Shown: in pieces, positions 1 to 46,335 of the stretch
Numbering within the stretch: position 1 is the first letter of the stretch
How the letters are laid out: every line of letters begins with the position of its first letter
Assembly: GCA_033697325.1 (NCBI GenBank)
Contig: GCA_033697325.1_4854.1
Source of the DNA: a phage
Direction: 5' to 3' (one strand)
Length of the DNA: 46,335 nt
Translations under genes and position numbers: made by a program
The notes under the pieces: model-generated
The model's input: the letters and a program-made list of their open reading frames with translations, nothing else
What the model was told of the DNA's origin: nothing
Database searches by the model: none

Positions 1-792
1 GGTAATGAGAACACAGCTTTCGGTGAATACGCATTACGCGGAGGAAATTCCAGCCTACCTACGGGAACATCCATTCAGTATTCCGTCGCTGTAGGAGCTA
101 AAGCCGGTTTCAACGCGTTAGGTAATAATAATACAGCCATAGGTTACGAGGCACTATATTCTGCATCAGGATCTGATAATGTTGGTATTGGATTCGATGC
201 AGGGTTTAAAGTAACGGCTGGAGCTTTCAATGTATTTTTAGGTTCTAATTCTGGTAACGTGTCAGAGCAGGCTACAGATGTGACAAACTGCGTCCTTCTC
301 GGAGATAATACAAAATCAACCGGAAGTAACGCAGTAGCTATCGGTAGTGGGGTAACCGCGGCGCAAAACACGGTCGCAATCGGCAACAGCAGTCACACAG
401 ACATTTTCCAGTACGGAAATATAAAGCCGCAAATAGATAACACCTTTAGTATAGGAAGTTCTTCGGCAAGGTACTCACAAGTTTACGCGACTAACGGCAC
501 CATTAATACCTCTGACGAGCGGTTAAAAACCCCACTCGATTTCGACCTGTTAGACGCTGAAAAAAGAGCCGCCGTTGAGATAAAAAAACATATCGGTAAA
601 TTCAGGTGGCTAGACTCTGGCGGCAGTAAAATGCATTTTGGTGTTGGCGCTCAGACAGTTATTAGCATCTTACTTAAACATGAATTAAATCCTGAAGAGT
701 ATGGTTTCGTAATCCACGAAAAGTGGGACGCTGGTGATGGATACGGCATCAACTACGGCGAGCTGGCTATGTTTATATTAATGGCGATTTAA
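1..792 (+). CDS. Tail fiber protein, C-terminal part (5' end lies outside window), with C-terminal intramolecular chaperone (peptidase S74-like) domain
   Basis: Frame 1 is open from position 1 to stop at 790-792. Gly/Asn/Thr/Ala-rich repeats (GNxNTAxG) typical of fibers. TSDERLK motif at 508-528 followed by about 90 aa resembles the auto-cleaving chaperone domain of endosialidase and T5 pb1-type fibers. Confidence 0.75.
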   Translation, partial: GNENTAFGEYALRGGNSSLPTGTSIQYSVAVGAKAGFNALGNNNTAIGYEALYSASGSDNVGIGFDAGFKVTAGAFNVFLGSNSGNVSEQATDVTNCVLLGDNTKSTGSNAVAIGSGVTAAQNTVAIGNSSHTDIFQYGNIKPQIDNTFSIGSSSARYSQVYATNGTINTSDERLKTPLDFDLLDAEKRAAVEIKKHIGKFRWLDSGGSKMHFGVGAQTVISILLKHELNPEEYGFVIHEKWDAGDGYGINYGELAMFILMAI

Positions 793-793
793 A

Positions 794-813
794 AACCCTG
801 CCGAAACAGGGTT
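794..813. terminator. Hairpin directly after tail fiber stop; T-run is on the minus strand, so probably terminates leftward transcripts
   Basis: aaccctg-ccgaaa-cagggtt stem-loop; the reverse complement is followed by ttttaaat. Confidence 0.4.
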
Positions 814-1028
814 AATCATCCTGATAATAACGTGCATCGTAATTGATGCACGTTAAACCTACCTGATAGTTATTATCCCTTCCTGACGGTTCCATACTCT
901 GAACAAGCATTGCTACAAGTCAGTTGGTAGTTGTTTCTTTGCTAGGAATTTTAGTTAAGAAGCCATCAGCATTACAGTCTCTTGGGACGACAATATTTGT
1001 TTCAGGAACTTATGCACCAGAATTTCGA

Positions 1029-1060
1029 AACCCCACCCGCTTCGGTGGGGTTAGTTTTAT
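1029..1060. terminator. Putative bidirectional intrinsic terminator
   Basis: ccccacc-cgcttc-ggtgggg hairpin followed by ttagtttta on the plus strand. Confidence 0.45.
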
Positions 1061-1062
1061 CA

Positions 1063-1200
1063 TCAGAAGGGGATGTCGCCGTCGAAGTCCATCGGAGGCT
1101 CATTGCCTCCTTGTGGGCTTTGTTGTTTTGGCGGCTGCTGCTTTTGTTGGTTTATTCCCCATCCACCTTGTGGTTGCTGGCCTGATTGCTGGCGTGGTGG
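1063..1200 (-). pseudogene. SSB C-terminal tail coding remnant (45 codons ending MDFDGDIPF) in frame immediately after the VRR-NUC stop codon
   Basis: Minus-strand translation read codon by codon from 1200 to 1066 gives PPRQQSGQQPQGGWGINQQKQQPPKQQSPQGGNEPPMDFDGDIPF, then TGA at 1063-1065. Closely resembles the E. coli SSB linker and acidic tip. Confidence 0.45.
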
Positions 1201-1656
1201 TTAAAAGCCATCAAATATCAATGGTTCTGATGGTTTGCTATGGTTTGGATAATTCATTGCTCGCCAGTCGTTAAATGCCATCATTGCCGCTTCCCAGCCG
1301 AGACAAACACAAGCGAATGAACCTAATCCTTTTGCTGTCTTAAGGTATGCCATTTGTCCAGGCTGCCATTTTGATAAAGTATGATCCATTCTTTTCATCT
1401 CCATAACGAATGATTGCTTTCCGCTAATAATGATGTCTGACGCCCCGAAGTTTAGCGCGCCTTTTTTCTTCAGGTTTTCAACTTCATACCCTTTACGCTT
1501 TCCTTCATTTGGTACATGAATCATAACTCTTGCAAAGTCAGGGTATAGCTTCCTTATCTGATTAACAAAAGTCTCCAGTTCAGCGTCTTCTGACGGGCAC
1601 TTTTTGTTTCTGTAATCTAAATTTCCATATACCTTAACGCCTTCTGGAAAAATCAT
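1201..1656 (-). CDS. VRR-NUC domain nuclease (PD-(D/E)xK family)
   Basis: Motifs VPNEG..., GASDIII, FVMEMKR, LSKWQ match VRR-NUC. ATG at 1656-1654 overlaps the helicase stop (ATGA coupling). Confidence 0.65.
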   Translation of the reverse strand: MIFPEGVKVYGNLDYRNKKCPSEDAELETFVNQIRKLYPDFARVMIHVPNEGKRKGYEVENLKKKGALNFGASDIIISGKQSFVMEMKRMDHTLSKWQPGQMAYLKTAKGLGSFACVCLGWEAAMMAFNDWRAMNYPNHSKPSEPLIFDGF

Positions 1657-4565
1657 AATACCCCCCAATACATGCCTTTAACGTTGAAATATTTACTACC
1701 CTTATCTCTTCTGAACATAATCACTGATGGCGCGACAGCCTCATCTCTTTTAGATATTGCATCATCAATTGACATGTTATGTTCACCAAAGCACTTCTCA
1801 CAAAATTCTTCCCACTCCTTCTTCATCCATTCCTTTTCAGAGTTTGGATTGTAGAACTTGCTAACAAAAAATGGCTTCTGGTCAATAGCAAATTTTACGT
1901 GCACCAAATCTTCACCACTTGAAACGTAATGCTTCATGATGTTCATCATGGTTACGCTTGATTGCTTGGTTGCATAAGGAGACGAATCAAGCCTGTCAGC
2001 TTCTTCCTTTAGCTTTTGGTTGGGGTCAATGATTTCAGCGCCGCATGATGTGCAGTTTCTTGCCGCTATATCATTTTCAAATCCACAATCAGGACACTCT
2101 TTCACCGACCACTTATAAGTACACCTGTGCATTTCCCTTAATGGCCCGTGCATAACGTAGTTTTTACATCTTCTGCCAAAATGAGCAGGCATAGGTTTGC
2201 TTCCAATTTTTTCACCTGACTTATCAAAAATATCAATCATCACCCTGTCACCAGCCAAATCAAGCCAGTAGCCTTCTTTGTCAACTTCCAGATTTTCCGG
2301 ATTTGGGCGCGCGCCAAATTCATTGATAAAGCCACACAACGGGCATTTTACATCCATTGGTACTGATGGTTTTTTCCTTGTTGCCTTTATTTCTGGGGTA
2401 AACAAGTCTCCAGTTTCTGAAAAGTGACGTTGAATATTTCCGGCGTAATCGCTGACAAGAAAGTCTTCCTTTCCCTCATAAAGACGCGTCCCTCTGCCAA
2501 TTATTTGCTGGTAGAGTCTTGGTGACTCTGTTGCTCTCATTACTGCTATATGATCACAATGAGGAACATCCACCCCTACAGTAAGGATATTCTGATTAAC
2601 GATGTATTTAACTTTTTGTGCCTTGAAGTCTGATATTGCCTTGTTGCGATCTGCTGTTGGCATATCACCAAAAACATAACTATAAGAACCGGGAGGAAGT
2701 GACTCCATTATCTCCATAGCGTGTTTCTTGGTACTGGCAAAAATCATCGTTCCGCGCCGATTAACAGAGCGACGGATAATATCTTCAACAATTCGTGATG
2801 TTTTCCTTCCCTTGCCAACCATCGCCTTTTCAACTGAAGCTGTTGTATACCGACCCAACTTATCCTTTTCAAGACAAGACGTATCATATTCTTCAAAAAC
2901 AGGCTCTGTAACTGGTGGCGTAAGATATCCATTTTCAATGAGGAATTTAGCCTCAAGCTCATAAACAACCTTATCATAATATGGGTCAATGGCAGTTTCT
3001 TCATCCGTAGGGCCATCGAGGTAGTGCTCTTTGTAGATGTATCCAGTTCCAAGGCGGTAAGGAGTGGCGGTCATTCCAATAACACGCAGTTTTTGATTGC
3101 GACGCTTCATTTCATTAATAATAAATTTTATGGTTGGCGTGATACCATCGCACTCGTCAATAATGACAGCACCATACTTATCACCAAACATCTCTATTGA
3201 GTTCTTTATTGTAACTGGTGAACCAAACACCACAGGATGACGCAGGTTTTTGGGGCCAGCCTTTGCACTGAACATGCTGGCTGGTTCTCCTGTTAGAGAA
3301 AGATAACGCTGCCTGTTTTGCACAACTAACTCACTTGTTGGGGCAACACACAAAACGCGCTTGCCAGTATTTTTAAAAACCCAATCGGCGATTGATGCAA
3401 CAACAACGCTTTTTCCGCTGTTATGGTGAATCGTGAAATCGCTGGTCAAATACAGATGGTCCCCATCTAAAGTAAATCCATAGAAATCATCTTCTGGTAA
3501 CTCCTCCACCTTAAAACCAGTACAGAGAACATCTTTTTTTTGCTTTCTCTCTTGTGCCACCTTGTAATCAATAAGCGGTTTAAGCATATCGATATCACCA
3601 CTGATACTTACTCTGTACTTTTTGGATACAAAAACACCGTCAAGAGTCGCGTCTCCTACGCCAATATACGCAGCCAGACCTAGTGATCTCGCAACAAACG
3701 CAATATCATCAGCAAGACGACCGGATACAGTGGTTATTTCGTAATAGTTATTGCCAAGATACCCATCAGTATCAACCAAGCCGGAGAGCAGCTCTATACG
3801 CTGTTCTTTTGACGCTATTTTGTAGCACTCAGGTATAAACACAGTGTAAGAGTTTGTGTATTGCAAACCAAGTTTTTTCACTTCATTAAGAATAGCGTTG
3901 CTTTTGTGTTTTCCTCTACCATTTGTTGCCATAAGATTGTGTGTATTTGTGCCATTTTTAACAGAGTCATTAACACAACAACCAAATGACTCTGACACGC
4001 TTTTGAAGTAGTTTATTAGTACATCCTCAGTTCCTGAAAATGTAACGCTACCGTTAGCTGTGGAACCGTCACCAAGAATCATCCCAACAAAACGCGCAGG
4101 TAAAGCCTGTTTAGCCTCTGGGAAGATAACACCTGTTCTGCATAGCTTATGTATATGCTTATGCCATTTTGCTGAACTTTCGTACTCAGCGACAGTTTCG
4201 TCGATGTACGACACCTCTTGAGATGGATATTTATTCACCTGCTTTTGCTTTACTCTCTTGAGATGAAGAATGTGATTCTTGTTAACAACAAAAGAATCAC
4301 CTTTAACTGGTGTAATTTTTCTCATCTCTTCTCGCCCACGGCACAGAGCAAGCACATTTCGTGGCTTGCTGTCCGGGCCCATTAATCTATCTCCGACTGT
4401 AACATCTTCAACGCTCTTGACGCTTCCATCAAACATAATGACTTTCGTTCCTTTGGCGTGACACCCTGTAGGCAAGATGATCATGCACGATGAAACGCTT
4501 GAACGAATATGACCTATAACAGAATCAACAGCTTCTTGTTGGTATGTTCTAAGCTGTACTTTCAT
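1653..4565 (-). CDS. SF2 (DEAD/DEAH-like) DNA helicase, interrupted by an intein; C-terminal zinc-ribbon region
   Basis: Motif I LPTG|SGKS is split by the intein. DExD-like VIIDECDG and MTATPYR motifs. C-terminal CPLCG...CPDCG...CTSCG. Start chosen at ATG 4565-4563, preceded by SD gagagga. Confidence 0.85.
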   Translation of the reverse strand: MKVQLRTYQQEAVDSVIGHIRSSVSSCMIILPTGCHAKGTKVIMFDGSVKSVEDVTVGDRLMGPDSKPRNVLALCRGREEMRKITPVKGDSFVVNKNHILHLKRVKQKQVNKYPSQEVSYIDETVAEYESSAKWHKHIHKLCRTGVIFPEAKQALPARFVGMILGDGSTANGSVTFSGTEDVLINYFKSVSESFGCCVNDSVKNGTNTHNLMATNGRGKHKSNAILNEVKKLGLQYTNSYTVFIPECYKIASKEQRIELLSGLVDTDGYLGNNYYEITTVSGRLADDIAFVARSLGLAAYIGVGDATLDGVFVSKKYRVSISGDIDMLKPLIDYKVAQERKQKKDVLCTGFKVEELPEDDFYGFTLDGDHLYLTSDFTIHHNSGKSVVVASIADWVFKNTGKRVLCVAPTSELVVQNRQRYLSLTGEPASMFSAKAGPKNLRHPVVFGSPVTIKNSIEMFGDKYGAVIIDECDGITPTIKFIINEMKRRNQKLRVIGMTATPYRLGTGYIYKEHYLDGPTDEETAIDPYYDKVVYELEAKFLIENGYLTPPVTEPVFEEYDTSCLEKDKLGRYTTASVEKAMVGKGRKTSRIVEDIIRRSVNRRGTMIFASTKKHAMEIMESLPPGSYSYVFGDMPTADRNKAISDFKAQKVKYIVNQNILTVGVDVPHCDHIAVMRATESPRLYQQIIGRGTRLYEGKEDFLVSDYAGNIQRHFSETGDLFTPEIKATRKKPSVPMDVKCPLCGFINEFGARPNPENLEVDKEGYWLDLAGDRVMIDIFDKSGEKIGSKPMPAHFGRRCKNYVMHGPLREMHRCTYKWSVKECPDCGFENDIAARNCTSCGAEIIDPNQKLKEEADRLDSSPYATKQSSVTMMNIMKHYVSSGEDLVHVKFAIDQKPFFVSKFYNPNSEKEWMKKEWEEFCEKCFGEHNMSIDDAISKRDEAVAPSVIMFRRDKGSKYFNVKGMYWGVL
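3420..4463 (-). mobile_element. Intein (348 aa) with LAGLIDADG homing endonuclease domain inserted in helicase P-loop
   Basis: Begins with Cys right after LPTG and ends ...TIHHN followed by Ser of SGKS. Two LAGLIDADG-like motifs (VGMILGDGS and LSGLVDTDGYL). Confidence 0.8.
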
Positions 4566-4579
4566 AGTGTCCTCTCGAA

Positions 4580-4602
4580 TAAAAAGGGCCACGAATGGCC
4601 CT
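4580..4602 (-). terminator. Intrinsic terminator/attenuator-like hairpin between SSB-like gene and helicase
   Basis: Minus strand agggcc-attcgt-ggccct followed by ttttt, immediately upstream of the helicase SD. Confidence 0.35.
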
Positions 4603-4618
4603 GTCATTCCAATCTAAA

Positions 4619-5140
4619 TTAAAACGGCACATCATCACTAAAGTCCATAGGCGGCTCGTTAGACGGTGCAGATTGCTTAGGAGCAGGTGCTGCTTTTGTC
4701 TGTTGACGACTGAAAACGCCAGCCACATAGTTACCAGTTTTTTGCTTATCCTCAGACTCCCAAACGCGCAGAAGAAGAATCATTGGGCGATTTGCAAGCG
4801 CACTGGCAATGGCAAAATCAGTCGGCTCTTTCCCTGATGCCATCAGCTTACCACCAGCGTTTGCGTCAATTGCTGCAAGCATAGTGATAGCATTGTCGCG
4901 CTGCTTTTCTTTCGAGCTAAATACTTTCAGCTTCTGGAAGATGATGCGATTTTTATACTCACCCTCAAGGATTCGCCACTTAAGATTGAAGAATCGCTCA
5001 CCTTCCCACTGATCGTCTTTACACTCTTCAACGGCAGCAAGAACACGGCTGCCATCAGGAATTACTTCGAAACCACCACCCAGCTCAAATTCAGATTTAG
5101 ATTCAACAGCTTTACCGTCAGAAAGATTCCAGAAACCCAT
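4619..5140 (-). CDS. Putative ssDNA-binding protein with SSB-type acidic C-terminal tip (…NEPPMDFSDDVPF); fold not a canonical SSB by eye
   Basis: C-terminus APSNEPPMDFSDDVPF resembles the E. coli SSB tail. Sits next to Sak4 and Gp157-like genes. ATG at 5140 with SD gagagga. Confidence 0.55.
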   Translation of the reverse strand: MGFWNLSDGKAVESKSEFELGGGFEVIPDGSRVLAAVEECKDDQWEGERFFNLKWRILEGEYKNRIIFQKLKVFSSKEKQRDNAITMLAAIDANAGGKLMASGKEPTDFAIASALANRPMILLLRVWESEDKQKTGNYVAGVFSRQQTKAAPAPKQSAPSNEPPMDFSDDVPF

Positions 5141-5157
5141 TTTTGTGTCCTCTCGAT

Positions 5158-5637
5158 TTATTTGATGATCAGTTTTGGTTTGCCGTCGGTGATGGCACAA
5201 CCCTTAATTTCAATCCCGGCCTTTATCGCATTTTTAATTGCTGCGTTATCTGCCGACACTTTCACAACTCGGTACTGCTCAGGAAGCTGCTCAACAGGAA
5301 CAAACACATCAAGAACTGGTGACGGTTTGCCAAGAGTGATACTGAACAATTTACCTTTGATATTTGTCTTTCCTGACGCCATCATGTTTTGACGAAGATA
5401 ATCTTTAAGGTTATCTATCTTCGCAACTAAAACACGCTTACGCTCAGAAAGACGGTCAATCTCGGATTTAAGTCCAGCTTCATCAGCTTCAAGCTCACGA
5501 ATGTAAGCAGCAACCATTTCAGCCTTTCCTTCAAACTCCTCTTCAATAAGATTGATGGTATCTTCAATCTGCTCCCGTGGAATATCCTCCATCGCCAGCA
5601 GTTCATTAAGCTGTTTGGTTATCTCGTATAGATGCAT
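5158..5637 (-). CDS. Gp157-like phage protein (Sak4-associated)
   Basis: Coiled-coil N-terminus and overall resemblance to the siphovirus Gp157 family. Position between Sak4 and the SSB-like gene. Start uncertain (ATG 5637 or GTG 5652). Confidence 0.5.
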   Translation of the reverse strand: MHLYEITKQLNELLAMEDIPREQIEDTINLIEEEFEGKAEMVAAYIRELEADEAGLKSEIDRLSERKRVLVAKIDNLKDYLRQNMMASGKTNIKGKLFSITLGKPSPVLDVFVPVEQLPEQYRVVKVSADNAAIKNAIKAGIEIKGCAITDGKPKLIIK

Positions 5638-6448
5638 AATATTTAATCTCACTCAAAAGTGGGTTCTCACCTTTTTCAAAAGGAATTTCAGGTTCAAGGT
5701 TGTATCTGTTTTTAGCATTAACATACCCAATACGACCATCACCAGAGGTGATAAGAACTCGCTGACCAGTCTGAACAACCTTTCCAAACTTGGTTACCTG
5801 CCCTTTCTTATCAGTCTCAGTCCCTTTCACAAACTCCTCATTCCTGATGTAAATTACAGCATCACTAAGATTTACATAACCAGAAACAGAAGCATCATGC
5901 ATGTCAAGTGTGTAAACTGTGTATTCATCAGCATCAGGGCGATTCTTCATCTTTTTAACACCTGCGTGTGCAAGATAAATGATGCTCATCCCTTTTTCTT
6001 TGCGAAGATACTTACATGCATTTATTATTTCAGCGTGCATTTCAGAAACAACAATATATCCTTTGTTGTAACCACCAGCAGCAGAACCAACGTTGTCAAC
6101 ACCGTAATTTTCACAAACCTCATGCTCAAACATTGAATGCAGGCTTGTGATTGAGTCAATTACAAGCGTTTTGTAATTATGTTCCTCAGTAATTAATGCG
6201 CGTAGCTGTGACAGCAAGTCATCTTTTGTGCTTGTTTTTCGTTTAGCATCAGCGCGCTTCAGAACAGGAAATGAGTCAGGTTTCTTTTCATCATCCCAGT
6301 CGTCAAAAACACCAGTTATCTCTTCTGCCTGAATAAAAACTGGGCTTGGAAACAGCGCCGCAAGTGTTGTTTTGCCTACACCTGGAGTACCAACCAATGT
6401 TATGATTGGTGCTGCTGGTTTTGGTTTTTGAATCATTGATAAGCTCAT
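5606..6448 (-). CDS. Sak4-like RecA-type ATPase (ssDNA annealing / recombination)
   Basis: Walker A LVGTPGVGKTT near the N-terminus, RecA-like core, length about 280 aa. SD gagagga before ATG 6448. Confidence 0.7.
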   Translation of the reverse strand: MSLSMIQKPKPAAPIITLVGTPGVGKTTLAALFPSPVFIQAEEITGVFDDWDDEKKPDSFPVLKRADAKRKTSTKDDLLSQLRALITEEHNYKTLVIDSITSLHSMFEHEVCENYGVDNVGSAAGGYNKGYIVVSEMHAEIINACKYLRKEKGMSIIYLAHAGVKKMKNRPDADEYTVYTLDMHDASVSGYVNLSDAVIYIRNEEFVKGTETDKKGQVTKFGKVVQTGQRVLITSGDGRIGYVNAKNRYNLEPEIPFEKGENPLLSEIKYYASIRDNQTA

Positions 6449-6524
6449 AGTGTCCTCTCGATTTAACTCAGCATATCGCTGGTGTAACTTAAAGATACGT
6501 CAACGTGATGGTAAACGCAATACC

Positions 6525-6553
6525 TTGACGAAAATTTTTTTTGAGTTCATTAT
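6525..6553 (+). promoter_or_regulatory. Putative sigma70-like promoter for Cro-like gene
   Basis: TTGACG, 17-nt spacer, CATTAT. Confidence 0.35.
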
Positions 6554-6582
6554 TGCTGCATACAGATAGCAGAGGTAAACAC

Positions 6583-6825
6583 ATGAAAAGCATCGCAGAA
6601 CAGATAAGAGAAATGGAACAGACGAAGCTGTCAGAGCTGATTGATTATGTTGGAGGGCAATCACAACTGGCAAGGTTTCTTGGTGTGTCAAAACAGGCTG
6701 TTAATCAGTGGGTGTCAAGAGGAAGAATTAGCGCTACAGCAGCAATTGATGCCGATAAACTTACTGGTGGAGTTTTCAGAAAGGAAGATTTAAGGCCAGC
6801 CGTTACAAAATGGATTGTTAAATAA
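6583..6825 (+). CDS. Cro/CI-type helix-turn-helix transcriptional regulator
   Basis: HTH segment QSQLARFLGVSKQAVNQW. SD agaggtaa before ATG 6583. Own terminator downstream. Embedded on the opposite strand within the leftward replication operon. Confidence 0.65.
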   Translation: MKSIAEQIREMEQTKLSELIDYVGGQSQLARFLGVSKQAVNQWVSRGRISATAAIDADKLTGGVFRKEDLRPAVTKWIVK

Positions 6826-6828
6826 TAA

Positions 6829-6852
6829 AGCCCGCGTTTGCGGGCTTTTTGT
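6829..6852. terminator. Bidirectional intrinsic terminator
   Basis: agcccgc-gttt-gcgggct hairpin flanked by an A-run and a T-run. Confidence 0.7.
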
Positions 6853-6871
6853 TGTGTTTGCTGCCTCTTTG

Positions 6872-7267
6872 TTAAATCCCTTTCGAACTCAAGCTGTCTT
6901 TCTCTCTCCTGCCTCCGTACTCTTTGTTTACTTCCTCGTACGGAACGCCAAACGCCTTGCAGAAATTAAATAGTGCGTCACCTGCAAACACTTCGCTTGG
7001 ATGCCAGCTTCCTGAATGTCTTGCAACATCCCTGTATGAAGCTGTCACTATGCCGACATTGTTTTTGTATTTTATCCTGCAAAACAAAACGTCATCATCA
7101 ATACAGACTCCCATATTGCAACGGAACACAGGGAACTTCCAGTAGTAAACCTCCATCAGGTGTTTACCTGTCATCAGAGAGATTGCGTTGTGATGCCCAC
7201 CTTCAGGGTCTTCGGATTCAAAGTAATCAAACAATCCCTTCATTACGATGAACTTGTAGTTAATCAT
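6872..7267 (-). CDS. Hypothetical protein
   Basis: ORF of 131 aa. ATG overlaps primase stop (ATGA coupling). Confidence 0.5.
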   Translation of the reverse strand: MINYKFIVMKGLFDYFESEDPEGGHHNAISLMTGKHLMEVYYWKFPVFRCNMGVCIDDDVLFCRIKYKNNVGIVTASYRDVARHSGSWHPSEVFAGDALFNFCKAFGVPYEEVNKEYGGRREKDSLSSKGI

Positions 7268-9597
7268 ATCTCAACCTCATCATTTGTTAATTTGTAAATA
7301 ACTGCCTTGTTGGATGTTCTTTTTGCGCTTTCATCAATACAAATAACCCCATCAGATAGTAACTTATCAACGCACCTCTCAACATCTGCGCGCTTATATC
7401 CACCGTCTTTTGCTACCCCTTTAATCATTGCTGTTTTAGTCATTCCACGTTTCACATATTCTTTAACCATGGAGAACAGTCCTTCAACCCTTTCCTCCAT
7501 TGCTTTAGACTTCGCTCCGGAAATACTGTCAGCACGCATCATCAGGTCGCTTGTTGATTTAATTGTTAATGCTACCGCATATCTCAAGTGCTCCATGGTT
7601 ATAACTCCAGTATCGCACGCGAGAATGCCAGCAATCTTTGCCACCTTCACAGCACATCTGTTTATCAATGGATGATAGCCAGTACCGTTTTCTACATGCT
7701 TTCTTGCAACAGTTTTAATCCATGAGAAGAAATCCTTAGCGAGCTGAGAAACTTCAGGCGTAGCTTTTATAATCCGCCTTTCTTTTTGACTGATGATTGA
7801 GTCTGTCCAGTTTTTGTGCCCAGCTGTTCCGCCATTTATTATTGTTTTTATGGTCAGTTGCATATCCATAGGTAGATCACAGTAGTTTACGTTTTCGTTT
7901 TCGTCAGCAATCTCCTGTAACTCCTGCATAATCATTGCGCGACCCATAAGACCTGACTTAATGTTTTCTTCAGTAATAAGGCGCTTAAACTGATCATCAG
8001 TAGACACACCAAAGATTGAAAAAAATGGATTCCTTATAGCTCCATCAATTCTGTTTATCACATCATCAAACTGACACTTAATGTCAACAGGGTCTGCCTG
8101 TATCTCATTTTCCTCAATAGCCATTAACAGCATAGCCTTTCTTTTTTCGAAAGACTTAATGAAATCCTCAGTAACCCGCTGGTCACAATAAAGAACTTCT
8201 GACGTGTAAGCCTCCATGATCGCACCAGCGGTTGCCATGTTGTACTCGCTTACTTTCTGACCAACAACACTCCCAAGTTTTATCCCAATCTCATCCATGA
8301 TGATATTAAACATCTGGTTAGCGCAAAGACCTTCATATATCGCACGTTCTGAACGTATCTTACCGGCAACCGTCTTACTTAATCCTGAGCAATCAATTAT
8401 CTTTTGTAGCGCTGCAAGAACATCACCTTTACCTGAACCAGAGCCAGCGATACCAACAGCAAAAAGGTTTGGCAAAGCCTTCCTGTTTGTAAGGTAAATA
8501 TCAGATGACGCTCCGCAAATCATGGATGCAGCGTGCAATGCAGCAAGTGCTGCAATATTCTCTCGCTTCTCTGCACAGTTCTTATTAATCCACGCCGTAA
8601 GGCGACCAACAAATCCAGGGGGATAACGGACATCAACACTTTTGTACTCTACAGGGCATTCACCAACACCCATAGCCATCTCTCGCTCGAAAGACTCAAG
8701 TTTCTCAATTTCCTCTGGCGTAGCCTCAAAAGTTACTTGCCTTACCCATCCTCCCTCTTGTGCCAGATAAACAAGAGTTCCTGCGGTTATCTTGTCGTCA
8801 ATTCCATCTTTACCAAATGAATGCCATTTTGCATCCATTTCTTCTGGTCGGTATTTGCTAAACTGTGATGACCAGTTGTTCCACAGATCAAAACCATTAC
8901 CGTCAGTTGCTTCATGGATAGCCATCCCCACATTTATCCACGGATTGTACTCATCACCATCCTTGATGTATTTGAGCATGTCCTCCATTTCAGCAATGCT
9001 GTAATTTTTACTATCGAGCGTGAAAACCTCATCTTCAGATCGCTCAGGACGAAGCAGAAGTTCAATAAGTTGATATGGAGCTTCAGTTATCTCAGAAGGA
9101 GAGCCATGCTCGGCTTCATAAAAATTACCTGACTTATGGAAAGATCCGCAACCAATAACGAAACCAGATGATTTAAAGTCAATGCCATTAAATCTTCTGT
9201 CATGAGATCGCAGCTTCATTCCTTCAGGAAGTTTGTAATAGATATGGCGACCACCTCCACCAGTCTTTACCGTAAAACCAGATTCATCAGCAAGTTCAAC
9301 ATCTAACGCATCACACAACGCCTCATATCCATCATCACCACCATTCCTTGGGTCAATATCAACAACAAGGTACCCATTAACAAGAACGCCGAATGACTGT
9401 AACTTGCCATACTTAGCCATGCTTTCAATCTGCTCATCATCCCACTGAACACCAAGCTGCCAGTTACTCATAATCGGATGCTTTCCCGCAGCCTTGCATT
9501 CCGGATCGCCACAAGTACAGTTGCGCCACTCATCCATCGGATGAATGTCGATAATAGGGAAGCCGCATTTGCGATAATCTTCATAACCAATCATCAT
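7264..9597 (-). CDS. DNA primase/polymerase (prim-pol N-terminal domain) with C-terminal P-loop NTPase-like region
   Basis: VDIDPRNGGDDGYEAL and CxxC motifs resemble bifunctional prim-pol; downstream GIAGSGSGKG P-loop. ATG 9597 overlaps the upstream stop. Confidence 0.7.
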   Translation of the reverse strand: MMIGYEDYRKCGFPIIDIHPMDEWRNCTCGDPECKAAGKHPIMSNWQLGVQWDDEQIESMAKYGKLQSFGVLVNGYLVVDIDPRNGGDDGYEALCDALDVELADESGFTVKTGGGGRHIYYKLPEGMKLRSHDRRFNGIDFKSSGFVIGCGSFHKSGNFYEAEHGSPSEITEAPYQLIELLLRPERSEDEVFTLDSKNYSIAEMEDMLKYIKDGDEYNPWINVGMAIHEATDGNGFDLWNNWSSQFSKYRPEEMDAKWHSFGKDGIDDKITAGTLVYLAQEGGWVRQVTFEATPEEIEKLESFEREMAMGVGECPVEYKSVDVRYPPGFVGRLTAWINKNCAEKRENIAALAALHAASMICGASSDIYLTNRKALPNLFAVGIAGSGSGKGDVLAALQKIIDCSGLSKTVAGKIRSERAIYEGLCANQMFNIIMDEIGIKLGSVVGQKVSEYNMATAGAIMEAYTSEVLYCDQRVTEDFIKSFEKRKAMLLMAIEENEIQADPVDIKCQFDDVINRIDGAIRNPFFSIFGVSTDDQFKRLITEENIKSGLMGRAMIMQELQEIADENENVNYCDLPMDMQLTIKTIINGGTAGHKNWTDSIISQKERRIIKATPEVSQLAKDFFSWIKTVARKHVENGTGYHPLINRCAVKVAKIAGILACDTGVITMEHLRYAVALTIKSTSDLMMRADSISGAKSKAMEERVEGLFSMVKEYVKRGMTKTAMIKGVAKDGGYKRADVERCVDKLLSDGVICIDESAKRTSNKAVIYKLTNDEVEI

Positions 9598-9998
9598 TTA
9601 ATTCTCTCCACATAAGCAGTATCGCGCGTAACCGTCTTGCATCTGTACTCCCTTCTTGTGTACACGCCAACAGCGTACAAAGCATTGCGCAATTGCTTAA
9701 CGTCTTTTATCAACGTAAACTCATCAAACACAAAATGCTTCCTGACACCTTTACCCATCTTTCTCACAAACTGGTAAGTTTCTTCCTGTTTAGTTCCAAT
9801 GGGAAAATCACCACAAAAAAAACCCACCGAAGCGTCAATACCATGGGATTCACGATACTTCTCAGCAGCCTTTCTCGTTGTAAACCGTTTCGCATAATCA
9901 ATATCGTCAGTGTATGTATCATCATCAAAACGTAAATACACCGCACACGCAGAACCATCCGCATCAACACCTGGCTTGTCAAGATAATAAAATTTCAT
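9594..9998 (-). CDS. Hypothetical protein
   Basis: ORF of 134 aa with SD ggggtgag before ATG 9998. Confidence 0.5.
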   Translation of the reverse strand: MKFYYLDKPGVDADGSACAVYLRFDDDTYTDDIDYAKRFTTRKAAEKYRESHGIDASVGFFCGDFPIGTKQEETYQFVRKMGKGVRKHFVFDEFTLIKDVKQLRNALYAVGVYTRREYRCKTVTRDTAYVERIK

Positions 9999-10013
9999 AT
10001 CTCACCCCGCTCT

Positions 10014-10232
10014 TCATTTAATCCGTTTCACCCACAAACCATCTTCCTTAACCCGCGTCTTAAACATCCAGCCGCTCTTTACAGCAATCTTGCTAAGGCT
10101 CATTCTGAAACTTGGCAAATCATTAACAACAAACCGATCAAAATGAAAAACCTTCTCTTCACCAACCAACATTTTGCACACAAAATCGTGAACCTCAGCT
10201 ATCGCACTCCCGAATCGGTATTTAATATTCAT
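10014..10232 (-). CDS. Hypothetical protein
   Basis: ORF; ATG 10232 is preceded by SD agggggaaa. Confidence 0.4.
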   Translation of the reverse strand: MNIKYRFGSAIAEVHDFVCKMLVGEEKVFHFDRFVVNDLPSFRMSLSKIAVKSGWMFKTRVKEDGLWVKRIK

Positions 10233-10422
10233 CACTTTCCCCCTCATGGATTTTGAAATTTGATAAAAGTATAAAAAGATACAAGCGAGCAGTCAACACA
10301 TTTCATCGCCACCAATTGGGTTGACGCCATGTGGAAAACAGCGTATAAAAATACCACAGGAAAGAATTTTCCCTTTCACATCAAAATGTTAGACAAATCC
10401 TAAATTTGCTAATTCCATGTTA

Positions 10423-10545
10423 CGGGAAATAGGAACGTCAAGAAAATCAGATATTTAATCTCTATTTCACATTCCTGAGGAAATAGTGGGGTGGTAAAAA
10501 AAATTGAAGAGGGAAAATTATAAACCACCCTCTCGGGAAATAGGA
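10423..10545. repeat. Iteron-like direct repeats (CGGGAAATAGGA x2 plus a GGAAATAG variant) in the control region
   Basis: Exact 12-mer at 10423-10434 and 10534-10545; related copy at 10479-10486. Spacing about 55 bp. AT-rich stretch 10650-10790 follows. Confidence 0.4.
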
Positions 10546-10821
10546 AAACGGGACAAAACTGGAAGTCTTTAAAAATAAAAGGTTTTCCACTTCCAGTAAC
10601 AAAAGTTTCATGGCTAACACAATTCTTTAACAAATAACCAGCTTAATTGCTGGTTTTTGTGTTTCTGTAGCGTAATGTATTGATATCTATAATAAATATA
10701 AAGAAGATCTTAATATACTTTATAGAGGTAATAAACAAAGGTCACTATTAGTAACACATGTAACTATACATGTAAGCTAGCCTTCACTAACATTTAGTCG
10801 TGCTTTTTCTTTCTCTGTGTG

Positions 10822-10850
10822 TTGACGTAGAATCATCGTTGATGTAGATT
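10822..10850 (+). promoter_or_regulatory. Promoter for rightward small-gene operon, carrying two copies of the recurrent motif
   Basis: TTGACG(TAGA), 17-nt spacer, (TGATG)TAGATT. Confidence 0.5.
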
Positions 10851-10880
10851 GGACTCATCGAAACAAGAGAGGGTGAAGAG

Positions 10881-11027
10881 ATGAAAATCAAAGACCGTGA
10901 AGAATTTGAAGATGCACAGGCTATGGCACGCATTGCAGTTGAGCGCATAAACAACAGTATTCCTGCTGAAGCATTCTGGAATGCAGCGATGCAGGCTTTA
11001 ATATCTGCGTATGGGTTAAGCAAATGA
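10881..11027 (+). CDS. Hypothetical small protein (48 aa)
   Basis: ATG with SD gagagggtgaagag; below the 60-aa ORF track cutoff, found by reading. Confidence 0.4.
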   Translation: MKIKDREEFEDAQAMARIAVERINNSIPAEAFWNAAMQALISAYGLSK

Positions 11028-11119
11028 CAGGCGCATCATTCGAACTTATCGCCAGTCTGGTTATCGTGGCATTCATCATCATTGCAGTGGCAGTTTCTAA
11101 ATCAGGATATAAGGAGTAA
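11024..11119 (+). CDS. Hypothetical small membrane protein (31 aa)
   Basis: ATGA overlap with the upstream stop; hydrophobic core LIASLVIVAFIIIAVAV. Confidence 0.3.
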   Translation: MTGASFELIASLVIVAFIIIAVAVSKSGYKE

Positions 11120-11207
11120 CAAAATGAGAAACTGGCATAACGAACACATCATGCAGTGGTATCGCCGTCGCATCAAGGCAATTACTAACTCTTATGAGGT
11201 TTAATAA

Positions 11208-11408
11208 ATGGCAAAGACTATCTATCGTCGCGAGAAGCTGGAACCAGAACTCGGTCACGTTGGCGCGCAAAACTTTATGAGCAGGCAGGTGGAGCGAGCA
11301 GTGAACTCTCAACGATGCTCGAAGGTATGTCGAGTATGGCACAGAGATGGCGATAAACGCGTGCTGGACGAGGTAATCATCTCTGTACAGGCAAACTATC
11401 AGCTTTGA
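11208..11408 (+). CDS. Hypothetical protein
   Basis: ORF of 66 aa in the operon. Confidence 0.35.
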   Translation: MAKTIYRREKLEPELGHVGAQNFMSRQVERAVNSQRCSKVCRVWHRDGDKRVLDEVIISVQANYQL

Positions 11409-11456
11409 TATGTTTTGTTTAAACGTAAACGATTCAGCTATGTTAATGGTGGTGAT

Positions 11457-11874
11457 ATGAGTGAATTGATCATCAAGAACTGTCCGTTTTGTGGTGGTGA
11501 ACAAAAAGTTAAGCTATTGCGTTCATTTTTGGCATAAAGCTCCATACTTCCTCATTCGATGTCAATGCGGTGTGAGAATGACAAATTTTAAGGATTCAGC
11601 AGCGAAAGCTATTGCAGATTGGAACTCTGAGTCGATGGTGTTTGATATGGCAAAAGTAAAAACATACGAGTTCTGGTTTACGATGAACAGAATGTATGCA
11701 AGCAGGACAATCAGGCGAGTCCGATGGTGGAATAAGTGGCTAATCCTGTCAGGCTGCATCGTGCTGGCAAAGTGCAAATTCAAAGCGATTGACATCACCG
11801 ATGAGGATGCACTCATAATCGCAAAGATTGAGTTTGAAGAAGATGGCTATTACGAAGAAATTATGGGGGGTTAG
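11457..11874 (+). pseudogene. Lar-family restriction alleviation protein homolog, apparently frameshifted in a T5 run (11526-11530)
   Basis: Frame 3 gives MSELIIKNCPFCGGEQKVKLLRSFLA then stop. Frame 1 continues ...HKAPYFLIRCQCGVRMTNFKDSAAKAIADWNSE. Removing one T would fuse them into a Lar-like protein (CPFCGG ... C.CG ... AIxxWN). Confidence 0.55.
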
Positions 11875-11877
11875 GGT

Positions 11878-12093
11878 ATGAACAGAGCATCGCCAGTTGA
11901 ATTAAGGCAGTCGCTTGAAATGGCTAATGCTCTTGCATCAGCAGGCATCAGGTTTGTGCCAGTTCCTGTCATTAATGATGCTGGATTTAACAGATTAATG
12001 GATGAAACCAGAAAGATTCTTGATGATATGCTTGCTGAAGTGGAGCATGACACCACCAACCAGCAATTCGAAAGCCTGGCTAAAAGTGAATAG
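11878..12093 (+). CDS. Hypothetical protein
   Basis: ORF of 71 aa; GTGA overlap with the previous ORF. Confidence 0.45.
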   Translation: MNRASPVELRQSLEMANALASAGIRFVPVPVINDAGFNRLMDETRKILDDMLAEVEHDTTNQQFESLAKSE

Positions 12094-12422
12094 CTACCCG
12101 TTCATATTAATTATCAGTGCGCTCTATGTGGCGCACGCTTTAGTGGAGATGTATCTATGACCAGACACCAACGACGCCGATACACAACTGGCGCTAAAAT
12201 TTTCCTTGCTGTTTATGCGCTGGCACTGGTGACGGCTATTGCTGGGGTTGTGCATTATGTTTAACGATATTAGTGACGCAATGCAAAACATGTGGGAACG
12301 CTACTGGGGCAGTATGAAGACATGTCACTACATGATGGTACAGATAGGCAATTACATTGAGGTTGTTCCTGCCAATGGTGTGCATGACATTAAGTGCATG
12401 TGTTCAACGAGGGCTTTCGCAA

Positions 12423-12596
12423 ATGCAAACAACTAAAGCGAAGGTTTGGCAACTGGCAAAGCAGCATGAGTTGGACGATTTCATAGCGAAGGTTGCCAAA
12501 ACATTCCCTGATGCGCTTGAAATCGTTCATGTGCAGACTAGCAATGAAAACGCATGGTGCTATGCTGGCAAGCGTGATAATGATGGTGTACAATAA
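12423..12596 (+). CDS. Hypothetical small protein
   Basis: ORF with internal ATG; start uncertain. Confidence 0.3.
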   Translation: MQTTKAKVWQLAKQHELDDFIAKVAKTFPDALEIVHVQTSNENAWCYAGKRDNDGVQ

Positions 12597-12641
12597 GTGC
12601 ATAACCACTCATTGCCTCACTCATATCATCACACAACCTTT

Positions 12642-12670
12642 AACCCGCCTTGTGCGGGTTCTTTTTTTTG
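12642..12670 (+). terminator. Intrinsic terminator
   Basis: acccgc-cttgt-gcgggt hairpin followed by a T8 run. Confidence 0.65.
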
Positions 12671-12746
12671 CAATTAACGCTATGGTGTAGAATCTGTTAC
12701 AATATCGAATAACGGAAAAAAAGCGGAATATTGATGGGTTTTATCT

Positions 12747-13169
12747 ATGGCTAAAAAGCTATTCAGTAAAGAAAATCAACCACAAAACAAACGCGGGAAG
12801 GATAAGCGTAAGCTGCTTGTTGAGGCTCTTGAGAGAAAGGGTTTTAGTGAGGAAAAGCTCTATGACACCATTGTTGAGATGGCGATGATTGAGCGCGACA
12901 CTGCAATGATGAAGGAGCTTATCGTTCGGTTCAGTCCGTTGCCGAAACCAGTTGCCCCAGTCTTTGAAGTGGACTTTCCTGATGATGGAACTCCGGTACA
13001 GAAGATTGATGCTGTCATTCGCGGTATAGCCGCTGGCGTTATACCTGTGGACATTGGTAAGACATTTGCCGATGTCATCAGGACTGGGCTTGATATTGCT
13101 GAAGTTACAGAACTCGCCGCGCGCCTTGAGCGACTGGAGAAATTACTGGAGCAGCAGAATGGCTCGTAA
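12747..13169 (+). CDS. Terminase small subunit (putative)
   Basis: 140 aa, basic N-terminus, lies directly upstream of and overlaps the large terminase. Confidence 0.55.
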   Translation: MAKKLFSKENQPQNKRGKDKRKLLVEALERKGFSEEKLYDTIVEMAMIERDTAMMKELIVRFSPLPKPVAPVFEVDFPDDGTPVQKIDAVIRGIAAGVIPVDIGKTFADVIRTGLDIAEVTELAARLERLEKLLEQQNGS

Positions 13170-14583
13170 ACGCCTATCCGCACTGGCAATTGAAAAACTG
13201 GAAGCGCAGGTTGATGATGCAATGACAGATGTCGCAGAGTCTGCCATCTTTGGCATCTGCGACATGCAAAAGAACATCATTAAGCGGTTAAGGATGACAG
13301 CTACTGGCGTTGATGACGTGACCAACGCAACCACTCATGCTGACCACCTGATTCCGGCAAAGCTGGAGCGCCTGCTTTATCCCAAACGATTTAAGTTTGT
13401 CTATGGTGGCCGTGGGTCAGGGAAGACAAGAACGATTATCACCATCCTTACCGAGCGAGCAAGGTTTCGACCTGACCGCTTTGCCTGCTTTCGTGAGATT
13501 CAGCAATCCATTGAGGACTCAAGCTATCAGGAGCTTGTTGACGAAATAGCCCGCAAGGGTGAATCGGCAGAGTTTCGCGTTATCAATAATGAGATAACTC
13601 ACAAAAAGACCAAAGCGAAGTTTCGCTTCAAAGGGTTGTATCGCAATCAGACAACCATTAAGGGCTTTGCTGGTATTACCGTCGGCTGGGTAGAGGAGGC
13701 AGAGAACGTCAGTCAGACAAGCTGGGATATTCTTGTTCCCACCATCCGCGCTGCAAATTCCGAGCTGTGGTGTTCATTCAACCCCAACAAGGAAACAGAC
13801 CCAACATGGAAAAACTGGATTTCACCTTATCACTCACAGATGGTTGATGGCATATTCGAAAACGATGAAATTCTGATTATCGAATGTAACTATTCAGACA
13901 ACCCGTGGTTCTGGGACACTCCCCTGCCGTCCGCTATGGAGCAAATGAAGCGAACTGATTACGACCGTTATCGCTGGATTTGGATGGGAGCATTCAACAA
14001 GCGCAGCGACGAGCAGGTCTTTGGCGGTAAGTGGCACATTGATAACTTTGAGGTTAAGTCTGAATGGCATGGGCCATACTTCGGAATGGACTTCGGGTTT
14101 TCCACGGATCCTACCGCAATGGTTGAGGTTTATATCGAAGAATTACCCGGGGGGCGTCGCAACATTTATATTAATCGCGAGTATGGCAAGGTTGGTCTTG
14201 AGATTACCGATACACCAGCTGCGATGGAGCAATCATTCCCGATGGCTAAGCGTGCGCGATGGTATGCTGACTGCGCGCGTCCCGAAACCATAAGCCACAT
14301 CAAGCGTTCTGGCTTTGATATTCACCCGTGCACGAAATGGCCGGGTAGCGTTGAAGATGGCGTTACGTGGCTGCGCGGCTGTGACAGCATTGTCATTCAC
14401 GAACGATGCAAGGAAATGCAGAATGAGGCAGCAATGTACAGCTACAAGGTTGATAAGCTGACGGGGAATGTGCTGACTGATATTGTTGATGCATATAACC
14501 ACTACTGGGATGCGGTTCGCTACGCACTCAATGATCACATCGTCCAGCGCGGTAGCGGGATGCTAATCCGGCGCAGGCGATAA
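13159..14583 (+). CDS. Terminase large subunit
   Basis: Walker A GGRGSGKT and terminase-type ATPase plus nuclease domain architecture. ATG at 13159 in frame with the longer ORF. Confidence 0.85.
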   Translation: MARKRLSALAIEKLEAQVDDAMTDVAESAIFGICDMQKNIIKRLRMTATGVDDVTNATTHADHLIPAKLERLLYPKRFKFVYGGRGSGKTRTIITILTERARFRPDRFACFREIQQSIEDSSYQELVDEIARKGESAEFRVINNEITHKKTKAKFRFKGLYRNQTTIKGFAGITVGWVEEAENVSQTSWDILVPTIRAANSELWCSFNPNKETDPTWKNWISPYHSQMVDGIFENDEILIIECNYSDNPWFWDTPLPSAMEQMKRTDYDRYRWIWMGAFNKRSDEQVFGGKWHIDNFEVKSEWHGPYFGMDFGFSTDPTAMVEVYIEELPGGRRNIYINREYGKVGLEITDTPAAMEQSFPMAKRARWYADCARPETISHIKRSGFDIHPCTKWPGSVEDGVTWLRGCDSIVIHERCKEMQNEAAMYSYKVDKLTGNVLTDIVDAYNHYWDAVRYALNDHIVQRGSGMLIRRRR

Positions 14584-14599
14584 ATCTGCATCACCACAC

Positions 14600-14628
14600 T
14601 TGACCAATCTACACCGGGCGCATAGTAT
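14600..14628 (+). promoter_or_regulatory. Promoter between terminase and portal, driving two small accessory genes
   Basis: TTGACC, 17-nt spacer, TAGTAT; two motif copies at 14607-14615 and 14629-14638. Confidence 0.45.
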
Positions 14629-14658
14629 ATCTACATCAGGATTACCGGAGATATCACT

Positions 14659-14865
14659 ATGCGCAGCTATGCAGGGTTCACGCAGGAGGAAAAAGAGCAG
14701 GTTTATTCACTGGCGCGGGCTGGTGTGCCTGATGAAGTTATTTGTCGTCGGTATGACATCGACGAGGATTTCCTGCTGCGCGTTCTGGATGATGTCTTCG
14801 TTAACCTGCAAGAGAAGCGCGGTTACAAAGGTATCTGCTGTAAGAATGATTTTTTGAGAGGGTGA
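14659..14865 (+). CDS. Hypothetical protein
   Basis: ORF of 68 aa with SD ggag. Confidence 0.45.
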   Translation: MRSYAGFTQEEKEQVYSLARAGVPDEVICRRYDIDEDFLLRVLDDVFVNLQEKRGYKGICCKNDFLRG

Positions 14866-14869
14866 TGTG

Positions 14870-15037
14870 ATGAAAATTGAGGAAACATCTAACTGTCTGG
14901 CGATTAATGTGTTCACGGATTACGACACTATTTGTGTGCAGGATTTCACTGGAGATTATGTCAGGATTGATAAACATCAAGCTGCGCAGCTAATCGAAGT
15001 CCTGCATCACTGGGTTAATGGTGAGGAGATTGAGTGA
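14870..15037 (+). CDS. Hypothetical small protein (55 aa)
   Basis: ATG with SD gagagggtga; found by reading. Confidence 0.35.
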   Translation: MKIEETSNCLAINVFTDYDTICVQDFTGDYVRIDKHQAAQLIEVLHHWVNGEEIE

Positions 15038-15127
15038 TGAGCGTTTATTTTATGTATCAAGTCAGCAGCCACAGCAAGAAAGGAAGCTGAGCTAAGACAT
15101 GACTTTCACAAGAACCACGGCGCTTGA

Positions 15128-16589
<1,462 letters not shown>

Positions 16590-16683
16590 TATAATCATAA
16601 ATGCAGCTAGTCCGGCCAGACGAAAAGGTGAACGTAGACACCCTGCTGCATCCTCAATCTACGAACCTACTACGGGGTTACTC

Positions 16684-17817
16684 ATGGCAAAAAGACTCAC
16701 CACGGAAGAATTCATTTCTCGCGCCAGACAAAAACATGGCGACAAGTACATTTATCATAAATGTGAATACGTCAACGCAAAAACAAAAATCGTCATAACA
16801 TGTAAAGCGCACGGAGACTTCACTACCATTCCAGCATCGCACTTAAGGGGGCATGAGTGTCTTCGGTGCAGCACTGAACGAGCATCAAAGAGTAGGGTTT
16901 TGGACACTGAAAAGTTCATCATGCGTGCAATGGAAGTTCACGGTGATAGATATAGTTATGAAAATACCAACTACATTTCATCTGATGATAAAGTGGAAAT
17001 AATATGCAGCGAGCATGGGTCGTTTTATCAAAGAGCTGCAGGTCACCTATCAGGGAAAGGATGTTCTGCCTGTGCAGTAATAAGCAAGGCTGCGTCAATG
17101 TCGGTTACTGAGGATTATTTCATTGCCAAATCTATTTCGCGCCATGGCTATAAATACGATTATACGCAATCTTTCCCGCTGATAAAAAAGAAGGCAAAAA
17201 TATCATGCCCTACACATGGGGTTTTTATGCAGTCACCACTTGCACACATGCGCGGGCAAGGATGCCCAGAATGCAGCATTGAAAAGTCCAGATCTACTCT
17301 GCATTCATTTATAGAATCCGCCAGAAGGGTCCATGGATCATCATATATTTATGAAAAAGTTAAATATGTAAACTCAATAACAAAGGTTGTTATCACTTGC
17401 AAGATACATGGCGACTTCCTGCAGCAACCAAATAGACACCTATCTGGGAGGGGTTGCCCTGGTTGTGCTAAAACTGGGTTTGACAAGAACAAGGATGGAT
17501 TCGTTTACTTTCTGATGGGGGATGGCGCTGTGAAGGTTGGCATCACAAACAAACCAAAGCAAAGATTGAGTCAGCTTAAGTCTGAAACCCCATTTGAATT
17601 CTCAGTATTTTCAATTGTCAGGATGTCAGGCGTGGAGGCTATTGAACTTGAAAAATACTATCATAAAAAATATGAGAGAATTGGATTCATTGGATTTAAC
17701 GGCTGTACTGAATGGCTGAAATATTCTAAAGAATTAATGGAAGAGATAATCTATGAGACTTCTAAAAATAAACACAAAGATAACCGCTCAGCCGCGCATA
17801 TCGCAGAGCCTGACTGA
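16684..17817 (+). CDS. Homing-endonuclease-like protein: N-terminal repeat modules plus C-terminal T5orf172/MUG113-type (GIY-YIG-related) domain
   Basis: Four repeats of HGDKY.Y...K..I.C..HG.F...P..HL.G.GCP.C, then GFVYFLMGDGAVKVGITNKPKQRLSQL...EWLKY. Inserted between portal and minor head genes. Confidence 0.6.
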   Translation: MAKRLTTEEFISRARQKHGDKYIYHKCEYVNAKTKIVITCKAHGDFTTIPASHLRGHECLRCSTERASKSRVLDTEKFIMRAMEVHGDRYSYENTNYISSDDKVEIICSEHGSFYQRAAGHLSGKGCSACAVISKAASMSVTEDYFIAKSISRHGYKYDYTQSFPLIKKKAKISCPTHGVFMQSPLAHMRGQGCPECSIEKSRSTLHSFIESARRVHGSSYIYEKVKYVNSITKVVITCKIHGDFLQQPNRHLSGRGCPGCAKTGFDKNKDGFVYFLMGDGAVKVGITNKPKQRLSQLKSETPFEFSVFSIVRMSGVEAIELEKYYHKKYERIGFIGFNGCTEWLKYSKELMEEIIYETSKNKHKDNRSAAHIAEPD

Positions 17818-18706
17818 CCCGTTGGGCGCTGCGGCTCGCCTGTCGAAGATGGATAAGGTGATAACGCGCAAATACAAACAACTCAGGACTCGTGCGCTTG
17901 AGTTGTTTCGCACCATTCCGCATAGCCAGGCTAACGCAGAATCAAGCGGTCTGTATTTCTACGATTTCAGCAGTGCGCGGGCTGCTACATTCATGGATGA
18001 GTTGCAGGCGCTGGTTGACGAGATTCTGCTGGAAGGTGATGATTTTGGTCACGGCAGGATGTGGGCCAATGTGTTCATTGGTGATGCGTATCAGGCCGGA
18101 ACGCAGAAAGCTAACTCAGAACTGTCAAGCCTGTCTCCGGTTTATGCTGAGCAGAGGTCGATTGCCGCGATACTATACAGTGAGCCTTACCTGAATGGAC
18201 TCCGGCTGGCTTACACGCAAGGTTACTCAGACTGGCGCGGATTGAGTGATTATTCCCGTCAGCAGCTGGCGTCCGTCATTATGGAGGGCATTGCCCGTGG
18301 TGCTAATCCTCGCGATGTTGAGGCTGATATTGTCAAGCGTGTTGATGTATCTCACAGTTACGCAAAACAGATAGCGCAGACAGAAATCACAGGAACACTT
18401 CGGCAGGCTAACAGACGAGAGGTTATTGAGGCGCGCGAAGAGTTAGGTATTGAGACGGTGATGCTGTGGCAGTCGGCGCTGATGAAATCAACTAGAGCTT
18501 GGCATGCGTCACGGCATGGCAAGTTCTATACACCGGAAGAGATTGACACGTTTTACAGCGAGGGAGCAAACCGCAGGAACTGCCATTGCGCACAAACTCC
18601 GGCATTGTTAATGGATGGTAAGCCAGTAATTCTTGAGTCTTCGCAGGAAAGGCTTGATAAGCAGCGTGAAGCGTGGCAATCGGCAAACAAAAAGCCCTCT
18701 AAGTGA
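17753..18706 (+). CDS. Minor head / head morphogenesis protein (SPP1 gp7-like)
   Basis: Position after portal and overall resemblance to the Mu F / SPP1 gp7 family. Start uncertain (17753 or 17849). Confidence 0.6.
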   Translation: MRLLKINTKITAQPRISQSLTDPLGAAARLSKMDKVITRKYKQLRTRALELFRTIPHSQANAESSGLYFYDFSSARAATFMDELQALVDEILLEGDDFGHGRMWANVFIGDAYQAGTQKANSELSSLSPVYAEQRSIAAILYSEPYLNGLRLAYTQGYSDWRGLSDYSRQQLASVIMEGIARGANPRDVEADIVKRVDVSHSYAKQIAQTEITGTLRQANRREVIEAREELGIETVMLWQSALMKSTRAWHASRHGKFYTPEEIDTFYSEGANRRNCHCAQTPALLMDGKPVILESSQERLDKQREAWQSANKKPSK

Positions 18707-18720
18707 GGGCTTTGCTTTAT
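18692..18720 (+). terminator. Intrinsic terminator overlapping the stop codon
   Basis: aagccctc-taagt-gagggctt hairpin then tgctttat. Confidence 0.55.
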
Positions 18721-18789
18721 CTTATCAGCATACACAGAACAAATATTATTATCGCATAGCACAATATCTCTACGACGCTGAATATTGTT

Positions 18790-19392
18790 TTAATCATCCA
18801 GTTTAACACCGGGAATCTTGCCTGCTGCGATGGCGTCGTAAATAATTTCGTATTCACTATAAACCCAGTTATCACCCTCATCAGCTTCCTTCTGCATTGC
18901 CTCTATTGCTGCATCTCGCTTTCTTTCTGTTTCTGAATGGGAAGGTCGCAGGAATCTAGCTTCAAAACAACCAAGTCCGTAGCTCATGCGAATAACTGCG
19001 GTATTCTCGACATGAGCAATCACCTCTCCACTTTCACCTTGACCGTACATTAACACTCCGTCAGGGTCTACAATTTCGCAGTGCATTCCAACTGGCGGCA
19101 GACCTTTGCCGTTCCGTGCTGAGTTTTGCGAAGCTGCGAGTGCTGCTTCGTATTGCTTGCGGGTTACGATGCACTCATGCCTGTCATCGGCGAGAATGTC
19201 AATGAATGGGTTGTGCCAATCACCGCTACCCCAATCACCGCCGTACCAGTCTGTTTTTTCTTTGTTCGTATAGACTCCGCTGTGAGAACTAAAGCAAATT
19301 TGAGAGTCAGAATCCTGTACGGCAACTTCAGCAAAATAAGGCCACCCACCACGCTTAGGTAATTCTTGAACTAACAGGTCGATAAGTTTCAT
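18790..19392 (-). CDS. Hypothetical protein (200 aa)
   Basis: SD ggagga; ATGA overlap with the upstream gene. Confidence 0.5.
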   Translation of the reverse strand: MKLIDLLVQELPKRGGWPYFAEVAVQDSDSQICFSSHSGVYTNKEKTDWYGGDWGSGDWHNPFIDILADDRHECIVTRKQYEAALAASQNSARNGKGLPPVGMHCEIVDPDGVLMYGQGESGEVIAHVENTAVIRMSYGLGCFEARFLRPSHSETERKRDAAIEAMQKEADEGDNWVYSEYEIIYDAIAAGKIPGVKLDD

Positions 19393-19598
19393 TTTGTTTC
19401 CTCCACAAACTCAAATTTTGATTCGAATTCCTTTCTGCCAATACAATATTCCATATAAGATTCATTGAACTTTATCATTGGATAGTCAGCAATCAGGATG
19501 TGATTTAACCCTACAGCGGTCACAATGAATCTTGCACCCTCATTCCAATAGTGATAGCTCTTGTAAATGCCACCAACAATTACCTTCTTGTTGCTCAT
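19389..19598 (-). CDS. Hypothetical protein (69 aa)
   Basis: SD gggaga; ATGA overlaps on both sides. Confidence 0.45.
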   Translation of the reverse strand: MSNKKVIVGGIYKSYHYWNEGARFIVTAVGLNHILIADYPMIKFNESYMEYCIGRKEFESKFEFVEETK

Positions 19599-19852
19599 TT
19601 TGTTTCTCCCAATGCTTTGTTGATTGCATCCTGTGCTGATTTAAGCTCTTCTGGGTATGCATCATTCCAGTTTTGCTTATACGCTTTGCTGAGCATTTTC
19701 TGCAAAGCCTCCAGAAGCTCAGGCGCTGCGGCGATGAGGTTGGCATTATCCTTATCGGTAACATCGCACACGAATTGGCCGCCTTTACTATAGACCCCAC
19801 CAAGTTCATCATCGTAATGCCACGACCCCGGGATTCCTTTAAACTCTTTCAT
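19595..19852 (-). CDS. Hypothetical protein (85 aa)
   Basis: SD gtgagg before ATG 19852. Confidence 0.45.
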   Translation of the reverse strand: MKEFKGIPGSWHYDDELGGVYSKGGQFVCDVTDKDNANLIAAAPELLEALQKMLSKAYKQNWNDAYPEELKSAQDAINKALGETK

Positions 19853-19858
19853 GCAACC

Positions 19859-20020
19859 TCACTTAATGTACTCAATAATCTCAACTTCGCGCATCTGCAC
19901 CAGCCCAAATGGCGCAACAACTTTACCGCACGGGAGGATTTTGATTTGCTCAAGACTGAACACTCCGCAGCGTCCGTTTTCTTTGAATTTGACCATTACC
20001 ATGACTTCTTCCTCACTCAT
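19859..20020 (-). CDS. Hypothetical small protein, nearly leaderless
   Basis: ATG about 6 nt downstream of the predicted transcription start of the promoter at 20033-20063. Confidence 0.3.
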   Translation of the reverse strand: MSEEEVMVMVKFKENGRCGVFSLEQIKILPCGKVVAPFGLVQMREVEIIEYIK

Positions 20021-20032
20021 AATTTGATGTAG

Positions 20033-20063
20033 ATACTATGCACCACCACTCAATCTACGTCAA
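20033..20063 (-). promoter_or_regulatory. Leftward promoter with motif pair
   Basis: Minus strand TTGACG, then 17-19 nt, then CATAGT or TAGTAT. Confidence 0.4.
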
Positions 20064-20546
20064 CATTTGTTTCCCATGATTGCTATGAAATCCAAACCGT
20101 CTCTCTGCGTTTTTTCTCGCTGACACCGCAGAATCCTTTGAATCAAATCCGCCAAGGTTAATGTGCTTCCCGTTAACCGTTATCCTTGCAACCCACTTGC
20201 GTCTACTCTTGCACCAATGAACACCAGTCACTCCTGACGTATTCATTCTGTGTGTCTTTTGATTTTTCTGGTTTTCAGCGTGACTCACCAGTCTTAAATT
20301 CTCAATCCTGTTATCAAGCCTGTTATGGTTTATGTGGTCAATCTCCATGCCTTCAGGTATCGGGCCGTTATGCATTTCCCATATGATTCTGTGTGCAAGA
20401 TAGCGCTTACGATTATAGCGAACAATCCTGTATCCGAAATTTGTTACAGAGCCAGCAATGTCTCCGGCTTTTTTAGACGCTAGTGGAGGCATCCTCCATA
20501 GCAGATTGATGCCGTCATAATAGAAAACATCACTCCAATCTTTCAT
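20055..20546 (-). CDS. HNH homing endonuclease with AP2-type DNA-binding domain
   Basis: IDHINHNRLDNRIENLRLVSHAENQ HNH motif; C-terminal GVHWCKSRRKWVARITVNGKHINLGGF AP2-like. SD gggag. Confidence 0.75.
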   Translation of the reverse strand: MKDWSDVFYYDGINLLWRMPPLASKKAGDIAGSVTNFGYRIVRYNRKRYLAHRIIWEMHNGPIPEGMEIDHINHNRLDNRIENLRLVSHAENQKNQKTHRMNTSGVTGVHWCKSRRKWVARITVNGKHINLGGFDSKDSAVSARKNAERRFGFHSNHGKQMLT

Positions 20547-20574
20547 GTTGACTACTCCCAATATCCATACCTTC

Positions 20575-20603
20575 AATCTACATCACCAACTTATCTACGT
20601 CAA
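20575..20603 (-). promoter_or_regulatory. Leftward promoter for the HNH gene
   Basis: Minus strand TTGACG, 17-nt spacer, TAGATT; two motif copies. Confidence 0.5.
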
Positions 20604-20620
20604 CACCATTGTGGTAGAAT
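20598..20620 (+). promoter_or_regulatory. Putative rightward promoter for the lysis cassette (divergent from HNH promoter)
   Basis: TAGAAT -10 at 20615-20620, 27 nt upstream of the SD ggacaggagg. Confidence 0.3.
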
Positions 20621-20646
20621 TAATCATTATTTGGACAGGAGGCAGA

Positions 20647-20925
20647 ATGAAACTATCGCAACGCGGCAAAGAGACCTTTGGAATCACCGATGCCGTGGAT
20701 ATATCGCCTTACATCACCACCGAGACGACACAGAATCAGTTCGACGCGCTAACAAGCCTCGCCGCCGACATTGGCATTGACGCTTTCCGCAAATCAACGC
20801 TTCTTAAGAAACACAATCTACGCTGCTTCTCATGTGCTGTTGCGCATTTCATTGTGTGGGGAGAGAAGACTGGCGATAAAGCAAAACGCAGAACTGAAAA
20901 AGAGGTTTACTGGTATGGCTATTAG
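20647..20925 (+). CDS. GH24 (P22 gp19 / T4 e-type) lysozyme remnant lacking the catalytic core
   Basis: MKLSQRG... then TQNQFDALTSLAADIGIDAFRKSTLLKKHNL matches the N-terminus and C-terminal half of P22-type lysozyme, with about 50 aa of the catalytic region missing. Strong SD. Confidence 0.5.
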   Translation: MKLSQRGKETFGITDAVDISPYITTETTQNQFDALTSLAADIGIDAFRKSTLLKKHNLRCFSCAVAHFIVWGEKTGDKAKRRTEKEVYWYGY

Positions 20926-21379
20926 CAAAAACATGAAGGCATTTCTGGATATGCTGGCGTACAGCGAGGGCACGGATAACGGGCGACAGAAAACCAATAA
21001 TCATGGTTATGATGTGATTGTCGGTGGCTCTCTGTTTACTGATTATGCAGACCACCCACGCAAGCTGATTAGCCTCCCAAAGCTGGGTATCAAGTCCACT
21101 GCCGCCGGTCGCTATCAGGTGCTGGCTAAGTTTTATGATGCGTACAAAAAGCAACTGCGCCTGCCTGACTTCTCTCCTGCATCGCAGGATGCTATTGCAA
21201 TGCAGCTAATCCGCGAATGCAAAGCCACTGCCGACATCGAGGCTGGTCGCATTGCTGATGCCATCCATAAATGCCGTTCTCGCTGGGCTTCACTGCCGGG
21301 CGCTGGCTATGGTCAGCATGAGCAGAAGCTGGATAAGCTGATTGATGTGTATAAGGCCGCTGGTGGTGCTGTGGCATGA
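20915..21379 (+). CDS. Endolysin, lambda R-type lytic transglycosylase
   Basis: KAFLDMLAYSEGTDNGRQKTNNHGYDVIVGG...WASLPGAGYGQHE is near-collinear with lambda R as recalled from memory. Confidence 0.85.
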   Translation: MAISKNMKAFLDMLAYSEGTDNGRQKTNNHGYDVIVGGSLFTDYADHPRKLISLPKLGIKSTAAGRYQVLAKFYDAYKKQLRLPDFSPASQDAIAMQLIRECKATADIEAGRIADAIHKCRSRWASLPGAGYGQHEQKLDKLIDVYKAAGGAVA

Positions 21380-21612
21380 AAAAGCTAAGCAACTGGCTGC
21401 TTGGGGCGTGGATTTCATTCTGTTCGCTGTTGCAGCTGTGGCCTGATGCAATGATGCATGTATGGGTAATGATGCCGGATGACCTGAAAGCGGCGCTACC
21501 GCCAGTCGTGGTGAAAGGTGTGAGCTATTCAATCATGCTGGTTGGAGTTCTCGGCAAGATGCACGGCATGAGGAAGGAAAACCGGAGGCTGCGCGATGAT
21601 GGCAAAAGCTAA
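21376..21612 (+). CDS. Small membrane protein in lysis cassette (possible holin or antiholin)
   Basis: 78 aa with two hydrophobic segments; ATGA overlap with the endolysin stop. Confidence 0.4.
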   Translation: MKKLSNWLLGAWISFCSLLQLWPDAMMHVWVMMPDDLKAALPPVVVKGVSYSIMLVGVLGKMHGMRKENRRLRDDGKS

Positions 21613-21985
21613 ATTAATTATAATTCTGCTATTGACCGGTATTGCTATTGGCTCGCTATCATTTGGCGCTGGCTACCTGAAGGGATGGTATGCTCATAGT
21701 GATAAGGTCAATCTTGATGCCGCCAAGCGCAAACAGAACGCGGAGAATAAACAGGCAAAGTCAACCGCGCAATCACAACAGGTGCGCGTGGTGACGGAAA
21801 CTAAATACAAAACCATTTATCGAGATGTGGTGAAATATGTCTCTGACCCGAATCGTACCATTTGCACTTTTGATGATAACTATATCCGGTTGCGCCAATC
21901 AACTCTCAACGCAGACTCAGCCGTCAGCAGAAATGCTGGGGGAGGTGTGCGAATTATCAAAAGTGGCACCGAAAAACAGCGATGA
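21596..21985 (+). CDS. i-spanin (Rz/LysB-like)
   Basis: N-terminal TM helix LIIILLLTGIAIG followed by a charged coiled-coil region; position after endolysin. Confidence 0.55.
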   Translation: MMAKAKLIIILLLTGIAIGSLSFGAGYLKGWYAHSDKVNLDAAKRKQNAENKQAKSTAQSQQVRVVTETKYKTIYRDVVKYVSDPNRTICTFDDNYIRLRQSTLNADSAVSRNAGGGVRIIKSGTEKQR

Positions 21986-22082
21986 GAGCATCGTTATAGA
22001 AAACCAGAATACGGAGTGCGCCACCAAAAGGAAGATGACTATTTACGATTGGCAGGAATGGTATCGTGATAACTTCCAATAA
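21837..22082 (+). CDS. o-spanin (Rz1/LysC-like lipoprotein), overlapping the i-spanin in another frame
   Basis: Signal peptide with lipobox ITISGC; starts inside and extends beyond the i-spanin gene. Confidence 0.55.
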   Translation: MSLTRIVPFALLMITISGCANQLSTQTQPSAEMLGEVCELSKVAPKNSDESIVIENQNTECATKRKMTIYDWQEWYRDNFQ

Positions 22083-22110
22083 AAAAGCCCCGTAATGGGG
22101 CTTTTGTTTT
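22082..22110. terminator. Bidirectional intrinsic terminator
   Basis: A-run, gcccc-gtaat-ggggc hairpin, T-run. Confidence 0.7.
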
Positions 22111-22303
22111 ATGTGAGACTAATAGGATTTAGTTTATCGATAAATACATCGAATTTAACCCATGTTTGGATGTTTCTTCCGTTAGATAAGTGAATCTCGC
22201 ACCCATCACGCCCAGCAAGAGGAGTCACATCTACGATATGTGCCGAGTTTACAATAATTGCCCTGTCTTCAGTTGTAGGCCAAATGGTTAAAAACTCATT
22301 CAT
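22109..22303 (-). CDS. Hypothetical protein (64 aa)
   Basis: SD gaggg before ATG 22303. Confidence 0.45.
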   Translation of the reverse strand: MNEFLTIWPTTEDRAIIVNSAHIVDVTPLAGRDGCEIHLSNGRNIQTWVKFDVFIDKLNPISLT

Positions 22304-22413
22304 AAAGTGCCCTCATTTTATAGCCAAACATCTGCGCATTCTCATGCTCAACGCTACCAGAAAACACCAGATAGCGACGACCACGATTATCCGTAACGAT
22401 GTAGGCGGACGGC

Positions 22414-22722
22414 TCACTCTGCTGGCAATGTTGTTGGCTCATCAACAGATTCCTCGACCGCAGCTTCAACGATGCGCACCAAAGAACACTCAAGGTTCGG
22501 CGCATTATAATTGCCAGCCAGAAACAGCACGCTACCAGTGCTAATCAGCACCTGCTTTGCGTTCGCCTGAGACAGATTCTGCACGATGAATTGCGCTATC
22601 TCGGTGCCGATTTTCAGCACTGCGCTGCCGTCGCTGTTCAGTGATACCAGTTGTGCGGATGTGTCAGTAATGTTGGTGTAGTTCGCGTTTCGTTGCGCGA
22701 TTGTGATGTCGCAGAATGACAT
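22414..22722 (-). CDS. Hypothetical protein (102 aa)
   Basis: SD ggagag; stop/start overlap with the upstream gene. Confidence 0.45.
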   Translation of the reverse strand: MSFCDITIAQRNANYTNITDTSAQLVSLNSDGSAVLKIGTEIAQFIVQNLSQANAKQVLISTGSVLFLAGNYNAPNLECSLVRIVEAAVEESVDEPTTLPAE

Positions 22723-23213
22723 TATTTAATCTCTCCATTCAGTTCATTAACAATTAACGTCGCATAGCCAGCAATATCTTTCCAGCTATCATCATAAGTC
22801 GGGTCGCCATTCAGAATGCGCCCAATCTTGTGCTGAATCATATCGAGTGCCTCGCGTTGGCTTGGTGTGAGATTGTGCCAGCCATCCACTTCGCGCATGA
22901 CGAATTTTAGTTCCTGCATGATGGCTGCGCCATCTTTGAATTTGCCATAGCGGCTACCGCGCTCGGTAATGAGTTGCTCTGTTGCATCCGATTCCGGCGC
23001 GCCAATGCAATCGTTGAGGTCTTGTTCGTCATTCACCGGTATGCGAATAGCAATTACGATATCTCCAGCACCTTCGATGGTGCTGACTTTTCCTACGTAA
23101 TAGTGACCCAGGTAGTAAATTATACCTGTGAGTCCTGACTTAACTACGACGGAAGCCGTTTTATGACCATCAAAATCCTTCTCGCAACCCTTCAGATATT
23201 CCCAATTACTCAT
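22722..23213 (-). CDS. Hypothetical protein (about 163 aa)
   Basis: ATG 23213 with SD ggaga; no family recognised by eye. Confidence 0.5.
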   Translation of the reverse strand: MSNWEYLKGCEKDFDGHKTASVVVKSGLTGIIYYLGHYYVGKVSTIEGAGDIVIAIRIPVNDEQDLNDCIGAPESDATEQLITERGSRYGKFKDGAAIMQELKFVMREVDGWHNLTPSQREALDMIQHKIGRILNGDPTYDDSWKDIAGYATLIVNELNGEIK

Positions 23214-23225
23214 CACTTTCTCCAC

Positions 23226-23435
23226 TTAATCATTTTCGCGTCGCGGCATTGTGACGCGGTTGTATTCATCAACATTAAAATTGGCCCGAATCAAATCATA
23301 CATATCATCCTTTGGCATATCAGCCAGCGCCACATAGCAGCGGGCAAAGTAGCGAACATCACGGAGTGTTAGCGGCTGCCGCTTCTCCACAATACTGGTG
23401 ATAATGTCCATCGGTTCGCGTCGTGGTCTTGGCAT
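23226..23435 (-). CDS. Hypothetical protein (69 aa)
   Basis: SD aaggag before ATG 23435. Confidence 0.45.
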   Translation of the reverse strand: MPRPRREPMDIITSIVEKRQPLTLRDVRYFARCYVALADMPKDDMYDLIRANFNVDEYNRVTMPRREND

Positions 23436-23463
23436 ATTTACTACTCCTTCTCGAAAAACATCT

Positions 23464-23506
23464 TGACGTTTCTACATCACTTAGTCAATACTTATTGATG
23501 TAGATT
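23464..23506. promoter_or_regulatory. Divergent regulatory region with inverted motif pair
   Basis: TTGACG at 23464, tctacatca at 23471-23479, gatgtagatt at 23497-23506; lies between leftward and rightward operons. Confidence 0.35.
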
Positions 23507-23534
23507 GTACCACAACGGAAAAGGTGATGTGGAA

Positions 23535-23732
23535 ATGAGATACAAAGAAATAGCAGCGAGATATCAGAAAGAGGTGCGCGAGGTTATGGAAATCCTTAAC
23601 GTTCGCGAGGATACCATTAAGTTTGTGGAAACTGCCATGTGTTCACTGGCGCTTGAAGCGGAGGTTGCTGGTCGTGAAAAAGCTGACGAACTTATATCTG
23701 CGGTGGTTTATAGTTCAACCAGTAACGGTTGA
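23535..23732 (+). CDS. Hypothetical protein
   Basis: ATG with SD aggtga. Confidence 0.4.
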   Translation: MRYKEIAARYQKEVREVMEILNVREDTIKFVETAMCSLALEAEVAGREKADELISAVVYSSTSNG

Positions 23733-23792
23733 AGATGAAGGTTACCTGTGCGTTGAGCACGTTGTTATTAAATTCTACGGGAGAAATTATAA

Positions 23793-23987
23793 ATGGCGCA
23801 TGACGAACTGTACGAAGAGTCGCTAATCCAGCGACTGAATGAAGTTGATCGTACTCGCGAATGGCTGGAATGTGAGTTGCGGGAAGTGCGCAACAGACTG
23901 CAACGCAAACGCAGCCAGCAAAAAGACGTTATCGACTGGTCAGGTGATACGCCTAAATTTAACAACTTGGGAGAATGGATAAAATGA
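23793..23987 (+). CDS. Hypothetical protein (64 aa)
   Basis: SD gggaga before ATG 23793. Confidence 0.45.
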   Translation: MAHDELYEESLIQRLNEVDRTREWLECELREVRNRLQRKRSQQKDVIDWSGDTPKFNNLGEWIK

Positions 23988-24235
23988 GCGCACCACATAT
24001 GCCGATGATGAATGAACAGGGATTCTTGAGCTGCCCATTCTGTGGTTGTGATGATGTTGGTATTGCCATAGATGAGGATGGGTGGGAATACATAGAATGC
24101 GGAGATTGCTATTGCCGCACAGACGCATTCCGTAACAGAGAGCTAATGACTAAGTCATGGAACACAAGAGGTGGACACCTCTACACCGCAGAAGACTTCA
24201 ATCAGGCAGCAGGGGAACGCGTTCATGGACTATAA
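23984..24235 (+). CDS. Lar-family restriction alleviation protein homolog (intact paralog)
   Basis: SCPFCGCDD...YIECGDCYCRTDAFRNRELMTKSWNTR shows the Lar-like zinc-ribbon pattern; ATGA coupling. Confidence 0.6.
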   Translation: MSAPHMPMMNEQGFLSCPFCGCDDVGIAIDEDGWEYIECGDCYCRTDAFRNRELMTKSWNTRGGHLYTAEDFNQAAGERVHGL

Positions 24236-24713
24236 ATCACAAATCATGCACGTGATTATGATGCATCCCGGCGCAACGCGCGCATATATTGAAAAGCATT
24301 GCGGCGGCAAGCATTCAAGCACAACTACGCATCGTTTGCACGAGATGCTTGCGCTTGGCTTCATTCGGCGCGAGAGGTCAGTGATTCGTGGTGGTAAGTG
24401 GCAGTATAAATATTTCATCTCTGATGATGCCGCAGGCATTGATGATGCAATTAAGTGTTATTTGCTTGATAACGCTGGCGCAGAGGTGAAAGAGATTAGC
24501 ACCGTCACTGGCATTGATTATCGCATCGTGAAAAGCCGCATCCGCATTATGTTTCATAACGGCGACGTGACGCGAAGCTATGACCATCATAAGAAGCTGT
24601 GGCGCTACACATGGAAGGAGCAGGAAGTGAATATGAGCAATCTGTTTAATTCACTTCTTCGCAACGCAAGAGGTCATCATGGGGAAAGCGAAACGCAAGA
24701 AGCAAGAATATGA
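24225..24713 (+). CDS. Hypothetical protein (possible winged-helix DNA-binding)
   Basis: ORF of 162 aa; SD agggga. Confidence 0.45.
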   Translation: MDYKSQIMHVIMMHPGATRAYIEKHCGGKHSSTTTHRLHEMLALGFIRRERSVIRGGKWQYKYFISDDAAGIDDAIKCYLLDNAGAEVKEISTVTGIDYRIVKSRIRIMFHNGDVTRSYDHHKKLWRYTWKEQEVNMSNLFNSLLRNARGHHGESETQEARI

Positions 24714-24838
24714 ACCACTTCCGCCATGCGAAATGTCAGGAATTCCGCAACAGGAGGATGTGATTCTCACCGAAGCTGAATGGCGCAAGGTGGCAAGGGT
24801 GCAAATCATGTTCCGAAAACTTGCTGAGGACGTACTAA

Positions 24839-25351
24839 ATGAGATGGGCTATTAAGCATAAATCTGGCAGAACTCTGTTTGTAACATCGGATGAGTTTAT
24901 TGCCAATAACCGTAGAAAGATGGACTGGATAGTGGAGGAAGTGAAAATGACGAGCAGAGAGCAGTTTGAAGCAAGTTGGTTGCGACGCGGTGGTGAGACA
25001 TCAGACCTTGTCCGTTACCCTGAAAATCACCATGAGGCTGGAAGTGGTAACGTTGGCGGTCAGTACGTACTTGATGATGTACAAGGTCACTGGCAAACGT
25101 GGCAGGCATCACGCGCGGCGATTGAGATTGAGTTGCTTGCCGATAAGCGAAGGATGGACTGGCTGGTATCTAAAGCGGTTAATGTCAGAGAACCAATGGT
25201 TTATGGAAGTCACAGCATGTTTTGGTCTCAAGCCATCACGGATGAAGAAGATGATTATTACGTAACTAAACTACGTGAACAAATCGACGTAGCTATGGAA
25301 TCTGAGAAGCAATCCTCACATCTTGAATCCGTATTAAAGGTGAAAAAATGA
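24839..25351 (+). CDS. Hypothetical protein
   Basis: ORF of 170 aa; SD gagga; internal repeat MDWIVEE / MDWLVSK. Confidence 0.5.
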   Translation: MRWAIKHKSGRTLFVTSDEFIANNRRKMDWIVEEVKMTSREQFEASWLRRGGETSDLVRYPENHHEAGSGNVGGQYVLDDVQGHWQTWQASRAAIEIELLADKRRMDWLVSKAVNVREPMVYGSHSMFWSQAITDEEDDYYVTKLREQIDVAMESEKQSSHLESVLKVKK

Positions 25352-25674
25352 TCATCCCATTAAACGACATTATGAAGGCAGACATCATTCAACTCGAAGA
25401 TTATGATATGCAACTGGCGTTTGAAATCGAAACCGTTGAGCGGCAACTGCAATATGCTGACAAGAAGAATGACCGCGTATGGCATGAGAAAGCACTTAAG
25501 GCGCGCGACCACATGAAGCGCACGCGAGCACTTATTAAAACTCGTCTGGATAAGCTGTATTACGGCGAAGAAAGGATGCTTCACGGGGCGATTCTTGCGC
25601 AAATACGCAAGGAAATGCCTATTGGCAAGTTCATGTCATATGTTCATCGCGCAAAACAGGAGGCTGGGTTATGA
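25348..25674 (+). CDS. Hypothetical protein
   Basis: ORF of 108 aa; ATGA coupling. Confidence 0.5.
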   Translation: MIIPLNDIMKADIIQLEDYDMQLAFEIETVERQLQYADKKNDRVWHEKALKARDHMKRTRALIKTRLDKLYYGEERMLHGAILAQIRKEMPIGKFMSYVHRAKQEAGL

Positions 25675-25859
25675 GTGAGCCAAAATTTCCAGAGCTGCCT
25701 GTTGAGGTTCAGGTTGCATTGATTAATGCAGCAAGTGCAATGGCGACAAAGAAGATTGAGGCAATAGGCAGTGATTACAACAGGAACATAGACTGGTTTC
25801 AGAGGGAGTATCAAAAAATCTGCGACGCACTCTACAAAGAAAACAGGGGTAGACCATGA
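25671..25859 (+). CDS. Hypothetical protein
   Basis: ORF of 62 aa; ATGA coupling. Confidence 0.4.
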   Translation: MSEPKFPELPVEVQVALINAASAMATKKIEAIGSDYNRNIDWFQREYQKICDALYKENRGRP

Positions 25860-26196
25860 TTCCATTAGTGTGGATATTATCAGCCTACGCATTCGCGAGG
25901 GTATTTGAGGCTGACACTCTGTACCAGGTGATTTGCTATGGCGTTCTGTTCTGCCTTTCAGGCGCTGCGATCGCATTTATGGATGATGTGATTTCAGACT
26001 AACTCCGTATATCTTTTGTTCATCATGGGCTGCTATCATTTAATCAGGAGGTAGCCCATGAATATAATCCCTATCACTTACTTTCTCACGCTATACGCAC
26101 TCACCGACTCGCCATTATTTGCGCTAGCTACCGCCTCATGGTGCTATATCTCCCTGTGTTATAATTCGACCACAAACTAACCGTGGAGAGTTAACC

Positions 26197-28076
<1,880 letters not shown>

Positions 28077-28078
28077 TA

Positions 28079-29149
28079 ATGGAAAAGATTATTTTTACCA
28101 AAGATTTGGTAGCCAACTCCGCAGTAGTGGCTGACCAGTGGAAACATCTCACCATCGACCGTAAAGTGTTCTGCAACGCAGAAGCTGAACTGGCGAAAAC
28201 CTACGGTGTTAACGCCACCGCACTGGTAACGAAAGATTACTGGCGCGACGTGGATAACGTTACCACCCGCGTTTTCCGCAACGAAGCTGGTCAGGACATG
28301 ATGGCTGACCTGATGGGTATCGCGGCAAACATCAACATCGGCAAGACTGTGGCAATCAGCCGCATCGCTTCCGATGCTGGTAAGGTCGTCCGCACCCTGT
28401 CTGGTCAGGAGCCGGAAGATTTGGATAAAACTCGCTACGATTACACTGGCGATGTGATTCCAATCTTCAAAACTGGCTACAGCCGCGAATGGCGCGAACT
28501 GCTGGGTATGCAATCTGAAGGTTTTGACCCGCTGCTGGACGATCAGGCCAACGTCACCTTCAACCTGCGTTCCGATATGGCGCAGTATCTGTTGACTGGC
28601 GACCAGACTCTAAACGTGAATGGCGTTTACACTGGTTACGGCATCACTAACCACCCGAACACCGTTCAGGTTAACCTGAGCACTTCACCAGGCCTGAATA
28701 TCGACCTGCAAACCGCAACGCCTGACCAAATCGTGACCTTCTTCAATCAGGATTTCCAGGCTATTCTGGATGCGCAGAACGTATTTGAGCAGGTGACTCT
28801 GTGGGTTTCCCCGGCAGTACGTCGCAGCTTCATGCGTCCGTATTCTAACGCAGCTGGCTTCAAAGGCGGCACGGTTGAGCAGTACATCACTCAGTTCGGC
28901 AATGGTCGCATCGGTAAGATTGGCACCAACTTCCTGCTGACTGGTAACCATTTCGTTGGCTACGTTCGCAACGACATGTACATCCGTCCGCGTGTTGCTC
29001 AGCCTGTTTCCACCTATGCGGCAGCCCGCGTCAACCCGCACGATAACTTTAACTTTATGGTATGGTCTGCTTACGGAATCCAGATACGCAAGGATTTCGC
29101 TGGTCGTTCGAAAGTATTTAACGGCTATGGGACGCAACCCCCGCTGTAA
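28079..29149 (+). CDS. Major capsid protein
   Basis: 356 aa, position and composition consistent with an HK97-fold major capsid protein; followed by a strong terminator. Confidence 0.7.
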   Translation: MEKIIFTKDLVANSAVVADQWKHLTIDRKVFCNAEAELAKTYGVNATALVTKDYWRDVDNVTTRVFRNEAGQDMMADLMGIAANINIGKTVAISRIASDAGKVVRTLSGQEPEDLDKTRYDYTGDVIPIFKTGYSREWRELLGMQSEGFDPLLDDQANVTFNLRSDMAQYLLTGDQTLNVNGVYTGYGITNHPNTVQVNLSTSPGLNIDLQTATPDQIVTFFNQDFQAILDAQNVFEQVTLWVSPAVRRSFMRPYSNAAGFKGGTVEQYITQFGNGRIGKIGTNFLLTGNHFVGYVRNDMYIRPRVAQPVSTYAAARVNPHDNFNFMVWSAYGIQIRKDFAGRSKVFNGYGTQPPL

Positions 29150-29150
29150 T

Positions 29151-29177
29151 AAAAAAAGGGGCGAAAGCCCCTTTGTG
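29151..29177 (+). terminator. Intrinsic terminator after major capsid gene
   Basis: A7 run, gggg-cgaaag-cccc hairpin, tttgtg. Confidence 0.65.
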
Positions 29178-29192
29178 AATTTGAGGTGAATA

Positions 29193-29414
29193 ATGGCTAA
29201 ATACGAAGTCATCGCTCGCGGAATCTTTGTTAAAGAGAAAGGCAAGATTCGTGAATTGCAGCTTGGCGAGGTGATTACCGAACCAGACGAGCATCTGCTG
29301 CCAAAACTGCGCATCATGCCTGACCTGCCAAAGACGTTTGAGGTTGCCACGCATACAAAAGAAGGTGACAGCAAACAAAAACGCCGTCGTCACGCAGGTA
29401 GCGAAGATGAATAA
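29193..29414 (+). CDS. Hypothetical protein (73 aa)
   Basis: SD gaggtga before ATG 29193. Confidence 0.45.
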   Translation: MAKYEVIARGIFVKEKGKIRELQLGEVITEPDEHLLPKLRIMPDLPKTFEVATHTKEGDSKQKRRRHAGSEDE

Positions 29415-29417
29415 ATA

Positions 29418-29440
29418 AAGCCCTCGATTGAGGGCTTGTC
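29418..29440. terminator. Bidirectional intrinsic terminator
   Basis: aagccctc-gatt-gagggctt hairpin; T-rich on the minus strand after the PP-loop gene stop. Confidence 0.55.
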
Positions 29441-29441
29441 A

Positions 29442-30254
29442 TTAATTCTCATTAGAAAATGCTTCGCAACTCTCGCTGCATGAACCAGTATCGTACTGGC
29501 GCATTGACGTCATTCGTGATGCCAGTTCATCCCTGCTTACATCGTTAAATAAAACTATAACGTCGCCAAGACTTCTGTTTGAGCGATACATTATCTTGTC
29601 TGATTTTTTATCTTCATCCTGAATCATCTTCCAAAACTCAGCAGCAAGTTCCGGCTCATCCTTTGCAGCAAGTGCAACTTTCTGCAGGCTCTTCTTGATG
29701 CAGAAAACGCAATTACCAAGATGCTCCTGAATACCAAGGTCGAATGGTTGCATTGACCACCAGTCAAGGATATCCTGCTTTTCAAAGTCGCTAATGTCTG
29801 CAAGGTAATGAAAACCGTCACCTCGGTTCTTTAACCGGTTTGGTTCATCGGACCTGATGCCAAGCCATCTTTCGTAGTTTCCTTTCCCGTATTTTTCATT
29901 ACAGTATTTAGTGAATGGCACGGTCTTCATTCTGTCGGTGCAGAATGCTCCACCAACGTATGGATGACCATACTTACGCAACATTCTCCGCCACGGCTCA
30001 AGGTCTGGACCAATCTCATCGACGGTTAGCTGCTCATACGTACTTGCCTTACGCATTTGCATATTTGGAACCACGCGAATACATGTCACGGCGACATTGA
30101 AATGCTTTGCGAAGTTGCGAATAAACTCATACGTTTTTGGGTGCTCTGCTCCAGTATCCATAAAGATAATTTCGGCTTCTGGGTGTATCTTTAGCACCTC
30201 CAGCGTCATAAACGCTGAAGTTCTACCGCCTGAAAAGCTAATAACTTGATTCAT
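29442..30254 (-). CDS. PP-loop ATP pyrophosphatase, PAPS reductase-like (DndC/IbrA-like N-domain)
   Basis: N-terminal SFSGGRTS PP-loop motif; 270 aa; SD aaaggag; own promoter. Confidence 0.7.
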   Translation of the reverse strand: MNQVISFSGGRTSAFMTLEVLKIHPEAEIIFMDTGAEHPKTYEFIRNFAKHFNVAVTCIRVVPNMQMRKASTYEQLTVDEIGPDLEPWRRMLRKYGHPYVGGAFCTDRMKTVPFTKYCNEKYGKGNYERWLGIRSDEPNRLKNRGDGFHYLADISDFEKQDILDWWSMQPFDLGIQEHLGNCVFCIKKSLQKVALAAKDEPELAAEFWKMIQDEDKKSDKIMYRSNRSLGDVIVLFNDVSRDELASRMTSMRQYDTGSCSESCEAFSNEN

Positions 30255-30287
30255 GTCCGTCGCTCCTTTCTTATATCTACATCACTC

Positions 30288-30316
30288 ATATTGCGGTCAT
30301 TAGGTATCTACGTCAA
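30288..30316 (-). promoter_or_regulatory. Leftward promoter for PP-loop gene with motif pair
   Basis: Minus strand TTGACG, 17-nt spacer, CAATAT; motif copies at 30275-30284 and 30306-30315. Confidence 0.35.
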
Positions 30317-30358
30317 TATTTATTATAAACAAAACACCTAGTCAGGGTCTTTTGATTG

Positions 30359-30901
30359 CTACAGACGCATAGGCATAACAACAATCTTCGCAGTCTCGCC
30401 AGATGGCGCGCTAAGGCAGCAAACTGCGGCATTTGTGTTTCCATTCAGTTCAAACTTAACGCTACTGAATTTATGGTTAAACAGCTTCGCCACTTTCTCA
30501 ATATCAACAAGGTAGCCAGCATTGAAGCCAATTTCCTCTGTTGGTAAGGTCTGCTTCGGTATAACACGATCAATATCAGGGAATCGACCATCAATCTCTT
30601 CACAGATACCAGCGCCCACAATTGTGTCCATATGGCCAAAATGATAGGTAACGATTCCAGATTTTGTATCGATTATCGCATGGTTATATTTCTTTGTCGG
30701 AGACTTGCTGACCTTTACAATTATATTTTCAGCAATCTCGTTGTCATGACCGCCACCAATGAATGCGCGATGACCGTCAGTTGACGCAATGCGACCATCA
30801 GTCATGAAGCAGATGCCGTTCAGGTAGTAGCGCGCATCATTGCGCGCCTGAAATATTAATGCTGACTCAAGTAATAATTTGCTGATTTTTAGTTTCATCA
30901 T
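30359..30901 (-). CDS. Truncated DNA polymerase III beta sliding clamp (DnaN) homolog: domain II plus C-terminal half of domain III
   Basis: DARYYLNG...ASTDGHRA, DGRFPDIDRVIPK, EEIGFNAGYLVD and C-terminal IVVMPMRL line up with E. coli DnaN residues about 130-366 as recalled from memory. Domain I is absent. Confidence 0.65.
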   Translation of the reverse strand: MMKLKISKLLLESALIFQARNDARYYLNGICFMTDGRIASTDGHRAFIGGGHDNEIAENIIVKVSKSPTKKYNHAIIDTKSGIVTYHFGHMDTIVGAGICEEIDGRFPDIDRVIPKQTLPTEEIGFNAGYLVDIEKVAKLFNHKFSSVKFELNGNTNAAVCCLSAPSGETAKIVVMPMRL

Positions 30902-31071
30902 TTCACCTTAATCATGTGCTGTTTTGCAACCTTCAGGCATTCTTCAAAAATGCCACCTTTCTTAGCGCTCTGATTGCGCTTGTAATACTGAATTGCCGCA
31001 TCAATTGCCATCTGGTCGATATCAGGCAGCTTGGTGCGAAGTTGTTTTTCGATGAATTGTTCTGGTGTCAT
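30898..31071 (-). CDS. Hypothetical small protein (57 aa)
   Basis: Translationally coupled on both sides; below the ORF track cutoff. Confidence 0.4.
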   Translation of the reverse strand: MTPEQFIEKQLRTKLPDIDQMAIDAAIQYYKRNQSAKKGGIFEECLKVAKQHMIKVK

Positions 31072-31880
31072 CACATCTTCTCCAGAATTGCCATAACCTC
31101 GTGAATGTCAGCAACAGGAATCTGGATAAATTCCTCATCCTCTGCCACAACATGGCCAGCAGGTAGAATCACGTGTTCTGCCGGCTTCAATAACTCAATC
31201 AGGCGGTCTACTGGCTTAATCTTTTTCGACTTCAGCACTTTTGCTGTGACCTTGTCTTTGCCTTGCGCCTTCGCTTCTTCCACGGCCTCGTCGATAACTT
31301 TTACCGCATCATCGCCATGCTCGCGCGTTACTGCTACGGCATTTGCATAGCTGATTTGTCCGGCACTGATGCGCGCTTTCACTTCCGCTGGCACATCACC
31401 CAGCGACAGGTGCATTTGCACGTCAGATACTGAGCGACCTACCTTTTTGGCTATTTCCTCGTTGGTCCAGCCAAATCCTTTCAGTCGCGTGTAAGCCTTT
31501 GCGCGCTCAAACGGGTCAAGTTGCTTGCCCTGACTTGATGACACCATGAAGGCGATTTTGTCCGCCTCGTCGCCAGTGAAATCCTTACATTCAATGCGAA
31601 CGATTGGCGCACCACGCTCAATGGCACGCAATGCGCCGAGATAGCGGTGCTGACCGTCAAGAATGCGGATTCCCTTCTCATCTGGAATAACTGTTAACGC
31701 TGGTAATGGCTGACCGGACTCCCAGCACTGCGCGAAATATTCGACATGCTGTTCATCTGCTTCACGGATGTTGTATCCCGGCTCAAGATAGATTTGCTCC
31801 ACTGGAACGAGATAGGTTTTGTTTACCGCGATGCCGTTGCGCGTCTCTTTGTCTGAATAGATTTTGCTGAGTGTTTTCAT
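31071..31880 (-). CDS. DGQHR-domain / ParB-like protein with HTH
   Basis: Exact DGQHR motif in IRILDGQHRYLGAL; HTH-like WTNEEIAKKVGRSVSDVQMHL; SD aagga. Confidence 0.7.
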   Translation of the reverse strand: MKTLSKIYSDKETRNGIAVNKTYLVPVEQIYLEPGYNIREADEQHVEYFAQCWESGQPLPALTVIPDEKGIRILDGQHRYLGALRAIERGAPIVRIECKDFTGDEADKIAFMVSSSQGKQLDPFERAKAYTRLKGFGWTNEEIAKKVGRSVSDVQMHLSLGDVPAEVKARISAGQISYANAVAVTREHGDDAVKVIDEAVEEAKAQGKDKVTAKVLKSKKIKPVDRLIELLKPAEHVILPAGHVVAEDEEFIQIPVADIHEVMAILEKM

Positions 31881-31883
31881 TGT

Positions 31884-32063
31884 TTATCCTTGAAATCCAT
31901 GTGAGTAAGCATAGTTATATGCATCTTCTGAGTTATCAAAATATTCATAATCAGTCCATCCATCGCGAATAAACTGGCAGCACCAGTGGGCTGGAATGCC
32001 TTCGTCTGATGCTTGATAAAAAACATCAACAACCACAACTTCTGTTTCACCTTCCATTTTCAT
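31884..32063 (-). CDS. Hypothetical small acidic protein
   Basis: First gene of the leftward island operon; ATG 32063 with SD agaggtg. Confidence 0.4.
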   Translation of the reverse strand: MKMEGETEVVVVDVFYQASDEGIPAHWCCQFIRDGWTDYEYFDNSEDAYNYAYSHGFQG

Positions 32064-32098
32064 CACCTCTAACATTTATTGTTGTTTCTACGTCACTA

Positions 32099-32127
32099 AC
32101 TATAAACACCTCATCAATCTACGTCAA
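32099..32127 (-). promoter_or_regulatory. Leftward promoter for the island operon
   Basis: Minus strand TTGACG, 17-nt spacer, TATAGT; motif copies at 32086-32095 and 32117-32126. Confidence 0.5.
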
Positions 32128-32144
32128 CAGGAATATGCTAAAAT
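32122..32144 (+). promoter_or_regulatory. Rightward extended -10 promoter
   Basis: TGcTAAAAT at 32136-32144. Confidence 0.4.
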
Positions 32145-32293
32145 CATGCTAATCAAACAACAGGAGATTCAAACATGGGTTCAACAAATGGTCCTTCCCG
32201 TTCACGCGCTACTGGCAACACTAAAACTGGCGGCAAAACTGGCGCAGTGGAGCCAAACGGCTCTACCCGCTCACCATCGCGCGGTAAAAAATA

Positions 32294-32734
32294 ATGTTCG
32301 GCGCAGACATTGCCATCATGATCATGTATGTGTTGGGATTCGCCTGCACGGGCATGATTGCGTTTCTGGTGTTCATTCCGGCAATGGTGATGTCTGCGTA
32401 TCTTGGATGGGTGCTTGTTGGTTCATTTCCCGCCGAATATCTGTATTACCTTGCGCAGTCTATGGTCTGGTTATTTCCGGCTATTGCCTTGCGCAAAAGT
32501 ACAAAGATGGCGATCTGCGTGCTGACGATGAGCCTTTACGAATGGCTGGTTGCGATAGAGTCATTCGTATGGGAATTTATCACGCCTGTAGAAACGCCGC
32601 TTCATGCGCAGTACGCATTTATTATTATCGGCATCCATCTGTTCATCCTTTCCATCACTTTTAAATGGGGCGGCGAAATTGGACATTATTCTTGGCGTGG
32701 TCGCCATTGTTTTTTCGCTGATTCAAATCTATAA
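32294..32734 (+). CDS. Putative membrane protein (frame and extent uncertain)
   Basis: Several hydrophobic helices; overlaps two other hydrophobic ORFs in different frames. Confidence 0.3.
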   Translation: MFGADIAIMIMYVLGFACTGMIAFLVFIPAMVMSAYLGWVLVGSFPAEYLYYLAQSMVWLFPAIALRKSTKMAICVLTMSLYEWLVAIESFVWEFITPVETPLHAQYAFIIIGIHLFILSITFKWGGEIGHYSWRGRHCFFADSNL

Positions 32735-32766
32735 GTGCTGGAAACATATCATCAGCGAGACACGCA

Positions 32767-33051
32767 ATGAACGGAGCACTAAGGCAATTCGCAGAGCAGA
32801 TTATAAGCGGAACGACAGGACAGGTGATTGATAAGGCTGGATATGCTTCTATTGGCACCGGTATCGGTCTGAAAGTTGCAGAACAAACACCTGTCACGCA
32901 ATCTTATTTTGAGGCTATGATTCCACACAGCCTGACAGAGTGGGCGGCAGTAGCGTCAATCCTCGGCGCTCTTTCTCTGGTAATAAAGAACCTGTTTGAA
33001 ATGTGGTGGAAAGTACGGGAGTCGAAAAAAAATGGCAGCACCAACACCTGA
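32767..33051 (+). CDS. Putative small membrane protein (holin-like topology)
   Basis: C-terminal TM AAVASILGALSLVI followed by a charged tail. Confidence 0.3.
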   Translation: MNGALRQFAEQIISGTTGQVIDKAGYASIGTGIGLKVAEQTPVTQSYFEAMIPHSLTEWAAVASILGALSLVIKNLFEMWWKVRESKKNGSTNT

Positions 33052-33424
33052 AGAATTAGTAAGCCAGATGGCATCCCGTGGAATGACTATCACCACAACG
33101 GATGCGTCTGGCATTCTGTGCCTTGTGGCATCAATCAGCGAATGCCTTGAGCTGAATTACCCCAATGATGAATGCCGACAAAATGCGATCATGTTGTGGG
33201 CTTCAATCCTGATTGGGGCTAATACCGCAGGCCGCTACGTCACTAGTCAGAGTGCACCATCCGGAGCGTCGCAATCATTCGCTTATGGCAGCAAGCCGTG
33301 GGTGGCACTTTATAACCAGATGAAATTACTGGACAGCGCGGGATGCACTGGCGATTTAGTGGAAGACCCTGACGGAAGCGGTAAGCCGTGGTTTGCGGTT
33401 GTGCGTGGGAGTAAATGCAAATGA
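33032..33424 (+). CDS. Putative head-tail connector protein (gp6-like)
   Basis: Size and position immediately upstream of head-tail joining genes; N-terminal PTPEEL region. Confidence 0.4.
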   Translation: MAAPTPEELVSQMASRGMTITTTDASGILCLVASISECLELNYPNDECRQNAIMLWASILIGANTAGRYVTSQSAPSGASQSFAYGSKPWVALYNQMKLLDSAGCTGDLVEDPDGSGKPWFAVVRGSKCK

Positions 33425-33762
33425 CTTCGCTGGCTCGGTTCTCCTACACACAACCATGCACCATCTGGCACAAAAGCGGCACTGATAAGTACGGCAAGCC
33501 AACTTTTGACGCCCCAGTGAGCATCATGTGCGATTATGGATTTAACGATGATGTATCGACTGACGCGAAAGGCAATGAGATTGTGCAGAAAAATACCTTC
33601 TGGACAGAATACACTGGCGCTAAAGTGGGTGATTACATCATGATTGGAACAGTGACAGAAGTTGACCCGCTGGCGGCTGGCGCAAACCAGATTCTGAACG
33701 TGATTAATTATGGCAACACCCTGAATAGGGCAGAGCCACCCGACTTTGCACTGGTGACATAA
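33421..33762 (+). CDS. Putative head-tail joining / head closure protein
   Basis: ATGA coupling; size and position. Confidence 0.4.
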   Translation: MTSLARFSYTQPCTIWHKSGTDKYGKPTFDAPVSIMCDYGFNDDVSTDAKGNEIVQKNTFWTEYTGAKVGDYIMIGTVTEVDPLAAGANQILNVINYGNTLNRAEPPDFALVT

Positions 33763-34160
33763 TGCCAGCGAAATTAAGAGGCATCCGGCAGGCAGTAGAA
33801 AGAACATCGCAGATTGTGGATGAGATAATCGCCACAAAAGCTGTACGTGCAATCAAGTCAGCGACATACATCATCCGCACCGAATCAGCAACGCTAACGC
33901 CAATTGATACATCGACGCTGATTAACAGTCAGTTTGATACCGTGGAAGTTAGCGGAACGCGAATCACTGGCAAAGTTGGCTACTCTGCAAAATATGCGCT
34001 GTACGTTCACAATGCCAGTGGCAAACTTGCAGGTAAGCCGCGCAGCAACGGCAATGGCACATACTGGTCACCGGGCGCTGAACCGCAATTTTTAACCAAA
34101 GGGGCGCAGCGCACGAAAGACCTTGTTGATAGCGTGATTAAGGAGGAGATGAAACTGTGA
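33762..34160 (+). CDS. Putative tail component (HK97 gp10-like)
   Basis: Size and position; stop/start overlap. Confidence 0.4.
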   Translation: MPAKLRGIRQAVERTSQIVDEIIATKAVRAIKSATYIIRTESATLTPIDTSTLINSQFDTVEVSGTRITGKVGYSAKYALYVHNASGKLAGKPRSNGNGTYWSPGAEPQFLTKGAQRTKDLVDSVIKEEMKL

Positions 34161-34531
34161 ATATGCTTGAACTGGTTGACGCATATCTTCAGGATGCCGG
34201 ATTATACGATGGCTGGACTTCGCAGTTGCAGTTCTGGAATGATACCGGAGATGGCAGCGAGCAATTTATTGTCCTGCAATCCAATGGTGGTACGCAGGTG
34301 ATGGATGGCCTCGGCGGTGACTTCTATTTCTCATTATATATTGTCGGCAAACATGGACAGTATAACGTTTCGGATGTTGACGCTAAAGCCAATGAGATTA
34401 TCGAATACATCAAAACCCATCCGATTGATTCATGCGTTAACTACATCCAGTTGCAGGCACCACTCGGAAGACCAATGCTGACGGAAGAGAAGCGACCTGT
34501 GCATGAGTTGCTTTTGCGGGTTGTGAAATAA
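34157..34531 (+). CDS. Putative tail completion / terminator protein
   Basis: Size and position upstream of the major tail gene; GTGA overlap with SD aggagg. Confidence 0.4.
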   Translation: MNMLELVDAYLQDAGLYDGWTSQLQFWNDTGDGSEQFIVLQSNGGTQVMDGLGGDFYFSLYIVGKHGQYNVSDVDAKANEIIEYIKTHPIDSCVNYIQLQAPLGRPMLTEEKRPVHELLLRVVK

Positions 34532-34534
34532 ATA

Positions 34535-34556
34535 AAGCCGCATAAAGCGGCTTTTA
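34535..34556. terminator. Bidirectional intrinsic terminator
   Basis: agccgc-ataaa-gcggct hairpin then tttt; also sits right after the tRNA 3' end on the minus strand. Confidence 0.6.
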
Positions 34557-34559
34557 ATT

Positions 34560-34636
34560 TGGTGGACACGGACGGATTTGAACCTTCAATCAGCCGATTA
34601 TGAGTCGGTTGCTTTAACCAATTAAGCTACGCGTCC
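34560..34636 (-). tRNA. tRNA with CAU anticodon (elongator Met or lysidine-modified Ile2; not initiator-like)
   Basis: 77-nt cloverleaf folded by hand: 7-bp acceptor stem including one GU, D-arm with GG, anticodon loop CUCAUAA, T-loop GGTTCAAATCC, discriminator A, encoded CCA. G1-C72 pair argues against initiator. Confidence 0.75.
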
Positions 34637-34660
34637 ATAAGTGCTGGTTTAAGCATTGCC

Positions 34661-34726
34661 AGCGTGCTTTCTTAATATCCAGCCCCGTAACCCATACATA
34701 CCCCTATATATGATTGCGATAATGCT
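34661..34726. repeat. 13-bp perfect inverted repeat (cttaatatccagc / gctggatattaag) with 40-nt loop
   Basis: Lies in the non-coding stretch between the tRNA and the leftward promoter at 35067-35095. Confidence 0.5.
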
Positions 34727-35066
34727 GGATATTAAGTGTTGTGGCGTTTCGCGATTAACTGAAACTGGCATAACAATGGATGCAAACCTATCCAAATAAT
34801 CAAGATGGCATTACCACAACGGAAAGAGCACTGGCTAACCAAGCGCGCCGACTCTTCACGATTATCGACTCAATGCTCTTACCTGTTGTGTGCCCATTAT
34901 TAATCACACCGGGCCAGTGCGCCGAATTTGTTTACAAGGAATCGGAAGACCTTGCTGACTTACAGGCTATTACGCCGCCATCAGAACAACATCATCGTTT
35001 GCATTTATCTTTGTGGTCAGTTTCTAAAAAGTCCGCAAAGTCGCTCACGAAAACTATCTGAAATAC

Positions 35067-35095
35067 AATCTACACCACAAAATAATCACTGTCAA
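35067..35095 (-). promoter_or_regulatory. Leftward promoter pointing at the non-coding region and tRNA
   Basis: Minus strand TTGACA, 17-nt spacer, TAGATT. Confidence 0.5.
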
Positions 35096-35110
35096 CACCT
35101 GTGATATAAT
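35090..35110 (+). promoter_or_regulatory. Rightward extended -10 promoter for tail genes
   Basis: TGaTATAAT at 35102-35110. Confidence 0.5.
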
Positions 35111-35146
35111 CACCACGTTAGCAGCTAACACAATTCGGAGATCGAA

Positions 35147-35863
35147 ATGGCTATTTGTGCAAATGATAAGGGCGTTCTGGTCGGTCGCATGACACGACTG
35201 TTCCTTGCTGAGGGGTGCGGCGACGCAGTTCCGGAGGCAGGAGACTGGAAGTATTTAGGCTCAACCACCAGTAAAGGCGTTGACTACTCGCCGCAGACCA
35301 CCACGTCGGAGGCAGATACCGCTGGCGGTTTTGTTTCCACTCTCGTTACCAGCTCTGATATGACCATCAGCGCAGAGGTGGAAATCCGCAAGAATGACCC
35401 AAGCGATGAATTTGGCTTCCACCGTCTGGTTGAGATTTACGCCACTGAACTGAAAGCGCGTCGTCAGCCTTCTTTGTGGGTACGCGAGGTAACTGGCGCA
35501 ACTATCGTTACTGCGTACTGCAACATTACCAGCATCAGCTACGAAGGTGGCACTAACGACATCGTGACTGGCAGCCTTGAGTTCAAGGTTTACGATTCTG
35601 ACAGCGTTACCGTCGAAAGCCTTGAACCTCTGGCGTTCACCACCGACCTGCCATCAACTGGCAGCACTGGCAGTCCGTTAACGGTTGCTGTTGAAGGTGG
35701 CGTCGCACCATACACCTACGTCTGGCGCAAAGATGGTGTGGTTGTTGGTGGTGAGTCTGGCTCATCACTGGCAAGCCCTACAGCTGGCGTATACACCGTC
35801 ACGGTAACAGATTCATCTACTGACCCGGAAGTTATTATCAGCACGGCGTGCACCGTATCCTGA
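35147..35863 (+). CDS. Major tail protein with C-terminal Ig-like domain
   Basis: 238 aa; C-terminal PYTYVWRKDGVVVGG...AGVYTVTVTDSS is Ig-like; SD ggaga; position before chaperone and tape measure genes. Confidence 0.6.
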   Translation: MAICANDKGVLVGRMTRLFLAEGCGDAVPEAGDWKYLGSTTSKGVDYSPQTTTSEADTAGGFVSTLVTSSDMTISAEVEIRKNDPSDEFGFHRLVEIYATELKARRQPSLWVREVTGATIVTAYCNITSISYEGGTNDIVTGSLEFKVYDSDSVTVESLEPLAFTTDLPSTGSTGSPLTVAVEGGVAPYTYVWRKDGVVVGGESGSSLASPTAGVYTVTVTDSSTDPEVIISTACTVS

Positions 35864-35867
35864 TAAA

Positions 35868-35896
35868 GAAAAAGCCCCGAAAGGGGCTTTGTTTTA
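35868..35896. terminator. Bidirectional intrinsic terminator
   Basis: agcccc-gaaa-ggggct hairpin with A-run before and T-run after. Confidence 0.65.
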
Positions 35897-36100
35897 TTCT
35901 TGTGGTGGTTCCGGTAGTGGCATCCAGTGGGTCACATTAACTTCATCATAATATGATTGGTCGTAAGAATAAATATCCCAACTAACATGCTCTCCATATC
36001 GTAGATAAAAGCCTTCATGAACTTGCTTTAAATTATCGTAAACAATTACATCCTCGCCTTCTTCAGGCATTCGCTCACTACACTTAATCCACTGGCTCAT
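35894..36100 (-). CDS. DUF551-like phage protein
   Basis: MSQWIKC..ERMPEEGE...THWMPLPEPP hallmark as recalled; ATGA coupling. Confidence 0.5.
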   Translation of the reverse strand: MSQWIKCSERMPEEGEDVIVYDNLKQVHEGFYLRYGEHVSWDIYSYDQSYYDEVNVTHWMPLPEPPQE

Positions 36101-36429
36101 AATTTATCCTCATTCATTTCCAGAAAGACAATCATGGCAGCGCGGAGTGGGTTTGTATCGAATGTTGTCTCTCCACCTTGACCATCTGCAAACCATATAT
36201 CTCGATGGGCGCTTGGGATTACCGATATAAAATTATTTGTAATAATCGGCCATGCATCAGCTGGGTTGTTGCATGGGTCAAACTTTCGCTTAATATTTTT
36301 GTCATCAAAAAAGAAGAATCCATCGGAACATATGTGAGCCAACCCACCATTGGGGCAAAGGTTACTACTAACAAAAAAGAAAACCTTTTGCGCTATTTCC
36401 AAGTCACTCATATCTTCATAATTTTTCAT
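36097..36429 (-). CDS. Hypothetical protein (110 aa)
   Basis: SD aaggtga; ATGA coupling. Confidence 0.45.
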   Translation of the reverse strand: MKNYEDMSDLEIAQKVFFFVSSNLCPNGGLAHICSDGFFFFDDKNIKRKFDPCNNPADAWPIITNNFISVIPSAHRDIWFADGQGGETTFDTNPLRAAMIVFLEMNEDKL

Positions 36430-36569
36430 ATCACCTTATCCTCATCAAAAATCACACCAATCACACGAAGCAAATCTTTCGCCATGCGCTCTGCTTCTTC
36501 GTAATCGTAACCTGCATCGACATACAAATCAGTATAAAAAATCAAGTCAGCTTTTGTTTGTTCGTTCAT
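36426..36569 (-). CDS. Hypothetical small protein (47 aa)
   Basis: ATGA coupling at both ends; found by reading. Confidence 0.35.
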   Translation of the reverse strand: MNEQTKADLIFYTDLYVDAGYDYEEAERMAKDLLRVIGVIFDEDKVI

Positions 36570-36760
36570 TTTTTATCGTCACTCTTAACTAATGCCCAAA
36601 CAAGCGCCGCAACCCAGCCAATAAAACTCCATCCTACAAGAATATTCAGCACACAGATTGCTGTCGTGTTTGTGTGCTTTCTTTGCAATGCCACAAATGA
36701 TGGGAGAAGATAAGCAAATACAACAAACCCAGCGAAAAGCAACAAAATAACAACATCCAT
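36566..36760 (-). CDS. Small membrane protein (64 aa, two TM helices)
   Basis: SD gaggtga; hydrophobic segments. Confidence 0.45.
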   Translation of the reverse strand: MDVVILLLFAGFVVFAYLLPSFVALQRKHTNTTAICVLNILVGWSFIGWVAALVWALVKSDDKK

Positions 36761-36795
36761 AACTCACCTCAGTCATATCTCGTTTCGATGACTTG

Positions 36796-36824
36796 AATCT
36801 ACATCACCGCCTAGCAGGTGTCAA
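36796..36824 (-). promoter_or_regulatory. Leftward promoter for accessory operon
   Basis: Minus strand TTGACA, 17-nt spacer, TAGATT; motif at 36797-36806. Confidence 0.5.
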
Positions 36825-36844
36825 CACCACTGAGATGATATAAT
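36819..36844 (+). promoter_or_regulatory. Rightward extended -10 promoter
   Basis: TGaTATAAT at 36836-36844. Confidence 0.45.
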
Positions 36845-36873
36845 CAACATCAGTTAAATTCAGGATGCAAAAC

Positions 36874-37581
36874 ATGAGCAATCGCACGCCACTAACAGAA
36901 ATCGGAGAGATGCGCATCTCGCTTTCCGACAGGAGTTTTTTCTTCAAGCCATCATTCCGCGCCATGAATGAAATCGGCACACCAAAAGAAATCGTCGAGG
37001 TGTACGCTAAGCTCAATGGCATTGATTATGTTGCGCCATTGCAGCACGTTGAGTACTTACCATTTGGCGCGCAGATGCAGGTCATGAAGACTATCAGTAA
37101 GCCAGTATATGGTCGACATGTACTGAGCGCAGCCTATATCGTCATGCAGTCATGCTGTGAAGATGATATTTCCATGCTGATTGGTGGATGGAAGCCAACT
37201 CCGCGCGGCGTGCGATACGTTCCCGGCATCATGCCAGTGAACGACATTATTATTATTGCGCGCAACCTGATGGAGCATGGCATCATCGGCAAATCACCAC
37301 TCAAAGTTCCTGAACGTCTGGAAGAGCATGGCAAGAAAACCACAAACGAGTTTCATGCATCGCAATACATTATCTCAGCACGCACGCATTTCGATATGAC
37401 GCGCGATGAAGCCGAAAACCTGTCCATGACAGAGTTTCAGATGATGATTAAAAATAAATATCCAGAGCCAAAAGGATTAACGAAAGAAGAGCGCGCGGCA
37501 GAGTACGATCAGGCTAAAGCAGACCGTGAGCGCATGAAGGCACTGGCTGAACGCAAAGCGAAAAAAGCGAGGAATACATAA
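36874..37581 (+). CDS. Putative tail assembly chaperone (position-based)
   Basis: Directly upstream of the tape measure gene with a basic C-terminus; no second frameshift ORF seen. Confidence 0.35.
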   Translation: MSNRTPLTEIGEMRISLSDRSFFFKPSFRAMNEIGTPKEIVEVYAKLNGIDYVAPLQHVEYLPFGAQMQVMKTISKPVYGRHVLSAAYIVMQSCCEDDISMLIGGWKPTPRGVRYVPGIMPVNDIIIIARNLMEHGIIGKSPLKVPERLEEHGKKTTNEFHASQYIISARTHFDMTRDEAENLSMTEFQMMIKNKYPEPKGLTKEERAAEYDQAKADRERMKALAERKAKKARNT

Positions 37582-39953
37582 TGGCTGAAGAAGTCGGCGG
37601 AATTGTCTATGAAGTCGGGATGGATGTTAAAGGCCTGAAAGCTGGCGCGACAACAGCCAATAAGACTTTGGACGACCTTGAATCATCAACCAACAAAACC
37701 ACAAATGCGCTTGGCAAGTTGGATAAAAACGCCAGAAATGCTGGCAACGGGATGAAGAATGCTGGCGGCGCAGCTTCAGGGCTTAAAACCAGCATGTCGA
37801 TGCTTGCTGGCGCAATATCCGTGTCACTGATTATCGAATGGGGCAAGCGATTCCTTGAGGTTGCCGATAACATGACACAGCTTCAGGCAAGGATAAAAAG
37901 GTTAACAGGAGATGCTGAGACCGCGAAGGAAACCTTCAATTCGCTGACAAACATCGCCTCAACCACTGGCGCAAGCCTAAGTGATACCACGGGGCTGTGG
38001 GAAACATTGACGTCATCACTGAAAGAGGCAGGCGCGACAAATGCGCAGGTTCTTAACCTTACAGATACCCTGCAAAAAATAGGTAGAATCGGCGGGTCAT
38101 CAACCGAAGAAATGGCGAACGCATTACGTCAGTTCGGTCAGTCAATCGCATCTGGCACAATCCGCGCCGAAGAATTTAACTCCATCCTTGAACAGATGCC
38201 TGAACTTGCACGCCAGATAGCCGCTGGACTTGGCATTTCAATGGGTGAACTTCGCGCCAGAATGCTTGACGGAAAACTGACGGCGGAAGATGCGCTAAAT
38301 GCCATTCAGGACAGAACAAGCGTAGTTAACGCTGAGTTCGCAAAACTACCGCGCTCTATATCTCAGGCGACTGGTAGTCTTGAAACATCATTTGCAAAAA
38401 TGATAGCAAGCATAAACGACGCAACAGGAGCTAGTTCTGCCTTCGTTTCAGTTATTGACTCTATTACCTCAGCAATCAACAGACTAACTGGTCAAACTGT
38501 AAGTGCGGCAGAGGTTATTTCTGATTTGACGTCAACTGCCGAAATGTTCAGTCGCAGGGCGAGAACTTGGTCATGGGTTGGCATTGACGGATGGGCGGCA
38601 CAAAATCAGGCAATAGCCGCGGTAGCAAATCAGGCTGCAACTTTGGTTTCAGACATGGATGCCGTAACGAAGTCAACAGGAGAAGCAGCAGAAGCGCAGG
38701 CGCATTTGACAGTGCCGCAAACACCACCAAAGGACGGGAAAGGAAAGGGCAAAAGCGCCGAAGAGAGACAAGCTGAATCAGTAGCTGAAAAGCTGGAAAA
38801 ATTACGCCAGCAAACCATGCTCAATGCCACATCTACCAGCGAACTATCACGCGAGCAAGCAATTCTCAATGCGCAGCAATCGCTTGGCAAGGCCGCCACT
38901 CAGGAGCAAATAAAACTGGCTGGCGAGTACGCTGCGAAGATTTGGGACCAGAAAAATGCACTGAAGGAGCAGGCGGAAGCGGAGAAAGAAAGGCAGCGCG
39001 TAGAAAAATCATATCAGGGATTACGTGCCATTGCGTCACCAACGACTGGCATTGACAGTGAATACCAGCAACGCATGGCTGACCTTGATGCCTACGCCGC
39101 AGCATATCCGCAAAAAATCACGGAGATTGAACAGACTCGCTCAGCAATAGAGGCTCAGTACCGCCAGCAACGAATTGATGCCATGTGGGCTGAATGGCAG
39201 CAACAAAGCCTCGGTGCGCAACTGTTCGGCACCGCGCTTGATTCAGCAATGAGCACAGCATCAAACAGCATAACCGGATTGTTGACAGGCACAATGAGCG
39301 TTCAGGATGCCATGCGCAGTCTCGGCTCTACGGTGCTGAACTCTCTGGTAAACAGTTTCGTCGAAATGGGCGTGCAGTGGGTAAAATCTGCGGTCATGGG
39401 ACAGACTGCACAGGTTGCGGCTACAGCAACTACAACGGCGGCGCAAACGGCAGGACTGGCAACCACAACAGCAGCATCCACTGCGGCGGCAGCCACCACC
39501 ACGGCGGCATGGACTCCTGCGGCGATCGTAGCATCAATCGGCTCATTCGGTGGGGCGGCTGCAATTGGGGTTGGTGCCGTTCTAGGGGCGCTGGCGATGG
39601 GTATTGCTGGAAAGCGTAAAAATGGCGGCCCAGTTAGCGCAGGAAGTATGTACGAAGTTGGCGAGGGAAACGCACCAGAAATATTCCAGGCAAGCACAGG
39701 CAGGCAATACATGATACCTGGTAACTCAGGAAAGGTTATCAGCAATAAGGATATTTCCGGTGGAGGTGGCGGAGTTGTGGTTTATAATAATGTTTACAAT
39801 AATTCAAGCAATGCCAGCGCAACAAGCAGAGCCACTGATAACGGTGATGGTTCGATAACTATTGAGACATTTATATCCGATATGAATGAAGGCGGACCGA
39901 TGAGCCAATCTATCTCAAGGAACTTTAATACCAACAGGAGAGCAACCGAATAA
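37581..39953 (+). CDS. Tail tape measure protein
   Basis: 790 aa, alpha-helical Ala/Thr/Gln-rich, lambda-family tape-measure-like N-terminus; TAATG junction. Confidence 0.85.
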   Translation: MAEEVGGIVYEVGMDVKGLKAGATTANKTLDDLESSTNKTTNALGKLDKNARNAGNGMKNAGGAASGLKTSMSMLAGAISVSLIIEWGKRFLEVADNMTQLQARIKRLTGDAETAKETFNSLTNIASTTGASLSDTTGLWETLTSSLKEAGATNAQVLNLTDTLQKIGRIGGSSTEEMANALRQFGQSIASGTIRAEEFNSILEQMPELARQIAAGLGISMGELRARMLDGKLTAEDALNAIQDRTSVVNAEFAKLPRSISQATGSLETSFAKMIASINDATGASSAFVSVIDSITSAINRLTGQTVSAAEVISDLTSTAEMFSRRARTWSWVGIDGWAAQNQAIAAVANQAATLVSDMDAVTKSTGEAAEAQAHLTVPQTPPKDGKGKGKSAEERQAESVAEKLEKLRQQTMLNATSTSELSREQAILNAQQSLGKAATQEQIKLAGEYAAKIWDQKNALKEQAEAEKERQRVEKSYQGLRAIASPTTGIDSEYQQRMADLDAYAAAYPQKITEIEQTRSAIEAQYRQQRIDAMWAEWQQQSLGAQLFGTALDSAMSTASNSITGLLTGTMSVQDAMRSLGSTVLNSLVNSFVEMGVQWVKSAVMGQTAQVAATATTTAAQTAGLATTTAASTAAAATTTAAWTPAAIVASIGSFGGAAAIGVGAVLGALAMGIAGKRKNGGPVSAGSMYEVGEGNAPEIFQASTGRQYMIPGNSGKVISNKDISGGGGGVVVYNNVYNNSSNASATSRATDNGDGSITIETFISDMNEGGPMSQSISRNFNTNRRATE

Positions 39954-39954
39954 A

Positions 39955-39982
39955 AAGAAGCCCCTTATGGGGCTTTGTTTTA
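39955..39982. terminator. Bidirectional intrinsic terminator
   Basis: aagcccc-ttat-ggggctt hairpin with A-run and T-run. Confidence 0.65.
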
Positions 39983-40630
39983 AATCTTATCAGCGCATTT
40001 ACGTACGACCCTCGGTATCGTTTCTTTCAGTTCATCCCATGAGTTGACCGCTTCCATATCCAGAAGTGTGACAAGAGACTTCTGGATATCACTGCGTAAC
40101 TGGTTAGTTTTTGCATCCTGAGAGTCCCATGTGTCAAACCCAGTAACTTCACGGATATCTATCGACTCCTTGACTGACTTTGCCACCTGAATGAAATGCC
40201 CACTATGACCAATTCTACCCTCAGTACGTTCAAGCATTCTGCTGACGGCAGCATTAAGTTCCACGAAACTTACCGCACCAATATTTCGCAACTCAACCTG
40301 TCTCTGCGTAATGAATCGGTCGATGACAAGGAAATGGAAATATGTGCTGTATTGCTCTGCTATATATACAGCCAGATGCAAGCAAGCAAAAGTGGAACCA
40401 TTCCTGCCTCGCGTTGATTTTATTGCGCTATCGATACCAAGTTGCTTTTCGCACTCAGCCTTGAAATCCTTAAATGCATCAGTTGCCATTACCTGTCGTA
40501 TTTCTCTTGTCCTCATCCCATTATCCAGTCTCCAGCGGTTCATCTGGTTAACAAGCTCATTAACGTTAATAAAATTTTCACGGTCGAAAGTGATCTCTCC
40601 GTACGGAAACTCTAATGTTTGCAGTTTCAT
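39980..40630 (-). CDS. KilA-N domain protein (antirepressor/kil-like accessory gene)
   Basis: N-terminal FINVNEL...NGSTFACLHLAVYIAEQYS resembles KilA-N; SD aggaga. Confidence 0.5.
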   Translation of the reverse strand: MKLQTLEFPYGEITFDRENFINVNELVNQMNRWRLDNGMRTREIRQVMATDAFKDFKAECEKQLGIDSAIKSTRGRNGSTFACLHLAVYIAEQYSTYFHFLVIDRFITQRQVELRNIGAVSFVELNAAVSRMLERTEGRIGHSGHFIQVAKSVKESIDIREVTGFDTWDSQDAKTNQLRSDIQKSLVTLLDMEAVNSWDELKETIPRVVRKCADKI

Positions 40631-40660
40631 GATTATTTCTCCTGTTTAATGTGACAATTA

Positions 40661-40684
40661 AATTCTACATTCAAATGTAGAATT
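40661..40684. promoter_or_regulatory. Perfect palindrome AATTCTACATT-CA-AATGTAGAATT (candidate operator) overlapping the leftward promoter
   Basis: 11-bp inverted repeat with 2-bp spacer built from the TCTACAT core of the recurrent motif; TAGAAT -10 and palindromic TTGCAA -35 (18-nt spacer) on the minus strand. Confidence 0.45.
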
Positions 40685-40749
40685 TTTGCAAGCTATTTTA
40701 GATGGCAAAACATCATGGAACGAATGCATTTTAAACCAGCTCATGATGG

Positions 40750-40777
40750 AGTGGTGAAACTTGCGCCGTGCTAAAAT
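40750..40777 (+). promoter_or_regulatory. Rightward extended -10 promoter for tail tip genes
   Basis: TGcTAAAAT at 40769-40777, 27 nt before ATG 40805. Confidence 0.35.
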
Positions 40778-40804
40778 ACATCAACAAAGCGAAGAGGATT
40801 TCAC

Positions 40805-44597
<3,793 letters not shown>

Positions 44598-44608
44598 TTA
44601 AATTTGCT

Positions 44609-44632
44609 GAAGCCCCTCACGGGGCTTTGTTC
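44609..44632. terminator. Bidirectional intrinsic terminator
   Basis: agcccc-tcac-ggggct hairpin; the loop contains the stop codon of the leftward T5orf172-type gene. Confidence 0.6.
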
Positions 44633-45492
44633 ATTATCTCATCCATTAATTCAGATGAATACTTAAGCCACTCAGTTGCGCCATCAAACCCCGTCAGTCC
44701 TGCACTTTCGTATTTCTTATGAAAATACTTCTCCAATGCTGCTGCGTTAACTCCCGTCATTTTAATATGATGAATTTCATTGAAATTGAACGGAGTCTCC
44801 CTCTTAAGAGTTGCTAGCCGCTGGGTGATCTTATTTGTTATCCCGACCTTTATCCCATACTCACTAATTAAAAAGTAAACATAAGCATTTTTTGTCTTGT
44901 CAAATCCACTCTTTGCACAACCAGGGCAACCGCGCCCCTTAAGGTGATTGGAAGGAGTAACCATGAAATCACCATGAATACCACATGTGACAATGACTTT
45001 CTCTGATACCTTTTTGCATATTGTTTTATCATATTTATACCTAAAAGAGTGAATCAGATTAGATTTAAAAACAAAGTCATGTGTATTAACCCTTCCTTTA
45101 CCAGAGCATTTTTGGCAACCTTGACCACTCAAGTGCTTATCTGGAGATTTCAAAAAATCACCATGCTTTTTGCATGTTATTATTATCTTACTGGTTCCGT
45201 TTTTATATACTGTTTTTCCGTAATCATACAAATCACCATGCTTTAACTTTGCTTTCATTATGAACTCTTCGGTGTTCATCGTCATCCTTGATGATGCGCA
45301 CTCAGCTTGACATTTAATGCATCCTCGACCAAGTAGGTGGTTAGCAGCCCTCTGCTTAAACTCTCCGTGTTTCTTGCAAATTATTGTTACGTAAGATTTA
45401 TTGCCGTTGTATTCAACCATTGAGTAATCATACTTATCCCCATGGATCAATATCGACTTTGACACAAAGTCATTAGTTGTCATTCTTTTCAT
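44617..45492 (-). CDS. Homing-endonuclease-like protein, paralog of 16684-17817 (repeat modules plus T5orf172/MUG113-type domain)
   Basis: Three repeats of HGDKYDY...I.C.KHG.F...P..HL.G.GC.KC, then AYVYFLISEYGIKVGITNKITQRLATL...EWLKY. Confidence 0.6.
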   Translation of the reverse strand: MKRMTTNDFVSKSILIHGDKYDYSMVEYNGNKSYVTIICKKHGEFKQRAANHLLGRGCIKCQAECASSRMTMNTEEFIMKAKLKHGDLYDYGKTVYKNGTSKIIITCKKHGDFLKSPDKHLSGQGCQKCSGKGRVNTHDFVFKSNLIHSFRYKYDKTICKKVSEKVIVTCGIHGDFMVTPSNHLKGRGCPGCAKSGFDKTKNAYVYFLISEYGIKVGITNKITQRLATLKRETPFNFNEIHHIKMTGVNAAALEKYFHKKYESAGLTGFDGATEWLKYSSELMDEIMNKAP

Positions 45493-45569
45493 ATTTGGCT
45501 TTCATTGCTGGACAATATTATCATGATACAATCCTAGCAATAGTTGCGCAACGATCAAATGAGGACGTT

Positions 45570-46335
45570 ATGACCACACAGCCTACGAATTTACCAATTC
45601 CTAGCGAAAACCCTAGAGATTTAAAGTTCAACTCCGGGTGCTTCGATAAAGTGATTAACTCAAATGAAAATTATTATATAGACAGGTTTGGGGTAAGAAG
45701 GTTTACGATTGCTGGCTTTCAGTACACAGCAGAAGAAGCGATTCGTAAATTCGGATATATCACGATGGACAGCTTCGAAGATGGTGCGACACTGACGCTT
45801 CCCAATCAGACCCTGCGTTATGAAGCGAACGGAGAATATTATCGCTGGGATGGGGAGTTTCCAAAAATAGTTCCAGCTGGTTCAACTCCAGATAGCACAG
45901 GCGAGGTTAAATTAGGAGCGTGGGTTAGTGTTGGTGATGCATCTTTGCGCAGTGACTTAGCAAAAACAAATGGTGCAGGATTAATCGGAGGTTTATCAAA
46001 ACCGATTACGTCCTGGGGTGCTGTAGGTGATGGTGTTACAAATAACACATCAGCATTCAATTCTGCTGAGGATTCACAGTTTAATGATATATACATACCT
46101 GAAGGTAACTTCAAGGTTGATAATATTACCTTTAATAAACGGTATTGGGGGCCAGGTATTGTGGTAATCGATCACAAATCTGATTTCACTGGCGTGGGAA
46201 TTAACGACATGACCGTGTCAGGAATATACAATGGACAGCAAGATCTAAATGCAATTGTAAGAATAAAAGAAGCTTCAAATCCTGATAAGCTTGAATTCAG
46301 TACAGATAATGGAGTTACATGGCATGACACGATAG
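45570..46335 (+). CDS. Second tail fiber / tailspike gene, N-terminal part (3' end outside window)
   Basis: ATG 45570 with SD gagga; open to the end of the window. Conserved fiber N-terminus (ENPRDLKFNSG) and GAVGDGVTNNTSAFNSAE resembling the start of a beta-helix depolymerase domain. Confidence 0.7.
   Translation, partial: MTTQPTNLPIPSENPRDLKFNSGCFDKVINSNENYYIDRFGVRRFTIAGFQYTAEEAIRKFGYITMDSFEDGATLTLPNQTLRYEANGEYYRWDGEFPKIVPAGSTPDSTGEVKLGAWVSVGDASLRSDLAKTNGAGLIGGLSKPITSWGAVGDGVTNNTSAFNSAEDSQFNDIYIPEGNFKVDNITFNKRYWGPGIVVIDHKSDFTGVGINDMTVSGIYNGQQDLNAIVRIKEASNPDKLEFSTDNGVTWHDTI

What the first reader, a model, noticed from the sequence alone, without database searches (positions are those of the whole stretch)
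34560..35095. tRNA(CAU) behind a 430-nt non-coding leader with a 13-bp perfect inverted repeat
The leftward promoter at 35067-35095 has no minus-strand ORF of 60 aa or more before the tRNA. The stretch contains a 13-bp perfect inverted repeat with a 40-nt loop at 34661-34726. The transcript may be a structured tRNA precursor, a small RNA, or a cis element such as a packaging or replication signal.
Basis: seen in the sequence. Interest (0 to 1): 0.5.

Follow-up and report, generated by a model that had tools for sequence, protein, structure and literature searches.

The report
Phage RNA that targets host tmRNA
The supposed 430-base "leader" of a phage tRNA is really a row of separate small-RNA genes; the first looks like the message half of the bacterial ribosome-rescue RNA (tmRNA) joined to a stretch that can base-pair with the host's own tmRNA, which suggests that many phages of enteric bacteria tamper with ribosome rescue.

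Summary
The tRNA(CAU), the leftward sigma-70-like promoter and the 13-bp perfect inverted repeat are real. The repeat lies at 34671-34736, 10 nt from the stated position. The stretch is non-coding, but it is not a tRNA leader. Sister phages lose or swap the tRNA and keep the rest.

It is a leftward operon of modular structured RNAs separated by long hairpins.

The first module (35057-34892, minus strand) also occurs, unannotated, in hundreds of unrelated enterobacterial phages and prophages: P1, HK620, Felix-O1-like, Ackermannviridae and N4-like. It always has the same orientation as tRNAs or the operon transcript.

It carries a start-codon-less 10-codon frame (ANDDVVLMAA*) like the SsrA tag ANDENYALAA. 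Upstream is the AUAA motif. The stop codon lies in a hairpin, and two pseudoknots supported by covariation follow.

It has no tRNA-like domain. Instead, its 5' 46 nt are antisense (38 bp, -43 kcal/mol, z = -4.7) to host tmRNA nt 54-107, covering PK1, the resume codon and tag codons 1-6.

Best model, inferred only: it docks on host tmRNA, masks the host tag template and offers its own. I found no prior description.

The parts
35067..35095 (-). Leftward sigma-70-type promoter TTGACA(35095-35090)-17 nt-TAGATT(35072-35067). The predicted start is about 35060-35058, 2-3 nt before the antisense seed.
   Evidence: Conserved 98-100% in all sister phages. The same promoter architecture sits in front of homologous copies in YX3973 and Felix-O1-like phages. 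Transcription itself was not shown.
35012..35057 (-). Anti-tmRNA domain: AUAGUUUUCGUGAGCGACUUUGCGGACUUUUUAGAAACUGACCACA. It is complementary to E. coli tmRNA nt 54-107 (3' half of PK1, A-rich spacer, resume codon, tag codons 1-6). 38 bp fall in helices of 10, 6, 13, 2 and 6 bp.
   Evidence: -43.3 kcal/mol; shuffles -29.3+-3.0; z -4.7; other segments z +0.3 to +1.6.
35003..35011 (-). Single-stranded spacer AAGAUAAAU. The AUAA tetramer lies at -6..-3, with U at -5 and A at -4 as in E. coli U85/A86.
   Evidence: AUAAAUGCAAACGA is invariant in alignments A1-A3. Role of A86 and of AUAG/AUAA: PMC2481249 and PMC4236655.
34970..35002 (-). Tag-like reading frame GCA AAC GAU GAU GUU GUU CUG AUG GCG GCG UAA = ANDDVVLMAA*. 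There is no start codon. A second stop, UAG, follows.
   Evidence: all 152 copies have exactly 10 codons; 100 of 101 lack an in-frame start; 14 peptide variants, synonymous changes; ARAGORN recognises the resume consensus and tag.
34955..34984 (-). h5-like hairpin CUGAU...GUCAG that holds the stop codons.
   Evidence: helix 4: 91% of cells paired; pair 119/142 is AU in 20 sequences and GC in 14.
34922..34954 (-). Pseudoknot A: hairpin CAAGG/CCUUG whose loop CCGA pairs with the downstream UCGG.
   Evidence: helices 5 and 6. Compensatory pairs include UA 18/CG 14, AU 13/GC 12/CG 8, and CG 25/GC 8, AU 13/GC 13.
34892..34921 (-). Pseudoknot B: hairpin CGCAC/GUGUG whose loop GCCC pairs with the downstream GGGC.
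   Evidence: helices 7 and 8 (CG 18/GC 4/UA 4; CG 22/UA 4). The second stem varies in length in the Felix-like, Taipeivirus and P1 types.
34815..34890 (-). Long inter-module hairpin A: CACAACAGGUAAGAGCAUUG - 37-nt loop - CAGUGCUCUUUCCGUUGUG. Proposed RNase III-type processing or 3'-end structure.
   Evidence: I4; -33.4 kcal/mol, z -3.1. The stem is kept with different sequence in P1, Erwinia and PD205, while the loops are unrelated. A 97% identical copy lies next to tR' of lambda. Cleavage is inferred.
34738..34820 (-). Module 2: a structured segment closed by GUUGUGG/CCACAAC. Function unknown. Other phages carry a different, cloverleaf-like module here.
   Evidence: z -2.2; L013 and HK620 type.
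34671..34736 (-). Like hairpin A it is preceded by CACAACA.
   Evidence: The segment 34644-34745 is 96-99% identical in sister phages with or without a tRNA.
34643..34663 (-). Small hairpin GCUGG-11 nt-CCAGC just 5' of the tRNA.
   Evidence: MFE structure. No comparative support.
34560..34636 (-). tRNA with anticodon CAU. It is an elongator type (G1-C72). Whether it is tRNA-Met or tRNA-Ile2 is undecided.
   Evidence: An AAU-anticodon variant occurs in sister phages. The only E. coli genomic matches are annotated tRNA-Ile. AUA makes up 13 per 1000 codons in the window.
34534..34554 (.). Bidirectional intrinsic terminator AAAGCCGC-loop-GCGGCUUU with U-rich tracts on both strands. It ends the leftward RNA operon and the rightward tail-completion gene.

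Best explanation
The region 35095-34534 (minus strand) is a small stable-RNA operon.

The first RNA is a chimera. Its 5' 46 nt are an antisense arm against host tmRNA (SsrA) nt 54-107. Directly after the arm it carries what a tmRNA needs to resume translation: a 9-12-nt spacer with AUAA, a GCA-AAC resume and +2 codon, a 10-codon degron-like tag, a stop codon in a hairpin, and two pseudoknots. It has no tRNA-like domain.

Proposed mechanism (inferred):
- The RNA anneals to host tmRNA through its 5' seed. This opens PK1 and covers the host resume codon and the first six tag codons.
- The intermolecular helix takes the place of PK1.
- The host's alanyl-tRNA-like domain plus SmpB would then deliver the phage tag template to stalled ribosomes.
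- Rescued proteins would end in A-ANDDVVLMAA instead of A-ANDENYALAA. In effect this would be a hybrid multi-piece tmRNA.

The long flanking hairpins probably release the modules from the precursor (RNase III type). The tRNA is matured by the ordinary tRNA enzymes.

Shown here: the sequence features, family-wide conservation, covariation and complementarity. Inferred: transcription, annealing in vivo, translation of the tag and processing.
For: Modularity and strand:
- The module 34895-35066 is present or absent as a block among sister phages.
- It recurs at 72-86% identity in HK620 (between pR'/qut and tQ), inside the Sf14 tRNA array, in Taipeivirus, in Ithacavirus, in Gamaleyavirus, and in the P1 ban-operon leader before trnA/trnT. 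It is always co-oriented with the tRNAs or the operon transcript.

Tag frame:
- All 152 copies from an IMG/VR scan, whose pattern fixed nothing beyond codon 7, have exactly 10 codons and then a stop.
- 100 of 101 copies have no in-frame start codon.
- There are 14 peptide variants of the form AN[DE][DEN]x x [LM]x[AV]A. Eight distinct DNA sequences encode the same ANDDVVLMAA.
- The overlapping AUG frame is neither conserved in length nor in sequence (read directly).
- ARAGORN recognises the resume consensus and tag. All homologs give sub-threshold tmRNA-family hits in Rfam.

Structure:
- 87.4% of cells are paired, against 47% or less in slid controls.
- 99 cells have changes on both sides, against 38+-6 in shuffles (0 of 500 reach it). 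The compensatory changes lie in the h5-like hairpin and in both stems of two pseudoknots.

Antisense arm:
- Duplex -43.3 kcal/mol with tmRNA nt 54-107. 300 + 100 dinucleotide shuffles give -29 to -30 +-3, with the best at -39.4.
- 26 of 32 diverse representatives hit the same site. The short Felix-like, Rosenbergiella and Pantoea types hit its core, nt 79/80-107/108.
- Watson-Crick-only alignment scores are 17-36, against a background of 14.7+-2.2.
- Paired positions are 84% conserved; linker positions are 22-69% conserved.
- No other segment of the transcript is complementary to tmRNA.
- The arm does not match the RNA's own tag region (cis duplex -26.6, at chance level).

Resume signals:
- AUAA at -6..-3 and GCA-AAC are invariant.
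- A86 and AUAG/AUAA set the reading frame in tmRNA, and PK1 can be reduced to a hairpin or to single strand without loss of tagging (PMC2481249; PMC4236655).

The target segment is nearly identical in the E. coli, Rosenbergiella and Pantoea tmRNAs.
Against: - No expression, end-mapping, interaction or proteomic data were available. Everything beyond sequence is inference.
- Annealing requires melting host PK1, and tmRNA is largely bound by SmpB and S1.
- A roughly 40-bp intermolecular duplex could simply be cut by RNase III, which would mean destruction rather than a swap.
- The phage tags resemble the host tag (same length, AAND start, AA/VA end), so the benefit of a swap is unclear.
- Short-arm variants do not stand out by duplex energy (z -0.9 to -2.1, and +0.2 for Pantoea alvi).
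- The host target is invariant, so no phage-host compensatory change could be scored.
- Delivery of a template tethered only by base-pairing in the PK1 position has no precedent. Natural two-piece tmRNAs are held by the acceptor and P2 helices.
Confidence: 0.5

Rival explanations
1. Anti-tmRNA silencer or decoy only. The 5' arm anneals to host tmRNA and blocks or destroys its message (for example through RNase III). The tag-like frame and pseudoknots are not translated. They serve stability or bind S1/SmpB, or are an inherited remnant of the tmRNA piece from which the RNA arose.
For: The complementarity evidence is the same as for the main model. A 38-bp duplex is a plausible RNase III substrate. 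Mycobacteriophage DS6A carries a TLD-only tmRNA-like RNA, and a similar molecule inhibits tmRNA (PMC4131195; PMC11915505), so inhibition of trans-translation by phages has a precedent.
Against: It does not explain several features. The frame keeps exactly 10 codons plus a stop in every copy. The peptide pattern is kept while the DNA varies. AUAA-NN-GCA-AAC stays invariant. The RNA's own tag region has diverged just enough to escape its own antisense arm.
Confidence: 0.27
2. Autonomous two-piece tmRNA. An acceptor (tRNA-like) piece exists in the same operon or elsewhere, for example one of the cloverleaf-like 'module 2' RNAs. It pairs with this coding piece independently of host tmRNA.
For: Module 2 of the HK620/L013 type folds as a four-way cloverleaf whose 3' arm abuts the closing stem. 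The element always sits among tRNA genes. Permuted two-piece tmRNAs exist in nature (PMC11915505).
Against: No TLD was found by ARAGORN or Rfam in the window or in 190 related loci. The one 'permuted tmRNA' call borrows halves of unrelated tRNAs. Module 2 has no G3.U70 and no T-loop, is not conserved between phages, and occurs without the tmRNA-like module and vice versa. This rival also leaves the antisense arm unexplained.
Confidence: 0.07
3. One reading: one long structured 5' leader or precursor whose only product is the tRNA. The inverted repeat would be a processing or regulatory hairpin.
For: Promoter, structured stretch, tRNA and terminator are collinear on one strand.
Against: The tRNA is dispensable and exchangeable, while the 'leader' modules persist. 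The main module occurs in unrelated phages next to other tRNAs or next to none. The module has its own conserved frame, pseudoknots and antisense arm.
Confidence: 0.05
4. DNA-level element: a recombination or homing hotspot, or a packaging or replication signal, conserved as DNA rather than as RNA.
For: The locus is a mosaic cassette site with sharp module boundaries at repeated about 20-nt sequences. An HNH endonuclease gene sits here in ZBSTP8.
Against: Strand-specific G.U pairs, compensatory changes, a conserved reading frame and constant co-orientation with transcripts point to RNA function. Shuffling at the repeats explains the spread of the modules, not their content.
Confidence: 0.04
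5. Protein-coding gene on the plus strand (ORF 34780-35061, 93 aa, annotated as a hypothetical protein in some relatives).
For: The ORF exists. Bas77, Bas81 and ZBSTP8 annotate overlapping ORFs that share the C-terminal 55 aa.
Against: There is no PHROG hit. The frame is shifted in Bas80. 82 of 101 distinct copies have stops in all three frames of that strand. Start and end differ in every annotation.
Confidence: 0.02

Closest known systems
tmRNA (SsrA), especially the coding piece of two-piece (permuted) tmRNAs
   Same: A start-less tag frame opens with GCA-AAC and encodes AND...AA. With the charged Ala it would give an 11-residue tag like AANDENYALAA. The AUAA tetramer lies two nucleotides before the resume codon. 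The stop codon sits in a hairpin. Pseudoknots follow the frame. Rfam tmRNA models give consistent weak hits.
   Different: There is no tRNA-like domain anywhere in the phage. There is no PK1 in cis and no P2 helix to a TLD. All Rfam scores fall below the gathering thresholds (27 bits against 47). In place of PK1 it has an arm antisense to the host's tmRNA. It is carried by phages, prophages and P1 plasmids inside tRNA or late-operon transcripts.
TLD-only tmRNA-like RNA of mycobacteriophage DS6A (and full tmRNAs of Bxz1-like phages and Bacillus phage G)
   Same: A phage-borne derivative of tmRNA that keeps only one half of the molecule and is thought to interfere with host trans-translation (PMC4131195, PMC11915505).
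   Different: It is the mirror image. DS6A keeps the tRNA-like half and has no tag. This RNA keeps the message half and adds an antisense arm. The host clade also differs (Enterobacterales).
Trans-acting base-pairing RNAs of phages and prophages (DicF; anti-sRNAs such as AgvB/AsxR of EHEC prophages)
   Same: It is encoded in prophage operon leaders and released from longer transcripts. It has a 5'-proximal seed and extended complementarity to a host RNA. In P1 a 'dicF-like region' lies directly upstream.
   Different: The target would be tmRNA, not an mRNA or sRNA. The duplex is far longer (38 bp). The RNA brings a translatable template of its own.
Phage tRNA operons with extra stable RNAs (for example the T4 tRNA cluster with RNAs C and D; recalled from memory, not tested here)
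   Same: Small structured RNAs of unknown role are co-transcribed with phage tRNAs and cut out of a precursor.
   Different: No sequence relationship was tested. Here the extra RNA has a recognisable ancestry and a predicted target.

Membership tests
tmRNA (Rfam RF00023 / RF04321 / RF01849-51) | tRNA-like domain: 7-bp acceptor stem with G3.U70, T-arm, 3' ACCA | tested here: not met
   ARAGORN finds no tmRNA in the window or at the element in any of about 190 loci. Its one 'permuted' call uses halves of unrelated tRNAs. A Rfam E-value scan of the whole window finds only the one tRNA.
tmRNA | Score at or above the Rfam gathering threshold | tested here: not met
   tmRNA_permuted 27.3 bits (GA 47) and beta_tmRNA 18.1 (GA 84) in the window. 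Homologs score 25-33, 16-23 and 11-12 bits.
tmRNA | Short tag frame without a start codon that opens at an Ala resume codon and ends in a hydrophobic Ala-rich C-terminus | tested here: met
   GCA...; ANDDVVLMAA*. 152 of 152 copies have 10 codons. 100 of 101 lack an in-frame start. Variants are listed.
tmRNA | Conserved upstream frame-setting signal (AUAG/AUAA tetramer; U85, A86) | tested here: met
   AUAAAU-GCA is invariant in A1-A3. The criterion comes from PMC2481249 and PMC4236655.
tmRNA | Pseudoknot PK1 in cis just upstream of the resume codon | tested here: not met
   The candidate cis helices show no compensatory change, and one is only 71% paired (helices 1 and 3). The cis duplex is no better than chance. 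The segment is instead antisense to host tmRNA.
tmRNA | Stop codon in helix 5, followed by pseudoknots | tested here: met
   Helices 4-8 have compensatory changes; 87% of cells are paired against 47% or less in slid controls. There are two pseudoknots rather than three.
tmRNA | Alanylation, SmpB binding, tagging of stalled nascent chains | not testable with these tools
   Needs biochemistry or proteomics.
trans-encoded antisense RNA | Extended, conserved complementarity to a defined site in a target RNA, beyond chance | tested here: met
   38 bp with tmRNA nt 54-107; z -4.7; the same site across variant classes; linker positions are variable; other segments serve as negative controls.
trans-encoded antisense RNA | Physical interaction with, and effect on, the target in vivo | not testable with these tools
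   No RNA-RNA interactome or expression data were available.
tRNA | Cloverleaf with canonical D, anticodon and T arms | tested here: met
   ARAGORN. Rfam RF00005 63.4 bits against GA 29, full model 1-71.
tRNA-Ile2 (CAU, lysidine) versus elongator tRNA-Met | Isotype-specific identity elements | tested here: inconclusive
   G1-C72 excludes an initiator. Sister phages carry the same tRNA with AAU. The only E. coli matches are annotated tRNA-Ile. AUA is frequent in the phage. No isotype model was available.
RNase III processing stem | About 20-bp imperfect dsRNA stem flanking a stable RNA; cleavage in vivo | not testable with these tools
   The stems exist, and their pairing is kept with different sequences in P1, Erwinia and PD205. 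The title of Daniels et al. 1988, cited in PMC7547250, says that lambda late RNA has RNase III sites. Their positions could not be read.

The most novel reading that the evidence does not exclude
A widespread phage RNA turns the host's tmRNA into a hybrid, multi-piece tmRNA. It base-pairs across PK1, the resume codon and the first six tag codons of SsrA, silences the host tag, and uses the host's alanyl-TLD/SmpB to deliver a phage-encoded tag template. Ribosome rescue would continue during infection, but rescued proteins would receive a phage-specified C-terminal tag.
Probability: 0.45. Interest if true: 0.95.

Novelty: categorically new. Interest (0 to 1): 0.88.

Why it matters
Trans-translation is the universal bacterial ribosome-rescue system. 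Several phages (lambda-immP22 hybrids, Mu) have long been known to depend on it, without a clear molecular link (recalled from memory). A phage RNA that pairs with tmRNA and carries its own tag template would be the first natural trans-acting regulator or re-programmer of tmRNA.

It would also be the first tmRNA derivative that keeps only the message half. That gives a directly testable handle on how viruses manage stalled ribosomes and proteolysis tagging.

The element is present but unannotated in model phages (P1, HK620) and in Felix-O1-like, Ackermannviridae and N4-like phages. It matches sequences in 656 of 5,426 complete E. coli genomes; most of those matches are the partial, about 78-86-nt P1-plasmid-type hits, and 137 genomes carry a match covering at least 80% of the element. 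The experiments are therefore easy to set up.

In practical terms, ORFs annotated across it are probably spurious. It also shows that phage 'tRNA regions' hide other functional RNAs.

Tried and rejected
- Cis PK1 model. I first read the invariant 5' segment as a small hairpin plus pseudoknot PK1. This was dropped: it has no covariation and its cis duplex is at chance level, while its complementarity to host tmRNA explains the invariance.
- Search for a tRNA-like domain. I ran ARAGORN on all loci and Rfam E-value scans, and inspected the hairpin loops, module 2 and a T-arm-like hairpin in a Pantoea prophage by eye. Nothing conserved turned up. The ARAGORN tmRNA calls in swi2-type loci (tag AKAVRLRK...) and in L114 are artefacts built on real tRNAs.
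- Full-length duplex of the 249-nt RNA with tmRNA. It was uninformative: -124 against -128+-7.
- Longest-complementary-stretch metric with G.U allowed. The background saturates it, so I replaced it with Watson-Crick local alignment.
- All-against-all column covariation. It was too noisy because there are few clades.
- RNAalifold on A2 found only one hairpin, because the rest is pseudoknotted.
- Phage-host compensatory changes. The tmRNAs of Rosenbergiella and Pantoea were fetched through SmpB, but their target segment is nearly identical to that of E. coli. The Salmonella contig ended before ssrA.
- Plus-strand ORF 93 aa and the 47- and 48-aa ORFs have no family and no conserved frame. The C-terminal 30 aa of the ZBSTP8 HNH protein merely read through the conserved hairpin segment and lie outside the HNH homology.
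- Literature. There were no hits for the tag peptides, for a natural anti-tmRNA, or for an MLD-only tmRNA. The P1 genome paper and Daniels et al. 1988 are not held.
- No covariance model was built. Pattern scans, BLAST and Rfam sufficed.
Full report
**What the window is.** The 46-kb window is a siphophage of the ViII-E1/IME207/C1/Bas77-81 group. Its closest relative at this locus is Escherichia phage EcoIv28_Lewi, 94.8% identical. The finding lies between two rightward structural genes: a tail-completion-type gene (34157-34531) and the major tail protein gene (35147-35863).

**Check of the observation.**
- ARAGORN finds one tRNA in the window, anticodon CAU, at 34560-34636 on the minus strand. 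Rfam scores it at 63.4 bits.
- The 13-bp perfect inverted repeat with a 40-nt loop is real, but it lies at 34671-34683/34724-34736, 10 nt from the stated position.
- It is the only perfect repeat of that length with arms within 100 nt in the whole window.
- It folds far better than shuffles: -33.3 kcal/mol, z -3.8.
- The leftward promoter-like site TTGACA-17-TAGATT (35095-35067) is a 10 of 12 match. The scan by itself is not above chance. The site is, however, invariant in sister phages, and the same arrangement precedes homologous RNAs in other phage families.
- An intrinsic terminator at 34554-34534 closes the unit.
- The longest minus-strand ORF is 48 aa.

**It is not a tRNA leader.** Comparison with ten annotated relatives and 34 IMG/VR relatives shows a mosaic.
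- Phages C1, Bas77 and ZBSTP8 lack the tRNA, with exactly 34555-34643 missing. They keep the hairpin segment 34644-34745 and the block 34890-35200.
- Other relatives carry the same tRNA with anticodon AAU, or tRNA-Arg(UCU)+tRNA-Ser(GCU), or tRNA-Arg+tRNA-Met, or an HNH endonuclease gene (phrog_99, E 4e-62).
- About half of the relatives replace 34895-35066 with an unrelated 92-nt segment, with boundaries at 34894|34895 and 35066|35067.
- The stretch is therefore a row of exchangeable modules behind one promoter.

**The plus-strand ORF does not refute the non-coding reading.** The 93-aa ORF (34780-35061) has no PHROG family and is frameshifted in Bas80. In 82 of 101 distinct homologous copies, all three frames of that strand are closed.

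**A module shared by unrelated phages.** A sensitive BLAST of 34644-35146 hit 884 phage records. The part 34871-35110 recurs at 72-86% identity in unannotated DNA of very different phages.

| Phage or replicon | Where the module sits |
|---|---|
| HK620 | Between pR'/qut and the late terminator tQ, on the strand of the late transcript |
| Sf14 (Felix-O1 relatives) | Inside the tRNA array, on the tRNA strand |
| Taipeivirus and other Ackermannviridae, Ithacavirus, Gamaleyavirus, Klebsiella phage YX3973 | Unannotated DNA |
| Lambdoid prophages of E. coli | Between the Q antiterminator and the holin gene |
| P1-type plasmids | Downstream of dmt, in the leader of the C1-controlled ban operon, 370 nt before tRNA-Asn/tRNA-Thr; a 'dicF-like region' is annotated just upstream, but nothing on the element itself |

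- 656 of 5,426 complete E. coli genomes have a match, all unannotated. 150 places are chromosomal and 554 are on P1-type plasmids. The P1-plasmid matches sampled cover about 31-46% of the element; 137 genomes have a match covering at least 80% of it.
- Among 185,579 species genomes, an exact pattern scan found ten true copies. Nine are in Enterobacterales; the tenth is a P1-identical contig in a MAG labelled Bacillota, probably contamination.
- The orientation is always that of the neighbouring tRNAs or operon transcript. The RNA strand is therefore the window's minus strand.

**The module looks like the message half of tmRNA.** On that strand every copy contains AUAAAU-GCA-AAC-GA..., followed by a frame of exactly ten codons and a stop.

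| Tag | Where found |
|---|---|
| ANDDVVLMAA | This window, N4-like phages, Taipeivirus |
| ANEEMYLAVA | HK620, YX3973 |
| ANDNVFLAVA | Felix-like phages |
| ANDDLMMVAA | P1 |
| ANDDYKLAAA, ANDDQFLAVA, ANDDLMLQAA and others | Prophages |

- The E. coli SsrA tag is ANDENYALAA.
- The first collection scan fixed nothing beyond codon 7, yet all 152 copies stopped after codon 10.
- 100 of 101 copies have no in-frame start codon.
- Eight different DNA sequences encode the same ANDDVVLMAA.
- The overlapping AUG frame varies in length and sequence between types.
- ARAGORN recognises the 'resume consensus' and tag in one Felix-like locus.
- Rfam gives weak, sub-threshold tmRNA-family hits at this spot in every homolog.
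- The stop codon lies in a hairpin, and two H-type pseudoknots follow.
- On a 34-sequence alignment, 87.4% of cells are paired against 47% or less in slid controls. There are 99 double-change cells against 38+-6 in shuffles (0 of 500 reach it). Compensatory pairs occur in the hairpin and in both stems of both pseudoknots.

**No tRNA-like domain.** Neither ARAGORN nor Rfam finds one in the window or at any homologous locus. The single 'permuted tmRNA' call borrows halves of unrelated tRNAs 300-550 nt away. This is therefore not a member of the tmRNA family as defined. The tmRNA literature lists phage tmRNAs only in mycobacteriophages and Bacillus phage G, plus a TLD-only form in DS6A (PMC4131195; PMC11915505).

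**The 5' arm is antisense to host tmRNA.** The invariant 5' segment showed no covariation as a cis pseudoknot (helices 1 and 3).
- Folded against E. coli ssrA (fetched), the 46 nt at 35057-35012 pair with tmRNA nt 54-107.
- The helices are UAGUUUUCGU/ACGAAAACUA (tag codons 3-6), GCGACU/AGUCGC (which includes the resume codon), UUGCGG+CUUUUUA/UAAAAAGCCGCAA (3' strands of PK1) and CUGACC/GGUUGG. Together they make 38 bp at -43.3 kcal/mol.
- 300 dinucleotide shuffles of the arm give -29.3+-3.0 (best -39.4; z -4.7). 100 shuffles of tmRNA give -30.3+-3.0.
- 26 of 32 diverse representatives choose the same site. The shorter Felix-like, Rosenbergiella and Pantoea arms choose its core, nt 79/80-107/108, although without significant energy.
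- A plain Watson-Crick alignment to the reverse complement of ssrA scores 17-36 for the 59 distinct arms. Random 54-nt windows of the phage score 14.7+-2.2.
- Paired positions are 84% conserved, while the linker positions are the most variable at 22-69%.
- Every other segment of the transcript is at chance against tmRNA, z +0.3 to +1.6.
- The arm does not fit the RNA's own tag region (-26.6, at chance level). That region differs from the host exactly where the arm pairs: host GACGAAAACUAC against phage GAUGAUGUUGUU, and host GUCGC against phage AAAUGC.
- The target segment is almost identical in the E. coli, Rosenbergiella and Pantoea tmRNAs.

**How it probably works.**
- The arm starts 2-3 nt from the predicted transcription start.
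- Where the arm ends, next to host helix 2, the phage RNA continues with a 9-12-nt spacer containing AUAA, two more nucleotides, and then GCA-AAC.
- In tmRNA, A86 and the AUAG/AUAA tetramer set the reading frame (PMC2481249; PMC4236655).
- PK1 can be reduced to a hairpin or to single strand without loss of tagging, and the template after the +2 codon is freely replaceable (PMC4236655).
- The simplest model that uses all the conserved parts is this: the RNA docks on host tmRNA, hides the host template and presents its own. The host TLD-SmpB would then deliver a phage-specified tag.
- I put this at about 0.5.
- The main rival, at about 0.27, is that it only silences or destroys tmRNA and the tag-like part is not translated. 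That rival leaves the strict conservation of the frame and resume signals unexplained.
- Why a phage would want this is open. Possibilities are altered proteolysis of rescued proteins, keeping rescue going when the host message is damaged, or evasion of a tmRNA-dependent host response.

**The rest of the operon.**
- After the tmRNA-like module comes a roughly 20-bp hairpin with a 37-nt loop (34890-34815; z -3.1).
- Its stem is kept with different sequences in P1, an Erwinia prophage and PD205, while the loops are unrelated.
- Lambda has only this hairpin, 97% identical, directly after tR'.
- Next comes a second structured module (34820-34738), which is replaced by a cloverleaf-like module in HK620 and other relatives.
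A small hairpin, the tRNA and the terminator follow.
- I infer that the long hairpins are RNase III-type processing or end-protecting signals. This was not tested.

**The tRNA.**
- It is an elongator type (G1-C72).
- Three points favour tRNA-Ile2 over tRNA-Met, but they do not settle it. Sister phages carry an AAU-anticodon variant. The only E. coli genomic matches are annotated tRNA-Ile. AUA is used at about 13 per 1000 codons (crude ORF set).

**Novelty and caveats.**
- Searches of the held literature found no natural anti-tmRNA RNA, no message-only tmRNA derivative and none of the tag peptides. Non-open-access papers could not be checked.
- All functional statements are inferences from sequence. 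No expression, interaction or proteomic data were available.

Noticed in passing
window 35102-35110 (+): An extended -10 promoter, TGaTATAAT, lies back-to-back with the leftward TTGACA (35095-35090), 37 nt upstream of the major tail protein gene. It has no good -35 element and was not reported by the consensus scan.
   Followed up: no
L005, L019, L025, L027, L030 (for example L005:1661-1737): Sister phages carry the same tRNA with anticodon AAU instead of CAU. This single-base change would switch decoding from AUG/AUA to AUU-type Ile codons.
   Followed up: partly
L010:1665-2267 (-) (Salmonella phage ZBSTP8): An HNH homing-endonuclease gene (phrog_99, E 4e-62) occupies the slot of the tRNA cassette. 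Its last approximately 30 codons read through the conserved hairpin-B segment.
   Followed up: partly
L013:2138-2252 (-), L045:1318-1428 (-): A different 'module 2' (GUGGUGAAUGCGCAGGCUGAUGCGC...GCCGGAGAUCAGCNCCGGCCACCAC) is shared by HK620 and many sister phages. It folds as a four-way, tRNA-like cloverleaf (z -2.75 in L013) and is not recognised as a tRNA.
   Followed up: partly
L013:2329-2421 (-): Sister phages without the tmRNA-like module have an unrelated 92-nt segment behind the same promoter. It shows no complementarity to tmRNA (z -0.3). Its nature is unknown.
   Followed up: partly
L171:1501-1576 (lambda DE3): Lambda carries only the long hairpin (97% identical to window 34815-34890), immediately 3' of the 6S RNA terminator tR'. 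It overlaps the end of the annotated orf-64 and may be one of the RNase III sites reported for lambda late RNA.
   Followed up: partly
L189:653-754 (P1, NC_005856 68791-68892): P1 has an annotated 'dicF-like region' ending in a terminator hairpin directly 5' of its copy of the tmRNA-like RNA. All of this lies in the ban-operon leader.
   Followed up: no
L046:392-606 (-) (Klebsiella Taipeivirus): A Rfam STnc100 sRNA match lies above the gathering score (54 bits against 47) about 1 kb from the tmRNA-like element. There is a weak second hit in L049.
   Followed up: no
window 16600-16664 (+): A Rfam int-alpA RNA match lies just under threshold (32.5 bits against 35.8, E 0.006).
   Followed up: no
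L186:~5150-5240 (Pantoea alvi prophage): The hairpin after the tmRNA-like element contains a perfect T-arm-like hairpin (CGGGUUCGAUUCCCG) in its loop. It may be a tRNA remnant. ARAGORN does not call it.
   Followed up: partly
window 35113-35130 (+): The 5' UTR of the major tail gene contains the palindrome GTTAGCAGCTAAC. Nine of its bases (UUAGCAGCU) equal the end of the E. coli SsrA tag frame. This is probably coincidence.
   Followed up: no

What the first reader, a model, noticed from the sequence alone, without database searches (positions are those of the whole stretch)
40661..40684. Perfect 11-bp inverted repeat built from the motif core next to the KilA-N gene
AATTCTACATT-CA-AATGTAGAATT is a perfect palindrome whose half-sites contain the TCTACAT core of the recurrent motif. 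It overlaps the -10 of the leftward KilA-N promoter and lies upstream of the tail tip operon. This supports reading the motif as a dimeric operator half-site.
Basis: seen in the sequence. Interest (0 to 1): 0.55.

Follow-up and report, generated by a model that had tools for sequence, protein, structure and literature searches.

The report
Promoter-embedded operator of a KilA-N gene
The palindrome is a real, strongly conserved 26-bp protein-binding site inside the promoter of a small mobile phage gene, most likely the site where that gene's own DNA-binding product shuts the promoter off; it is not part of the genome-wide TCTACRTCA motif.

Summary
The palindrome is real and slightly longer than reported: perfect 12-bp arms (40660-40671 / 40674-40685) around a 2-nt centre. 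Only 2% of shuffled windows hold one this good.

It fills the space between the -35 (TTGCAA) and the -10 (TAGAAT, inside one arm) of the leftward promoter of a KilA-N/APSES-fold gene (39980-40630). So it has the position of a repressor operator.

In about 45 related loci the same 26-bp slot holds three dyad classes. They differ by mirrored changes: NN = TC, GG or AC in AAAT-NN-TAYAT...ATRTA-NN-ATTT. Each class goes with one variant of the gene's helix-turn-helix/wing segment, with no exception. Four further class predictions were all met. Arms stay identical between lineages whose synonymous sites are saturated.

The gene with its promoter is a mobile cassette. It is almost the only protein shared between this phage's genus and Jerseyvirus, and it sits at three different genome positions.

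Best reading: negative autoregulation by the KilA-N protein. This is inferred, with no binding data.

The link to the recurrent motif fails. That motif is TCTACRTCA (14 copies) and the arms lack its invariant CA. AG11 has the palindrome and no motif copies. SB28 has 14 motif copies and a different palindrome. The nearness to the tail operon is incidental.

This is an ordinary kind of element, in a tidy polymorphic form.

The parts
40660..40685 (.). 26-bp dyad operator (class A): AAATTCTACATT-CA-AATGTAGAATTT
   Evidence: Perfect 12-bp arms. 2% of shuffled windows hold an equal one. Identical arms in distant relatives. Mirrored covariation across classes.
40660..40671 (.). Arm next to the gene; it contains the -10 hexamer of the leftward promoter
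   Evidence: This arm is identical in all class-A loci fetched, including the two variants whose other arm carries changes.
40674..40685 (.). Arm that abuts the -35 hexamer
   Evidence: The only natural changes seen in class A lie at positions 4-5 of this arm (loci of P0011 and P0010).
40672..40673 (.). Non-conserved centre (CA on + strand)
   Evidence: The centre varies and flips between relatives: TG, CA or TA in class A; CTAT, ATAG, TCAT, TTAT or ATAA in class B.
40686..40691 (-). -35 hexamer TTGCAA of the KilA-N gene promoter
   Evidence: Consensus scan. In the alignment of relatives the -35 hexamers (TTGACA, TTGACG, TTGACT, TTGATT, TTGCAT) lie immediately upstream of the 26-bp slot.
40662..40667 (-). 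-10 hexamer TAGAAT, inside the dyad
   Evidence: Consensus scan. In every class the gene-proximal arm reads TA-NN-AT: TAGAAT, TACCAT or TAGTAT. The transcription start has not been mapped.
40639..40643 (-). Shine-Dalgarno AGGAG, 8 nt before the ATG
   Evidence: Read from the sequence.
39980..40630 (-). Gene for a 216-aa protein: KilA-N/APSES-fold N-terminal domain (about aa 1-95) plus a near-invariant helical C-terminal domain
39957..39976 (.). Bidirectional intrinsic terminator between the tape-measure gene and the 3' end of the KilA-N gene
   Evidence: Terminator scan on both strands. Annotated the same way in phage ASO78B.

Best explanation
The palindrome is a dyad-symmetric operator built into a sigma-70 promoter. 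The left-pointing KilA-N gene is a self-contained unit with its own promoter, ribosome-binding site and a bidirectional terminator, set against the flow of the late genes. The 26-bp dyad starts right after the -35 hexamer and ends 2 nt past the -10 hexamer. A dimer bound there would keep RNA polymerase off the promoter. The most likely binder is the gene's own product, through its N-terminal KilA-N/APSES winged-helix-like domain, which would make this negative autoregulation. Shown here: the anatomy, the conservation, the mirrored variation, the covariation with the protein's variable segment, and the absence of any other shared phage protein. Inferred: actual binding, repression, the identity of the binder and the transcription start. 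A further inference concerns the contacts. The variable helix-turn-helix residues (aa 40-59, 66-73) would read the variable inner bases (positions 5-6 and 9 of each half-site). The invariant RGRNG wing would read the invariant outer AAAT/ATTT.
For: 1. Position. TTGCAA-18 nt-TAGAAT lies on the minus strand with the dyad between and over the hexamers. Annotators of phages Jersey and AG11 independently placed a sigma-70 promoter on the homologous palindrome.
2. Purifying selection. Synonymous sites are saturated between lineages of the same class (window vs L007: 73 of 88.8 synonymous sites differ in the C-terminal part; SETP7 vs SB28: 65.7 of 86.5). Yet the arms are identical, 24/24 and 22/22, while noncoding DNA further upstream is 37-50% identical in both pairs; the sequence next to the dyad is about 70-80% identical. 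A perfect 12-bp repeat inside the gene (40056-40089) is not conserved, at 6-11 of 12, and serves as a control.
3. Alternative dyads in the same 26-bp slot and register. Class A is AAAT-TC-TACAT.., class B AAAT-GG-TATAT.., class D GAAT-AC-TATAT.., and the changes are mirrored in the other arm. 86% of cells are paired against 25-46% in slid controls. 7 of 12 pairs change on both sides. 0 of 500 shuffles reach the covariation score.
4. Covariation with the neighbouring protein's variable segment. GTRE[IL]RQVMAT goes with A, GFKHLRQLMTT with B, and G[ETD]KNLSQLL[SA]T with the TACTA-type sites. This holds in about 45 loci without exception. 4 of 4 further predictions were met. In phages with two paralogues, each copy has a promoter of its own class: in TUMS_E19 (B+D) both copies carry their cognate dyad; in S142 (C+D) the D copy has the D dyad and the C copy the dyad-less C promoter.
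5. The variable residues fall on helices H44-48 and H51-64 and strand 70-72, next to the wing of an APSES-like DNA-binding fold.
6. Elimination. Between the window and class-A Jerseyvirus phage EcoPhCCP1, the KilA-N protein (89%) is practically the only well-conserved protein. The window's Cro-like and ParB-like DNA binders are absent there, and the Jerseyvirus HTH proteins are absent from the window.
7. No copy of the generalized dyad was found in any Enterobacteriaceae genome of the species collection, and there is no second copy in the phage. This fits a single-target regulator.
Against: There is no binding or expression data of any kind. The operator and the variable codons are less than 250 bp apart, so linkage alone could produce some of the covariation. 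Many loci are close relatives, so there are only about 8-10 independent lineages. AG11-like phages carry a perfect class-A dyad next to a class-B protein. They also have a class-B promoter/operator upstream, but the proximal promoter may still work (-35 is TTGGTT in two of the phages). Strict cognate autoregulation does not explain that orphan site. The commonest Jerseyvirus class (C) has no 26-bp dyad, only a 6-bp inverted repeat, and a 28%-identical Vibrio phage homologue has none. The arrangement is therefore not obligatory for the family. The Pfam KilA-N hit is just under the gathering score. Mirrored changes would equally preserve a hairpin.
Confidence: 0.6

Rival explanations
1. Cognate cis-acting decoy or immunity site rather than, or as well as, a transcriptional operator. 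The polymorphic KilA-N protein acts on phage DNA in trans, for example against co-infecting relatives. The matching dyad on the phage's own genome titrates or neutralises it, as the aba DNA element does for the KilA-N-like protein BstA. Orphan dyads of another class would then give cross-protection.
For: There is a precedent: a KilA-N-like protein with a variant-specific, co-encoded DNA element (PMC8585504). The DNA-binding segment evolves 4-10 times faster at protein level than the C-terminal domain (dN 0.21-0.63 against 0.04-0.07), as in specificity or immunity pairs. Perfect orphan class-A dyads occur in class-B phages, and stacked remnants occur in L117/L118. The cassette moves between unrelated phage genera.
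Against: No sequence similarity to BstA models was found (PADLOC scan). The aba element overlaps the gene start and relies on terminal direct repeats, not a promoter dyad. The exact fit of the dyad between -35 and -10 is explained more simply by promoter control. The orphan site in AG11-like phages lies in a tract 90-97% identical to a class-A phage, so it may be a recent recombination leftover. No phenotype is known.
Confidence: 0.15
2. Operator for another regulator: a host transcription factor, or a different phage protein, binds the dyad. The KilA-N protein is only the regulated cargo.
For: The position in the promoter does not say who binds. AG11-like phages keep a class-A site without a class-A protein. 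Class-C genes do without a dyad.
Against: No other phage protein is shared by all carriers of one class. The generalized dyad is absent from Enterobacteriaceae genomes in the species collection. A single host factor would not explain three dyad classes that track the neighbouring protein's variable segment.
Confidence: 0.12
3. Structural element. The inverted repeat works as a DNA cruciform or an RNA hairpin (terminator, RNA stability element, or a recombination hotspot) and not as a protein recognition site.
For: Mirrored changes preserve pairing. The centre is free to vary and flips (TG/CA, CTAT/ATAG), as hairpin loops do. The region is recombinogenic, with tandem promoter modules. The hairpin folds better than shuffles (DNA -9 kcal/mol, z -3.7; RNA about -11, z about -3).
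Against: The stem is AT-rich and weak, with only 2 G-C pairs in 12, and the terminator scan does not call it. It lies upstream of the predicted start of its own transcript, and a strong bidirectional terminator already insulates the cassette. Class-D sites have only 8-10-bp imperfect arms with 6-10-nt gaps. The P0033 site has two TACTACA half-sites in direct orientation, which suits protein half-sites and not a stem. There is no Rfam match. The constant 26-bp length and register relative to -35/-10 is a promoter property.
Confidence: 0.08
4. The palindrome is a dimeric version of the recurrent TCTACAT motif, and the same regulator binds all copies.
For: A shared 7-mer TCTACAT. Both kinds of site lie in intergenic regions between divergent genes. 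A 7-mer coincidence inside a 26-bp site is rare a priori (about 1e-3, own estimate).
Against: The motif is TCTACRTCA in 14 of 14 copies, and the arms lack the CA. AG11 has the palindrome with no motif copies. SB28 has 14 motif copies with a GGTATAT-core palindrome. The palindrome class follows the adjacent gene and not the genome's motif content.
Confidence: 0.04

Closest known systems
Promoter-embedded dyad operators of autoregulated phage and plasmid repressors (for example lambdoid Cro/CI operators and P22 Arc/Mnt operators; from general knowledge)
   Same: A dyad-symmetric site overlaps the -35/-10 region of a sigma-70 promoter. Operator and DNA-binding specificity diverge together in allelic classes. 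The module is exchanged by recombination.
   Different: There is a single site and not an array. The presumed binder has a KilA-N/APSES fold, not a lambda-type HTH or a ribbon-helix-helix. The host phages are annotated as virulent Jersey-like siphoviruses with no immunity region. One arm doubles as the -10 hexamer, with the specificity dinucleotide at -10 positions 3-4.
BstA / aba (KilA-N-like abortive-infection protein with a cognate DNA self-immunity element; PMC8585504)
   Same: A protein with a KilA-N-type domain is paired with a short co-encoded DNA element at the 5' end of its own locus. Variant proteins have variant cognate elements.
   Different: No detectable sequence relation was found. 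The aba element is 63 bp, overlaps the coding start and depends on terminal direct CCCGCC repeats. BstA is prophage-encoded and about 300 aa. Here the element is a promoter dyad in lytic phages, and no defence phenotype is known.
APSES DNA-binding domains (Mbp1, Swi4, Bqt4), the eukaryotic relatives of KilA-N
   Different: APSES factors bind short non-palindromic sites such as ACGCGT (general knowledge). Here the target would be a 26-bp dyad bound by a dimer. Sequence identity is 16%.
Morons: autonomous promoter-gene-terminator units inserted between phage late genes (Hendrix and colleagues; general knowledge)
   Same: The unit has its own promoter and terminator. Its orientation is opposite to the flanking late operon. 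Its position varies between phages, and it is shared between otherwise unrelated genomes.
   Different: Classic morons are described in temperate phages and expressed from the prophage. This cassette sits in lytic phages and carries its own operator.

Membership tests
Repressor operator within a sigma-70 promoter | Dyad symmetry of the site | tested here: met
   Perfect 12+12 bp. 2% of shuffled windows hold an equal one.
Repressor operator within a sigma-70 promoter | Overlap with core promoter elements so that binding excludes RNA polymerase | tested here: met
   TTGCAA-18-TAGAAT with the dyad between and over the hexamers. The register is the same in all classes. This rests on consensus only; the TSS is not mapped.
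Repressor operator within a sigma-70 promoter | Conservation beyond the neutral expectation | tested here: met
   Arms are 24/24 and 22/22 identical between lineages with saturated synonymous sites, while noncoding DNA further upstream is 37-50% identical (the sequence next to the dyad about 70-80%).
Repressor operator within a sigma-70 promoter | Site specificity co-varies with a DNA-binding protein | tested here: met
   Three dyad classes match three classes of the adjacent protein's HTH/wing segment, with no exception in about 45 loci. 4 of 4 predictions were met. Linkage is a confound.
Repressor operator within a sigma-70 promoter | Demonstrated protein binding and repression | not testable with these tools
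   Needs EMSA or footprinting and reporter assays.
KilA-N domain proteins (Pfam PF04383) | Profile match above the curated threshold | tested here: inconclusive
   22.3 bits against the gathering score of 23.8, E=1.2e-4, residues 13-105.
KilA-N domain proteins (Pfam PF04383) | APSES-like fold | tested here: met
Recurrent TCTACRTCA motif of this genome | Matches the 9-mer shared by all copies | tested here: not met
   The arms read TCTACATTC / TCTACATTT. All 14 copies read TCTACRTCA.
Recurrent TCTACRTCA motif of this genome | Co-occurs with the motif across related genomes | tested here: not met
   AG11 has the palindrome and 0 motif copies. SB28 has 14 motif copies and a different palindrome.
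BstA/aba self-immunity pair | Protein homologous to BstA | tested here: not met
   No match to any named defence family, BstA included, in PADLOC-DB; only a weak hit to an uncharacterised candidate family, PDC-S22, E=0.0023.
BstA/aba self-immunity pair | DNA element overlapping the gene start, with terminal direct repeats | tested here: not met
   The element here is an inverted repeat that ends 29 nt upstream of the ATG. The aba features are taken from PMC8585504.
BstA/aba self-immunity pair | Variant-specific cognate protein-DNA pairs | tested here: met
   By covariation only.
Intrinsic terminator | G+C-rich stem followed by a T run | tested here: not met
   2 G-C pairs in 12. The scan does not call it, but it does call the true terminator at 39957-39976.
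MerR-type spacer operator (activation by DNA distortion) | Over-long 19-20-bp spacer between -35 and -10 | tested here: not met
   The spacer is 18 bp here; in class B it is 15 bp by the Jersey annotators' hexamers or 17 bp by my own reading of TTGACA...TACCAT.

The most novel reading that the evidence does not exclude
The dyad and the hypervariable KilA-N DNA-binding segment form a specificity pair, analogous to BstA/aba or to heteroimmunity. It would be used in competition between co-infecting lytic Jersey-like phages. The protein acts in trans on DNA that lacks the matching site, or on DNA that carries it. The cassette spreads horizontally because of this. Orphan or stacked operators of other classes (AG11-like B+A; L117/L118 C+A/D+D') would be acquired protection against rivals' proteins.
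Probability: 0.15. Interest if true: 0.7.

Novelty: new member of a known kind. Interest (0 to 1): 0.4.

Why it matters
KilA-N is one of the most widespread phage and virus DNA-binding domains, yet I found almost no defined binding sites for it (literature searches). This cassette offers a natural allelic series: three operator classes that differ at 2-3 mirrored bases, paired with three variants of a 30-residue protein segment. That series makes the recognition code of a KilA-N domain directly testable by swaps. It also corrects two annotations. The gene is widely labelled 'amidase' without support. The palindrome should not be pooled with the genome's TCTACRTCA motif when that motif is analysed. 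As a regulatory device, an autoregulated promoter with a dyad operator is ordinary.

Tried and rejected
1. Early on I concluded that the KilA-N protein does not co-vary with the palindrome, because AG11 has a class-B N-terminus next to a class-A palindrome. I withdrew this when the longer upstream region showed that AG11 also carries a class-B promoter/operator.
2. I argued that the proximal class-A promoter of AG11-like phages is dead. This holds only for the three AG11/SB3/TTS6 sequences (-35 TCGGTT). Two relatives have TTGGTT, so I dropped it as evidence.
3. Host-factor search. The scan of one genome per bacterial species with the generalized dyad gave 64 hits, all in unrelated AT-rich genomes and none in Enterobacteriaceae. 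Recalled resemblances to the AcrR, ArgR, LexA, CRP and TyrR boxes did not hold in spacing or sequence. This comparison was from memory and was not tested.
4. The IMG/VR scan found the dyad only in Jersey-like phages, plus 3 unrelated contigs whose matches I did not inspect.
5. The metagenome scan for more relatives gave only 3 loci. The profile search found no members beyond 35 clusters.
6. dN/dS for the variable segment could not be estimated, because synonymous sites are saturated.
7. Other DNA-binding candidates were excluded because they are absent from other carriers of the same dyad class. These were the Cro/YdaS-like protein at 6541-6825, the ParB/KorB-like protein at 31071-31880, and Jersey gp50, gp53 and gp22.
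8. Rfam gave no match. The PDB sequence search gave nothing significant.
9. Literature searches found no description of this site or gene.

Full report
**What the window is.** The 1.5 kb around the finding is 91-94% identical to Salmonella and Escherichia siphophages of the Vi II-E1 group (Macdonaldcampvirus). The best hit is phage gmqsjt-1. The window is collinear with whole genomes of that group.

**The observation.** The sequence at 40661-40684 is as reported. The perfect dyad is one base longer on each side: AAATTCTACATT (40660-40671), CA, AATGTAGAATTT (40674-40685). In 200 dinucleotide-preserving shuffles of the window, a perfect inverted repeat with arms of at least 12 bp and a spacer of at most 6 nt appeared in 2% of shuffles. 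The 26-mer and its half-site are unique in the window.

**Anatomy.**
- The site lies in the 174-bp gap between a leftward gene (39980-40630) and the rightward gene that starts at 40805.
- On the minus strand the consensus scan finds TTGCAA-18 nt-TAGAAT (40691->40662).
- The dyad begins directly after the -35 hexamer. It contains the -10 hexamer in its gene-proximal arm and ends 2 nt beyond it.
- AGGAG lies 8 nt before the ATG.
- A bidirectional intrinsic terminator (39957-39976) closes the gene against the convergent tape-measure gene.
- The gene is therefore an autonomous promoter-operator-gene-terminator unit set against the late genes.

**The gene product.**
- Pfam KilA-N scores just under threshold (E=1.2e-4, 22.3 against 23.8 bits).
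- The common database name 'amidase' (PHROG 6095, RefSeq) has no support.

**Relatives: the site travels with the gene.**
- 342 phage records encode the protein, nearly all of them Salmonella Jersey-like phages.
- In Jerseyvirus (Jersey, AG11, EcoPhCCP1) the gene and its upstream palindrome lie between the portal and head-morphogenesis genes, not after the tape-measure gene.
- In one metagenomic contig the gene precedes the small terminase subunit gene.
- An all-ORF comparison shows that this protein (88-89% identical) is practically the only well-conserved protein shared between the window and the Jerseyvirus genomes.
- Homology between the window and a class-A Jerseyvirus phage starts about 10-15 nt upstream of the -35 hexamer and ends just past the stop codon.
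- So this is a mobile cassette, and the nearness to the tail tip operon is incidental.

**Three dyads in one slot.** Aligned on the start codon, all loci put a -35 hexamer and then a 26-bp element in the same register:

| Class | Element |
|---|---|
| A | AAATTCTACATT-TG-AATGTAGAATTT |
| B | AAATGGTATAT-CTAT-ATATACCATTT |
| D | GAATACTATA-TCTAGG-TGTAGTATTC |
| D' | AAATACTACGTC-TG-GATGTAGTATTT |

- The common frame is AAAT-NN-TAYAT...ATRTA-NN-ATTT. NN is TC, GG or AC, mirrored as GA, CC or GT.
- The gene-proximal arm always reads TA-NN-AT, that is, a -10 hexamer.
- Counting the 12 dyad pairs over 14 representative sequences, including classes without a dyad, 86% of cells pair. The slid controls give 25-46%. 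7 of 12 pairs change on both sides, and no shuffle of 500 reaches the covariation score.
- The centre is free. It reads TG, CA or TA in class A, and CTAT, ATAG, TCAT, TTAT or ATAA in class B.

**Selection.**
- Synonymous sites are saturated even between lineages of the same class. Yet the arms are identical: 24/24 for window vs L007, and 22/22 for SETP7 vs SB28. The noncoding DNA further upstream is 37-50% identical in both pairs, and the sequence next to the dyad about 70-80%.
- A second perfect 12-bp inverted repeat in the window, inside the gene at 40056-40089, is not conserved (6-11 of 12). This shows what a chance palindrome looks like here.

**Who binds.** The protein's C-terminal 130 residues are nearly invariant (dN 0.04-0.07). 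Residues 36-83 differ strongly between classes (dN 0.21-0.63). The variable residues sit on helices H44-48 and H51-64 and on strand 70-72, next to the invariant RGRNG wing. The segment class predicts the dyad class:

| Variable segment | Site | Loci |
|---|---|---|
| GTRE[IL]RQVMAT | A | 11 distinct |
| GFKHLRQLMTT | B | 14 |
| G[ETD]KNLSQLL[SA]T | TACTA-type | 9 |
| LQPRNLAQILKT (class C) | no 26-bp dyad, only a 6-bp inverted repeat around TATAAT | 9 |

- Four further proteins chosen before I saw their DNA all gave the predicted class.
- Phages with two tandem paralogues (TUMS_E19 with B+D, S142 with C+D) have the matching promoter class in front of each copy: the cognate dyad before the B and D copies, and the dyad-less C promoter before the C copy.
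- Other DNA-binding proteins are excluded. The window's Cro/YdaS-like and ParB/KorB-like proteins are missing from Jerseyvirus carriers of class A. The Jerseyvirus HTH proteins are missing from the window and from SB28.
- The generalized dyad is absent from Enterobacteriaceae in the one-genome-per-species collection.
- By elimination and by covariation, the cassette's own product is the best candidate, which makes the device a negative autoregulator. This is an inference. Linkage (less than 250 bp) contributes to the covariation, and the independent lineages number perhaps 8-10.

**Anomalies.**
- AG11-like phages have a class-B protein, a distal class-B promoter/operator and, in a tandemly repeated 60-bp unit, a perfect proximal class-A dyad.
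- The tract from -71 to +100 is 90-97% identical to a class-A phage. This looks like a recent recombinant, but the orphan site is not explained by strict autoregulation.
- Contigs carrying P0020 stack a class-C promoter remnant, an A/D hybrid dyad with a 5'UTR but no gene, and the working D' module.
- The P0033 site has two TACTACA half-sites in direct orientation.
- These features, and the fast-evolving DNA-binding segment, recall the BstA/aba pair. There a KilA-N-like protein is neutralised by a variant-specific, co-encoded DNA element (PMC8585504). No sequence relation to BstA was detected. I keep this as the most novel reading that the evidence does not exclude.

**The recurrent motif.**
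- The repeated element of this genome is the 9-mer TCTACRTCA: 14 copies against 0.64 expected, nearly all in gaps between predicted genes, several of them between oppositely oriented gene blocks; one or two copies overlap a mechanically called short ORF.
- The palindrome shares only TCTACAT and lacks the invariant CA.
- AG11 carries the identical palindrome and has no motif copy, as does Jersey.
- SB28, a close relative of the window phage, has 14 motif copies at homologous junctions and a GGTATAT-core palindrome.
- The two elements are therefore independent, and the palindrome says nothing about how the motif works.

**Rivals.**
- A hairpin or terminator role is unlikely. The stem is weak and AT-rich and is not called as a terminator. 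It lies upstream of the predicted start of its own transcript. Class-D sites are gapped and imperfect. There is no Rfam match.
- A MerR-like activating site is unlikely because the spacer is 17-18 bp, not 19-20.

**Verdict.** The attribution to the recurrent motif and to the tail operon is rejected. The element is a new, well-defined member of a familiar kind: a promoter-embedded operator of an autoregulated mobile gene. Its main value is as a natural series for working out KilA-N DNA recognition.

Noticed in passing
window 10823-10848, 14630, 20025-20062, 20577-20602, 23471-23504, 30276-30315, 32087-32126, 36798: The true recurrent motif is the 9-mer TCTACRTCA: 14 copies against 0.64 expected. 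Nearly all copies lie in gaps between predicted genes, several at junctions between oppositely oriented gene blocks. They are often paired, either direct (17-31 nt apart) or inverted (23471/23496). SB28 has 14 copies and Jerseyvirus has none. A ParB-HTH/KorB-domain protein (31071-31880, minus strand) is a speculative binder, by analogy with KorB as a global regulator.
   Followed up: partly
window 20055-20576 (-): An HNH endonuclease with an AP2 domain (homing-endonuclease type) is flanked on both sides by TCTACRTCA copies (20025-20062 and 20577-20602).
   Followed up: no
window 39980-40630 (-) and relatives L020, L021, L125, L119: The KilA-N cassette is almost the only protein (88-89% aa) shared between the window's genus and Jerseyvirus. 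It sits at three different genome positions: between the tape-measure and tail genes, between the portal and head-morphogenesis genes, and before the small terminase subunit gene. Its RefSeq/PHROG name 'amidase' is unsupported.
   Followed up: yes
L008/L021 (AG11) about 4003-4089; L106, L107, L123, L124; L117/L118 upstream 230 nt: Promoter/operator modules are stacked in tandem. AG11-like phages carry class B and class A in a duplicated 60-bp unit. P0020 contigs carry a class-C remnant, an A/D hybrid dyad with a 5'UTR but no gene, and the working D' module. The intergenic region is a recombination hotspot.
   Followed up: partly
L103 (TUMS_E19), L113 (S142): Some Jerseyvirus phages carry two tandem paralogues of the gene (B+D, C+D). 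Each copy has the operator class that matches its own DNA-binding segment.
   Followed up: partly
window 40056-40089: A second perfect 12-bp inverted repeat (ATATCCAGAAGT-N10-ACTTCTGGATAT) lies inside the KilA-N coding region. It is not conserved in relatives (6-11 of 12), so it is probably a chance or coding by-product.
   Followed up: yes
window 828-855: A perfect 11-bp inverted repeat, TAACGTGCATC-N6-GATGCACGTTA, lies in an intergenic gap near the left end of the window.
   Followed up: no
window 40769-40777 (+): TGcTAAAAT, an extended -10-like element, points rightward towards the gene at 40805. A similar TGCTAAGAT occurs in class-C Jerseyvirus intergenic regions. It is a possible promoter for the downstream tail genes and lies about 85 bp from the dyad.
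   Followed up: no
window 40511-40513 (codon 40 of the KilA-N gene): The window's protein has Arg at position 40, in the loop before the variable helix. Every relative examined has Gly (or Leu-Gln in class C).
   Followed up: no
window 40672-40673 and homologous centres in L007, L016, L017, L101, L107: The centre of the dyad is found in both orientations between close relatives (TG vs CA; CTAT vs ATAG). This is the pattern expected from flip-flop inversion between the arms.
   Followed up: no
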